Shown here: positions 1-64,000 of the stretch, in pieces | How the letters are laid out: every line of letters starts with the position of its first letter | How positions within the stretch are numbered: the stretch's first letter is position 1 | Assembly: GCA_951406725.2 (NCBI GenBank) | Contig: OX597817.1 | Coordinates: forward strand, 114,762,001 to 114,826,000 | DNA length: 64,000 nucleotides | Direction of reading: 5' to 3' | Source of the DNA: Octopus vulgaris | Taxonomy: Eukaryota | Program-made: the position numbers and the translations under genes | Notes under the pieces: model-generated | Seen by the model: only the letters and a program-made list of their open reading frames with translations | What the model was told of the DNA's origin: nothing | Databases searched by the model: none

Positions 1-101
1 TTGACTGAAGACTGAGGGCTTCGAATGTCCTGTCTGTGTTTGTTGTATCGTCTTCTAAGTTCTTATGCGTTCTTGTCTCAGTTTGTATTTTTCTACATAT
101 C

Positions 102-138
<37 letters not shown>

Positions 139-609
139 TGATGATGATGATGATGATGTATATATATGTACATCTTTTGTTATTTATGGAAATGTGCATG
201 TACACATACATGCATGCAGGCACACATGCATGTGTGTATATGCGCACGTAGGTATGTCCAAAATGCCAAATGGTAAACCAACATCCAGTTTAGTGATTCT
301 GACAATTGCCATGCCGTTTATGGCTTTTGTGATTTTTATCTTGGAGCCATGTCTCATCTGTTGTGTACAATTCATGCATGTTCTTCACTTCTTCATAGTT
401 CGGCAGAAGTAAATGAGCTTGCTGTAGTTATTTTAGGCTTATTTCTATTTCTAGTGTTAATTTGTATGCCTAACACACTAACACACACACACACACTTGT
501 AAATTCATGCACACACAGAAACACACATGTATACATGCATACACACATAAGTATACACACTCGTATATGTCTTTAGATACATACATCCTTTAAAAATTTG
601 TGTAAACAT

Positions 610-661
<52 letters not shown>

Positions 662-699
662 CTATGGTAAACTCATTCAAAAACATGCTCATGCACATG

Positions 700-740
<41 letters not shown>

Positions 741-1636
741 TCTTTTTCTTTCTCTCTTAGCATTGCATACATATGCCAAACACTTCTTGCATACGTTTGC
801 GGAATCATGCACACACACACACACACACTCACACACACAAACACTGACTCATACACACACATGCGTGCATGTACACTATATCTCTTTCTCTTTCTCTCTC
901 TCACTCACTCTTTCTTTCACCCATTCTTTCTCTCACTCTTTCTATCTCTTATATGCATACTCTGTTGGGTTGGTGCTTCTTAGTGGAATTGCTGGATCAA
1001 TTAGACATTGAACAGAATGCCTTGCAGTATTTACTTTGGCTTTTAACATTCTACATTCATATTCTATTAAGTACCAATTAAGTGCTGGGGTCAATGGTAA
1101 CAGTGAACCCTCTCCTCAAAATTACTGCTAATTGTTTTTTGTTGTTGTTGTTGTTATTAATATTATTTCCTAAAAGATATCATTACTCCAAAATTAATGA
1201 AATCATGGCCTACTGGTTGGGGTGTTGCGCTCATGATAGCAAGATTATGGTCTTGATTCCCAGGCTGCTGCTGCTGCTGCTACTACTACTACTACTACTG
1301 CTGCTACTACTACTACTACTACTGCTGCCACTGCTACTGCTGCTGCTCCTGCTGCTGTTGCTGCCTTTAACAACTGTACAGCTCAGGTTCACAACAGAGC
1401 ACTCCTACATGTAGGACAGTGCTACTGCTATATTTGCAAACACCCTACCTGGCTGATCGGCATGAGGTCACTCAGACATTCATTTCAATCCTGATCCACA
1501 CATCTACTGCCCTTCCTTCTGCCTTTTCTTCTGTTACTACAATGACCTCTATTCCTTAGAATTGTTTGGTGTCATGCCATCTTCACTCAGACCCTCATGA
1601 TTCACTTGTATCTCCTCTTCCAATGTCTATCTAGTT

Positions 1637-1984
1637 CAGGGGTTCTCAACCATTTTTTGCCTATGGATCCCTTTGATTACTATTTTATTCTGGTGGACCT
1701 CCATAGCCATTTGAAGTTTAAAAATTAGTTTCATAGAAATTTCTTTCAAAATTCCTATTTTATTTTTCACACATTAACTCATGTAGGTTGAACTATGTAA
1801 AATGTTAGAGAAAGAAATCTAACTGTTTCTTGCAATACATACCAATACACATATCTGAAGCAAATTTTTTCAGGAGCCCTTAAAATACTATTGTGGATTC
1901 CCAGTTTACTATTTTGTTGTGTGGACCTCTTAAAGTCTTATATGGACCCTCAGGGGCTTTATGGACTCTGGTTGAGAACCACTG
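1637..1984 (+). mobile_element. hAT (Charlie/MER5-like) MITE
   Basis: TIRs caggggttctcaacc...ggttgagaaccactg. The body is shared with copies at 22409, 30064, 22059 and 18390. Confidence 0.8.
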
Positions 1985-3076
1985 GGTGTAGCCTGCCCCT
2001 TTGCATTAACTACTAAACTTAACACTGTATGGCAACACTATACTGTGACTCTGTACCCAGTCCTTTCTTTCCAGGTCATCAGTCCCCTATAATTTTCTTC
2101 TTACACATGTCTGTCCTGCAGTTGTTGAAATGTCTCAGAGGGGTTGCGAAGGCCATGAATATTGCTCCATCTTCCAGATTTAACAAAAACATAACTTGAA
2201 AAGCACAAGGATTAAATATTGAATTGAAGATTTTATGGCATCTAAATAAATGTGTGCCTGTCATTACATTTGTAACCAGAATATCCATGACCTGTTGGGT
2301 CACTGATGGTTATAAAACATTGAAGCTGATTTCAACATTGCATTGAAATGAAAGTTAATTTCATGATGATTCAATTGATGATTTCAATTCATTCATATCA
2401 TCATAGGTTTACAAGTTCATGTTTAAGGTTTTATTGATTATTTACAGCATCTAATAGAAACAAAACTTCCAGAATAAACTTCAGTAACAGCATTTATTTA
2501 TGGCATATGTACACACTTCTAGAAAAATGCGAAAGGAATTGTTATATAATGTAAGCATAAACATTAATGGAAACAATTTTCACAGTATTGTATATTCCCA
2601 TTTCAGGATTATGTTACTTTCCCATTACATTTCGATTATTTATGAAGGTACCCCAAAAAACCCTTGTTTCTTGGGAATCTCTGGTCCGATTTACACGAAA
2701 CTTGTTTTATTCCGTTTGTACTCACATTTCAGGGGCACCTAACTTTCAGAGTATTTTCCCATTATATCCCACTTTGGCTGTATTAAACTGCAGAAAAGCA
2801 CACTCAGGCAAGCAAGCAAGCACAGAGTTTTAGTAGTATATAGATTGACACAACTGAAATAATGCATAATCACTTATATAGATACATAATGAGATATGCC
2901 AAATCTAACTCTTGGTTTAACATTATAATCTGGCCTGTTCAGTACCTTTAGCAATGCACTCTGTTATAACCATTTGGGCCAGTTTACCAGTTTAAGGATA
3001 ATTTCCCTGATGTTCCTGGGCTCATGGGTGCTAATCTTCCTCATGTGACTGGTCCATAAAAAATAATACAAATATA

Positions 3077-3493
3077 GGTACAGGCATGGTTGTGTGGTAA
3101 GAAGCTTGGTTCTCAATCACATGGTTCTGGGTTCAGTCCCACTGTGTGGCAGCTGGGGCAAGTGTCCTATACTATAGTCTTGGGATGACCAAAGCCTTGT
3201 GAGTGGATTTGATAGGCCAAAAATGAAAGAAGCCTGTTGTGTGTGTGGGGGGGTGTATATATTTATGTATATATGTATGTGTGTGTCTTTGTGTCTGTGT
3301 TTGTCACCCCACCATCACTTGGCAACTGATGTTGGTGTGTTTACGTGCCCCGTAACTTAGAGGTTCGGCAAAAGAGGCTGACAAAATAAGTACTAGGCTT
3401 ACAAATAATAAGTCGATTTCTTCAAATAAAACCCTCTGAGATAGCGCTCCAGCATGGCTGCAGCCAAATGACTGAAACAAGTAGAAGAGTAAA
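3077..3493 (+). mobile_element. tRNA-derived SINE family A, near full length
   Basis: Pol III A-box-like tggttgtgtggtaag and B-box-like ggttcagtccc, a conserved body, an internal (TG/TA)n tract and the tail gactgaaacaagtaaaaga. More than 15 related copies occur in the window. Confidence 0.85.
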
Positions 3494-4314
3494 GGAAAAA
3501 CTAAAATAAAACATACCCATAAGCCCAGGTATACACACATATAGCTAAATATATATAGTAGAAATTATGTGTACAATTAGGTGTTTGACTGCTACTATTA
3601 TGTTTAGAGCCCTATGTAAGTTTTCATTATCTAGTCTGCTTTCTGTATAGTCATTAACTACTATACTGAGTAATGGTATCAGTTATGGGCTACAGAACAA
3701 ATGTAGAAAAACTAAGGATAAGCACAGTTTAAACTACCTTTAGCACAGTGTAGATGCATTATGACTCTGTATGAGTTACCTCTCTTCTCAGTGTGATACA
3801 ATGTACCTGAAACTACAGGGGAGAAAACCTGTATGGTGCTATGATGTACTTAAGTGTGCTAAAGGTTAAAGTCCCTACATCTGTTTCACCATTATGGTTC
3901 TTTTGGGGTCCTTATGATAGATATTCCAAATATGTATAAACGTTTGACCACAATGGATCCTCAGGGACTGAGGATTTATTGTGGTTGAGCATCTGTATGT
4001 AGTTGGAGCATCTATTGTTAAATATGTATGTAGAATATTTATATGCACATGCTGTACTATACACAATGTATATAATGTAGAAACACTTGTTGCGATATAT
4101 GTAGATATACACAGGTATTCACATACACACATTCTCTTTTACAAGCAATTATGACAATATAAAATATATTAAAACACACTTAAATAATCATATAAAGTCA
4201 CACATTGAAACACAAACAATGAATCGTGCAAGCAACAATTTCCATACAATTGCTACCTCCTATTTACTCATACACATGCACAGAGAGAGAGAGAGAGAGA
4301 GGGACAGAAAGAGG

Positions 4315-4352
<38 letters not shown>

Positions 4353-4879
4353 AACACACACACACATGCACACACACGCACACACACACAGAGGCAAAGA
4401 CCTATCTCCATCACCATCATTATTTATAATTTTCCCATGTTCTGGTGAAGATTTTCCTTGCATACATGAATGCTTGCTTTACCCTGAACAAACATGCTTC
4501 TTTGTTAGTTTGGTTAGCTGCTGAGCTTCTGCTGAAATGCATTTCTCAAAGCTTACCAGCTGTGTTTTCTCATCAATTTCCTGTCCTCCTATAAAGCAGG
4601 TAGCTATCTCTCTCTCTCTCTCTCTCCTCACACACATGATGCATTTACAGTGACCCTGATAATTCACAGTCTGCAATACAGGTTCAACTCCTAGCTGAGT
4701 TATTTCCACATGATTTACTCATCTTATATGCCATGACTCATGGGAACCTTCAACACAGATTTGTTCCTCACTTCACATGCTCTGTGTAGCATGGTGATGT
4801 GCATGTAGGTATTTATATATTTTTTTATTGTTTGTGTATGCATATATGTGCATATGCATTTATACATGCATATATGTAT

Positions 4880-5480
4880 GACATTATAAATTTTTACTTC
4901 AAGATTTCTTGCCAATAGAAGAGCCAGTTTTTGTCATATCCAAGGCTTCTTCATTGAAATTTTAACAACATCAATAGGGTATTTTTGCATGTATTTGTAT
5001 TTTGAGAAGCCTAATTTCTCACGATCGGTACTCAGGCAGTGTGTTAATATCCCAATGTTCCGATAATTACAGTTATAAATCTGAACTTGTAATCTAGGTA
5101 GAGTAACTGTAGATTTCTCAATAGTTCAAAATATGTATTTTCTTTTTCATTGATCTTTAACCTTATGTTAACATCTGCTGGGCAGCTGATTTCCACCTCT
5201 GTTCACAGTTTCCCTTCTCTGTCCCAAATCCCTATATCTATATTTTATTGAGGTTTTCATTTGGACATTCCACCAGTACTATTTATTATGAGTGGTTATG
5301 GCCTCTACCATAATGTGAGTTCTTATTTCTTTGATCTCAGAGTTATCCTTTCAACGGATCTCATTATACAGTGTCTTGGCTACGTATAAGCTCATCAATT
5401 GATAATACCATGATGATATTTTTGGATAACTGCTTATGTTGTGAGTGATGTCTTTGGTATTAGCTCCACAAAATCTGCAT
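4880..5480 (-). mobile_element. R4-like non-LTR retrotransposon relic (CCHC knuckle plus REL endonuclease)
   Basis: Reads CRFCGANTKDITHNISSYP..VAKTLYN..YWWN..IWDR..VEISCPADVNIRLKINEKENTY.ELLRNLQLLY..FITVIIGTLG with stops and shifts. Confidence 0.8.
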
Positions 5481-5515
5481 CAGTTATCACATTATTTATA
5501 TCTGTCTGTCTTTCC

Positions 5516-5597
<82 letters not shown>

Positions 5598-6869
5598 ATG
5601 TATGTATGTATGTATAATAACTATGATACCTGATTATAGTCAATATATTCCTAAGAGATGACTGTCTAGCAGACTGGTTTGCCCTCCATTGAGATGAGGC
5701 CCTCAATGCTCACCAGATAATCTATTAAAGACCTCAAGATGGAATCTGTTTTTATCCTTGATGTTATCACAAAATGAAGGACAGTGGGCCAGAGATTCAT
5801 TAATGTGACAGACAAAATCATTGTAGAGTATATTTTTTAATAGTTTTGTCAGAAGACAAATGGTAGTCCCTATGATCTATTTTCATGACATGTGAGAGTG
5901 ATGGAAGGAAGCAAAAAAGTTATCCTCAGACCCATCAGCAATTTTCCAGCTGTATGGTGTTGTATACAGAGAGATATTATGTTATTTTTCGAATCAGTGG
6001 CTTGGTCAGAGTACTTGTTACAGAGAAAACTTTGCAAAAATCATTGAAGGGCCAGATGGTGTTAAACTAGGTAATAGATTAAATATACCACTCAAAATCA
6101 AGAACTCTTCCTCTACAGGCTTCAATGCAGTCTCCCTACCTATCAGTGTGTACTGAAGAGCCAGATTGTGATGCTCAACCAAGAGATAGATTAGATTTAC
6201 CATTCATGCTATCTCAAAGGTAATGTTTTAAGTGGATTTACAGATGTGATTATGTTTTCTTCCAGTTGTGCCAATTACAAATGTGATGATGTACTCATTT
6301 TTTTAAATGGGATACTTGCCCAAGGTGCTGTGCTGTGATATTGAACATAAAACCATATCGTTTTACATTCCCATGTTCAGTTCCTACTAAGGTCAATGTC
6401 ACATTTCATCCTTCCATGATTGGTAATATAATGAAATCAATATAATTTACTAAAACAGAAAAGATGTATTACATGATAGGTACACTAGGTTAGGATAAAA
6501 GACAGGATGGTCACAGCTGGAACACCTTCAATAATAGATCTGTTCAAAGTGTGTAACTTGCTGCTAAACAGCAACAACATCCTTCCAGATAATCTAAATG
6601 AAAAGTTGGGTTTTGTTAATGAATTTTGTATTACACTATTTTGTTTTACTTTTTTTTTTTCTGGGTTTTGTAATTTCACCGACTCCTACTTTTGAGTTGA
6701 AATTTTTCCAAAATAAATTACAATTCTTTGCTCCATCAATATGGATGTGTGTCAAGCACTGTGGTTCAAGAGGTCATGGAGCAGTTTCCATTTCTGACTG
6801 AAGCCAATTTATTTTCAGTTTTGATGATGGATAATGTGGTCCTCTAATGCAGTATGTTCAAAAAGTCTC

Positions 6870-7140
6870 TCCGCAGTGAATTTTTTGGTGAATAGATTAT
6901 TTTGAAGGGACTTTAGCCACCAAGATCAACTGATTGAACACCACCAGACTTTTTGTCTGGGGAGCAAGTAAAGGATCAGTGTAAAAGAATCACCCAAAAG
7001 CCATTAATGAGCTAAAAGATGCAATCATAACTTTCACAGTCCATACCATGTCAGACTCTCCAAGATGTATTTCAAAATATGTGTAAAAGAGTCAACTTAT
7101 GTATTGAAAATGAAGGATGACACTTCAACACCACTTATAA
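6870..7140 (+). pseudogene. C-terminal relic of an IS630-Tc1-mariner transposase
   Basis: Translates with stops and shifts to IILKGL*PPRSTD*TPPDF..WG..NHPKAINELKDAI..LQDVFQNMCKRVNLCIENEG*HF. This matches the WPPRSPDLTPxDFxLWG...R...CI...G.HF pattern. Confidence 0.75.
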
Positions 7141-7147
7141 GTTTTTT

Positions 7148-7462
7148 CTACTATAGCCTTGGGCCAACTAAAGCCTTGTGAGTGGATTTGGTAAATGAAA
7201 ACTGAGAGAAGCCCGTAGTATGTATGTATATATATGTGTGTGTGTATATGTTTGTGTGTCTGTGTTTGTTCCCCCAGCATTGCTTGACAACCAATGCTGG
7301 TGTGTTTATGTCCCCGTAACTTAGCGGTTCGGCAAAAAAGAGACCGATAGAATAAGTACCAGGCTTACAAAGAATAAGTCCTAGGGTCAATTTGCTTGAC
7401 TAAAGGTGGTGCTCCAGCATGGCCACAGTCAAATGACTGAAACAAGTAAAAGAGTAAAGAGT
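7148..7462 (+). mobile_element. SINE family A, 5'-truncated
   Basis: Matches the body and tail of 39686-40083. Confidence 0.85.
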
Positions 7463-7667
7463 ATGGTTTGTGATTTAGAAAAGTTTGAAGGCTACAGAGT
7501 TTGCACTACTTATCTACTTTGACTTGTTTATTTTTTCCCATATTTCTTTTCCCATATTTTCCCATATTTCTTTTTGCAACCCTTTTTGAAATTACAGTCC
7601 ATCTCTGAGGATGTTAATCCCTTACTGCATTCGAATTATTAATTAGGAGGATACAGTCATATATATA

Positions 7668-8097
7668 CCTTTTATCTGTTTCAGTCATTAGACTGTGGCC
7701 ATGGTGGGGCATCACCTTGAAGAAGATTTAGCTCAGTGAAACAACTCCAGTACTTCTTTTTAAAACCTGGTACTTATTCTATCAATCTTTTTTGCTAAAC
7801 TACTAAGTTATGGGTATGTAAACACACCAGCACCAGTTGTCAAGTGGTGGTGGTGGGGGACAAACACACACAAACACACACACAAACACACAAACACACA
7901 CACACACACAAACACACAAACACACACACACACACACACACACAATGCTTCTTTCGGTTTCTGTCTACCAAACCCACTCCCAAAGCTTTGGTTGGCCTGA
8001 GGCTCTTGTAGAAGACACTTGCCCAAGGTGTCATGCAGTGGGAGTGAACCCAGAACTGTGTGGTTGGGAAGCAAGCTTCTTAACACACAGCCACCCT
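7668..8097 (-). mobile_element. SINE family A (a further partial + copy at ~8250-8410)
   Basis: Reverse-complement match to family A. Confidence 0.85.
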
Positions 8098-8824
8098 TCA
8101 TACTATACACTGCTCCCGATCCTTGTTAGAAAATCCATGTAAACAGAGTCAGGACAGACCAGTATGTGGTTGCATTGAATCATGTAATCTGTAATAATGG
8201 AGTCGAGGATATCATTCTCAGAACTTGGTTTGACTTTATTGTTATATGATAGGCATGGCAGTGTAGTAAGAAGCTTGCTTTCCAATCACATAGTTCCAGG
8301 TTCAGTCCCACTGCAAGACACCTCAGACAAGTGTCTTCTACCATAGCTTTGGGCCAACCAAAGCCTTGTGAGTGGATTTGGTAGACAGAAACTGAAAGAA
8401 TCTCATTGTGTGTGTGTATATATATATATATAAATATCTTGCAATTGAGAAGTGGGTAGTTGATTTCATAGATCCCAGTACTTGGCCGGTACTTTCTTTT
8501 ATGGACTCTGAAAGGATGAAAGGTAAAGTTTACCTCAGTAACTAGTCATTTACAGTCATTTAAATTTCTTAATGTAGGTCTCCTTTCCCTCTTCTTCTAA
8601 ATCTCCACACTTCTCGTTTCCATACCACAGCCTTCATCTACCTCCCAACTGCATTTATTAAACTTCCCCTAACTCCAATTGTAAAATAATGCAAAATAAT
8701 TATTATACACTAAAATAAATTACTTTTCCATGATGTTGGCTGTGAAACAATTGTAATCTTATGGATATCAACTAGTGAAATATATTAATTTCATACTTCC
8801 TGATTTTCTTTTTATATGTATGTG

Positions 8825-8865
<41 letters not shown>

Positions 8866-9854
8866 ATATGCATGTGTGTGTGTGTGTGTGTGTGTGCATA
8901 TGCATGTGTGTATGTGTGTGTTTGACAGTCTGTAGAAAATCTGTCTCCCTGAATTCTATCTGACCCATATCAGCTTGAAAAGAAGATGTTAAACTGACGA
9001 TTAATGATGATGAAGTGGGCAATGTTAGCTGTACACAATTTGTATCAGCACGTGTGCCTTTTCAGTGCAGTCTTATATATCAAGGAAAATAACGTTATAC
9101 TTACACAGCTCAGAAAGGAAGAATCGGATTATCAGAACGAAATTGTTGTGTTAAATGTTTATGCGCAGTTTAAAATAGCATGTGAGAGTGAAAGAGATTT
9201 ATTTATATGCCAAAGGCAAGAGGCACTTCATCAGAAATTCAAATATTAGGTTCATTAGAATTTCAAATATTATATTCCTCAAGGCTGTATGTAACTTCCT
9301 CATTGTCCTTTATGGGTTCAACTCATTTTTGCGTGTGCATGAGAGACATGCGATTCCATAGTGAGTTTCAACCAGTATCTGAAAACCAAGAATGCTGTAA
9401 CACTGTCACGGAAAAGAATCTTATTCAGACTGTGGTTGAAATACTCTTTGTTCTTGATATCAAAATATTAAATACATACAAAGAATATTGTTCATACTTA
9501 CTTTCCTTGATATATATATATACAGTAATTTGATTACTCTATGCATTAAGATATTTGAATTTCTGATGAACTGCCCCTTGCCTTTGGCAAAGAAATAAGT
9601 CTCTTTCACTTTCACATGCCATTTCGAAACTACGTGTAACTCTTTGACTTTTCGAACTGAATACAACAATTTCGTTTAATTAATTCTTTCTGAACTTCCA
9701 CAAATATAATGAAGTTTTCCTTAAATTGTAAAACTGACGCTAAAAAAAAAGGCACAAATGCTGATATGATAAATATGTCTGTGTGCTGTGGTTTTCATGT
9801 GAACAGTATGGGTTCTGGGTTGGTGGTGGCACTGATGTTGTTGCTGTTGATTAC

Positions 9855-10280
9855 CTCCTCCTCTTCCTCTTGCATCCTTCCTCTCTCTCCTCTTTCATCC
9901 TTCCTCTCTCTCCTCTTCCATCCTTTCTCTCTTTCCTCTTCCATCCTCCCTCTCTCCTATTTCATCCTTCCTCTCTCTCCTCTTCCATGCTTCCTCTCTC
10001 TCTTCTCTCCTACTGACCATTCTCTTTCTTCTTCTTCTTCTTTTTCTCCCCCTCCTCCTCCTCCCCATCTTCTTCCTCCTCCTCCTCCTCCTCTTTTTCT
10101 CCCTGCACCTCCCCTTCTTTTTTCCTCCTCCTTCCTCCCACCCATCCACTCCACCCACACCCCTCCTCCCCACCCTCCTTTTCTTCCTCTACTTCCCCTC
10201 CCCTCCTTCCTTCTTCCTTCTCCCCCTTTACTTTCTTTATTCGTTTTCTTTTTTCCTTTTATCTTTCTTTTCCTTCCTCA
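9855..10280 (+). repeat. Polypyrimidine low-complexity tract
   Basis: About 420 nt that are almost only C/T, with a repeated tcatccttcctctctctcctct unit. Confidence 0.9.
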
Positions 10281-10616
10281 CTACACTTAACTTTGATTGA
10301 TACTCAATTTCGTTCCAAAAGCTGCTGTTCACTAAAAAAAAAAAAAAAAAAAAACCTTACCAACTACCACAACCACAACCAAATAAACCAGACACCAGCA
10401 TCACCATAGCAGCCTTAACTTCCATCAGCATTCATTCTATAAACATACATAACTTGATTTTATCCTCACATTTTACACAACCCACCCAGATGCTAGAATC
10501 TGCATGCAACCAACATTAGTTATTTCTGGCAACCAGTCTTTTAAAATTGGTCTAGCTTTGATATTGATGACAAATGTGCTAGTATATCTGTAGGTATATC
10601 TCTTTCACTCTCATTC

Positions 10617-10649
<33 letters not shown>

Positions 10650-10662
10650 GATGATGATGATG

Positions 10663-10715
<53 letters not shown>

Positions 10716-10955
10716 CACATGCACACACACACATTATATATGCATATATACACATATAAGCATGTATGCATGCAGGTGTCTGTATACATATGCACACACG
10801 TTCAGCTGAACTGTATTTTGCTTATGACATATGTATGTATGTGTGTGTATATATATATATATGTGTGTGTGTATATATATGTATATATATATATATGTGT
10901 GTGTGTGTATATGTATATAACATATACACTTGTTTAGAGTGTGTATGTGTATATA

Positions 10956-12225
10956 TGAGGGGCGTTCAATAAGTAATGCCCCTGACCCACTTCCCATAGC
11001 AGTAGAGCAACGACACTTGGCACAGTTATTAGTCTTTTCCTACATAGGAACTACCCAGAGTTATGCATTTCTCCCATCGCTTGATACAGCTCTGGAGACC
11101 GTTTTTGTAGAAGACCCCAGCTTGGTCCTCCAACCACGACGTGACTTCAGAAATCAAGGCTGCATCATCTGGGAAACGCTTTCCTTTCAAAATCAACTTC
11201 ATGGCTGGAAAGAGGTGAAAATCAGAGGGTGCAAGGGGAGGAGTTCATAGCTGCATGCCTGTGCTTCTGATCTGGCGACACGCGAGCTGTGGACTGGAGC
11301 GTTGTCCTGCAGGAGGAGGATGCCTTTGCTGATCTTGCCCTGCCTCTTGATTTTGATAGCTTCTCTTAATTTCCTCAAAAGTGAAGCATAATAGGCTCCT
11401 GTAATTGTGGTACCCTTTGCCAGGAAATCTGTCATCACTACTCCGCCCTGGTCCCAGAAGACTGTGAGCATAACCTTGTCAGCGGAGGGCTGCACCCTTG
11501 CCTTCTTTGGAGGAGGTGAGTCACGGTGCTTTCACTGCATTGACTGGGCTTTGGTCTATGGATCATAGTGATGGACCCAGGTTTTATCCTGTGTGATCAG
11601 TCTTTTGAAAAATTTTGACTCATCTTCTTGGCACATCTCCAAATTCATCCTCGAGCACTCAACGCGTTCTTGCTTCTGGAAAGGTGTGAGCAACCTGGAA
11701 ATCCATCTGGCAGACACCTTTTGCATATGCAAATGGTCATGAATGATAGTTTCCACAGACCCGGTACTAATCCTGACCTTATGGGCTATTTGGCGAATAG
11801 TTATGTGTTGACCTTCCAAAATGGCAGCCTCAACTTGACGGACAGATGTCTCATCAACGGCAGAAGGGGGCGACCAGATCTGGGAGCTGTTTCCACAGAG
11901 TTCTGACTATGTTTGAATTCACAATGCCAGCGTTTTACAAGGTCATATGATGGGGCATCATCACCATAAGTTACTTTCATTTCATGAAAAGTCTCCCGTG
12001 GTGTGCGTCCTTTCAAATACAAAAACCAGATCACTGCTCGACACTCAACAGGCTCCATTTCACACTTGACTCAGTTCAAACACCTGTAAATCAGAAACCA
12101 CAATTAGTTCAGAGCTGTAATTCGCCACTTCATCTATAGAGGTATAATTAAGTGCACATGCAAAATTTCAGCTAGATCAAACAACTGCAAGTGGGTCAGG
12201 GGCATTACTTATTGAACGCCCCTCG
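10956..12225 (-). mobile_element. Full-length decayed mariner DNA transposon (~1270 bp; probably irritans-like)
   Basis: The 37-bp TIRs (t/c)gaggggcgttcaataagtaatgcccctgacccactt lie at 10956-10992 and 12189-12225 with one mismatch. TA flanks both ends, the length is typical of mariner, and a transposase pseudogene lies inside. Confidence 0.96.
11029..12058 (-). pseudogene. Mariner DD34D-type transposase pseudogene
   Basis: Joined ORF pieces read MEPVECRAVIWFLYLKG..RSGRP (HTH), KVSARWISRLL (WVPRxL motif), LITQDKTWVHHYDP, KVMLTVFWD, LLLQDNAPVH, APSDFHLF..RWEKCI..YV. There are frameshifts and stops, and a deletion removes most of the YSPDL motif. Confidence 0.93.
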
Positions 12226-12296
12226 TACCATATGAATGAATGTATGGTTATGTATGTGTATTTGTGTATATCTGTCTGTCTGTCTGTCTCTCTCTC

Positions 12297-12366
<70 letters not shown>

Positions 12367-14144
12367 TTAGCTGAACTGTATTATGCTTATCATATTACAG
12401 TGTTGGCAAAGTCATTGACATTCTACAAGAGGTGATGTAGCACCTGGTAAAATTCAGTAACATACTACCAATTGATGTTCAAATTTTGCACCAATTAACT
12501 CCCTTCTTGCTGTTGCTGCTGCCTCTTTTCTAACCTGAGGTTTTAGGAATACAGTCACAAGGACTTTTTGCCATTTATACTGTGTGCTTTTGGTTTGATA
12601 GAGTAACAATATTTGTTCCAGATTTTTGTCAAGCTACCTTGAACTGTGATTAAAATCCTTTGTCTCACTCCAGAATTTTCTCTTTAATGAGTCTATATCT
12701 TCCTGGGAAGGAGCCTTCATGACATTTATTAATAGTCCCCTTACGTCTATGGTTTCAATTAAATTTCCCTGTTTTCCTTAATTTAGTTTAAGCTACTCTC
12801 TTTTGATGCTGAAGTCTTTTGCTAATGGCTTTTGGTTCCTGTATGAGGATGGTTAATCTGTATCCCATTGTTTTCGTTTTACAATCTCGAGACATTTTAC
12901 TATTTTATTGGTGGCAAGTGTATTTATTTGTCTACTGTATTTTCTGGCATACAAATTGACATAGTATATAATGTAAACATGTACTGTTAGCATTCAAACA
13001 TTGTCACTATCTCACTATCTTTCCAAATCCTGCTGCATTTCACATGGAATTTTTGGACCTCCAAATCATCTTGGTGTATAAGTCAACCTACCATTTTTGG
13101 TTATAAATTTTGGTCTGCAAAAATTCAACTTGTCTGCTGGAAATTATGATTTTTGCTTTTGATGAGCAGTGTGCCTTGATTGATAGTTTTCTGTTTCAAA
13201 CTCCATGATAGCACTTTTCTTTTTTATTGTTTTGCTTTTCTTTAATTCTTCTGTGTCTCCAAGTTGTTTTATTTGCTGTCACTTAGAGGCTTATAAACAA
13301 GTGTTCAGTTAGCCAAAATGTGGGGTCTTTGCTGATGACTTCTAGAACCATCACAGTTGCATGACCATTGGAAACTCATTCCGGTCTCTGCTTAACTATC
13401 TGTCATTCCTTCATTTTATTTTTTGGTCCTGATTGAAGTTTTACTCGTTGGAGAAAAACCAAAGCATCCTAGCCTCTTGGTATTTTAACTTGTTTAGCAG
13501 AGCACTTTCCATTGATTGAACGATTTTCTCTTGTCACATCTGATATAAACTGACCCTCCAAATCACATGCACAACTTTTCTGATGGTTCATTCTGAAACA
13601 TAAACACAGCAACACTAGTCACACTAATCAAGTGATGGTGAATGGCCAAACACAGACATAAAAATACACACATACACACACACACACACACACACATGTC
13701 ATTGTCATCATCATCATCAAACGTTCATTTCCCATGCTGGCATATGTTGGACAGTTTTATTGAAAACAGTTAAGCTGGGGAGATGCACCAGATTCCAATC
13801 TGATGTGGCATGGTTTCTATGGTTGGATGCCTTTCCTAATACCAACCACTCCAAGAGTATAGTGAGTACTTTTTACGTGCCACAATCATTGGTGCCAGTT
13901 ACGCAACACTGGTATTAGCCATGTCTATGGTCTTACTTGGCTTGACATGTCTTCTCAAGCATGGTGTATTGCCAAAGGTCTTGGTCACTTGTCACTGCCT
14001 CTGTGAGGTCCAAAGTTTGAACAGTGCTTTTTATGTACCACCAGCATGGGTGCCAGTTATATAACATCGGCATTGGCCATGATTACATTTTCACTTGGCT
14101 TGGTGGGTCTTCTCAAGCACAGAATATCACCCAACATTCAAAAG

Positions 14145-14350
14145 ATGCTGGGCTTCTTTCAGTTTCCATCTCTCAAATCGACTCACAGGGTTTTGGTTAG
14201 CCTGAAGCTATAATAGAAGACACTTGCTCATGGTGCCATATAGTTGAACTGAACCCGGAGCCAAAAGCCACTAGCAAAAGACGTCAGCATCAAAAGAGAG
14301 TAGCTTAAACCGTGGTTGGGAAGCAAGCTTCTTAGAATGCAGCGACACCT
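14145..14350 (-). mobile_element. SINE family A head half, carrying a foreign 54-bp insert
   Basis: Reverse-complement match to the family A head, with an insert at 14257-14310. Confidence 0.75.
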
Positions 14351-14684
14351 AGAGATAGATAGATAGATAGATAGATATAGATATACATATTTGAATGTAT
14401 ATGCATGTGCATGTAAGTACAGTTAAATCACAGTGACAAAAATATTAAGTAGCACATTGAAATAAACATATATTCTGTACCTACTCTGAGCACAAATGCA
14501 TTTCTAGCAATTAGAAATTCATAAAATATAAATATATATTTTATGTATATAGTCACTCCATTTATTTGAGGCCAGTAGACAAATAGGCAAAAGTCCTGAC
14601 ATAAAATATTTGATTTTCAAGTATGCATTTCATCTTTTATCATATACGTATGCATATCATACACACACGCACATAGACACACAG

Positions 14685-14742
<58 letters not shown>

Positions 14743-14842
14743 CTATATTGTACATATATACATATGTGTGTGTATGTATATATATAATGTGTGTACATAT
14801 ATATATATATACACACACACACATACACTTGTATACACATGA

Positions 14843-14884
<42 letters not shown>

Positions 14885-14939
14885 GGGCGGCAAAAGTCAT
14901 ACACAAAATAAGTTCAATAAACTCCAGAATTGTCGAAGA

Positions 14940-15279
14940 ACTTATTCTTTGTAAGCCTGGTACTTATTCTATTGCTCTCTTTTGCCGAACTGCTAAGTTA
15001 CGGGAATGTAAACACACCAACATTGGTTGTCAAGCAATGTTGGGAGGACAAGCGCACAAACATATACACACACATACATATATACAGACATACACAGACA
15101 CACACAGACACACATATATATGAGGGGCTTCTTTTAGTTTCTGTCTACCAAATCCACTCACAAGGCTTTGGTTGGCCCAAGGCTATAGTAGAAGACACTT
15201 GCCCAAGGTGCCACACAGTGGGACTGGACCCGGAACCATGTGGTTGGTAAGCAAGATACTACCACACAGCCACTCCTGC

Positions 15280-15280
<1 letters not shown>
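14940..15280 (-). mobile_element. SINE family A
   Basis: Reverse-complement match including the head cacacagccactcctgcg. Confidence 0.85.
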
Positions 15281-15320
<40 letters not shown>

Positions 15321-15402
15321 TCCAATCCATGCCAGTATGAAACGCGAACGTTAAATGATGATGATGCTGTATGTATAAAGTATAGGAATATATGTATATG
15401 TG

Positions 15403-15443
<41 letters not shown>

Positions 15444-15631
15444 ATATAGGCATGTGTGTATGTATACGTATAACACACAAATTATATTCCTACTGAATAT
15501 TCATTTTCATATATTTCTAGTTGAAGATGGTTTGCACAGTGTCTCTCTCTGCATGCACATATTTGTGCATATATGCTTGTGTGCATCTATGAATGCATGT
15601 GTATGTGTGTGCATATCCATTTCTGCATGTG

Positions 15632-15671
<40 letters not shown>

Positions 15672-16070
15672 GATATATATATGTATATATATATGGGCTA
15701 GAAGGGAGAGATAGAGTTTCTGTTACTCACACAGCACACACACATATACACTACTCCTGACAACAATATGTGCCAAGAAAAATGATATATAATGCAACTA
15801 CCCACATACTTGCACACACACTCAGGCAAACCCGCTTTTGCAGGCATGGAAAAAAAAAAAAAACTGGCCAAGTGAAAATACAAAAAGAAAAGAAAAGAAA
15901 CCCAGCTAGGCCTACAGACACAAAAATCTTTTTCATTCTAGCTTTTACAAGCTAAAACTCATCATTTATTTGCACATATTTGCCAATAAAATGTAATAAA
16001 TCTAGATTTTTCTCTGTCATGGAAAATAGGCAGAAAGCTATCATTACCGGGTCAGTTTTTTGGATGAGTA

Positions 16071-16095
16071 AATAATAATAATACTAATAATAATG

Positions 16096-16147
<52 letters not shown>

Positions 16148-16191
16148 TGATGATGATGATGATGATGATGCTAATAATGATTAAAATAATG

Positions 16192-16233
<42 letters not shown>
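16071..16233 (+). repeat. (AAT)n/(GAT)n microsatellite (representative of dozens of TA, CA, TACA, GACA and TATC microsatellites)
   Basis: Directly visible simple repeat. Confidence 0.95.
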
Positions 16234-16749
16234 TTCATAATATTTTAGAATTTTTTGTTTTTCAGTGGCTGTAGTTGAGTGTGTATGTATGTGTATAAAT
16301 GTGTGCACATATGTGTGTGCATGTGTGTGTGTTGTGTGTATGTGTGTATGTGTAGGTTTGTCTCTGAGTGTACTATTGTCTAGGTCTAACCATCTATTAA
16401 TCTTTCTATCCAAATGTAAATAAATATATGTATACACACATATATATATAAGCATATGTGTGTATGCACATGTGTATGTGTTAATATGTATATTTGTATG
16501 TGTGTGTGTATCCCTGTAGGTTTCATCATATTAAACAAATCTTAAAGATACAAAATACTCAATATATCAGGATGAGGACTTGTTATATTCTTTATTTGAT
16601 GATCAATATTCTAAGTTAAATCTGTTTTATTTCTAAGTGAATCAACTCTTTACTAGTTGGCAAATAAAAAATATACATAGTGGCATGGCAAGATGGATCT
16701 TAAGATTATGTTATAGAATATATTTTATTATTATTGTTATTATTATTAT

Positions 16750-17201
16750 GTTTTTTTCTTCTTTCTTCAAATTTTCTTCCGTTTCTCGCTGAGTGTTTTC
16801 CATACACCTAGGGCAGAGAAGCTCATTGTATGCATTCCCAGATTACACGCGCAAATTCACAGACAAAATATGTATTTGAAAATTAATAAATAAATAAATT
16901 CTTGGATGGATGTTGTTTTCACAGCGATAGTGCTCTTCTCAGTACATGAGCCGTTCCAGTTAATACGATTTTTTGCACTTCCTTTAGGGATGGTAAGCCT
17001 GGAATCATTTTCAAATAAGTTTCAGTACCTATTTTTTATCATTCCTAGAGATCCTACAATCACTGGTACTGTAGTCGCCTTGAGATGCTACATTTTTTCA
17101 ATTTCTATTAGCAGGTCTTTATATTTACTAATCTTGTCAAATTCTTTCACCGCTATATTGTGATCACAGGGAATACTCATGTCAATTAATAAACACATCC
17201 T
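16750..17201 (-). mobile_element. 5'-truncated R4/Dong-like non-LTR retrotransposon (restriction-like endonuclease C-terminus plus 3' UTR)
   Basis: Reads CLLIDMSIPCDHNIAVKEFDKISKYKDLLIEIEKM*HLKATTVPVIVGSLGMIK..LKEVQKIVLTGTAHVLRRALSL* (stop at 16919-16921). (TTA)n flanks both sides. Confidence 0.85.
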
Positions 17202-17230
17202 TTTTATTATTATTATTATTATTTTTATTA

Positions 17231-17262
<32 letters not shown>

Positions 17263-17277
17263 GTTATCATTATTATT

Positions 17278-17783
17278 GAGTGAGAGAGCATACCATCATA
17301 GTGACACTGGGATAAAATATACAAAGCCCAGTATTCCGATCATAACTACCCATCTGATAAGGGTATACCAATCACATGCATCACAACCATATGTGTGTAA
17401 CATGGTGATCGTATATTAAGATAAACAGTGCATGTCCTTGCAGGTGGGGTTCAGTTAGGATTTTCTTCAGGTCGAGTAGCCCATCCTGCTCAAAAGGTCT
17501 CTGAATAAGGGTTGTTTAAGGATGTTTAATGAAACACCCATGTTTTCAAAGGTGAATTACCCAAACCCCAAAGAATTCCTCTCAATACTCGGCTATGATG
17601 CTCCCCCACTACTTCTGCTCATGATCAGAGATGCACGGTCAAACAACTGACAAGGAAATCTGGCATTGAGCAGAATATTTGCTGTAGCCCGTCTTTTATA
17701 CCAAGACAAAACAATGTACATAATAACACTTCCAATCAGTTAAGATCAGAAGCCATGAGTGCCGCTGCCTGGTACTGCATCAG
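17278..17783 (-). mobile_element. Unclassified ~500-bp interspersed repeat inserted in a trinucleotide microsatellite
   Basis: Complex sequence bounded by (TTA)n and (CTA)n. A partial inverted copy lies at ~28990-29165. Confidence 0.6.
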
Positions 17784-17784
17784 G

Positions 17785-17834
<50 letters not shown>

Positions 17835-18520
17835 AACCACCACCACCACCACCACTACTACTACTATTCATCATCATTATTATTATTGTTGTTGTTGTTA
17901 TCATTTAAGACAGTTTAGTTTGGCTCCATATGACTTGCAGTTATGCAGGCTCTTTACAGAAACATAGTTTGTCCATGTTGAGATAGCTGAAGGAAAAGAT
18001 GCAGGAAGTTTAAGGTTACTGGAAACTGTGCTGCTATTGGTCAAGGCAGGTCACATGGTATTTTTAGGCGTGAGATTAGCTTTTCAGCAACACCAGATGC
18101 ATTAGAAAAGAGAATTTCTTGGACCTTGTGGTTGAACAAGAAACTGGTGACATCTTGGTGTCTGGCCAGCTTTTGAGGGACTTGAAGGTCAACAGAAATA
18201 TGTGTGGATGTGAGTATTGATGCCTATGTATGGACGTGGGTGTATGTTGTCTATCCCTGCCATCATTTGATAATTGCTGTTGGTTTGTTTTCTGTACTCT
18301 TACTTAGTATAGTATTTCAGCTTAAGATATTGATAGAATACGTACCCAACTTTAAAAAAAAATATGGGCGTTGACTTTGTCACCTAAACCAGTGGTTCTC
18401 AACCATTTATTTTTTACTTGTGGAACTATTTGGTTCCTATTTTATTTTACTGCACCTTCATAACCATTTGATGCTTAAAAATATATATATATTAAATATA
18501 TATATATATATACATATACA

Positions 18521-18551
<31 letters not shown>

Positions 18552-18758
18552 GTATGTGTGTGTGTAGAATATTAGGGGTTTAGTTCACTGGGATTATACT
18601 TAAGAACCTATGCCTTCACAGAAGTACAGACCAAATTCCATACCCTCTCAAAGAAGATGAGCTCTGAACTTTATTCTCCAGTCCGTATTCTTCTATCTAC
18701 TATTTTTTCCTTTATAATCTGTGAATTTCCTGTCTTGAGTTTTCATACATACTCACCT

Positions 18759-18836
18759 TGTCTCTGATGGTGGAATACCCAGTGTAAGGAAATGCTAACC
18801 TATCACTTGGGATATCCCAGAAACAGCTGTAAAACA
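18759..18836 (+). ncRNA. Decayed hammerhead motif with long helix II
   Basis: tgtct-CTGATGg-tgg(aataccc agtg..cact tgggatat)cca-GAAA-cagctg-TA-aaaca. One core substitution is present. Confidence 0.55.
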
Positions 18837-19131
18837 TCCAGTAGTCAATTGATTAATTAAATAACTAATTAATTAATTACCTCAAATTCACCTTACACTA
18901 ATTAAATATTCTAAATGACTTGAGATACTTGTCCTGCCTTGGTTTTTATTGTCTTTTTCCCCTTTATATATATATGTGTGTATTTTTCTATTCTATTTTC
19001 ATTCCCTGTTTATTTCTGTGTTCCTTTCTGTCAAAGAGCGTAGGCTCGAAACATAAAAGACTTTCTCGCTTATGTCTGTTTGTTGTTTACACACCTGTCT
19101 TTGCCTTTTGTTTCTTGTAACTTCTCACATA

Positions 19132-19459
19132 GGTGTAGGAGTGGCTGTGTGGTAAGTAGCTTGCTTACCAACCACATGGTTCCGGGCTCATTCCCACTGC
19201 ATGGCACCTTGGGCAAGTGTCTTTTACTATAGCCTCAGGCCGACCAAAGCCTCGTGAGTGGATTTGGTTGACGGAAACTGAAAGAAGTCCGTCGTATATA
19301 TGTATATATATATGTGTGTGTATATGTTTGTGTGTCTGTATTTACGTCCCCGTAAACTAGCGGTTCGGCAAAAGAGACCGATAGAATAAGTACTAGACTT
19401 GAGCAAAGGCGGTACTCCAGCATGGCCACAGTCAAATGACTGAAACAAGTAAAAGAGTA
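19132..19459 (+). mobile_element. SINE family A with internal deletions
   Basis: Head ggtgtaggagtggctgtgtggtaag through to tail aaacaagtaaaagagta. Confidence 0.85.
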
Positions 19460-19484
19460 TATGTATGTGTATATATATATATAT

Positions 19485-19528
<44 letters not shown>

Positions 19529-20996
19529 CATGTATGTATGTATGTATATATATATATATATATCATCATCATCATCATCGTTTAGCGTCTGTTTTCCATG
19601 CTAGCATGGGTTGGACGGTAATATAATGTATGTATATCTAACTATATGTGTGTCTTTTATATATATGTGTGTGTATATATCTAACTATATGTGTACATAC
19701 ACACACACGCACACACACAAACACAACAAATGTCCTCTCACACACACATACACACACACTCTCTCTCACTCTTTTCTCTCTCTCTCTCTTTTCTGCTGTT
19801 GTTTAGTCCTGCATCAACTCTGATGACGCTAATCTGTGGCCAAAGACATTTGCATCATGACAATCTTGTCTTTTTGTATAGCAGAGATTCCACTATCCAT
19901 TGTGTTCTGGCTGCTGTCTTGCCATGTCAGCTGACATCATGGAGGCTCTTTGTAACTTTACATACATGTGTGTGGATACGTGTGCATGTGGATGTATGCA
20001 AATAAACATGCACATGTGTGTGTTTATGCATATTATGTATAAATGTGTTTGCGTGCAAATATATGTATGTGCTCATCTATGTATGTGTATATCCATGTAT
20101 TTTTGTATGTGTTTGTGCATATAGTGTTATGTTATCCTTTCCCACTCTCCTCTCCCCCCTCCCCTTTCAAATTTACTGGCATTCCTTTTATTTTCTCTAC
20201 TGGCTCAACATTCCCCACTCCTTCCACAAACACTTATCACCTCTTTCCTCTACTTCCGCTTCTCCTCTTCTTCCTTACTTCTCCTCTTTCTTCTCCCTTA
20301 CCTCTCCTCTTTTTTTTCTGTCTTACCTCTCTAATCCTGATTTATTTACATTTCTTCTCTCTCACAAAGGTTCTGCCTAGAAACTTCAGTCTTCTCTGTC
20401 TTCATAGCATAAAATTTATTCCTCTGTCTTGAATTATTTTTTATTAGCGAGATGTAATATTTATCCCCACTTAATATGGATGTTCTGTTAGAACAAACAA
20501 CACCATGAAAGAAACTCTCATATTGGCTTTTGGTGCAAAATACATGCTTGTTTATATTGCTAGTTGGGGGATAGATCCGCACCAGATCACATGACTTCGA
20601 CCTTCCATGATCTTGTCAATGACAAACATTTGACCACCAGAAATAGCAGTGACTGATCTTCTTGCCAGCAATATGTAGCAAAACAGTGCCAGAATAGGTG
20701 CTGATATTGCAATAAGCCAGTGAACTTATAAATCCCTGCTATCTCCAGTACCAAGACCACCAGGTCACATGATTTTGACCTTCCTTGGTATTCTCAGTGA
20801 TGGACACTCAACTGCTAGAGATAGCAGCAACACATCTCCTCACCAGCAATATAGAGAAAAACAATACTAGTACAAGCACTGGTGTCATGATAAGTGAGTG
20901 AGCTTGTTAAAAAATATATATTATTGACAGAGACAGTATTAATTCCAAGAGATAATATTTATCCCCACATAAACATGGATGTTCTATCCCCACTTA

Positions 20997-21207
20997 CCCT
21001 TTCATTACTGTATTTATTTTGAGATGCTCTGTGTTTCTTTCAATTACTTTAAATATAACAAAGAATTTAGTAAAATAACTTAGTTATCATTCAGCTAGTG
21101 TTAGGAACATAAATTGTGACTAAGGTTTGGTGGAAGATTTTAATTCAAAACAAGACATTTGTACACAGAGCCAGAGCTGGTTTCAGCCAGGTTAGTAATG
21201 AAAGTCG
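20997..21207. mobile_element. piggyBac-like MITE
   Basis: Termini ccctttcattac...gtaatgaaagtcg with TTA(A) flanks. It interrupts the locally duplicated sequence atccccacttaaacatggatgttct. Confidence 0.7.
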
Positions 21208-22408
21208 TTAAACATGGATGTTCTGTCAGAACAAACTATACTGTGGCAGATATCATGAGAGAAACTCTCATATTGGCTTTTGGTGCAAGCTGCACTCTTG
21301 TTTGTATTGCAAGCTGGGAAGTAAATCTTTGCCAACTCCAGTGCTAAGTATCACTAGTTTAATCAAATTCTTTTGTCACACAAAATATAATATTTATGGA
21401 TGTGCTGTGAGTTTAAGAAATTTGCTTTGCATCCTGAGGTTTCAGGTTCAATCCTACCTTGAGCAAGTGTCTTCTACTCTAGCCTGGGTTGGCCAATGCC
21501 TTGTTAGCAAAATCTGATTGATGAAACAGAATGGAAGCTCATCATACACATTCACTCACACATTTTCATTTATATAATATCTACGTGTGTATTTGTGTGT
21601 ATGTGTGTTTATGTGTGTGTGTGTGTGCGCTTATTTCTGCATGTCTTTATATTGGTTTCAAATTTTGGCACAAGGCCAGCAAGTTTGGGGTAGGGTTAAG
21701 TTGATTACATCGACCCCCAGTATTCAACTGGTACTTATTTTATTGACCGCTAAAGGATGACAGGCAAAGTCAACCTCAGCAGAATTTGAACTCAGAACGT
21801 AAAAACAGACAAAATGCCACTAAGCATTTTTGCCTTGCCTGGCATGCAAACAATTTTGGCAGCCTTCTATCTTTGCATGTCTTTATATTGGCACAAGTTT
21901 GGCAGAGAGGATGTTGTTTATGTTTATTGCAAACAAAATATCTAACAGTTTAATGTCTGAAGTGGATTAAAAGTGCTTTACTTCAAAACAAGAAAGAAAC
22001 GGATTCAGGAAGCACATCCCTTTGTACACAACTGCCTCAAGAAGTATCATCTTAACTAGTGGTTCTCAACCATTTTTTATCTAAGGATCCCTTTGATTAC
22101 TATTTTATTCTAGCGGGTGTCCCCTTATCTAGCCATTTGATGTTTAAAAACTGGTTTTACAGATATTTATTTCTAAATTCCTATTTTGGTTTTCGCACAG
22201 TAGTGTTGAAATGTTAGCTAAAATTACATTAAAACATTTGTCTTCATATTTTGTCATGTTCATGCTAATTATTATCTGCTTTTTATTATTTTTTTTTGTC
22301 TGAGATGATTTATATCAATATTTTTTTAAGCTACTTTCCTGAGATGTTCACAAAAGAAAATAAATTAATGCAAAAATAAAGGTACCGAGTTTAAATATTG
22401 ATGTTGTT

Positions 22409-22714
22409 CAAGGGTTCTCAACCATTTTTTATCTATGGACTCCCTTGATTACTATTTTATTCTAGTAGACCCCCATAGCCATTTGACATTTAGAAACTGG
22501 TTTTACCAATATTTCTTTCAAATTGACTATTTTGTTTTTCACACAATAACTTATGTAGATTGAACTATGTAAAATGTTAGAGAAAGAAATCCAGCTGTTT
22601 CAGGGGCCCTTGAAATACTATTGTGGGTCCTCAATTTGCTATTTTGTTGTGTGGATCCCCAAAAATCTTATATGGACCCTCAGGAGCCATATAGACTCCT
22701 GCTAAGAACCATTA
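22409..22714 (+). mobile_element. hAT MITE, same family as 1637-1984 (partial copies at ~22059-22200 and ~18390-18480)
   Basis: Co-linear similarity to 1637-1984 with decayed TIRs, followed by atctagac. Confidence 0.8.
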
Positions 22715-22854
22715 ATCTAGACTATGCTAGCGCTGGTGGTGGTGGTGGTGGTGATGATGATGATGATGACTGATTGTGATGGAGGTGGTAATGATTGTGG
22801 TGATGTTGATGAGGTTGGTAATGAGGATGATGAAGGTGGTCATTGTGGCAGCAG

Positions 22855-22886
<32 letters not shown>

Positions 22887-22934
22887 AACCCATTAAGTTA
22901 TGGAGATGTAAACACACCCTCACTGATTTTGTGT

Positions 22935-22966
<32 letters not shown>

Positions 22967-23667
22967 AGGATGGGGTTCTTTCAGTTTCCACCTGCCAAAT
23001 CCTCTCAGAAGGCTTTGGTTGGCCCAAGGCTATAGAAGATACTTGTCCAAGGTGCCATGCAGTAGTACTGAACTTGGATCCATGTGTTTGAGAAGCAAAC
23101 TTTGTACCATACAAGCTACACCTGCACCTATGCCATACCTCTGATCTGGCTGCTATTTTTAGTAGGAGGCCAAGTGCTATATTTAGTAGGTGGCCAAGTG
23201 GCTATGAAGGGATTCTTTCATTGGCTTGAAATATTACCATTTGTTGTAAAACCTTTATTTAGGAAATTTATGATCAAAGACATTCCAGCCATTGCAATTT
23301 TAATGTATATATACACACTGTCTACATTATCCAACATATCCTTCTATGTTTAAGATTGTGGTGGTATGATTCAAGTGAAATTTGCCTGCTATTTTAAGCA
23401 GGGTGATGTGAATGTAGGATCTCCATTTATTAGCTCAAATTATTACTGGCAGCAGATTGCAATTTACTGAATCAACATGATTCTTTCTCCTATAAAACCT
23501 GTTTTGGGTAAAAGAAATCATTACATAAATGCCAAAGCATTTTCCTTATTTTCAGATTCTGTAGCTGTAAGAGGAGTGGGAAGAGAGAGGAACAGTAAAG
23601 GGGGAATGAAGAAAAACAATAAGATAGAGGGACATAAATAGATTGATAGGTAAAGAGATAGACAAAC

Positions 23668-23708
<41 letters not shown>

Positions 23709-24281
23709 GAGAGAGAGAGACAGACAGACAGACAGCAAGATAGATATATCCATAGGTAGAGCTAGCTAGATAGATAGATAGATAGATAGATATGTAACTA
23801 GTTAGACATACACAACCCACATTGATAGGTAGAAAGATAGAGATAGATACAAAGCTACACAAATAGACAAATAGATAGATATACTGTATACAAATAAATA
23901 TTCATTGAGAGATAAAACACAAATAGATTTTTTTCCTCATGTAAGATGTTTCTTCGTATTTTATGTCCAAAATATTTCCCAACTTTTTTCTTTAATAGTT
24001 TTTCTATTGAAAGCTTAGACAGGTTGGAAGTTTCAGGCTGACATTCTGAGTAATTTCCCTTAGTGATTTATTTATTCTTTGACATATAGCCAGTTGTAAA
24101 GTTGATAGACTTCAACAAACAGCAAAATTTTTAAATCTGAAGAATTTTTCCTAAATGTAACTTCACATATTACACACACACACACACATATATATATCTA
24201 CCTACCTATATATGACCGCGTGTGCACCATTGGCGATTTTTTTTTTCTGTCTTCCCTTCTCTGGATCTTTCCCTCTCCTAT

Positions 24282-24316
24282 GTTTCCGACGAAGAGCTTC
24301 ACTCGAAACGTTAAAC
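24282..24316 (+). ncRNA. Minimal hammerhead-like motif (CCGA core variant)
   Basis: gttt-CCGACGAA-gag cttca ctc-GAAA-cg-TT-aaac. Confidence 0.55.
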
Positions 24317-24387
24317 CCTCCTTCTTTCCTTCTTTCCACGTCCTCACGTTGTTGTGTTTTTTTGTGCTTTCATGTTTGGATTAACTT

Positions 24388-24418
<31 letters not shown>

Positions 24419-24419
<1 letters not shown>

Positions 24420-24575
24420 TTATTTAAAAGCAGCAGAAATATAACAAAAGCTGTTACTCAGAGTTTCACATTTCCTGTTTGTCAGACAGTTTTTTTTTAA
24501 CAAAACTGTCTGACGAATGGGAACGTGAAACTCTGAGTAACAGCTTTTGTTATATTTCTGCTGCTTTTAAATAAA
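24419..24575. repeat. Inverted repeat hairpin (~75-bp arms) between (TA)n tracts
   Basis: tttatttaaaagcagcagaaatataacaaaagctgttactcagagtttcac... is mirrored at 24502-24575. Confidence 0.95.
24506..24543 (+). ncRNA. Minimal type I hammerhead ribozyme motif
   Basis: ctgt-CTGACGA-atg ggaa cgt-GAAA-ctc t gag-TA-acag. A decayed mirror copy lies on the minus strand in the left arm of the same hairpin. Confidence 0.75.
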
Positions 24576-24645
24576 ACATCTTACTCTACTTTTGGTATTT
24601 GAGTACTTTTTTTTCCACCTTGTTTCACATTTATGTGCTTATACT

Positions 24646-24714
<69 letters not shown>

Positions 24715-25961
24715 GTGACTCAGTGGATGATGTGTTGGAACTAAAGTGGGGGTTGTTGGGAGGTGATGCTCCAGAAGAAAGGGAGAGACATCAGATAACG
24801 AAACAAGAAATTTGAACAGCCTTTTCTCTAGATTAGCTGCTGGCAAGAGCAGACTGTGGACAAAGTCCTCACATAACTTAGATATGTGATGTTCTCAGGT
24901 TTTTTTTTCTACTGAAGGTGATATCATGGCCTGGATTAGGAAAATAAAGCTTTTCAAGAAATTGCATGGCATACAGAACATGGCCAGTGTTATGCCGTTG
25001 TACAAAAGGGAAGCACATAACTTATGTCTGTAAATGCACATGGCAGGGCAACTAAAGGTGGGAAAGAACTGAAGAGCAGCTGAAAGACACATATGCAGGA
25101 GGTGTGTTTATGTCATATAGCAAGCTAGGGAGAGTGCACTGGATGAGAGAACAGGTGGATAATTATGTGAGTAATTATGTCAGAAGACTAGCTGAACTAG
25201 CTGAACTAGCTAGAATTTTTCCAGTGCAGTAGTGGAGAAAGTTGTGAATCTGGCATTTGTGATGACAATGACAATGGAAAACTTGGTGGAAGGAAGGTAT
25301 GGATGCAAAACAATAGCCATGATTTTGTGGAAGTTGTGTCAGTGGAGCTTAGTAGAACATGCAGGCAAGTAGTGAATGGTGAAATCTTGAGAATAGCCGG
25401 AAAGTTGATATGGACATTTAAGGATCTGTGTTTTCAGGTGTTGGGGTTTGCACAGAGTCAGGGACTGCAAATTGTTGAAATAGCTTGTAGTCATCATCAT
25501 CATGATTTAACGTCTGTCTTCTATGCTAGCATGGGTTGGATGGTTTCACAGGAGCCAGCCTGGCAGAAAACTACACCAGGCTACTATGTCTATTTTGGCA
25601 TGGGTTTTATGGCTGGATGCCCTTCATAACACCAACCACCCTTTAGAGTGGACTGAGTGCTTTTTATGTGGCACCAGCACAGGCGAAGTCAGTTTTGCTA
25701 TCATTTTACTGCTGGATGCCCTTCCAAATGCCAACTACTTCACAGTGTGGACTGGATGCTTTTTACATGGCATCAGCTCTGTTAAGGTCACCAAGTAACT
25801 TGTAAGATAAGGAATTTTGAGAAGGAAGGTGCATTAGAAGGGGTGAACTTGTGTCAGATGATGAAAGATTAGAGTGTGACAGAGAGACAGAGGTAGAAAC
25901 AGGTGTTTTGCTGGAGGAGGTAACTAACTACTGGACCATGTGACTTCACCTACCTTCTTTT

Positions 25962-26121
25962 TTATCTCTTTTACTTGTTTCAGTCATTTGACTGTGACCA
26001 TGCTGGAGCACCACATTTAGGTGAGAAAATTGACCCCAGGACTTATTCTTTGGAAGCCTAGTTATTCTATTGGTCTCTTTTGTTGTCAAGTGATGTTGGG
26101 AGGACAAACACAGACACACAA

Positions 26122-26172
<51 letters not shown>

Positions 26173-26340
26173 CGTATATACGATGAGCTTCTTTCAGTTT
26201 CCATCTACCAAATTCACTCACAAGGCTTTGGTCAGCCCGAGGCTATAGTAGAAGACATTTACCCAAGGTGCCACACAGTGGGAATGAACCCAGAACTATG
26301 TGGTTGGTGAGCAAACTGCTTACCACACAGCCACTCCTGT
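25962..26340 (-). mobile_element. SINE family A
   Basis: Reverse-complement match with head and tail present. Confidence 0.85.
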
Positions 26341-26645
26341 GTCACACCTTCCTTGACTGGTATTTAATTTAACACTCAAGAAGTGCAAAAGGTAAAGTTG
26401 ACCTTGGTTAGATTTAAACTCAGAGCACAAAAAGCTTGAAGATGTAACTCCAGGCATTTTGTTCTATGTTCTATGCTCTAGTGACTTTGCCAATAACTGT
26501 GACTCAAATATTACATCTCTGTGCTGTTTAAAATTTATTCTTGTCTTCCAGCTTGTATATATTATACGTATATAAATATTTATAGATGTAAAACGTAAAA
26601 CAGCTACAACACAACTGCTAGCCTATGCTCACTGCTACTAGTATG

Positions 26646-26680
<35 letters not shown>

Positions 26681-27337
26681 GAAGAAAAAACAATCAAAAT
26701 ATAATTAGTAATTGTTTATTCATTAAGTGACATTTCTATGTCTTCTGGTAGACCTTTGCATTTTTATATCAATATTATGATGTGATGCACACAACAATAT
26801 CTTTAGCCTAAGGTATGTACGTATATCCATTTCATATTCTTATTGAAATCTGGTTTATAAATGACACTTGGAATATTTCTAGAGTAGATTTCATTGTTGA
26901 GTTCACTGAAATTATTTACCAGTTTGCTATTAAAAGTCACTAGGACACTCCAGTAAAATGAACCATTGATGGAGATTGCACTTAGTTAAGTTATCAGTAT
27001 GAATATTTTAATATTATTTTTTTCCATGTTCAAATTTCAGACAAGATAAGCCCCAAGTTCTAAATTGTAAATTGCATTCTTTCATTGTTTATTTAACAAA
27101 GGAAATTTTTCCTCTCTTCTTGTTGATAACTAATATAAAAAGAAGCGAACATTTTTTTAAGAATATAAAAAAAAACAAACTAAGTAGCTTATCAATAATG
27201 CCAGTAGTAAAGAAATTTTAGAACGTGGTGCATATGTATACATGTGTGTGTAATAAGTATATATGTGTGTGTGTGTGTGTAACACATACATATATAGTTA
27301 TTGATAGATAAATAGAGGCATATGGTATACATATACA

Positions 27338-27395
<58 letters not shown>

Positions 27396-27636
27396 AATAA
27401 TAACAAAGGGTAAAATTTATTAATTAAGAATTAATCAATAATTTCACCAAGTAGAATTCGGCTTGAAAAAAGGACCATTTCACGGTAAACCTAAGTAATA
27501 CTTAATAATTAGGGTTCAGCAAAGATTTGCTTTACCACATACCGAAGTTTAGAAATAGCAGCCAAAAACCCTTAGCTATTTCTTCTACTTTAAAAAGGGA
27601 CTCCCAGAGAAACCAAAATACTTGAAAACAATTCAC

Positions 27637-27671
<35 letters not shown>

Positions 27672-27777
27672 ATATGCCTGTATATAGGTGTATGTGGGTA
27701 TGTGTATGTATACACACACACACGTATGTGATATATATATATATGTTTTATTTTATTTTTTATTTATCTATTTATAT

Positions 27778-28198
27778 TTTTACTTGTTTCAGTTATTTGG
27801 CTGTGGTCATGGTGGGGTACCACCTTGAAGAATTGTCAGTCGAATGTATTGACCCCTATACTTTTTTTTTAAAGCCTGTTACTTATTCTATCGATTTCTT
27901 TTGCTGAACCACTCAGTTATGGGGACTGAAACACACCAGCACCAGTTGTCGTGTGGGGGTGGGGAGGACAACACAGACACAAAGAAATACACACATATAC
28001 ACAAACACACACGCATGTGCACATTCACACACATACACATACAGAAGGTTTCTTTCAGTTTCCATCTACCAAATCCACTCACAAGGCTTTGGTTGGCCCA
28101 TGGCTATAGTAAGAGACACTTGTCCTTGGTGCCGTGCAGTGGGTCTGAACCCAAAATCATGTGGTTGGGAAGCAAGCTTCTTGCCACACAACCACTGC
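27778..28198 (-). mobile_element. SINE family A
   Basis: Reverse-complement match with head and tail present. Confidence 0.85.
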
Positions 28199-30063
28199 TC
28201 TTATTGCACTATACTGCATGCATTATATGCATTGTGTATGTATTTGAACATCAGCTGCTAATTAATAAGGTGAGAACTCTCAATACCTAGCAATATAAGA
28301 CCACCTCACAATATATCAACACACCTCTGCTTTTCTTTTTCCTTGTTAAATCATTTGTTTCTAGTATGAGTTCTCATTAGTTTCTGTAAATTCTAATGAT
28401 TATATTATCATGAATGATGCATGGAGGTTGACTTGGAAGAAAACATTTTTTTTTTATGATGAAAAATATATACTAATTTGTAAAATGTGTGAGATGTATT
28501 CTTTCTTAATTTTAATTAATCTATGTTATGTTTTTAAGGACAATTTTTGTTTTGCTGTTGCAGCTGCTTTTGATTCCATTTCAATTGTGAACATACAATC
28601 ATTTTATGACATTATATAACCCATGCTTCCCTTTGTTGAAGTTTGTGATTTAGGAGTCACTGGGATGTCCATTCTTGCAGTATGATGGGCCATGTTTTCA
28701 CTAGAATTTGTTTTATTTTGTGTTAAGGACTGATGTTTAGAGTTAGTTTTAGGTTGTAATGTACCTGAAGAATATATTTGCTGTTAGATTACACTGTGTA
28801 ACAGAAGTTTAATCTTTTTTTTGTCTTTGGTCAGTAAGTGTTATTTCCTATTTCATTCTCTCTTGAAATCAAAGGAAACAACTACTATTCCTTTCAGACT
28901 TTGCTTTTGTGACCTGGACATCAATTCTTGAAACTCACCTATTTTCCATTACATCTCAGACAGATTCAGCCTTGAGTTGCTGAAGCAGAAATATCATTAT
29001 AACAAATATTCTGCTCAACACCACAGATTTACTTTCCAGTTGCTTGATCTTAACCACTTGCACATGACACTTAGTGGTCAACAATATGTGCATCTTTGGT
29101 CATGAGTAGGAGTAGTGGGGCAGCATCATAGCCATGTGTTGAGAAGGATTCTTTGGCATTTGAATAAATGTAACAAATTCAAAGTTTGAAGGAAATATTA
29201 GCCATTTTTCATACATTCTAGAGGTAAACAAATAGGAAATAACAGTTGCTACCCAAGGACAAAAATCGTGTTACGCATTGTTATATCTTAGTTTATTGCA
29301 ATAGTTCTAGATAATTTAGTTCTCATTCTTGGATTCTAGGCATAGAAAAGCCAATGTAATATAAAGAGTTTTGCCCAGACACACAATAAGATAATAGCAA
29401 CAAGGTTTTTGGAAATCAATAAATTAAGAGAATTATTAAGGCAATGGTAAAAAACGTCCTGCATTATTTGTTTGGGCTTCTTGTATTCTGAGTTCCAGTC
29501 TGACCAAAGTCATCTTTGCTTTTCATCCCTCCAGACTCAATACAATTAAATATTAGCCTAGGGTGGTAGATTGCTAAAATTGTTTGAGTATTGGACAAAA
29601 TGCCAAATGAAATTTGTTTCAGCTTTTTATGTTCTAAATGGCTTCTCAGGTGTGACAAACTTTTCTGTATCCAACTGATGGTTTTTGCGAAAATTTATCT
29701 GAAAGAAAGCAATGGGAAATAACCTTTATATTCCCTTATGAAAGTTTCATGACAAATATAATAGCACTTATTTAGTAAGTTACCAGGGAGCGGGGTTGCT
29801 TATTGATCTGTTGGTGCCAAAAAAAAAAAAAAAAAAAGACAATTTTGAACTTAAGACAACAACACCTTCTTCAATTGGCCATCTCACCTCTACTAATATA
29901 GTCTTTAAAGCTCTGCTAAAAATAATTTCTGCAATTTTTTTTTCCATGAAGAGTTTTTATTGATTTCTGTTGTATTACTTTTCTTATCTTAGATTTATAT
30001 TTCACTCAATGTTTCAGCCATTAATGGTTTCAATCTCTTCAAGTGATATTTTTTCAATTAGGC

Positions 30064-30435
30064 TAGTGATTCTCAATTGGGGTCCATATGGCCCCTGAGT
30101 GTGCAAATAAGATTTTTAGGAGTCCATACAACAAAATAGTAAATTGGGGACTCACAATAGTATTTTATGGATCCCTGAAAAAATTTTTACTTTAGATGTT
30201 TATATTGGTAGATGTTTGTTTGTAATTTTGCTTTAGATGTTGTATTGCAAGAAACAGCTAGATTTCTTTCTCAAATGTTTTACATAGCTCAGTCTTCACA
30301 AGTTAATGTGTGAAAAACAAAATAGGAAATTTGAAAGAAATATCTAGTTTTTAAACATTGAATGTCTATGGGGGTCCACCAGAAGAAAACAGTTATCAAA
30401 GGAGTCTATAGACAAAAAATGGTTGAAAACCCCTG
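30064..30435 (-). mobile_element. hAT MITE, same family, reverse orientation
   Basis: Reverse-complement match to 1637-1984. The flanking 8-mers aattaggc and aactagac are consistent with a decayed 8-bp TSD. Confidence 0.8.
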
Positions 30436-30919
30436 AACTAGACCAATATTTAAACTGGGTACCTTTATTTTTGCACTTAATGTCTTTTGTGAACAACACA
30501 TCTAATATGAGGAAATTAGTTAAAAAGGTATTGATATAAATCATCTCAAATAAAAAGAAATAGCAGATAATAATCAGCATGATCATGGCAAGATATGAAG
30601 ATGAATGCTTTAATGTAATTTTAAATAACATTTCAACACTGGGATAATAGCTCAGTGTTGAGAAGAGCAGATGCATTTCGTAACATAAAGGTTTCAAGGT
30701 CGTTCCCTGACCAGCTGAGGAATATTACCAGAAGATGATGAGAAGGAACATCAGTCTATATTTTATGTCACCAACATATCCAAAAATTTCAAAAATAGTC
30801 TAAAGAATAGACATCTTTCATATAATGCTTTTTAAGAAAAGTGAAGAAGCTGTTCTATTTGGAGTTGAAAAACTCTTAATATCTACACTCTGATTATTCA
30901 TTTCTAATTTATATTTAAG

Positions 30920-31615
30920 TGTAGGGTACCTGTCGAGGGGATAGACCCAGGAAGATGTGGGATGAAGTGCTAAGAAAGGATCTTCAAATGCTGAGTCTCA
31001 CTGAGGAAGTGACGAAGGACTGGGAGATGTGGCAATTTGCTGTACTTGATAAGATTTGTCAAGCCAAGTAAAATCGCTGTCTTCCACACATGCAGGCTTG
31101 TCCTTTCAGGAGCTGGTACCATTTAAAAAGCACCTGTGCCAGTGCTGTGTTAATGCACCCATGCAGGTGCTGCATAAATGCATCTGTGCTGTGGAATGTA
31201 AAAAGCACCCAGCACATTCTTATTTCTTTATTGCCCACAGGGGGCTAAACATAGAGGGGACAAACAAGGACAGACAAAGGGTTTAAGTCGATTACATGGA
31301 CCCCAGTGTGTAACTGGTACTTAATTTATTGACCCCGAAAGGATGAAAGGCAAAGTCGACCTCGGTGTAATTTGATCTCAGAACGTAACGGCAGATGAAA
31401 TACCGGTAAGCATTTCGTCTGGCATGCTAACGTTTCTGCCAGCACCCAGCACATTCTGTTAAGTGGTTGGCATTAGGAAGGGCAACCAACTGTAGAAACC
31501 ATGCCTCAGCAAACAGCTGGGGTCTGGACAGCTCCCTGCTAGCCAGCTCCATGTCAAACCATTCAACCCATGCCAGCATGAAAAGTAGACTTTAAAAGAT
31601 AATGATGATGATAAT
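30920..31615 (+). mobile_element. RTE-clade LINE 3' end (ORF C-terminus plus 3' UTR), interrupted by a SINE B
   Basis: GTCRGDRPRKMWDEVLRKDLQMLSLTEEVTKDWEMWQFAV resembles the RTE C-terminus RGRPxKxW..DL..DR..W. It ends in ccatgccagcatg...(gat)n. Confidence 0.8.
31221..31440 (-). mobile_element. SINE family B with ~17-bp TSD
   Basis: Matches 44667-44899. The direct repeat agcacccagcacattct is at 31204-31220 and 31441-31457. Confidence 0.9.
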
Positions 31616-32176
31616 GTACTAGTAAGGAAATTTAAATGACAATGATGACAAAAATAAATTGATACCAAATTCGTTCTTTGGGCATTAATAAGTTTGACTT
31701 AAGAAATGAAAAATCTGGAAGGAAATCTTATGTCAGCATGGGAAAAGTAAGGAAAGGGTTTTTAAAATGTTTGAAATATTTTGTGATGATGATTCTTGCT
31801 TGTTTTTAGCTCGAGGTCAGCTGTGATCAAACAGACATGTGATTAAAAGCATTCCATTTATGACTATCCTATATTTTCCTTTTCAATGTGGCCTTCCTTT
31901 TACCATTATACTTAGCTAAAATTTGCAGCAAAGTTATCTTCTGGCAGGTCCTGCAACCACATGTAAGTTCCCTCTTTAGCTTGTACTTAGTAATGATGCT
32001 GATGATGGAGTTGGTGGTGTTTCAGTAGTGTGGCTCTGAAGATAATGACAGTGGCAGAGGCTAAATATGTGTTAAAACTACAAATATTTTTGTGGAATTT
32101 CCATCACAGCAGAAAAGGATTTTTCAATGATCATTCACAAAAGAGACAAGTGAATGTCTATTTTTCTAGATTTTAA

Positions 32177-32389
32177 TCCTTTAGCATTTAAGCTGGCTAT
32201 ATCAGTCCCAAATATTCTAACTCTTTTATGCTTAAACTGTGAAGATCTGGTCTCTCACACCTACCTTACAATGTCATTCTAAAAATAAACAATCACTTCA
32301 TCAAAATCTCAAAGCTACAAGATGATTAATTCAAAACAATGTGAACAAACAGGCATTACATTTGACAGGGTAATCTGAATGCCAAAAGG
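32177..32389. mobile_element. piggyBac-like MITE (second family)
   Basis: TTAA-tcctttagcattt...aatgccaaaagg-TTAA: inverted termini with TTAA TSD. Confidence 0.7.
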
Positions 32390-35265
32390 TTAAGAGGGAT
32401 TGAAATGTAGCAGTCATTGCTATAACAGATGATGGGTTGAAACACTTTAGAAGCAATATCAGTTAGTGACATTGAGAATCCTCAGTTTGACATTGTCTCA
32501 TTGATGAAGGATTTAGTTGAAGGTTTGTTACACTTCAGCAGGAAGCTTGCTATGCTATGAGGAAAGAGAGAGAAGTATTTGCGGAGGCAGTAGCAATTGA
32601 CCAGATATTACAACAAATTTTGAATGCTTTGAAGTGTGATCAACTTTCTTTCATCATCATCATCATTTAATGTCCAGCATGGGTTGGACTGTTCGACTGG
32701 GGTCTGTGAAGCCAGGAGACTGCACCAGGCTCCAGTCTGATCTGGCAGTGTTTCTACAGCTGGATGCCCTTCCTAACGCTAACCATCCGTGAGTGTAGTG
32801 GGTGCTTTTTACATGCCACCAGCACAGGTGCCAGGGGAGGCTGGCAATGGCCACGATGGGTTGGTGCTTAGAAACCAGTCAAGGCGGCGCTGTCTTCATC
32901 CCATGGTTAGCTATGCTTTGATATTTGGAGCTTGAAAAAAAAAGAAAAAAACTACCTATGTATATAATGCTTGCTACACTCTAGATATTTTTTATATTTT
33001 AAAATGTTTTCTTAGGCATATAAGTCTTGTTGTTGCTACTGCTGCTGTTGCAGTTGTTGTTGTTGTTTAACTTCAGGTCAAACCTGATAAAACATATATA
33101 TCAAGAAAGGTGTTTTGGCTATGACTATCCTATTGTTTTAGGAACATGAAGGACCTATATCATCTAATGTGTTGAATGAGGGAGTCTCTCTGTAGTCACT
33201 AGACTTGCTAGAAATAGTCACTAAATCTCTCTCAATAGTCAGTGAAAATCATGTTTTGAATAAGTCTTATTGTTGCTCATAAGATGGTTTCTGACTCTAT
33301 ATACAGGTGTCCATCACTTTTCTCACACTAAATCACTTCATTCAGGGAAATAGTGTTTTACTTTAATTCGGTTTAAATTTGGTGTGGTACCAATCTATCA
33401 AAGCAAAAGTTTTTCTTTGTATGTATTCCAGTATTCTTCTGTCTTTGAACAGTTACTTGAATCTTTTAAATATGTTTCTGACTGAAATACTTTATGCTGT
33501 CAGACCTCACAATTAAAATTACCATCCCCGTTTGTCAGCTGGAATTGGCAGTTCATTATAAGTCATTTCTTAATGGAAATTGTCTTCAAGCTGATCTCTG
33601 GTTCTCTTGAACTTTACCAGGGCTCAGTCACAATCACTTCTTTTCAATGTTTTGACCTTTGTGATTTTTATCTGTTTGAAAGATACTTACATGTATCTAT
33701 CTGAAGAATTTTCTTTATATGCTGGTGAATCACCTAGTGGTTCTACTATTTGTAATTTAAAAACCCCTCCAACTGTGATTCTCTTTCCAGTGATAGAATA
33801 TTTGACAAACATGGTAATATTTGAAATAGTATATACTATTGTTGTTTTAGTAATTCAGGTAAGCCTTGACTTAGAAAACCTACAGCAAGTGGATAGTCAA
33901 CTGAATGACTTGTTGCAATCCAAAGTTCTATAGCTCCAAATCAGCAGTTATGGTCTCCTGTAATAAATCATTATTGTTTGACTCTCATTCTATCTGAAAT
34001 TATACTTTTCTGTTTGTTTTTGTTTCTCCTCAATGTATTACACCAGTCATGGGTAAATTATGGCCCATCAGAACCTTCTGAATGGCTTGCCTAATGAAAA
34101 ATTATCTTGAATTTTTTTTTAGTAGTGTGGTTTGCTTGATAGTGAGCCATTTGTCACATAACCACCTCTCCAGAAAGATTGCCCATGCTTGTATTATACA
34201 AAGTATATTATTCATTCTTCTTTAAGATGGTAATATGAAGTTTGATGGGGATACTGTTATTTCTAACTACTTGAGTAACTGTACAGAAGCTACTTTGTAG
34301 ATTTGTGGTTGTTGCTATGACAATAGGTGTAAATGAGGTGGCCTCATACTTAGATTAACATTTTATAACCATTCTGTAAACTAGAATTTAAATTTCCATC
34401 AGGACTCAATTAATAGAAATAGGCTGGTAGATCTATCAGAAACTTTAAGGTTTTAGGTTTGATTCCAATCTGAGTTCAGACTGCAAGACTTTGACAGAAC
34501 TGATTTGAAGCTAATTATAAAAGAATCATATTGTTATGATTGTTTTGATTAAAATCCACAACTCAGTGAGCATATTTATATGTGTGCATTGTGTTGTGTT
34601 GTGTGTGTGTGTGTGTGTGTGTGTGCGCATGTGCCTCAATGCATAGCATTGTATATAATAATGAAAATGGACTAAAAAATATACAGCTATATTTGTGTGA
34701 AACTTGCATTTGATTCATAGGCTCATGAAAATAAGTATACAAATTTAGTGCTATGTTAACCACACTGCATCTTCATGATAAAAAAGTAATATGTAAATTT
34801 ATGACTCCCTGAAAACACATGCTAATATTATCTTAATGCTTTCAGGTTTACATGCATTTCTGTGCACACATGTATTTATGTTTTTTTCACCAGCAAACAA
34901 ATATGTGCTCATCGTATCATTTGTGTTTACACGGACCATTAAATATGAAAGAGAGCATTGGTTATTGACCAACAAAATATATTTTCTGAAAAATTGTGTT
35001 AATCAAATCTTTATAATATGCCCAATACAAATCCAGCAATGTTACCACTGTATGGGATTTAGCTGCAAAAGAAAAATTGATAAAAACTTTTTGAGTCAAC
35101 ACCAATCAATGTAAACGCAAGCAACCAACTATTATAATGTAATGTGGATAATTGGAAATGGGTTTTATGAGGTGTAGCTATGAGTTCAAGGTTTACTAGA
35201 CATAACAGAGAGTTGCTTCTTTCAGTCTTTTTTACCATTTCTATATAGAAATAGTAAAAGTAATA

Positions 35266-35967
35266 TTGATTTCAAATTTTGGCAAAAGACCAGCAATTTC
35301 AGTGAAGTGGGTAAATCAATTACATCGACCCCAGTGCTCAACTGGTACTTATCTTATCGACCCTGAAAGGATGAAAGGCAAAGTCGACCTTGGCAGAATT
35401 TGAACTCAGAACATAAAAACTGATGAAGCGCCACTAAGCATTTTGCCCAGCATGCTAATGATTCCGCCACTTCACTTTCACATTATATGTGAAAGTAATA
35501 GTGATTTCAAATTTTAGCACAAGGCCAGCAATTTTGGTGAAGCGGGTAAATCAATTGCATCAACCCCAGTGCTCAATTCGTACTTCTTTTATCGACTCCC
35601 AAAAGGATGAAAGGCAAAATCGATCTTGATGACATTTGAACTCAGAATGTAAAGACAAACGAAATGCTACCGAGCAGTTTGTCCAGCATGCTAATGATTC
35701 TGCCACTTCACTGCCTTTATATGTGAGAGTAATATCATTAGAATGTATAAAGGCAGTGAGCTGGTAGAATTGTTAGCATGCTTGGAAAAATGCTTAGCAG
35801 TATCTCATCCGTCTTTATGTTCCAAGTTCAAATTCCATCAAGGTTGACTTTACCTTTCATCCATTAGGAGTTGATAAAATAGGTTCCATTTGAGCATTGT
35901 GGTCAATGTAATTGACTTGGACCCTCCACCAAAATTGCTGATCCTGTGCTAAAATTTGAAACCAATA

Positions 35968-35968
<1 letters not shown>
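35266..35968. mobile_element. Cluster of three family B-related SINEs (-,-,+); further copies near 8460, 21655, 26360, 29470, 37500
   Basis: The core cgaccccagtgctcaactggtactta...aaggatgaaaggcaaagtcgacc...ttgaactcagaac is repeated at ~35266-35480 and ~35500-35718, and occurs as reverse complement at ~35751-35968. Confidence 0.85.
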
Positions 35969-36007
<39 letters not shown>

Positions 36008-36226
36008 GTAGCACCTAAGTAAAACTGCTGAAACAGTTTGGTGTAAATATTGATATCTTCTAGAATGTTGAATTTATGGCCTTCTTCCAAGTGTCTGAAA
36101 AATTGTTTTTATAACTAAAATTTGTTGTTTAAACCTGTCTTAATTGAACAAACCTATGAACAATCACATTCCAGCTATGACCATCCTGACTTTTCTCAGA
36201 ATTGGTATATATTAGATAGTTAGTCA

Positions 36227-36530
36227 GGAGGTGCAATGGCCCAGTGGTTAGGGCAGCGGACTCGCAGTCGGAGGATCACGGTTTCAATTCCCAGACTGGA
36301 CGTTGTGTGTGTTTATTGAACAAAAACACCTAAAAGCTCCACAAGGTTCTGGCAGGGGGTAGTGGTGACCTCTGTTGTATTCTTTCGCCACAACTTTCTC
36401 TTACTATCTCTTCCTGTTTCTTGAGTAATGCTGTGATGGACTGGCATCCCGTCAAGCTGGGGGGAACACATATGCCACAGAAACCGGGAAACCGGGCCCA
36501 TGAGCCTGGCTAGGCTTGAAAAGGGTGACA
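36227..36530 (+). mobile_element. tRNA-derived SINE family C (V-SINE-like central/3' part)
   Basis: tRNA-like head ggtgcaatggcccagtggttagggcagcggactc...gtttcaattccc and motif gtgatggactggcatcccgtc. A second copy is at 51075-51381. Confidence 0.85.
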
Positions 36531-36939
36531 AGATGGGATAGTTAGTAGTTACTTCTCTCTGTGCCATCAGGTATATAAGTTTGCAACATGATCTCTTCAG
36601 TCAGCTCTGTTTTCTACCACACATCTCATTCTGGATTATTCACCCTTTACATCTCCTTTCATTGTCAATGGTCCTTCACCATATATCTTTTCAGGGCACC
36701 CTGCTGCTCTTTGCTTCTCAGGTTGTCACTTTAGTGCCACCATACAATCACTTTCTCGATCTTGTTTGACAACATATCTGATCTAGTTCCAGTGTGTGTG
36801 TCTTATTTCATCACTGATCCTGATTGGGATTTAATATTAGGAAAAGTGATATGTCGACTTATGTAGCATTTCAGTTGCATTGATTTAAAAATGAATTGAA
36901 TATGCACTGAGACTAAATTTCTCTTGAATCTTGTAGTCA

Positions 36940-37225
36940 GGAAGGTACATGGCTCAGTGGTTAGAGCATCAGGTTCATAATCATGAGGTAATGAGTTTGA
37001 TTTTCTGACCAGGCTGTGTGTTGTGTTCTTGAGCAAGACACTTTATTTCACAATGTTCCAGTTCATTCAGCCGTAGAAATGAGTTGCAATGTCACTGGTG
37101 CCAAGCTATATTGTCTTTGGATAACATCAGTGGTGTTGAGAGGTGAAGCTGTCCAAACTTCTGCCTCGGAGGGGAACATTTTAGGTGCAATCTTATGGTC
37201 ATTCATGACGAAAGGGGGTCTTTAC
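36940..37225 (+). mobile_element. tRNA-derived SINE family D (related fragments ~44095-44272 minus, ~61720-61870 plus)
   Basis: Head tggctcagtggttagagcat...gagtttgatt followed by ttcttgagcaagacacttt. Confidence 0.7.
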
Positions 37226-38515
37226 ACTTTACTCTGTCATCAGGAAGGAAAGCAGCATTCAGGATTTTTTACTTGAACTCTGAGACTGGTGGGGATGGAA
37301 GAGGGAGAGAGAGAGAGAGAGAGAGAAAGAGAAAGAGCAAGAGATGAAAGGAGAGAGGTATCATCAAACTAGAAACCTAACCCAAGTGCTTACATTAGAG
37401 TGGACCTTCATAGCATCCAAGGTGTCCAGTTTTGGTGTTAAACTGAGAAACTGATTAAATCAATAGCCCAAAACCAAGACAGAAAATAATCTTTTCTTAT
37501 TTAGGCACAAAGCCAGCAATTTTGAGTGGTTAGGGGAGTAAATTACACTGATCTCAATGTTCAACTGGTACTTATTTTATTGATCCCTAAACAATGAAGG
37601 GCAAAGTCAACCTGGAAGAGTTTGAACTCAGAACATAAAAACAGATTAAAAGTTGTTAAGCATTTTGTCTGGATTGCTGACTATTCTCTCTGCCAGTTCA
37701 TCACCTTCAAGACAGAAAATAATTACAGCATTGTAATCATATCCTATTGGAGTAAAACTCTTGTAGATGGGGAGAAATTGAAAAAATTATAAATAACATA
37801 GAGGCAAGTATATTATCTGTTGCGATAAGGAGCAAAAAAAAAATGGTCAAGTGCATAAGTTTTTTTTATATACTTGTTTCCTTAAAAAACTTTAATAAAC
37901 AATGCAAGAAAGAAAGAAATATGAGACTACTTTGAAACTCAATATTCTGTAGCGAGCACCAACCATTGATGTTGCTGTAGGGCTTGTAGACTTACTGATA
38001 TTTGGAAATGCCTTGCAGTGTGCAAATAATGGGGGGAAAAAAATGATACAAAGGACAGTCTAATATAGTTAGCCTGAAGCAAACAGTTGTACTACTTCTT
38101 CATGCTTACATTTCTAAATAACAACTACTAAACTGAAAAGATATATAAAAGTTATGCATTTTAGAAATATGAAAACATCAACTGAACCAATCAATAAATT
38201 TGGATGAATAGTTGTGTGTGCATGTGTGCATAGTGTGATGTGGTATGTATGTTTGTGTGTATATATGCATGTGTGTATATATGCATGTGTGTTTTTGTGT
38301 GGCAGCTTATATTTATATTTGTACTTATGTACATGAGTAAGTGTGTATATGTTGTATATATGTGAATGTGTGTATACTACACACATATATGTGTGTGTTT
38401 ATGTGTATGTGTCTATATAAGAGTACACGTATACATATATATATATATACATACAAATCCAAACATGTACATACGTACACACATGCAAATATATATCTAT
38501 ATGTGTGTATATGTA

Positions 38516-38560
<45 letters not shown>

Positions 38561-38625
38561 ATGTATATATGTATATACACCCACACATACATGTATATGC
38601 ATACACACACACATACACATACATG

Positions 38626-38659
<34 letters not shown>

Positions 38660-39685
38660 CACGCACACTCACACATATGTATATATATATATATATATAT
38701 ACACACTTATAAAATTTTATGTATATACATATACACATATTCTTACATACAGACATCTAAGTATAGATCTGTATAAACTTCTAGATACATATGAATAAGT
38801 ACATATGTTTGTGTGTGTATGTGTGTGTGTATATATATATATACATTTATTTATTTGTATGTATATATTTGAGTGTGTGTGTGTGTGTACTTCTACTTCC
38901 TGTAATTGAAGTGGAGCAGACAAATGCGTTTTATTATTGATTTGGATTTGTTTGAATACATATCAGTGAAGCATGTGGTTTAAGAGTCCAGGGTCCAGAT
39001 CTCTTAAAAGGATTAACTTCTGCATTACTTTTCTGGTATTGAAGGAGAAAGACTTGTGAGAGGTGGGTGTTAAATGGCGGAGATCAGTGTAGAGAGGAAT
39101 GGCAAATATGAGAGAGTGAGTGGGTGAGTGAGAGAGTAAAAGAAGATGGAATGAGAGAGAGAGAGAGGGGGAGAAGAGGGATAGGGAGTGGGGATATAAA
39201 TTGTAAGATGAAAATTTTGTTGGCAATATTACTTATATGTGGGCACATGTTTTTGTGTACTCACACACACACACACATGCACACTCACACACAATGGGCT
39301 TCTTTCAGTTTCTGTCTATTAAATTCACTTACAAGATTTTGATCAGCTTGAAGTTACAGTAGAAGACACATGCCCAAAATGTCACAGAGTTGGATTCAAC
39401 CTGAAGTCATGTGATTCGGAAGCAAAATTTATTAATGATATATTCATTCCTGTGCCTTATGTTTGTGCATGTGTGTATATTTACAAATACACACACATGT
39501 GTGTGTGTGTAAATTTTCTTCATATGTATATGAAATAACAAAGGTGGCTATAAGCAATATAAAACCCAAAAGGATGAATTCAGTTGTTACTAATTGTGAC
39601 TGACGGTGCAGGGTAGCACCTTCATTGCTAGAAATAAGAGGTAAAAACTCTCTTAGTTGCGAAGAAGCACAAGTATATATATATA

Positions 39686-40083
39686 GGCGTAGGAGTGGCT
39701 GGTGGTAAGTAGCTTGCTTATGTACCACATAGTTCTGGGTTCAGTCCCACTGCGTGGCACTTTGGGCAAGTGTCTTCTACTACAGCCTCGGGCCGACCAA
39801 AGCCTTGTGAGTGGATTTGGTAGACGGAAACTGAAAGAAGGCCGTCGTATATATATGTATGTGTGTGTATGTGTTTGTGTGACTGTGTTTGTCCCCCCAA
39901 CATCGCTTGACAACCGATGCTGGTGTGTTTATGTCTCATAACTTAGCGGTTCGGCAAAAGAGACTGATAGAATAAGTACTAGGCTTACAGTGAATAAGTG
40001 CTGGGGTCGATTTGCTTTACTAAAAGGAAGTGCTCCAGCATGGCCACAGTCAAATGACTGAAACAAGTAAAAGAGTAAAAGAG
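39686..40083 (+). mobile_element. SINE family A, best-preserved (CpG-rich) copy
   Basis: ggcgtaggagtggct...ggttcagtcccactgcgtggc...aaacaagtaaaagagtaaaa. Many CpGs are retained. Confidence 0.9.
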
Positions 40084-40224
40084 GAAAAGAGGTATCCATG
40101 CTAAATTTAAAAGTTTGCATAAAAGGAAAAGAAAACAGAATATTTTATCCAAAAATAAAAGGAATTTTAGAAGAACATTAAAAAATATTGACTAAATCAT
40201 GGCTGGGAGATAACAGTTTACTCA

Positions 40225-40830
40225 AAGTAAACTATCAGCTTCCAGCACATCCTCATGACTGCTTTGGAACCTGGTGCATGCATTCTTCACTGTGCCCTTG
40301 GAGAGATCTTCAAACTTGATCTTGGTCACCAGTTTGGCTTTGGTGTTGCAGGCAGAGTGATTGGTATCTTTCTCAACCATGCCTCACGTAGTAATCCTTG
40401 GGTTTCCAATTTGGGTAATTAGGAAACTAGAAGTTGGGGCTGATGAAATCACATGAATTCTTCAACAACCACTTCTGACTCTTTTCAGACATAAGATAAG
40501 GAGTTGAATCCTACTGGCCTATGGCCTTTGTTCAGCAACCCTCTCCAACCAGGGGTTGACCACAGTCTCCATTGGTCTCAAATAGCCACCACCTGAATTG
40601 AGTCTAAGGCCCTGTTCAGATATGTGGGGAAGAATTTCAGCTTATGGGCATTGTCAAAATTCTTGCTGTGTCCCCCTTCTAGCTGGCCACAACTTTGTAG
40701 TCTCCATTGCAGCTGTCCATGTAAAGGTCTTATATCCATGACAGTGTTCACAGCACATTGAGCAGCAGTCATGAAATCAACATTTTGATACCTGGCATGA
40801 ATCATCATCATACAGGCAACTCTTTTCCAA
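40225..40830 (-). pseudogene. Internally deleted maT/DD37D-like (Tc1/mariner) transposase relic
   Basis: The minus strand gives ETVVNPWLERVA..SQKWL..DFISPNF*FPNYP..DYYV..EKDTN..CNTKAKLVTKIK..ACTRF, resembling the WPPNSPDLNPxDY region of DD37D transposases. An N-terminal-like piece lies near 40730-40830. Confidence 0.65.
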
Positions 40831-40919
40831 TATTCAGATGTTCACCAACACATAAAGCAGTTTCTGAAAAGAAGTGACATAATAATCATGAAATTTAGCT
40901 TGAACACTCTGCATATATA

Positions 40920-41122
40920 TATAAAACCATTAACACAGAGAATGGAGAGAGCAACTCATTTTATTGCATAATTCTGCACTTGTTTCATCAACATGTTATC
41001 AGAAGTTTATTACTGGAATACATTCTAGCAATAAACATCTGGTAAAGCATCTATGAAACAGTTGTAGAATTATGCAACAAAATTAGTTGCTCTCTCTCCA
41101 TTCTCCTTGTTAATGTTTATAT
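40920..41122. repeat. Diverged inverted repeat hairpin (~100-bp arms)
   Basis: agaatggagagagcaact..ttgcataattct is mirrored by agaattatgcaa..agttgctctctctccattct. Confidence 0.9.
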
Positions 41123-41579
41123 AAACTTTACATATAGTTATGGATTTTCAGATATGTCATCTATGAAGTGAGCCATTTTCCCTGGTTGATAGTATCTGAT
41201 AGTTGATACTTGTGTGTAGGTTATGATCTAAATGGTATACATACATATATACATACATACATACAAGCAAACAAACAAAACAAACAATTCTCTCTTGCAT
41301 CAGTTTAATTCAAAGCAAAGGATGCGTCAGGTTAAATCATTGGGCTTGAAACCCATGAGATATCTTCAATTTCTTCTATCCCCCAATTTTTAAAAACCCA
41401 ATATTATATGCTGTTATATATGGCTTTATTTGCTTTGTATTAAACTGCTCCAAAGAAAGAATCGTTTCATGATCTCTCAAAGTTTATAAATTCTTATGAC
41501 ATTAACAACAACAACAATGTATATATACATGCACGCATATATATATGTACATACACATTTATATATATATATATATATA

Positions 41580-41990
41580 TCATCATCATCATCATCATCC
41601 TTTAATGATCATCCAAGCTGGCATGGGTTGGATGGTTTAACCAGGGTTGGTAAGCTGGAAGGCTGTGTCAGCCTCCAGTCTGATTTGGCATGGTTTTCTA
41701 TGGCTGGATGCTCTTCCTAATACCAGCTACTCTGAGAGTGTAATTGACGCTTTTATATGTCAGTGGCATATGTCACATGGTTTTTGCTAGATTAACTCTA
41801 AGACCCTTTGATTCTAGACCTTGCTTCCATACCTAGAATGTCTTCTTTAGTTCTGGTAGTGATTCAGTAATAAAAGCAAGCTCATCAGCATAGAAGAGCT
41901 CTCAGGGGCAGCCTGATTTAAATTCCAATGTTATTACCTGGAGGACTACAATGAACAAGATGAGGCTGAGCACCAATCCTTGGTGAACCC
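41580..41990 (-). mobile_element. RTE-clade LINE relic: reverse-transcriptase fragment abutting a 3' tail
   Basis: Minus strand 41775-41990 reads VHQGLVLSLILFIVVLQVIT..GCP*ELFYADELAFI..VWKQGLE, i.e. RT motifs QGxxLSP and YADD. A (gat)n tail lies at ~41580. Confidence 0.8.
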
Positions 41991-42131
41991 ATATATATAT
42001 ATATACAGTGTACTGTTCCATGATGGTAAAATTAACAAAAAAGAAATACTCCATCTCGTAAGAGATAAATATTATTTCATAAACACAATATATGTTTTTA
42101 TGTACTAGTATTAGTTTCATGTGCTGAGAGC

Positions 42132-42317
42132 ATGCCAGACAATATTTTTTAATGTGTCTGATGTCCTGGCACAATCTTCAGACACTGCCTACATGACATA
42201 ACAAACTAAAAGTGGGACAATAAGATGAGAGAAAAAAAAACAGTTTGTTATGCCATGTGGGCAGTACCTGAAGGTCATGCTAGGACACCAGAAATATTAA
42301 AAAATACTGTCTGGCAT
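42132..42317. repeat. Diverged inverted repeat hairpin (~75-bp arms)
   Basis: atgccagacaatatttttta..acataacaaact is mirrored by agtttgttatgc..aaaaatactgtctggcat. Confidence 0.9.
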
Positions 42318-42559
42318 AATACCACATAAAGACATATATTGTATTTATCAAATAATATATATATATATATATATATACTCACACACAAATAAATGTATAA
42401 GGATAATGTATGAGCATAGAGAATAACAAGCTTTAATAGTAGATCACTACATTTGTTTTTGTATCTAACTTTGGAATATACTCCTGAAGGATATCATATG
42501 GTAGCCAATTAACGACATTAGAGCTTATATAGACATTACAAGGTTTTTGCCAAATTATA

Positions 42560-42639
<80 letters not shown>

Positions 42640-43120
42640 GTGTGTGTATGTTTGTATGTATGTATATACTAACAATAAAAATATATACTTTGTAAGTATA
42701 TTGAAAATATTTTTGTGTGTAAATATTTTTAGTAGTGTACTCAATAAATATGAAAATAAATTGATGTTTGTAGCAATAATATAATAGATTTGAATATAAA
42801 TATGGCTAAGATATATAGACACTTGGAAACAAGTACAGCACTGAGTAGACATATAAAAATAATACATACATTTATGCATATATTTTCCTCCAGTCACAAA
42901 TTAATGTGTCTTACAGTCTCACATTTAAAATAAAAGTTCTATTGTTGTCATTAGAAGAAGAGAGAAAGAAAGAAATATAACTGATGTATTCTGATTATAT
43001 ACAGATCAGCAAATCCAAAATGAAATATCAGAAAGACACGAACGTAGCCAAAATGTCAATAAATCCTTTATGACTTTTGTATCTAAAAGACTATATAAAA
43101 ACACACACACATACATACAT

Positions 43121-43198
<78 letters not shown>

Positions 43199-43951
43199 GT
43201 ATGTATGTATTCATCTGTATATGTTAATGCACTGGACTCTTTCAGTCCAAGACTGCCATAAAATATATAAATGCATATCCAATATTGCATTGTGTTGACC
43301 TATTATGCATATATTAGTATCTCTAGGCTTTTGTGTGCTTCAATTATTTTAACACAAAGTCTGCAAACAGAGATAAGCAGAAGGAACACAATGGCACATA
43401 AGATGTACACATGAGTTTTTAACTTCCACATTCTCTCCACAAGGTAAATTATTCACATCTCAGATACTCGTAAATGTACATATACACACATGTAAATGTA
43501 TATATATATACACACGTGAGTATACATATATTTGCATACATATGTGCACATATGTATATATACACATACATGCAGAAATAAAGACATTATTTTTGTAAGA
43601 AATATATCTATACATAAAGACATACACACACGTTAATATGAATCATCATCATCATCATCATCATCGTCATCACTGTCATTATCTTCATCATCATTATTGT
43701 TATCCTCCTCCTCTTCTCAATGATCTCCTCTTCCTCCTCCTCATCATCACCATCATTCCATATCCATCTTCCATGCTGGTATGGGTTGCATTGTTATTTC
43801 ACATTACTCCAGAAAGAGCATAGAGTTTGTTTCCCAGTTTTTCTGCCATATATATATATATATAACGGGAAAGTTTTACGAAAATAAACAAAAGACGAAA
43901 GCCAACAAACAAATGTATTAGTATAGCACTCAGGAACAGAAATAGAAAAGG

Positions 43952-43989
43952 TCTTTTACGTTTCGAGCCTATGCTCTTCGACAGAAAGA
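43952..43989 (-). ncRNA. Minimal hammerhead-like motif (core variant)
   Basis: Minus strand: tcttt-CTGTCGAA-gagc atag gctc-GAAA-cg-TA-aaaga. A decayed sister copy is at 19024-19059 (+). Confidence 0.6.
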
Positions 43990-44666
43990 TACACAGAAAA
44001 AAACAAGGAGAGAAAAAATGCATGTAGGAGCTAACAATCTATCATGGCATACTGACTTCGGACAGTATATATATATATATATATATATATATTTCTCCCT
44101 AGATGGGATGCTAATCTGTCATCAGATTACTAATTGTTACCATCTGTGTGGACTGGGGCAACATGAAATGAAGTGTATTGCTCAGGAACACAAATCACTG
44201 CCCAGTCCCGGAATGGAAATCGCAATCTTACAACTATGAATCCAATACCCTAACGATTACACCATGCATCTACACTGTGAATTGCATAGTTTGAAAGAAT
44301 ACGGCAAATTGAAAGACTGTGTGATGCCTCAATGCTAGTCACTTCACATGGTGTACTGGGTGCTTTTTTACAGCTCCAGCACTAATGTGCTCACCATCTA
44401 ACTCAAAGGATGCGACTGATTTCTTCCTGTGGGGAAGATAAATGGTTACTTCACATTATATAAGAGTGGATGGGAGTGACTGAGAGATCCTAAACTTGCA
44501 GACTCATGGGTGCTGGTGCTACATAAAATCACCTGCGCCAGTACCATAAAAGCACCTGTGCTGTTGCCATGTGAAAGTGTTCATGCTGGTGCCACATAAA
44601 TGCTCCTGTGCTGGTGCTATGTTAAAAGTACACTCTGTAAAGTGGTTGGCATTAGGAAGTACATCC

Positions 44667-44899
44667 TATTTCTTTACTACCCACAAGGGGCTAAACACAG
44701 AGAGGACAAACAAGGACAGACAAACGGATTAAGTCGATTACATCGACACCCAATGCGTAACTGGTACTTAATTTATCGACCCCGAAAGGATGAAAGGCAA
44801 AGTCGACCTCGGCGGAATTTGAACTCAGAACATAACGGCAGATGAAATACAGCTGTGCATTTCGCCCGGCGTGCTAACGGTTCTGCCAGCTCGCCGCCT
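44667..44899 (-). mobile_element. tRNA-derived SINE family B, full length with 15-bp TSD
   Basis: The minus-strand head reads ggcggcgagctggcagaaccgttagcac...gagttcaaattcc. TSD ttaggaagtacatcc is at 44652-44666 and 44900-44914. Confidence 0.92.
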
Positions 44900-45296
44900 T
44901 TAGGAAGTACATCCATCCATAGAAACCATGCCACAACAGACAAATGGAGCCTGGGAAGCTCTTCTGCTGGCCAGCTCTAGTGTCTTGCCTTGTTAGACCT
45001 TCATCAGAGAAAGAATTCCCATTTTCTGTCATTTAGAGATTAATAACTCATAGTTATTTATACAAGCAATAATTGAACTAAACTAGTTTGCTTAATCTGC
45101 TCTCAGGGAGATAGAAACTTGTGCTATAAAACCTTTGTTTTCGTTTCCCACCAGAATTAACATTGATGGTTTGTTGAAAAGGTTTACTGTACAGTGCATT
45201 TCAACCGACCCAAACATGCTGTATAATGTTTTTTACATCCTTGTTAGTGCATGTACAGTTATGTAAATTAGACTGACTGGTGTCCAAGACTGTATA

Positions 45297-45805
45297 CCAT
45301 AAATCCTTGAGTATAATCTGCATTTTTTTCCCCAAATTTAAAGGTCAAAATCCCTAGTGCATACCATATACGAGGTTAAAAATGAAAAATATTTTCTAAG
45401 CAATGTCCGAGTCTGGCAATGTTTATTCAGACGCATTTTGTGATGTCGGGCGTGAAAATACCTTAAGCTAAGACTGAAAGCAATGAAGTCATAAGAGAAT
45501 CATCCATAACTTGCAGTAAGCAACATTTATTAAAATAAAAGTATTCAGAACACAGAATAACATGTAACTAAAACAATTTGCAAACATATTTACATTCCCA
45601 TATAACAGTTAAGAACATCCCCATTATTGCATTACACATGTGCAGAAGTGTTTGTTAGACTAGATGCTGCTGGTTTAATTATGCACAACTCAAGTTAGAG
45701 AAGGGGTGTGTATTATACACAAGGTTTAGGTTTTTCAAAGGTACAGCCCCCTAAAAGTCCCTTGTGTATTATACTCAAGGGCAGACTATACTCAAGGATT
45801 TATGG
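45297..45805. mobile_element. Non-autonomous pogo/Tc2-like MITE (~509 bp)
   Basis: Termini ccataaatccttgagtataatctgc and gcagactatactcaaggatttatgg are inverted. TA flanks both sides, and subterminal repeats gtattatac(a/t)caagg are present. Confidence 0.85.
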
Positions 45806-46330
45806 TACACTATAAATACCTTTGGCTACTAATCTCTCTGTGGACAGAAGATGGGTATTCTTTCTTTGATGAAGGTCGAAGAAGACAAGAAACTAGTATG
45901 ACCAATTGCTTTTTCATTTTTGTCCTAGGAAAGGTAAAAACAATCCTTTAGTATAACAACTACGTCTCCTTTGCACAAGGCCATTATTTTATGCTCATTA
46001 AAGCACTATATTTTACATTACAATTTCTCACTTTCACATCCACACATACCCACACCTGCACACTCATATACACCCACGTTCCTATGTAGATGTACATGTG
46101 TGTATACATATATGACCTGCAAGGGTCATAGAATCATGAAGGTGCACATCCCATTGAAATTTGAATTCATTTGAATGTTGTGGTTCATGAATTCACCTGA
46201 TGTAAATAATTTTCTAATGATGTAATGTTTCCATTAAACAATTAAAAATTCATTAGAAACAGCTGTAGTGAATTTCCACATTATCCATCTGTTGCTATTT
46301 ACTTATGTGTGCATATGTGTGTGTGTGAGA

Positions 46331-46388
<58 letters not shown>

Positions 46389-46784
46389 GTATATATAGAT
46401 ATATACAGAAAGAGAGAGAGGGAGTTTACTGTTCTGTTATATGTAGCTTCTTGGTTTTCAAAAAAGACTAACCATGTACACCAATGTTGAAATAATGCTT
46501 GGGGACACAAGGCACTTTATATAAATCTGTTGAATTATCATGTCTCCATAGTAGGTCTTATTTAAATACTGTGTACATTAAATGGTATCTCTCTCTCTCT
46601 CTTTGTGTATATATGTGTGTACACACAAACACACACACACATACACACACAGAGGTTTAGTGATATATCAGTTTAATCAGTCTATATAAATATAACCTCT
46701 ATAATTTGAAACCAGTTTCATAAATGCCAATGTATAAAACTCTCAGCCGTTGAGTCACTCTGTAACTTCTGCCATTTAAGCAAA

Positions 46785-46823
<39 letters not shown>

Positions 46824-46896
46824 TGTGTGTATGTGTGTGTGTGTAGTTCACTGAAACAGAATTTTTATTTTGCTACTTGAATTTCATGCTCCTGTG

Positions 46897-46936
46897 ATCT
46901 CTGAAGATCCCAGTGGTGTGAAACAAGTTGTGAGAT
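46897..46936 (+). ncRNA. Decayed hammerhead motif
   Basis: atct-CTGAAGA-tcccagtggtgt-GAAA-caagttg-TG-agat. The cleavage-site base is G, which is non-permissive. Confidence 0.5.
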
Positions 46937-47206
46937 AAAACCTCAATTCCAGTAACAATATTACTCTACAACATGTAGTATGCAGTGTGCAATTCTATGT
47001 CATTCATCTGACACAAACCAACATTACTATACACACACACACACACACGCGTGCACACACATACATTGTTTTAAAGCCATATACATTTATACATGTACTT
47101 CATAAATGCATATAGATACACATACACACATATATAAATCTATCCATCTATCTATCTGTCTATCTATCTATCTACCTATCTATCTATCTGTCTATCTATC
47201 TGTCTG

Positions 47207-47280
<74 letters not shown>

Positions 47281-47521
47281 CAGTGTCTATTGGTCTATCT
47301 ACTTGTCTGATTGTCTTCCTGCTTGCTTACCTACCTACCTACCTTAGCAATTTATCTATCTGTTGATCTATCTATCTGATGTATATATATATATATAATA
47401 ACAGATGACCACTTATTATACGCATATATTACAATTTTTCTGGATTTCCAGATTTTTCTATATGCTAAGCTAAATTGATGTTAATTAAATTAATATTCAA
47501 TTTGTCACCTTCATTATTTAA

Positions 47522-47569
<48 letters not shown>

Positions 47570-47759
47570 TTTAACAATTAAGGATAATCTCTTAATAAGG
47601 GATCTTAACAAGAAATTATCGGGTAGTTAGCGTGAAAACCTCATAAAAGAAAAGAATTCGAAAATAATTTTTTTCTTTTGAACAAATTAATTATATCTAT
47701 ATTGTATAGAGGGCATTATTACACAAGGTTGGTAGTTTATTTATGATGTGTTCAGAATC

Positions 47760-47817
47760 AGTTCTGCTGAGGATCATAAGACGTAAGTTGAATGTGAAAT
47801 CACGGTGATACAGAACT
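47760..47817 (+). ncRNA. Type I hammerhead ribozyme motif
   Basis: agttctg-CTGAGGA-t cat(..)atg t-GAAA-tcac g gtga-TA-cagaact: perfect 7-bp helix I, intact core and near-palindromic helix III. Confidence 0.75.
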
Positions 47818-47959
47818 AAATTCATTTTTTAAATGTCTTGCTTTGAAAAACTGCATTTAGGTATGATTAGTATAATTTTGATAGTAATGACTTTGTCCCT
47901 CTTAGTGTGAGGCATTTATGTGTAATAATGCCCTCTATACAATATATATATATATATAT

Positions 47960-48117
47960 ATATGCTGTAATTTAGAACAAACAGTAAAAGGTTGTCATTA
48001 TAGTACTTGGAGTTTTGATTGTCAGAGTAAAGAGCTATGATACATTCTCATAAATTAATGGCAACTCCGAGTACTATAATGACAATCTTTTATTGTTTGT
48101 TCTAAATTATAACATAT
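47960..48117. repeat. Inverted repeat hairpin (~54-bp arms) next to (TA)n
   Basis: taatttagaacaaacagtaaaaggttgtcattatagtact is mirrored by agtactataatgacaatcttttattgtttgttctaaatta. Confidence 0.9.
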
Positions 48118-48289
48118 ATAAATGATCCTCTATTTCTCTAATATCGAGGTCTCATTCTTTTGTTGTTACTTTTTATTAGTATTATTATTGTTATTATTAT
48201 TATCATTATTATTACAATATATATATGAAAGTGCATATGTATGGTTGTTTATCGACAGACACACATTACATGAATATATATATATATAT

Positions 48290-49100
48290 CATCATCACCA
48301 TCATCATCATCGTTTAACGTCCGCTTTCCATGCTAGCATGGGTTGGACGGTTCAACTGGGGTCTGGCGAGCCCGAAGGCTGCACCAGGCCAGTCAGATCT
48401 GGCAGTGTTTCTACAGCTGGATGCCCTTCCTAATGCCAACCACTCCGAGAGTGTAGTGGGTGATTTTATGTGCCACCGACACAGGTGCCAGACGAGGCTG
48501 GCGAACGGCCACACTCGGATGGTGTTTTTTATGTGCCACCGACACAGGTGCCAGACGAGGCTGGCAGACGGCCACGCACGGATGGTGTTTTTTATGTGCC
48601 ACCGACACAGGTGCCAGATGAGGCTGGCAGACGGCCACGCTTGGATGGTGTTTTTTATGTGCCACCGACATAGGTGCCAGACGAGGCTGGCAGACGGCCA
48701 TGCTCGGATGGTGTTTTTTATGTGCCACCGACACAGGTGCCAGACGAGGCTGGCGAACGGCCACAATCAGGTGGTGTTTGTTACGTGCCCACAGCACGGA
48801 GGCCAGTCGATGCGGTACTGGCTATGGCCACGTTCGGATGGTTTTCTTATGTGCCACCGCCACTGGTACCACAAAGATACAAATTCCATTGATGTTCATC
48901 TATTTTGATTTGGTTTGATTTGATTTGATTTTCACTTGCCTCAACAGGTCTTCACAAGTGTCACAAGAAGGAAGGTATGCACAGGTGGAGTGACTACGTC
49001 CCATGTAGGGGCCACGGGTTATGGCTTCACTAGTCTTGCCAGGTCTTCTCACGCACAGCATACTTCCATAGGTCTCGGTCTCTAGTCATTTCCATGGTGA

Positions 49101-49103
<3 letters not shown>
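48290..49103 (-). mobile_element. RTE-clade LINE 3' end, young copy
   Basis: The minus strand starts with LTMEMTRDRDLWKYAVREKTWQD* and ends ccatgctagcatggaaagcggacgttaaacga(tga)n. Related 3' ends occur near 13705-14130, 25490-25900, 32650-32900 and 44500-44980. Confidence 0.85.
48465..48790. repeat. 63-bp tandem array (5 units plus diverged further units) in the RTE 3' UTR
   Basis: The unit atgtgccaccgacacaggtgccagacgaggctggc..cggccac..tcggatggtgtttttt starts at 48468, 48531, 48594, 48657 and 48720. Confidence 0.95.
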
Positions 49104-49160
<57 letters not shown>

Positions 49161-49799
49161 TATAATATATATACCTATGATATAACTGTATCATTATGAA
49201 TATACATATATGTGTATAAATTCATGTGAGTAAATGTGTGTGTATATGTGTTAGTGTGTCTGCTTACATATTTACATTTCTGTGTATGTACGCTCTAAAA
49301 TACGTTTACAAACTTCTTGGTGAGTTGTACAATGTCCAAACATGTTTATTTTGTATCTCTTTTGCTTTTTGTTTTTTGCTATTTTTGTTATTGTTGTAGT
49401 GGCGATGCTGCTGCTGCTGATGATGATGTTAGTTGTGGTATAGTGTGTGCATGCACATGTGTAGGGGTCTGTGTGTATGCATGTGTGTGTTTAAATGCGT
49501 TTTGTATGTATCAAATAAGATTGGAATGCTGCCTTTGGTTTCTGCTCAGCATCCATGTACATTCCTTGTCTCTCTGTCCATATATTTTTCTTTCTTTCTT
49601 TCTGTCTTTCTTTCTTTCTTTCTTTCTTTCTTTTTGGTTTTCATTTTCCTTTGGCTGAGCATTTCTATGTTTGTGTATGCATGTGCATGTAATTAACGGT
49701 GTGAGAGCCAACTTCAAATATTATATTAAAAACAGGTTTTTATCATTCAATAACTAACAGCGTTCACCAGTCTTTCTAGCACTCTTTCTCACTTGCCTG

Positions 49800-49831
<32 letters not shown>

Positions 49832-50026
49832 ATATGTGCTTGTGCACACACATGCACACACTCACATACACACACATAATGATTTACAAAAAAGACAAAA
49901 AGTAAAAGAAATCATTTATACACATGAATATGCATCTGCACATGTATATGTATCTGTATATATCATTATCATCATATAGACATTCATACATACATATATA
50001 CATACATACATATACTTTTGTTATTG

Positions 50027-50076
<50 letters not shown>

Positions 50077-50405
50077 GTATGTATGTATTTAGACACATAC
50101 ACACATACAAATGCAGAGAGGGTGAAAGAAAGAGGGATTGTGAGAAATATGCAGTTGTGTGCTGTTGAAATATATATATATATGCACACAAATACAGTAT
50201 CAAATACATAGCTTCTGTAATACTATCTTTGTATTCTTGCATTCATGCATGTGCAGAAACCCTTAGAAAAATATAAGCATGTGAATACATGAGTACTTTA
50301 GGTGATATTGAAAACCTGACAATATTTCTGCTTATCAAGAATAAAGTTTTGTATTCCCCAGATTCCTGAAGCCATTCTTGATGGAATGGCTTCAATGCTT
50401 AAAGG

Positions 50406-50450
<45 letters not shown>

Positions 50451-51074
50451 ACATATAAAAGCATCACATGCATGGGCATACATGCAGTCATAGAGAAATA
50501 CTTGTGCACACAAACACATTTACACATGTATCTGCTTGATTTGTTCTTGACTCAGCGGAAAGGCTAAATGTATTTTTCTCCTGGGCAATACCTACGTGCA
50601 TTTCACAGTTTGTCATGTCATTTTACCCTCTGGATCAACTACTCCCATTTACTCTGTGAGAAACTGCTAGTTTTCGGTGTATATCCTGCCTACATTGCTG
50701 GAATTAATCATCACCATTTTTTTTCCTTTGGTAACATTGCTTCATCCAAATGGCTGGAAACTGAGAAATGCTCTCCTTTGCAGTTCATGATCCCTCTCTG
50801 CACACATACACATACAAGCATGCATACATGCATATGTGCACACACATTTACACATACACACACCCATGGTCTCTTATACATTTTGTTTATTAATACTACT
50901 CTCCATTAGTCTCCACCACTGCTGTTTGATAAAACAATAATCCAACAAGTGAGATTCTAGCTGATTGTTCAGCCTGTTAGTCAATACCCCTTCCAACAAC
51001 AATCTCTTTAAAAACAAGGATACACGGCTTAGTGTTGTCATAGATTAAATAATATGCCTACTTAAATTGTTTTT

Positions 51075-51381
51075 ATTTATGCGTCCTTTTCAAGCCTAAC
51101 CAGGCTCATGGGCCCGATTTCCTAGTTTCTGTGGCATGTGTTCCCTCCTCAGCTGGACAGGACACCAGTCCATCGCAACGTTACTCAAGAAACAGGAAGA
51201 AAGAGGGAGAGAAAGTTGGGGTGAAAGAGTACAACAGGGGTAACACCCCGCCCCTACTGGAGCCTTGCGAGCTTTAGGTGTTTTCGCTCAATAAACACAC
51301 ATAACGCCCAGTCAGGGAATCAAAACTGCGATCCTCCGACCGCCAGTTCGCTGCCCTAACCACTGGGCCATTGTGCTTCCA
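51075..51381 (-). mobile_element. SINE family C
   Basis: Reverse-complement match to 36227-36530. Confidence 0.85.
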
Positions 51382-52147
51382 CATACCTACTTCAAAAGAA
51401 TATTTAATTCCTTAGTTTTGATACCTGCAAGAAAATGAATGGGCCTTTGAGTGTGTGTGTGTGTGTGTGTGTGTATTTGTAGACATGTATCACTTAGCAG
51501 CTCACTGCACTTCTTGTTGCACAGCACTGACTTTGCAGTTACTGTATAATTAGCAAGGGCATAAGGCAAACCTATAGAGGCTAAAATATTCTAAAATTAT
51601 ATCTTCGAAACAATAAAACTTGCCCATAAATTCGTAATTTATTACCTTACAAGTGAAATAATTAAATCACATGCATCTAATTTTCTATTTTGCATCATGT
51701 TGCTCTCGTGGCACGATGACTAAATCTAGTTAGAAACTTCTTTAGTAGCAAATTAGTTTAAAAATTCATCCAGCTGCGTGTACAACCTTCTCTACCGCAC
51801 CCCATTCTGATTCTTACATATGCATGCAGTAATGCATACACTCAAGTAAACAAGCAAATAAACATAAACACTCTCGAATATGCATTTGGACGCTAATTCT
51901 TGTTGCTTTCTGTTTCTCTTTTCTTTAGAATGTGTGTGTGTGTGTATATATATATATACATGCACACACACATACACATATATTGTTATATTTTGGGATG
52001 GTCATTAAAAATTTCTTTTTCTTATATATGTATGTGTATGTATTATAAGTGTGTGGTGTGTGTGTTTGTATATAGATATGTATATATGTATGTATATTAT
52101 ATACGTGCATGTGTGCATGTATGTGTATATATACATACATATATATA

Positions 52148-52211
<64 letters not shown>

Positions 52212-53349
52212 GCATACACATACACACATGCATGTACATATATATACATACACATGTCTGTGTGTCCATATGTGTATGCACTACGCACATATGCCCATAT
52301 AATGTATGTGTGTGTATATATATATATATATGTCTATGTGTGTTTGTATAGGTAGGTAAGGAGTGAGGTATGTATGTATGTATAAGCACATATATTAGGA
52401 GCTTTTTTCAGTTGACATCTTCCAATTCCACTCACAAAGGCTTTGGTCAGCCCAGGGCTGTAGTAAAACGAAAAAAAAACACTTGCCCAATTGATATAAA
52501 ACCTGGGTGACATAGACAAAACATTATTTCATACTCATATGACCATGCAATTTATATCATCCTCATTGTTGTTGATTCCTTCGCTTCGTCCTTCTTATCA
52601 TCTGTATAGTAGCATCCATTTTACAAACGCTAACGATTGGCATAATACATTAACATTGTTTCAGTTTGTTGTTCTGAGATCTTATCTGGTTTCTTTCTTG
52701 TTTTTACTTTACAAAGGACATATTCTATTACCGGGATATAGTACCTTTTCATCCACTGTTCATTGTTTATTTCCTTCACATGTTCATGTTAACTCAGTAA
52801 TTTCTACTTTAAATGTCAGCTGATAATTTTCATACCTGTCCTCTTTGTTGTCTCTTTTGTGCACCATTTTCCATGCAATATTTGACATCTGACATACACA
52901 TGAATTATTTCTCTACAGGAACTCTGAATTTTTTTCACATATCTCACTTCCCTGCCACATTACTCTTTTCTCTATACCTTGTACTTTTTGCCCTTTGCAT
53001 GGTGCAATAATCCCTTTCTAACTTACAAATCTAACATCTCTTTGAATCCCTTCAACTTTTTTCTTAGACTAAAATATTAGTCCATTTCCAGTACTAACTG
53101 TTGTTGTTGTTGTTGTTTAAGCTGAGGTTAGTCCTAATGGAGTATCTCAATGATTGAAAGTCAACCTAGTTTATAAACATTGCATCTTCTTTTCATGCAC
53201 AGTGTAACTTCAACTACATTATTTAATGTGACCTTTTTTAAAGTGACAAGATGTGATTTGCAAGAGATTTTGTTGCTATGTTTAGGAAGTTAAGTGGCCA
53301 TGTAGAATCTTACTGAGTGACTTGTTCACTACTAAAAATATTTATTATC

Positions 53350-53850
53350 ATTAATGTGTTGTCACCCACAGTTCCAGAAATCTTAACATCTTACACAGAG
53401 CCAAATGATACATTTGCACAATTGTACATCAGTCATCAAATCCATCGAAAACTTCTAAAGAGCCATGAATTATTAACAATCACTGACAACTGTCATATCC
53501 TGAAAGATTTCACAAAGGTGAAATTCACATCAGAAGAAGAAATAATACAGGTAACAAAATGTGAAAACTTCTGTGGGATATGTGATTTGATTGTACAGGA
53601 AAAAAATCAGAAACTTCAAGGATGGGAAAGAATTTAAGGTTAATGCAAATATTACTTGCAAAATGAAAAGATCAGGATACATAAACAACAAATCAAGGAT
53701 CTACCTGTTAGGAATGCTCTATATTGTGAACACCTAGACATTTCTGTCAATGAGGAATTCAATTTTTTTTTTTTCAAAATGAAAATGAACAAAAACAAAA
53801 GGCAAAAGAAGAACAGTTTATAAAGATTTTCAGTTTGAAAATAAGCCAGA
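53350..53850 (+). pseudogene. Penelope-like element relic (Cys linker plus GIY-YIG endonuclease remnant)
   Basis: LKDFTKVKF..VTKCENFCGICDLI..FKVNANITCK..RIHKQQIKD..YCEHLDI..KEEQFIKIF follows the PLE pattern KC..CxxC..F.C..R..H..H..E..FI. The GIY/YIG core appears deleted. Confidence 0.6.
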
Positions 53851-54145
53851 AAAAGTGACTATACTGCTGAACACAGTTACTGCTATGCAGATTAGCACAT
53901 GTGTTTGAAAATCAGACAAAAACAAGAATGCTTTCACAAAGACTCTCTTGCATCATGCATGTGTTAATCAGTATTTTTTAAAGCAATTTTAAATATGATT
54001 TATGATGATTAGTTTAAAAAATTTACATTCTCTAATACACATAAATACAAATATATATATAAATACATAGGTGTGTGTAAACACACACGTATATGTAGTA
54101 CATGTATCTCTGTCTTTCCAAAAATTACCCAAAGTAATCAAGAGT

Positions 54146-54190
<45 letters not shown>

Positions 54191-54459
54191 AAAGATATTG
54201 CTACAAGGAAAAATGGGGGCAACTATTTATTGTCTCTGACTTAAATGCCAAATATGTGTCGTGAGGTTTAATTAAGGATGGAAATTTTAAAACAAGGCAT
54301 TAAAGTGTGTGCAGTCATATTGCTATTATTGATTTTACATCAATAGTGGCTGCTGATCCTGCCTTGAAAGTTAGAGGGATGGTTCATTAATCTTCTTCAA
54401 AGATCAAGAAATCCCATTATGCATGATGAAGATTTTATGTAAAGGTCAAAACCTTAACA

Positions 54460-54526
<67 letters not shown>

Positions 54527-55509
54527 CTATATATGTGTGTATGTGTATATATGTCTCTCTCTCTGTATATATAAATATCTGGGTGTGTTGCATGTATGCA
54601 TGTCTATACATATGATTTGTGTATATATGTATATGTATGAGTATGTATGTGTGTGCATATATATATATTTATCATGAGAGAGAGAGAGAAAGAGACACAC
54701 GCACAAAGAGACAGATGGAATAGTGCAGGTGTGGCTGTGTGGTTGTATAGTTAAGTAGCTTGTTGTTTAACTGTTTGGTTTGGGGTTCAGTCTCACTGTA
54801 TGGTACCTTGGGCAAATGTCTTCTTCTCCAGCTTTTGGCCAACTAAATCCAATGGAATTGATTTGGTAGGTTGAAATGAAAGAATCCCATCATGTGTGCA
54901 TATACATATATACATACACAGATGTGTGTGTGTGTGAAAAACTTCACAAATTCTTAATCAGAGTTTCATGAGACCATTTATCAGACAGTTGTGATAAAAC
55001 AGAATAATGAAATATTATAAATTGTGAGTATATAAAATCTAATATTTTGTAGACACCAACTCAATGAATAGGCATTTAAATCTGATTGAGTCAATAATTT
55101 GAAAACCAACACTGCTTTATTGGTTGCAAGTAAAACTATTTATTCCATATGTTTACAGCTGTTTCATAATGCGTATTCAGTAACATCATCAATGCTATAG
55201 AAGCCTAAAAACTTATAGGAATATAAGAAGATGTACACATATTGTTGTAAGGTAACATCATGGGCAGAATTGTTCTTCAGAACATTTTATGGGCATTAAC
55301 TCTATTGAACAAACCTGGGTCGATACAATTTTTACTATTGACAAACTAGAAATTCTTCTCATAACTGTGTACTGCTTTGGATTTCAGAAACGCCCATTGC
55401 TTGAGAACATATCACAATGGCTTAAAAAGCAGTAATTAAATTGTCAGAATATATATATATATAAGAAGTTCATTTTTTTTCAGCTTGTATTTCTGTGAGT
55501 AACAATGCA

Positions 55510-55980
55510 ATTTTCTCCCTGAGTGAAGGGCAGATTGTGTTATGCTTGTATAAAAATGCAATGTTGCATTGTTGTGAAACATGGTCATTGAATGCATGTG
55601 ATGCATGGAGTTGGAGTGAAATGGGGCAAACATGCTCTGTTGAATGTGTAATATTGATGTGCATAAATGACGCAGCACAAATGAACTGAGAGAAAAGCTG
55701 TGCATAACAAGAATCAAATGTTGTATGCTTGAGTGAGGAATATGCTGCTATGAACAAATGATATGTATTGAGTATGAATGTTGGTTAAATAACAGGAAAG
55801 CAATCTGAATAGCAAGCACCAAAACAAGGTGAAGATTGCAAAGAAGGACATGAGAATAAGTGATGAAAGCTGATTTTAGACAGTTAAACTTTACAACGGA
55901 AATAAGGAAACACTGCAAAAAAACTGACAAGGTGCTCTACGGGAGAAGACCCATGCAATTCATGTAATCGTGGAAAACAC
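55510..55980 (+). mobile_element. Old RTE-clade LINE C-terminal relic
   Basis: KNAMLHCCETWSL..EM resembles the RTE motif xMLYGSETW..E.xMLRWM. A (gat)n-rich tract follows. Confidence 0.6.
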
Positions 55981-56051
55981 ATATATAATAATAATAATGA
56001 GGAGGAGGAGGATGATGGAGGTGATGATGATGATGATTAAGAAGAAGAAGA

Positions 56052-56094
<43 letters not shown>

Positions 56095-56579
56095 CATATA
56101 TTCATTTTGGAATATGGAATAATGGATCTTAAAGTGTATGAAACTATGAATAATAGAATCATTTCACTCTCACAAAGTCAGCAACTTCTGGCTAGTGACT
56201 TTTTCTGCTGGGTCTATATGCATAAATTAATAGTGCACACACACAAACTCACACACATAACACACACACACATACATCACATCCACATATAGATAAATAG
56301 ATATGACTATATGTATAGAGAGTGAGATGAATGTGTGTGTGTGTGTGTGTAACTGATAAAGTGACCTCACTAGCAATGGTGGCATGAAGAAAGCACTCAA
56401 TATCCTCTGTAAAGCTAATGCTAAGAAGGGCACTTAGCTGTAGAAAGCAAGATAAACTTAGACAATGTAAAATGCTAAGGCTGGTTCCTTTAGTTGGTGC
56501 ACTTTATAGTATATTTTTTTAAACTCCCCTCTGATGTTACAGTTTTTTTCCTGGCTACTTAGAGTGTAAAGTACAATAC

Positions 56580-56745
56580 TGATAATAAGGAGAAGGAAAA
56601 ATTTGAACCATCAAATTTTATGTTTATGTGCAGTTGGTTTATTCATATGAATTGTCCAACACATGTTAGACAATTGATATGAATAAACCAACTGTAAATA
56701 AATATAAAGTTTGAATGTTCAAATTCTTCATCCTCCTTATTATCA
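56580..56745. repeat. Inverted repeat hairpin (~80-bp arms) next to (TA)n
   Basis: tgataataaggag..cagttggtttattcatat is mirrored by atatgaataaaccaactg..ctccttattatca. Confidence 0.9.
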
Positions 56746-56765
56746 ATATATGTATAATATGTATG

Positions 56766-56806
<41 letters not shown>

Positions 56807-57194
56807 ACACAAACACACAAACATTCAATTCACTTCTGAACTCATCAGCTGAGTTTTTGTAAAGGTTATCACAAAGCAACAACCAAATAACATCATGAAG
56901 TATTGACCTTAGTTCTGAAACCTACTTATTTGGTGTCTATGAGAATACTGAATATTTGTCTGTAACAGTGATTCTTAACCCTGGCTGGAGCATCTCCTTG
57001 AGTGGTGTTGTGAGCTCACAAGGGGACAGCAAATGTCAAGCGAGTGCAATGGGGTAAAGGCTGGGTGTTTAGAAGATTGTAATTTTACTTAGAAATGATG
57101 GTGGTAGCAGTCAATCTTTGTGATTGAACTTAGGAAACTTCATGTAAGAAATTCTCTCTTTTCTCTGTTACTAAACAGTTTGGAATTTAGGATC

Positions 57195-57600
57195 TTTTAT
57201 CTCTTACTTGGTTCAGTCATTAGACTGTGGCCATGCTAGGGCACTACCTTGAAGAATTTTTAGTCAAATGAATTGAGTCCAGTACAGATTTTTTTGTTGA
57301 ACCTGGTACTTATTCTATCACTCTCTTTTGCTGAACAGCTAATTTACAGAGATGTATACACAATAACACTGGTTGTCAAGTGGTGATGGGGACAAACAGA
57401 GACATGAAGGCTAACATACACACACACACACACACTCATATATATATACATGATGGGCTTCTTTCAGTTTCCATATGCTAAATCCACTCACAACGCTTTA
57501 GTTGACCCAAGATAATAGAAGACACTTGCCCAAGGTGCCCTGCAGTGGGACTAGACTTGGAATCATGTAGTTCGGAAGAAAGCTTCTTACCACACATCTT
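57195..57600 (-). mobile_element. SINE family A (other partial copies near 21400, 22900, 39300, 52400, 54730, 57640, 58250, 58970)
   Basis: Reverse-complement match to family A. Confidence 0.8.
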
Positions 57601-57863
57601 TGCCTAAACTTGTGCCTTGAAAATATATATATTCTTTTATTCTTTGACTGTGGCCATGATGGAACACAACCTTAAAGGGCTTTTAGTTGAAAAAAAAATC
57701 AACCCCAGGACTTATTCATTGTAAATCTAGTACTTGTTCTATTGGTCTCCTTTGCCGAACAGCTAAGTTAGAAGGACATTTATTTTTCAATCACTAGAGT
57801 TGTGGACAAGCTATACTGTACTCTACAATGTTCTTAACAAAATATACCATAACTATATATATA

Positions 57864-58196
57864 TGTGGCCGTTCGCCAGCCTCATCTGGCACCTGTGTCG
57901 GTGGCACATAAAAACACCATCCGAGCGTGGCCGTCTGCCAGCCTTGTCTGGCACCTGTGTCGGTGGCACATAAAAAATACCATCCGAGTGTGGCCGTTCG
58001 CCAGCCTCGTCTGGCACCTGTGTCGGTGGCACATAAAATCACCCACTACACTCTCGGAGTGGTTGGCGTTAGGAAGGGCATCCAGCTGTAGAAACACTGC
58101 CAGATCTGACTGGCCTGGTGCAGCCTTCGGGCTCCCCAGACCCCAGTTGAACCGTCCAACCCATGCTAGCATGGAAAACGGACGCTAAATGAATGA

Positions 58197-58200
<4 letters not shown>
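57864..58200 (+). mobile_element. RTE 3' UTR copy, 5'-truncated within the ~63-bp array (about 3 units)
   Basis: Near-identical reverse complement of 48300-48640, with a (gat)n tail then (TA)n. Confidence 0.9.
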
Positions 58201-58247
<47 letters not shown>

Positions 58248-59189
58248 GCTTCCACTCTGTTTTTACCTGCTAAATTTGCTTACAAGGTATTGGTTGGCTT
58301 GAGGCTATTGTAGAAAACACAGCTGTGCCTGCATTTCTTGCAATAAAATATTTAAACTATGTACAATATTTACATTTTAAACTCATTAAATAAATAAAAT
58401 TTTTATTGGGATTAAAATGTAAGTCAGACATTATGTTATCAGTGATGAGAATATCACTGATGATGTGCCAAAGTCTAATATAATTCCATTAGATAAGTCC
58501 TCATGCTCTTTAATAATCATGTTCTTTAATAAATAATTTAATTTATGAGTCACTAGTGAATGCAAATATCCTAAAATAGGATGCAATAATAAACCATTAT
58601 GTAAAGTTAACTTTTATTTGATAAAAATAATCTAGTGTTTCTGTTTTGTGCTTTTTGCGAAACAAGGGGGATGTTTTGTTTTTTTTGTAAAATGCTATCT
58701 TATGGAAAGAGGTACTCAGCTATGAAAGGTTGAGAATAAACCATTGGTTTATAGCTAAGTGTCTCTTATACAGATAACTAGTGAGGGATGTGTAGTTTTC
58801 TCTAATTATACTGCCACTTCAGACTATCAAGAGAGATAAATATGAGAAGAATGCCCAGAAAATGATTTAGGCACACTCCTGTTATATGAAAATTTATAAC
58901 AGTGGAGTGTATACATACATGTATCTCAGATATATATATATATGTAATATGTATGGCTGTGTGTATGTGTGTTTGTCTCCCACCACTGCTTCACAAATAG
59001 TGTGGGTTTGTCTATGCTCCTGCAACTTAGTGTTTTGGCAAAAGTGCCTGATAGAATAAGTACCAGGCTTTTAAAAATGAGCACTGGGGTTGATTTGCTT
59101 GCCTAAACCCTAGAAAGCAATTGCCCAGTGTGGCTGCATTCCAATGACTGAAACAAGTAAAAAATAAAAGGCAATATATATGTATATAT

Positions 59190-60535
59190 ATATACATACA
59201 TACATACATGCACACATACCTACATACATATCGTGGTCTTTCCTCATGTTTCTTGAAATTTATATCCACATCTTTATGAGTATATTTACCTTCTTGGGAT
59301 GTCAATAATTAATTTAAGAACTTTGTATTGTTGGAAAACATATATGGTCTGCTTGGAATCTTACTTCATTTTCCTGGAACTCACATCTATAACTTTATAA
59401 GTATATTTACACTCTCTAAGATGTTTGGAAAACCTATATGAAATTTAGCTGAAGATTACTTGACATTATATTTGCTGTAATATTTGCAGCTTTAATAAAA
59501 TGTTTATATTATGAAACAATTGTACTAAACTACCGATCCATTCTTGTTGCTTATTTTTTGGTTACATACATACATACATATAAATAAAGCATAATAAGGA
59601 AAGGGAAAAAATAGATGTGTAGATGTTACTTTATTCCAAGTTAGTCCATATATCCAATAAAAACTCTACAAATTGTTTCCAAGCAAAAGAAAACGAAATA
59701 AATCCTTTTGAAATCAAAAATTAGGCTTTTCCTTAGGAATTCATTATTGGAATGAATGGGCTGTTGTAAAGGTCTTTATATTTTTGTTGGTATAACACAT
59801 TCATTCCAATAATGAATTCCTTAGGAAAAGCCTAATTTGTGATTTCAAAAGGTTTTACTTCATTTTGTTTTGAATTAAGTAGGCTTTGAAACAACTTGTA
59901 GAGATTTTATTTGATATATGTACCAGAATAAAGTAGCATCTACACTTCTGTTTTTTTTTTTTTCTTTATTATAATTTATTCATTTATTGTACCAATATTG
60001 AATATATAGATTTTTATGTATTCTTTGCTTTGAATTGAACTGGCAGACTTGAATGTTTAACATTCCTTTGAATGATTTAGGTCTTTTATATATATATGTG
60101 TGAGTGTGTGTGTTTGTATAATTCTTGATATATGTATAATTCTTGATATATGTCTTTGATGTATGTAACCAAAAAATAAGCAACAAGAATGGATCGGTAG
60201 TTTACTACAATTGTTTCATACTATAAACATTTTATTAAAGCTGCAAATATTACAGCAAATATAATGTCAAGTAATCTTCAGCTAAATTTCATATAGGTTT
60301 TCCAAACATCTTAGAGAGTGTAAATATACTTATAAAGTTATAGATGTGAGTTCCAGGAAAATGAAGTAAGATTCCAAGCAGACCATATATGTTTTCCAAC
60401 AATACAAAGTTCTTAAATTAATTATTGACATCCCAGAGAAGGTAAATATACTCATAAAGATGTGGATATAAATTTCAAGAAACATGAGGAAAGATGCCGA
60501 TCAGACCATGATATGTAGGTATGTGTGCATGTATG

Positions 60536-60550
<15 letters not shown>
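59190..60550. repeat. Nested double inverted repeat (fold-back)
   Basis: The outer arms ~59190-59570 and ~60160-60550 are nearly identical. The inner, more diverged arms are ~59585-59757 and ~59798-59980. Confidence 0.95.
59444..59529 (+). ncRNA. Type I hammerhead ribozyme motif with long helix II
   Basis: tttag-CTGAAGA-(57 nt incl. gctgtaa/ttgcagc stem)-GAAA-caattg-TA-ctaaa. A mirror copy is at 60201-60286 on the minus strand. Confidence 0.7.
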
Positions 60551-60602
<52 letters not shown>

Positions 60603-60774
60603 GGACACACACATGAATACAAACATATGCATGTAAGCACAACCATCCCCAACCCCGTTCTTTTACTTCTGAACCTATTAAGTGATTTTTTTTGTAAAAG
60701 GTTACCACAAACGAAGCATATTTGATCTAGTCAAACATATCCAGCCATCATTTGTAACTTGGTAACATGTACCA

Positions 60775-60980
60775 ATTTCTTTACTACCCACAAGGGGCTA
60801 AACACAGAGAGGACAAACAAGGACTGACAAACGGATTAAGTCGATTATATCAACCCCAGTGCGTAACTGGTACTTATTTAATCGACCCTGAAAGGATGAA
60901 AGGCAAAGTCGAACTCGGCGGAATTTGAACTCAGAACGTAACGGCAGACGACGTAACTGCAGACGACGTAACTGCAGACG
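60775..60980 (-). mobile_element. SINE family B, 5'-truncated, 18-bp TSD
   Basis: Matches family B. TSD acttggtaacatgtacca is at 60757-60774 and 60981-60998. Confidence 0.92.
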
Positions 60981-62016
60981 ACTTGGTAACATGTACCATG
61001 CCTTGGCTTACTATTTTAAGTGCTCATGTAGTCCTAGATAGATGTAGACACCATCTCGGTGCCCACCCTCACCCTTGATACAGCATCACATCTAGGATGC
61101 AACAACTGGAGGGAGAAAGGAGAAAGAGCTTCACCAAGACTCAGTTGGTACTCTTTTGCAGCTAAGTAGACTGAGATTGTGTAAAATGAAGGGCCTTCGT
61201 CGAGGACATGATATGCCACCCAGTCCAGGAATTGATTTTGTGATCTAATGATCTTGGGATGAACACTTTAACCAGTAAGCTAGAATTTTCAATGAATTAA
61301 CATTTCTTGCTTTGCTACATCAAATATACTAGCAGCCACTTAACTATTTCAAACGAGATGACTGAGATCATGAAATTTGTCGGTTGTTGTAATAGCAGAT
61401 TATTTGTACGATGTGGAAAATATCTTTGAAATCAGCTTAGAAACATTTGATAATACTTGAAGAATAAGAAATGAGACACCTGAAACATCTTAAACTCACT
61501 CCAATTTAACTACTTGTACATTACAAAGCTTAAGTCATCAGATTCTAAATCAGTGAACGTCACAGTTAAGTGCATGTCACACATACAGTCACGCACACAT
61601 GCACACACATACACTCACATAAGGACATACATGTAAACACACACACACACACACTTGCAGAGTTAAACAAATACAAACCAAACACATGCATGTATATGTG
61701 TGTATGTTTGTGTATATATGCAGGCATGGCTGAATGGTTAAGAAGCTATCTTTGCAATCATGAAGTCTCAGGTTCAATCCCATTAAATGACATCTATATT
61801 TTACTTTTGCTTTAAGATCACCCCAGTAAAATTGGGTAAATGGAAACTTGTAGCTTGTTAGATGGATTGTACCTGTGTTTCCTCTCTGCCTATCACTCTT
61901 GATTACATTTTTCGCTTGATTGTAATTCTCACCTGTATGAATCCATCTTACACTATACATACATGCATGCATGCATCCATCCATACATACATACATACAT
62001 ACATACATACATACAT

Positions 62017-62413
62017 GATGGCTGTCCCCTCGTTATCGAGTATGTCGGAGTTATTCCAGTTACCTGAGTTACCTTCTCCTAGAAGGATACCCTAACAAAG
62101 GCTAGGAGTCCTTCACTTCCAATGGTTTAACCGTTCGATCGGGTATTCAGTCCGATTATTTCTATGTCCCCACGCGTGATACAGCCTTAAGCCTTAAGAA
62201 GAAAATAAATTACACATTTATTGGATGGCTGTTGACTCTCAAGAGTTCCTCCACCCTTTGACAGGTTTTGTTTTTCATCCCGCAGGGTGTCCAATAAACA
62301 CCCTCCTCACCAAGCAAGCTTGGTGGGATTGCCGGTTTAGTCGCCGACAGCCCGACCATGCAACAGGTTGTACTGGGTTACATGTTACCAGTAGCACTCG
62401 AAAGTGACCTGAC
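62017..62413 (-). mobile_element. CpG-rich ~400-bp non-autonomous retroelement-like insert in (TACA)n
   Basis: Sharp boundaries inside (TACA)n. It contains taggagaaggtaactc on the minus strand, resembling RTE 5' UTR sequence, and has no meaningful ORF. Confidence 0.55.
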
Positions 62414-62559
62414 ATAAACATACATACATACATACATACATACATACATACATACATACATACATACATACATACATACATACATACATACATACATACA
62501 TACATACATACATACATGCATGCATGCATGCATGCATGCATGCATGCTTGCATGTATGT

Positions 62560-62720
62560 TCTCTTGTGGAAAGAAGTTGCCCTCTGGACATGAATGTTGT
62601 TAGAGAACTACAAGAGAAAGAGGACATCTATGAATCATTGATAAGGAGTTTGCAAATCCAGTACCTAAAGTACACTTTCAGCTTCATACCTATTATTATT
62701 GGAGCAACAGGATACATACT
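62560..62720 (+). mobile_element. REL endonuclease fragment, same subfamily as 4880-5480
   Basis: VERSCPLDMNVVRELQEKEDIYESLIRSLQIQYLKYTFSFIPIIIGATGY aligns by eye with the 5.1-kb relic. It starts right after (TACA)n/(TGCA)n. Confidence 0.75.
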
Positions 62721-64000
62721 AAGCCTCAACCAGAAATTTATCTGGAACCCGTGCAAACACTGAAACCACATGGTGAAACTTTTAAGTAATTGGCACATTC
62801 TGTGATTTATAAAGATGAAGGAATGTAGTCAAATTTCCAGTTGCTAGCAATGTAACTTTAGTGGGTGGGGAAAAGGAAAGGCTAGAGATAGGCTAGATTC
62901 GGTTTACAAAGTGTTTGTGAAAGTACTAGAGTTCACTTTGTTGCAAATATTCAGATCAGGTCTGTCTCTAGTAAATACTATTCTCAGTGTGGTGCTTCTT
63001 GCTATGAATGTGTGTGTGTGTGTGTGTAAAGAAATGGGTCTGTAGCAAAGCACAAAGAAGCCAGCACCATTTTGAAACAATGAGATCTTGCCTGCAACCA
63101 TTGCCATATGTGAGACAAAAATGAGATCTCGCCTGGAACCATTATTTAAGAAAAAGACAACATTTTCCCTTTCATTCTTCTTATGCTGACACCAAACAAG
63201 ACTTCAAAGCCAGGAGCTCACAGTGGACTTTTGTCCCGCTGTGATACCACATGCATTGTCTCCAGGGGTTATTGAACCTCACATGTATGGGAGAGAAGGC
63301 TAAGTATGCATTGCTGTGAAGATGGTTGCTGAAAGCAAACCCCTTGCTTCATGCTACTGATCATTCTGGATGCCTGATAAAGTAAAAGTAAGATCAAATC
63401 ATCCACTTCTTAATGTGATGTCGCTTACTCCCTCACTTCCAATTCTGACATCTCCCTTCCAAACAAACATATACTACTTAACATTTAGAAAAAAAACTTG
63501 TGTCGATATCAAACACGGGTCAAATACTGGTGTCAATTCCTATAATGAATCCTAAATGTGAATGGAATTATAATAGAAGAGATTCTAAACAATGCTTTTA
63601 AAATAAACTTTTAATAACACTTCATAGAAACTTTTATCTAAATCAAATCAAAAGCATTCTAAATAACACTTTAAACACACACACACATATGTATTGCTAC
63701 TGAAGATTTAGTCTCTGTTGTATGTCTCAGGTAATTCTTACATTTTATTCTACTTATGTGATGTGATGTTTTGTGATGTTATCAATTATAAAATATTTTA
63801 TGAATGACATATATGACTATATTTTCTAGGTTCTTTTTGTTTGGACTTGGTTAAAAGACACCTATCCAAAGATGTTTTGTTTATTGGTTTTTATTCCCAA
63901 CTAAAATAAAGTGTCATTTATTTTGTTACTATATTTTCCCATTTGGTTTTTCTGTGTGAAAAAGAATTCTTAAAACCCCAGTATTATCAGATATTCATAG

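Follow-up and report, generated by a model that had tools for sequence, protein, structure and literature searches.

MITEs of TA-targeting DNA transposons are short and have inverted ends and TA flanks. Insertions of Penelope-like elements (PLEs) are described as severely truncated at the 5' end and, in many cases, as adjoined by an inverted copy with the same kind of truncation and by an optional tail of 30 to 40 bp at one end (Craig et al. 2021, PMC8557442), and head to head is given as the commonest inverted arrangement (Arkhipova et al. 2013, PMC3846280). In vitro, PLE protein was reported to nick AT-rich DNA, with reverse transcription from two internal sites whose spacing equals the tail length; hammerhead cleavage depended on the PLE protein and was dispensable for insertion (Frangieh et al., PMC11167929). 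A palindromic stem III, action as a dimer, and low activity have been described for such hammerheads (Cervera and De la Pena, PMC4209133; review, PMC6765202), and the G10.1-C11.1 pair is reported to be highly conserved in those of metazoan PLEs (PMC4209133). At that stem II position, U·U is a natural variant and the best tolerated mismatch (Perreault et al., PMC3088659). The Hydra clade of PLEs is defined by RWK and DKT motifs, a CxCX5C linker, no CCHH, and RT phylogeny, and a (TA)n target is given for 26 of its 27 families in File S1 of PMC8557442. The same paper reports a (TA)n preference in Naiads, so that this target is not exclusive to Hydra, and notes an inverted 5' copy for Penelope-13_HM.

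The segment from 47568 to 47946 of the window (the whole 64,000-nucleotide stretch of Octopus vulgaris DNA that we analysed) consists of two 5'-truncated pieces of one repeat family joined head to head at 47725/47726 (Table 1). We regard it as likely that this hammerhead-bearing repeat is a dead, 5'-truncated PLE insertion, probably of the Hydra clade; the RNA motif, the anatomy, and the target are what make membership in both groups likely. Like the EN+ PLE insertion units described in PMC3846280 and PMC8557442, the locus has an adjacent inverted 5'-truncated copy, a head-to-head junction, a tail at one end only, a hammerhead in the 3' repeat, and an AT-rich target. Unlike them, it has no ORF in view and no visible target-site duplication, which would be indistinguishable from the flanking TA tracts, and its tail of approximately 125 to 130 bp is three to four times as long as the published PLE tail. 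The only unusual points are this long tail and a possible short unit of about 480 nt. The locus is likely ordinary in kind, following the known PLE insertion pattern rather than representing a new hybrid DNA transposon; it makes no case for a new class of element, and its ribozyme is a predicted motif.

Table 1. Coordinates of the head-to-head unit and its flanking tracts within the window.
Feature	Positions	Strand	Basis
(TA)21 tract, left side of likely target	47526..47567		sequence
Inverted arm, 158 bp; 3' end of the family, truncated on its 5' side and facing leftward into TA	47568..47725	-	contig depth and order
One-sided "tail," ~125-130 bp; on the inverted arm only, right arm without it	47568..47697	-	contig loose ends
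Left copy of the 28-bp overlap (apparent TIR)	47698..47725	-	inverted-repeat comparison
Sense arm, 221 bp; pLTR-like, 5'-truncated, with the short terminus (no tail)	47726..47946	+	contigs diverging at 47725
Type I hammerhead motif; U10.1·U11.1, 5-bp palindromic stem III, predicted cut after 47810	47760..47817	+	descriptor scan, File S2 of PMC8557442
Right copy of the 28-bp overlap	47919..47946	+	inverted-repeat comparison
(TA)11 tract, right side of likely target	47942..47963		sequence

The original prediction was of a 250-bp unit bounded by a perfect 28-bp inverted repeat beside (TA)n. The repeat was confirmed: it is exact over 28 bp (47698-47725 versus 47919-47946), and the longest inverted repeat found in base shuffles of 47568-47946 was 13 bp, with 28 bp reached in 0 of 1,000. 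When one mismatch was allowed, it extended to 34 bp (47692-47725 and 47919-47952), and the outer 5 bp of the right repeat (47942-47946) are part of the TA tract at 47942-47963. Searches with blastn and nhmmer found no further copy of either arm within the 64-kb window. The sequence from 47568 to 48165 was then compared with public runs, and of the 24 rows listed, 20 contained a portion of it; they came from 8 studies and carried four organism labels. Contigs of four of these runs (X1, X3, X5, and X17) were aligned at 80% likeness, which yielded 2326, 1518, 19, and 477 records, respectively. Summed depth over most bins of 47568-47927 was 3 to 8 × 10^5 in X1 and 2 to 6 × 10^5 in X3, with single contigs at 27 to 56; summed depth does not equal copy number, and "thousands" of copies is to be read as an order of magnitude. 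Depth showed no step at 47697/47698, the left border of the apparent TIR, and therefore the 130 bp to the left of the 250-bp unit belong to the same family. The proposed 250-bp limits thus did not hold, since the family runs on leftward to 47568. The full unit, from TA tract to TA tract, is 379 bp (47568-47946), and this segment is one very abundant, high-copy repeat family. Three X1 bins (47768-47827) were shallower than the rest, a dip over the hammerhead that was absent in X3.

The arrangement of the family was read from contigs of other copies, with 47568-47697 named A, 47698-47725 named T, and 47726-47918 named C. The window copy reads A, T, C, and reversed T; elsewhere in the family, it is reversed C that comes after T. 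In X1, 22 records continued past 47725, and the first 16 of 30 letters matched the reverse complement of 47918 downward. Taken alone, these 22 loose ends might be ends of the right arm misplaced on the left arm, the right end having been skipped as a repeat, a weakness from which X5 record 25, X17 record 10, and three other joints are free. X5 record 25 (503 nt, depth 12) ran from 47929 to 47725 on the minus strand, continued through 128 other letters, and then covered 47568-47725 on the plus strand, with 204 of 205 and 158 of 158 letters, respectively, identical to the window. The 28-bp segment T is in direct orientation in this one contig, in which the 128 letters between the mapped pieces are unseen. 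X17 record 10 (depth 318) also diverged from the window at 47725. Run X5 is only guessed to be RNA, and we used it for sequence order rather than as evidence of transcription. With the hammerhead strand taken as sense, the order of the family is C, T', A', and two 3' termini adjoin TA. The terminus after T' was seen as a TA run before 47692 in 29 X1 records, and the terminus after A' was seen in the window copy and in one X5 record each with TA-rich sequence before 47570 and before 47602. Two X17 records carried other AT-rich letters before 47570. Within the tail, a 6-bp motif is repeated 13 bp apart at 47585-47608, and the loose ends of X5, X1, and X3 before 47602-47604 differ, suggesting subfamilies with and without a short duplication there.

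Since X5 record 25 starts and ends in the same direct 28-bp segment with 128 unseen letters between, it would fit a head-to-tail unit of 480 nt, as expected if the family were a non-LTR retrozyme. The hammerhead would then cleave a non-coding tandem unit of about 480 nt, which would be circularised and multiplied through rolling-circle steps, and the window copy would be an aberrant inverted by-product. Metazoan retrozymes are described as AT-rich tandem units with type I hammerheads, 350 to 390 bp long in a mussel (Cervera and De la Pena 2020, PMC7229834), and unit lengths of 51 to 972 bp overall have been reported (Li et al. 2026, 10.64898/2026.07.22.740005). The family shares with the elements of both papers a non-coding, AT-rich character and a type I hammerhead, as well as the direct-repeat unit hinted at by that one contig, and the family sequence in view, 351 nt, has stop codons in every frame. 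However, record 25 is one contig of depth 12 from one run, and a TA run and another insertion may lie among its unseen letters, given that the second aligned stretch begins at 47568. At this locus the family is represented by one inverted unit bearing one hammerhead, not by two or more in succession, and copies of the family terminate in TA at two fixed positions, both lying away from the cut site, with the inverted, 5'-truncated junctions of integration by a PLE protein. Retrozymes have themselves been proposed to be non-autonomous PLE derivatives (10.64898/2026.07.22.740005), so that this alternative differs mainly in the source RNA; as an account of this locus we judge it improbable.

The junction itself fits the PLE reading. 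At 47725/47726 the two truncated 5' ends join with 1 nt shared, the 3' ends face outward into the TA tracts, and the 28-bp "TIR" is present because both arms copied that segment. The original prediction offered a PLE pseudo-LTR with a short inverted 5' remnant; the remnant is inverted as proposed, but it is 158 bp (47568-47725) rather than 28 bp. Among the 13 joints listed, 8 belonged to the neighbouring fold-back repeat, 2 joined opposite strands in the usual order, and 3 had the polarity of the window copy. Those three were 47689 to 47860 with 8 filler letters, 47702 to 47852, and 47725 to 47907 with 7 letters extending the inverted arm, the last found in both X1 and X3; the implied overlaps were 0, 5, and 35 bp, on the assumption that each right arm ends at 47946. 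In each run a joint was represented by one contig, whose shorter side had 21 to 28 letters. None of the three right arms reached the hammerhead, and all started downstream of it. A constant TIR length across copies had been named as the sign of a discrete element, and the length is instead variable, at 28 bp here versus 0, 5, and 35 bp elsewhere. The variable overlap and the head-to-head truncated arms support the pseudo-LTR proposal, and the other proposal, of a hybrid TIR-bounded ribozyme element, finds no support in a family that extends past the "TIR," an overlap that varies, and a segment that is in direct orientation elsewhere.

These joints also bear on two further explanations. A discrete 250-bp MITE with 28-bp TIRs and a captured hammerhead, moved by a TA-targeting DNA transposase, would account for the perfect TIR, the TA flanks, the size, and the Mariner transposase remnant present in the window at 11202-12070. 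Yet the family sequence runs 130 bp beyond the left "TIR" without a drop in depth, and elsewhere the 28-bp segment is found either in direct orientation or with an overlap of another length and without an intervening hammerhead; the inverted repeat is neither terminal nor constant nor a feature of the family, as it is in MITEs. Our literature search, judged by title or the start of the abstract, found no hammerhead-bearing TIR element, and we consider this explanation extremely unlikely. Alternatively, the family might have inserted twice, independently, into one TA tract, and the two copies might later have been fused by a deletion, an inversion, or an assembly join. TA tracts have been hit repeatedly in this region, where another fold-back repeat begins at approximately 47960, and no contig among the pieces listed bridges the window junction at 47725/47726 (a further 4373 pieces and 350 loose ends lie beyond that list). 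This history is nonetheless highly unlikely, as the three joints of the same polarity occur in other contigs, a second hammerhead family at 24419-24647 is likewise head to head with a one-sided tail, no TA remnant is present at the junction, and both pieces match one contig (158 of 158 and 204 of 205 letters) and hence one subfamily.

The hammerhead motif was examined next to its published counterparts. Stem I has 7 bp (47760-47766 with 47811-47817) and is followed by the core at 47767-47773; stem II opens with U·U (47774 and 47795), continues with 3 bp, and is followed by GAA at 47796-47798; and stem III is a 5-bp palindrome with a 1-nt loop (47799-47809) leading to the cleavage triplet ATA at 47808-47810. 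When both strands of the window were scanned with a descriptor, 2 motifs were found, and only the one at 47760-47817 combined a stem I of 7 bp with a stem III of 5 bp. Stem I of at least 7 bp with stem III of at least 4 bp occurred in 0 of 40 dinucleotide-shuffled windows, and a looser motif occurred in 4 of 40. The predicted hammerhead thus withstood comparison with chance, no shuffled window equalling its quality, and its ATA lies where it had been placed. Rfam gave 0 matches anywhere in the window at the gathering threshold and recognised no hammerhead at 47760-47817 even at E ≤ 10. The matches at E ≤ 10 were all subthreshold and were led by hairpin-type miRNA models; none was a hammerhead, and they were rejected. 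Among the variants listed from the contigs, the common ones within the motif fell at N7 (47771) and in outer stem II and its loop (47778, 47784, and 47791), and core positions other than N7 were unaffected; variation among these listed variants avoids the hammerhead core.

Folding models for a single copy and for two copies gave different results. In the 58-nt monomer, the hammerhead fold had a free energy of -3.5 kcal/mol versus a minimum of -11.7 (z, -1.40), with a pairing probability of about 0.02 for stem III, and in the transcript from 47698 to 47946 the pairing of stem I was about 0.01. A single window copy is therefore predicted not to adopt the hammerhead fold. The cofold of two copies reached -32.9 kcal/mol versus -11.7 for each, with intermolecular stems I and III at 0.90 to 1.00; dimer stability of this kind is expected of any such palindrome, and the cofold was computed without a control. 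Stem II in the catalytic register had a pairing probability of only 0.13 to 0.15 in both the monomer and the dimer models. Cleavage is predicted to require a dimer, and because the monomer fold is disfavoured and the dimer favoured, a failure of the monomer to cleave would not refute a ribozyme in the family. A type I hammerhead with a palindromic stem III matches the features given in PMC4209133 and PMC6765202.

The U·U that closes stem II, the odd palindromic stem III, and the TA target together point to the Hydra clade, to which the family, if it is a PLE, fairly probably belongs. By our own count in File S2 of PMC8557442, stem II begins with U·U in 14 of the 25 Hydra-clade families (two of these 14 rows are identical) and in 0 of 6 Chlamys/PLE-X families, and loop III has 1 nt in 16 of the 25 Hydra-clade families. 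The comparison was made by eye, with U·U read as a T after the first core and a T before GAA, and as that file contains no Penelope/Poseidon, Neptune, or Nematis motifs, U·U may not be exclusive to Hydra. The window family thus shares with the Hydra clade of PMC8557442 the (TA)n target, a hammerhead near the 3' end, the U·U form, and the odd palindromic stem III with its 1-nt loop, and differs from the 25 families listed there in having a stem III of 5 bp, versus 4 bp or less, and a loop II of 14 nt, versus 3 to 10 nt. Hydra-1_Obim of the same paper differs from the window family in both sequence and hammerhead, and four motifs of the window family had 0 matches in the PLE consensus files that accompany it. 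Loose ends of related copies carried a G after the first core (1 record, in X3) or a C before GAAA (4 to 5 records each in X1, X3, and X17 and 1 in X5). This suggests sister subfamilies with the canonical G-C pair, a pairing that joins bases from separate contigs.

If the PLE reading is correct, published PLE biochemistry would allow the following course of insertion. An RT/GIY-YIG protein made elsewhere would nick a (TA)n tract, and reverse transcription would begin at two internal sites of the template RNA approximately 125 to 130 nt apart, so that only one of the two arms would receive the tail. Both cDNAs would end early and be joined head to head at 47725/47726 through the 1 nt that they have in common. 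In the source RNA, the hammerhead would act as a dimer by means of its palindromic stem III. A more specific version is that the source is a non-coding mini-PLE or retrozyme of about 480 nt, present in thousands of copies and served in trans by a Hydra-clade protein, with two fixed reverse transcription starts about 125 to 130 nt apart. The shorter would lie on an internal TA-like motif whose pairing with the nicked (TA)n assists priming, unlike the non-homologous initiation reported for the anole Poseidon element; we put this forward tentatively and regard it as rather doubtful.

No coding partner was found in the window, as 0 of 149 ORFs matched an RT or GIY-YIG Pfam family; of the 299 unmasked stop-to-stop frames of at least 45 amino acids, the 148 longest were included, together with one further frame. 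The matches above the Pfam cut-off were exclusively pieces of Mariner, from a broken transposase on the minus strand at 11202-12070 with HTH_48 and Transposase_1 in different frames. Pattern scans for a related locus gave 0 and 0 matches in metagenome contigs and 0 in prokaryote genomes. Among viral contigs, the sole pattern match lacked stem I and was attributed to chance. Literature searches with five motifs, or judged by title or the start of the abstract, did not retrieve the window family, which may be contained in Repbase, Dfam, or the TE library of PMC13282606. Recently active Penelope-like families are listed in PMC13282606, from which the word "ribozyme" is absent.

Annotation based on TIRs takes PLE stubs of this form for MITEs, and some of the sequence classed as "MITE" or "unclassified TIR" in TA-rich animal genomes may therefore be retroelement debris; the present window contains at least two such units. 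The thousands of copies and several junctions would allow both cDNA ends of a probable Hydra-clade PLE to be mapped, and the mechanism in that clade is not addressed in those parts of the PLE literature that we consulted.

The second unit, at 24419-24647, is a hammerhead fold-back of another family, whose arms of approximately 79 bp meet head to head and agree at 71 of 78 aligned columns; only the right arm has a tail, of approximately 72 bp, and TA tracts flank the unit at 24393-24417 and 24648-24709. On visual comparison, its hammerhead motif, at approximately 24506-24543, very closely resembles those given for Hydra-2_aMil and Hydra-2_aJap in File S2 of PMC8557442. The arms meet a few bases upstream of stem I, and the hammerhead structure has a free energy of -0.3 kcal/mol. 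A possible third hammerhead-like core, also recognised by eye, is present at 24262-24320, with C rather than T as its second base, a short stem II, and GAAAC, and a TA tract lies approximately 70 bp beyond it. The neighbouring fold-back repeat at 47954-48165 has 61-bp arms that are 90% complementary and has its TA tract in common with the right side of the head-to-head unit. The contigs show it to be a multicopy family that is joined to the opposite strand in several different ways and is extended on one side, at 48124-48165, by sequence of higher abundance; it may be another inverted retroelement stub. Further fold-backs were found at 35497-35969, 40918-41123, 42132-42317, 56580-56745, and 59237-60494, several of them beside TA or TA-like runs; in the last, 59237-59562 and 60168-60494 are 99% complementary over 327 bp and enclose an older fold-back. 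A dispersed repeat at 48313-48876 starts in a (CAT)n run and contains an internal tandem array of 63 bp, and other copies of it lie near 32676, near 41612, and at 58039-58189.

What the first reader, a model, noticed from the sequence alone, without database searches (positions are those of the whole stretch)
59190..60550. 1.3-kb nested fold-back carrying four hammerhead motifs
Seen: the outer ~380-bp arms are almost identical (a few substitutions and one 11-bp indel) and even include the flanking microsatellite. Each outer arm holds a hammerhead (59444-59529 +, 60201-60286 -) with a different lesion: the left keeps helix I ctaaa, the right keeps helix II tact/agta. The older inner hairpin holds a second-family motif, CTtAGGA-aaagccta..taggcttt-GAAA-caacttg-TA (59820-59900), and its mirror. 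Inference: a young inverted duplication or PLE insertion is wrapped around an older one. Either strand would give a long dsRNA containing sense and antisense ribozymes, a possible ADAR or Dicer substrate and cruciform.
Basis: partly seen in the sequence, partly recalled or inferred. Interest (0 to 1): 0.8.

Follow-up and report, generated by a model that had tools for sequence, protein, structure and literature searches.

The report
Nested Penelope stubs, local inverted duplication
A 1.4-kb mirror-image stretch of likely octopus DNA holds decayed tail ends of two abundant repeat families that carry self-cutting-RNA (hammerhead) motifs; it is likely an old Penelope-type jumping-gene scar later wrapped by a local copying error, and all four motifs are damaged and predicted to be locked inside one long hairpin, so it is mostly ordinary.

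Summary
The nested fold-back is real: outer arms differ by 3 substitutions in 341 bases plus two indels, inner arms by 22 in 182. The four motifs match published Hydra-clade Penelope hammerheads (U·U base of helix II, AC…GT helix III). Public contigs show both layers are repeat families whose majority letter restores the core or helix at three of the four lesion sites; none was shown for the fourth. The inner layer is the standard head-to-head Penelope scar with a one-sided tail. The outer arms point tail-to-tail and share about 55 bases of flanking microsatellite, and the spacer is single-copy in two runs. They are best explained by a younger in-place template-switch duplication with both junctions in microsatellite, not by an ordinary insertion. 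No contig confirmed the outer junctions, and transcription and editing are untested. Each motif is damaged and would be trapped in a duplex (-142 versus -10 to -16 kcal/mol). Helix II is unusually long (57-61 nt; at most 26 in 26 published Hydra rows). This scan already noted long-armed Hydra hammerheads and a similar nested scar elsewhere in this genome. Interest is low.

The parts
59174..59231 (.). Interrupted (TA)n/(CATA)n microsatellite, mirrored at 60511-60564; likely flank co-duplicated with the outer arm
   Evidence: family contigs stop matching at 60508 and one X7 contig continues with other letters
59232..59571 (+). Outer left arm: 3' stub of repeat family A, 3' end pointing inward; contains a ~122-nt internal direct repeat (76-78% alike); lacks 11 bp and 1 bp that the family has
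   Evidence: summed depth rises from ~400 to ~13000 towards the hammerhead end against 13 for the flank in X1
59444..59529 (+). Family A Hydra-type type-I hammerhead motif: helix I 59444-48/59525-29, core 59449-56, 57-nt helix II domain, helix III ACAATTGT, predicted cut after 59524; helix II lesion at 59509
   Evidence: family majority G at 59509; pattern compared with File S2 of PMC8557442
59580..59770 (-). Inner left arm: inverted copy of family B stub; motif C3 at 59736, G5 lost, 11 bp of helix II deleted
   Evidence: exact contigs 59594-59747 in X1 and 59594-59741 in X7
59790..59983 (+). Inner right arm: family B stub, head-to-head with the left arm
   Evidence: contigs 59826-60012 with no substitution in X1 (2 gaps) and X2
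59814..59906 (+). Family B Hydra-type hammerhead motif: core 59820-26 with G5 lost at 59822, 61-nt helix II domain, helix III ACAA-C-TTGT, predicted cut after 59900
   Evidence: family majority G at 59822
59984..60083 (+). One-sided extension (tail) of family B, about 100 nt, ending at a (TA)n run
   Evidence: multi-copy depth and shared variant letters at 60014-60045; exact contigs 59984-60079 in X1 and X2
60084..60158 (.). (TA)/(TG) microsatellite and 18-bp tandem repeat (60115-60153); inner junction of the duplication at 60158/60159
   Evidence: no contig covers 60124-60144
60159..60510 (-). Outer right arm: family A stub, 3' end pointing inward; hammerhead motif 60201-60286 with helix I lesion at 60205; the first ~9 nt are (TACA)n-type microsatellite shared with the left arm
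   Evidence: family majority G at 60205; family contigs run into (TA)n at 60159-60170
60511..60597 (.). Mirror of the left microsatellite running into a long (TA)n run; outer junction of the duplication

Best explanation
The locus is two layers of repeat: an older head-to-head fold-back of family B, likely the insertion scar of a Hydra-type Penelope-like element, inside a much younger tail-to-tail inverted copy of a family A stub plus its microsatellite flank, likely made in place by a DNA template switch. Shown: two nested inverted repeats of different age; two multi-copy families; intact majority letters at three lesion sites; family A depth highest at the hammerhead end; family A ending in TA-type microsatellite; a single-copy spacer in X1 and X2. 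Inferred step 1: a Penelope-type RT/GIY-YIG enzyme inserted B into a TA microsatellite as an inverted 5'-truncated copy plus a direct copy and tail. Inferred step 2: a family A stub inserted next to it. Inferred step 3: a nascent strand ending in (TGTA)n switched to the complementary (TACA)n beside the 3' end of A, possibly helped by the B hairpin bringing the two sites together, copied about 400 nt backwards through A and the flank, and returned through self-complementary (TA)n. Which arm is the original is not settled. Inferred step 4: each arm then took its own mutations. Predicted function today: none as a ribozyme. If transcribed, the RNA would form one long duplex that hides all four motifs and would be a generic editing substrate.
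For: Arm divergence 3 of 341 versus 22 of 182. Reciprocal lesions, with each arm keeping the family state where the other changed: 59509 and 60205; 11-bp and 1-bp indels covered by exact family contigs 60451-60508, 60395-60454 and 60426-60477. Depth gradient along family A with its peak at the motif end. The shared unit begins and ends inside microsatellite. Spacer contigs sit at flank depth in X1 (11-18 versus 13) and X2 (27-42 versus 36), with no extra depth at 59875-59964 at 97% likeness, so no second copy of the spacer shows in those runs. In File S2 of PMC8557442, 14 of 26 Hydra rows have the 'gat...tgaa' U·U base of helix II and 26 of 26 have an AC...GT helix III (my count); Hydra elements prefer (TA)n. 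Head-to-head is the frequent Penelope layout (PMC3846280 passage). Template switches that create an inverted repeat with a spacer are described as type 3-2-1-4 (PMC5453318 passages). Duplex energy is -141.7 for A with its mirror against -10.5 to -16.2 for the motif alone; the whole fold-back is -834 kcal/mol.
Against: No contig bridged either outer-arm junction or showed a pre-duplication allele, so step 3 rests on anatomy alone. In X1 no contig carries the window's letter at 60205. The inner junction falls within about 9 nt of the natural 3' end of family A, which a retro-mechanism predicts directly. In X4 the spacer contigs are at depth 52-54 against 18-27 for the flank, which could mean a second copy there. 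About 400 nt is far longer than the short mutation clusters studied in PMC5453318. No RT or endonuclease ORF is linked to either family here (0 Pfam hits in 6 frames tested), and 0 of 4 motif words were found in the Hydra sequences of the PMC8557442 supplement, so Hydra membership rests on motif pattern and target only. The base of helix II in B is A·G by majority (59887), not the Hydra U·U or G-C.
Confidence: 0.58

Rival explanations
1. The outer layer was made by Penelope machinery: a sense read-through RNA (microsatellite, A, B hairpin) self-primed at its 3' end, or one RNA primed two nicks about 590 bp apart, giving a tail-to-tail repeat that carries flank DNA.
For: [quoted passage not shown] The inner junction sits at the 3' end of family A. 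The whole unit lies between TA runs, the Hydra target. Spacer depth in X4 is about twice flank depth.
Against: The spacer is single-copy in X1 and X2, so no donor locus shows. No family contig continues into the shared microsatellite, though repeats are filtered. A copy landing within 600 bp of its donor needs an action in cis that is not described in the papers I read.
Confidence: 0.2
2. Two independent older A insertions in opposite orientation were later made nearly identical, flanks included, by arm-to-arm conversion.
For: Family A is abundant and the window holds 23 local inverted-repeat rows. Both inner ends are at the natural 3' end of A.
Against: Both arms end at the same 5' point and share the interrupted microsatellite, and the adjacent inner arms were not homogenised (12% divergent).
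Confidence: 0.08
3. The second outer arm is an assembly artefact (chimeric read or inverted join of two haplotypes).
For: No locus-specific contig was listed for either outer arm or for 60124-60144, and X1 has no contig with the window's letter at 60205.
Against: The arms differ by reciprocal changes, including an 11-bp deletion between AGA repeats and a CpG-type change, and each arm keeps the family state where the other changed. Contigs drop rare variants inside high-copy families.
Confidence: 0.08
4. The whole 1.4 kb is one foldback or MITE-type DNA transposon with 400-bp terminal inverted repeats.
For: Long, nearly identical terminal repeats with internal ~122-nt subrepeats, TA runs on both sides.
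Against: Depth varies about 30-fold along the arm with the peak at the inner end, and the spacer pieces specific to this locus are single-copy. The arms carry a retroelement-type hammerhead pattern.
Confidence: 0.04

Closest known systems
Hydra-clade Penelope-like elements and their hammerheads (Craig et al. 2021, PMC8557442; read abstract, section 11, passages, and supplement part 2 with Files S1/S2)
   Same: Type-I motif with ctgaNgat...tgaa core (family A), AC...GT helix III with a 0-3 nt loop (both families), 3' location, TA-microsatellite target, inverted 5'-truncated partner and one-sided tail (family B); a Hydra family is known from Octopus bimaculoides.
   Different: Helix II domain of 57-61 nt against at most 26 nt in the 26 Hydra rows; tail about 100 nt against 30-40 bp; no ORF linked; no word match to the published sequences (0 of 4); outer arms tail-to-tail with co-duplicated flank.
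Endonuclease-bearing Penelope insertion units with inverted pLTR and tail (Arkhipova et al. 2013, PMC3846280; passages read)
   Same: The inner layer has the head-to-head inverted layout with a one-sided tail.
   Different: The outer layer has the tail-to-tail layout, which the paper mentions only as the outcome expected of sense self-priming; no target duplication can be seen inside microsatellite.
Minimal hammerheads of metazoan PLEs (Cervera and De la Pena 2014, PMC4209133; parts 1-2 of 4 read)
   Same: Short helix I, short palindromic helix III, scattered single motifs and opposite-strand pairs 100-700 bp apart; low in-vitro activity reported.
   Different: No bulged nucleotide plus G10.1-C11.1 pair; much longer helix II.
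Short-range template switching, four-point type 3-2-1-4 (Loytynoja and Goldman 2017, PMC5453318; passages read)
   Same: An upstream segment is copied in reverse complement after a spacer, giving an inverted repeat in one event.
   Different: About 400 nt copied with a 587-nt spacer, far above the short clusters studied; junctions here lie in microsatellites, which that study masked; the authors infer inter-strand rather than intra-strand switches.
Metazoan non-LTR retrozymes (Cervera and De la Pena 2020, PMC7229834; passages read)
   Same: AT-rich repeats of a few hundred bases with a type-I hammerhead; an axolotl motif with a U·U base of helix II still self-cleaves (22% in one hour).
   Different: Retrozymes are head-to-tail tandem repeats; here the copies are inverted, with no tandem hammerhead units.

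Membership tests
Type-I hammerhead ribozyme (family level) | CUGANGA and GAAA core with UH cleavage site | tested here: met
   Exact in both A arms. In B lost in both window copies, but the majority letter at 59822 is G in 90-97% of depth in 4 of 4 runs.
Type-I hammerhead ribozyme (family level) | Three helices around the core | tested here: met
   Majority letters restore helix I (60205) and helix II (59509). The helix II domain of the right A arm folds better than 500 of 500 shuffles; for B right, 11 of 500 shuffles folded as well. Depth tables give no linkage, so covariation was not tested.
Type-I hammerhead ribozyme (these four copies) | Intact core and helices in the same molecule | tested here: not met
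   Each of 4 copies has a lesion: helix II, helix I, G5, G5 plus an 11-bp deletion.
Type-I hammerhead ribozyme | Self-cleavage at the predicted site | not testable with these tools
   Needs an in-vitro assay.
Rfam hammerhead families | Covariance-model score above threshold | tested here: not met
   No hit at gathering score or at E up to 10.
Hydra-clade PLE | Hydra-type hammerhead pattern (File S2) | tested here: met
   A: ctgaagat...tgaa-acaattgt-a. B: helix III acaa-c-ttgt but an A·G base of helix II. Helix II is much longer than in all 26 rows.
Hydra-clade PLE | Insertion into (TA)n | tested here: met
   Family A contigs run into (TA)n at 60159-60170; B is bounded by TA-type runs.
Hydra-clade PLE | Single ORF with RT and C-terminal GIY-YIG lacking CCHH | tested here: inconclusive
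   No ORF remnant in the stubs; no genome was held to walk upstream.
EN+ PLE insertion unit | Head-to-head inverted 5'-truncated copy with one-sided tail | tested here: met
   Met by the inner layer.
EN+ PLE insertion unit (outer layer) | 3' ends point outward, no flank duplicated in inverted orientation | tested here: not met
   3' ends point inward and about 55 nt of microsatellite is mirrored.
Non-LTR retrozyme | Head-to-tail tandem units, each with a hammerhead | tested here: not met
   No tandem array of that kind.
Template-switch inverted duplication | Ancestral allele with one arm, explained by a switch and return | tested here: inconclusive
   No joint listed at 97%, 93 joints were not shown and rows at repeats were dropped.
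Template-switch inverted duplication | Complementary microhomology at both junctions | tested here: met
   (TACA)n/(TGTA)n at the inner junction and (TA)n at the outer one; weak, because microsatellites are dense here (132 rows).
Foldback/MITE DNA transposon | The arm-spacer-arm unit is itself multi-copy | tested here: not met
   Spacer at flank depth in X1 and X2; about twice flank depth in X4.

The most novel reading that the evidence does not exclude
Penelope reverse transcriptase self-primes on sense read-through RNA and copies neighbouring DNA back into the same locus, making tail-to-tail inverted duplications around older hairpins. Long-armed Hydra hammerhead elements would then be a recurring factory of kilobase double-stranded RNA for octopus RNA editing, with selection knocking out each ribozyme copy separately.
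Probability: 0.12. Interest if true: 0.65.

Novelty: new member of a known kind. Interest (0 to 1): 0.27.

Why it matters
As it stands this is one decayed repeat locus. Its value is modest. It shows two more abundant octopus hammerhead families with a helix II two to four times longer than in the published Hydra rows, which Rfam misses. It also gives a datable case of a ~400-nt inverted duplication anchored in microsatellites. If tail-to-tail flank duplications proved common at Penelope 3' ends, they would test the sense self-priming route that PMC3846280 names but does not show, and would point to a source of long duplex RNA in an animal group where many edited sites overlap repeats (PMC9068888 passages, squid data).

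Tried and rejected
No whole genome is held for this window, so copy number and full-length family members could not be searched. Rfam gave no hammerhead hit; the miRNA-family hits are microsatellite or hairpin artefacts below gathering score. No RNA holder was listed among 24 runs. X7, whose RNA status is only a guess, holds exact pieces of the inner hairpin and tail with no letter differences, but contigs drop rare variants and DNA can be in the run, so this says nothing on transcription or editing. Stretches without cover (59245-59289, 60100-60144, 60520-60729) prove nothing because repeats and human-like contigs are filtered. A 21-base word of family A found 5 metagenome-collection loci; 5 of 5 match only 21-23 bases and are chance hits. 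Sequence look-ups in this scan's notes found no look-alike for A or B and nothing near this place. Four motif words had 0 hits in the PMC8557442 supplement; line breaks in its FASTA could hide a match. No Pfam family in 6 frames of the arms. A host gene was not identified: 10 ORFs were scanned, only a mariner transposase passed, and the Atlas gave only low scores for 53317-53634. Only 4 of 20 holder runs were laid and 4 (5 different runs), and both calls showed only the best-supported rows. Paper searches found no description of long-helix-II Hydra hammerheads or of tail-to-tail Penelope stubs with co-duplicated flank; the library lacks most subscription papers, and I read only 1 of 59 parts of the PMC8557442 supplement plus search passages. 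Retrozyme and foldback-transposon readings were rejected for the reasons given under membership.

Full report
Setting. The window is AT-rich animal DNA with 132 tandem-repeat rows and many SINE copies. I take it for octopus from recalled SINE sequence and from this scan's notes; no call names the species. No genome is held.

Observation. The fold-back is real in the sequence. The outer arms are 59174-59571 and 60159-60564. In the element part they differ by 3 substitutions in 341 aligned bases, one 11-bp indel and one 1-bp indel; the mirror goes on through about 55 nt of interrupted microsatellite. The inner arms (about 59580-59770 and 59790-59983) differ at 22 of 182 aligned bases with several indels. 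The bare core is not above chance (11 sites against 9.7 expected), but the fuller motif is (1 against 0.01). A Hydra-type descriptor finds 5 sites in the window against 0.003 expected; it was written after I had seen the sites. Rfam finds none.

Family evidence. I laid contigs of 5 of the 20 holder runs in two calls. At 85% likeness the summed depth on the outer arms in X1 rises from about 400 near 59260 to 13000-16000 at the hammerhead end, against 13 on the unique flank; X2, X4 and X6 show the same shape. Summed depth is not a copy number, but the gradient fits a repeat anchored at its 3' end and shortened at its 5' end. It places both 3' ends facing inward. The inner layer is a second, rarer family (bins of 71-983 in X1) that continues about 100 nt beyond the mirror on the right side only. 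Majority letters restore the lesions: G at 59509 (98.6-99.8%), G at 60205 (99.6-100%) and G at 59822 (90-97%). No row was shown for the fourth copy's G5 site (59734); 89 rows were not shown. In a share of the depth (under 10% to about half, by run) the free N7 position differs (60277) and the base of helix II is A-U instead of U·U (60274); this is where a hammerhead tolerates change. At 97% likeness contigs with no substitution cover the inner hairpin and tail in X1 and X7, and with 0-1 in X2 and X4. Family A contigs run into (TA)n at 60159-60170 and stop matching at 60508. No joint was listed, and no locus-specific contig was listed for the outer arms or their junctions.

What the motifs are. 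File S2 of PMC8557442 lists 26 Hydra hammerhead rows. By my count 14 have the U·U base of helix II (ctgaNgat...tgaa) and all 26 have a helix III that begins AC and ends GT. Family A fits both marks. Family B fits helix III but has A·G at the helix II base by majority. Hydra elements insert in (TA)n, as both families do here. The difference is helix II: 57 and 61 nt against at most 26 nt. It is predicted to fold as an interrupted stem (A right: 0 of 500 shuffles as stable; A left 1; B right 11; B left, which lacks 11 bp, 176). A U·U base does not rule out cleavage (axolotl motif, PMC7229834 passage). No ORF links either family to a Hydra RT, so they work like Hydra 3' ends but membership is not proven.

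How the locus likely arose. The inner layer has the usual Penelope layout: head-to-head arms and a one-sided tail (PMC8557442 and PMC3846280 passages). The outer layer does not. Its 3' ends face each other, and the copied unit starts in (TA)n, runs through flank and the A stub, and ends about 9 nt into (TACA)n. The spacer is at flank depth in X1 and X2, so no donor cassette shows elsewhere (X4 is about twice flank depth, which is unexplained). The simplest account is one in-place template switch with microsatellite microhomology at both ends, of the kind called 3-2-1-4 in PMC5453318, though much longer than the cases studied there. The main rival is self-priming on a sense read-through RNA, which PMC3846280 says would give tail-to-tail repeats; the junction at the 3' end of A favours it, and the need to land beside the donor counts against it. 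An assembly artefact is unlikely because the lesions are reciprocal, but it is not excluded.

Function. Each of the four copies is damaged. A motif paired with its mirror gains -141.7 (A) or -95.2 (B) kcal/mol against -9 to -16 for the motif alone, and the whole region folds at -834 kcal/mol. So no cleavage is predicted. A transcript would be a generic substrate for editing, as repeats are in squid (PMC9068888 passages), but transcription was not shown and no host gene was identified. One oddity: 2 of the 3 arm-to-arm substitutions fall in the 39 motif-critical bases (P about 0.036, chosen after the fact), and both B arms lack G5 by different changes. This could reflect selection against an active ribozyme, but it is too weak to claim.

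Verdict. Observation confirmed; interpretation partly supported. New members of a known kind, in a window with 23 local inverted-repeat rows, of which at least two others carry such motifs. Interest 0.27.

Noticed in passing
window 3876-3964 (-): Hydra-type hammerhead motif with a U·U base, 10-bp proximal helix II and a 70-nt helix II domain; a short upstream inverted copy is predicted to pair over the core.
   Followed up: partly
window 24419-24575: 91% head-to-head fold-back with a short-helix-II hammerhead motif in each arm (C3 at 24510 +, intact core; 24485 -, changed core) between TA runs.
   Followed up: partly
window about 24285-24315 (+): A further decayed minimal-hammerhead-like string (core with one change, short helix II, GAAACGTT) seen by eye in the sequence printed.
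   Followed up: no
window 42065-42362: Old (67%) head-to-head fold-back with a long-helix-II, U·U-based motif at 42181 (-) and a decayed mirror.
   Followed up: partly
window 47692-47952 and 46197-46267: Motif at 47767 (+) with a 7-bp helix I inside 34-bp inverted repeats (97%); motif at 46197 (+) with an 8-bp helix I and one core change.
   Followed up: partly
window 59509, 60205, 59822, 59734: Each of the four motifs is hit by a different lesion; 2 of 3 outer substitutions fall in motif-critical bases (P about 0.036, after the fact). Possible selection against active ribozymes, unexplained.
   Followed up: partly
window 59709-59938 in run X4: Spacer contigs at depth 52-54 against 18-27 for the flank, unlike X1 and X2; could be a second copy or uneven cover.
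   Followed up: no
window 10954-12227: Mariner-type remnant: 39-bp inverted ends (97%) around a Transposase_1 match (E 8.7e-21).
   Followed up: partly
window 12786-14310: 54-bp inverted repeats (94%) 1.4 kb apart, possibly the ends of another DNA transposon.
   Followed up: no
window 48464-48871 and 57864-58038: The same GC-rich 63-bp tandem unit at two places in opposite orientation (6.4 and 2.8 copies).
   Followed up: no
window 53317-53637 (+): 106-aa open frame that reads like real protein; no Pfam family above cut-off and only low Atlas scores.
   Followed up: partly
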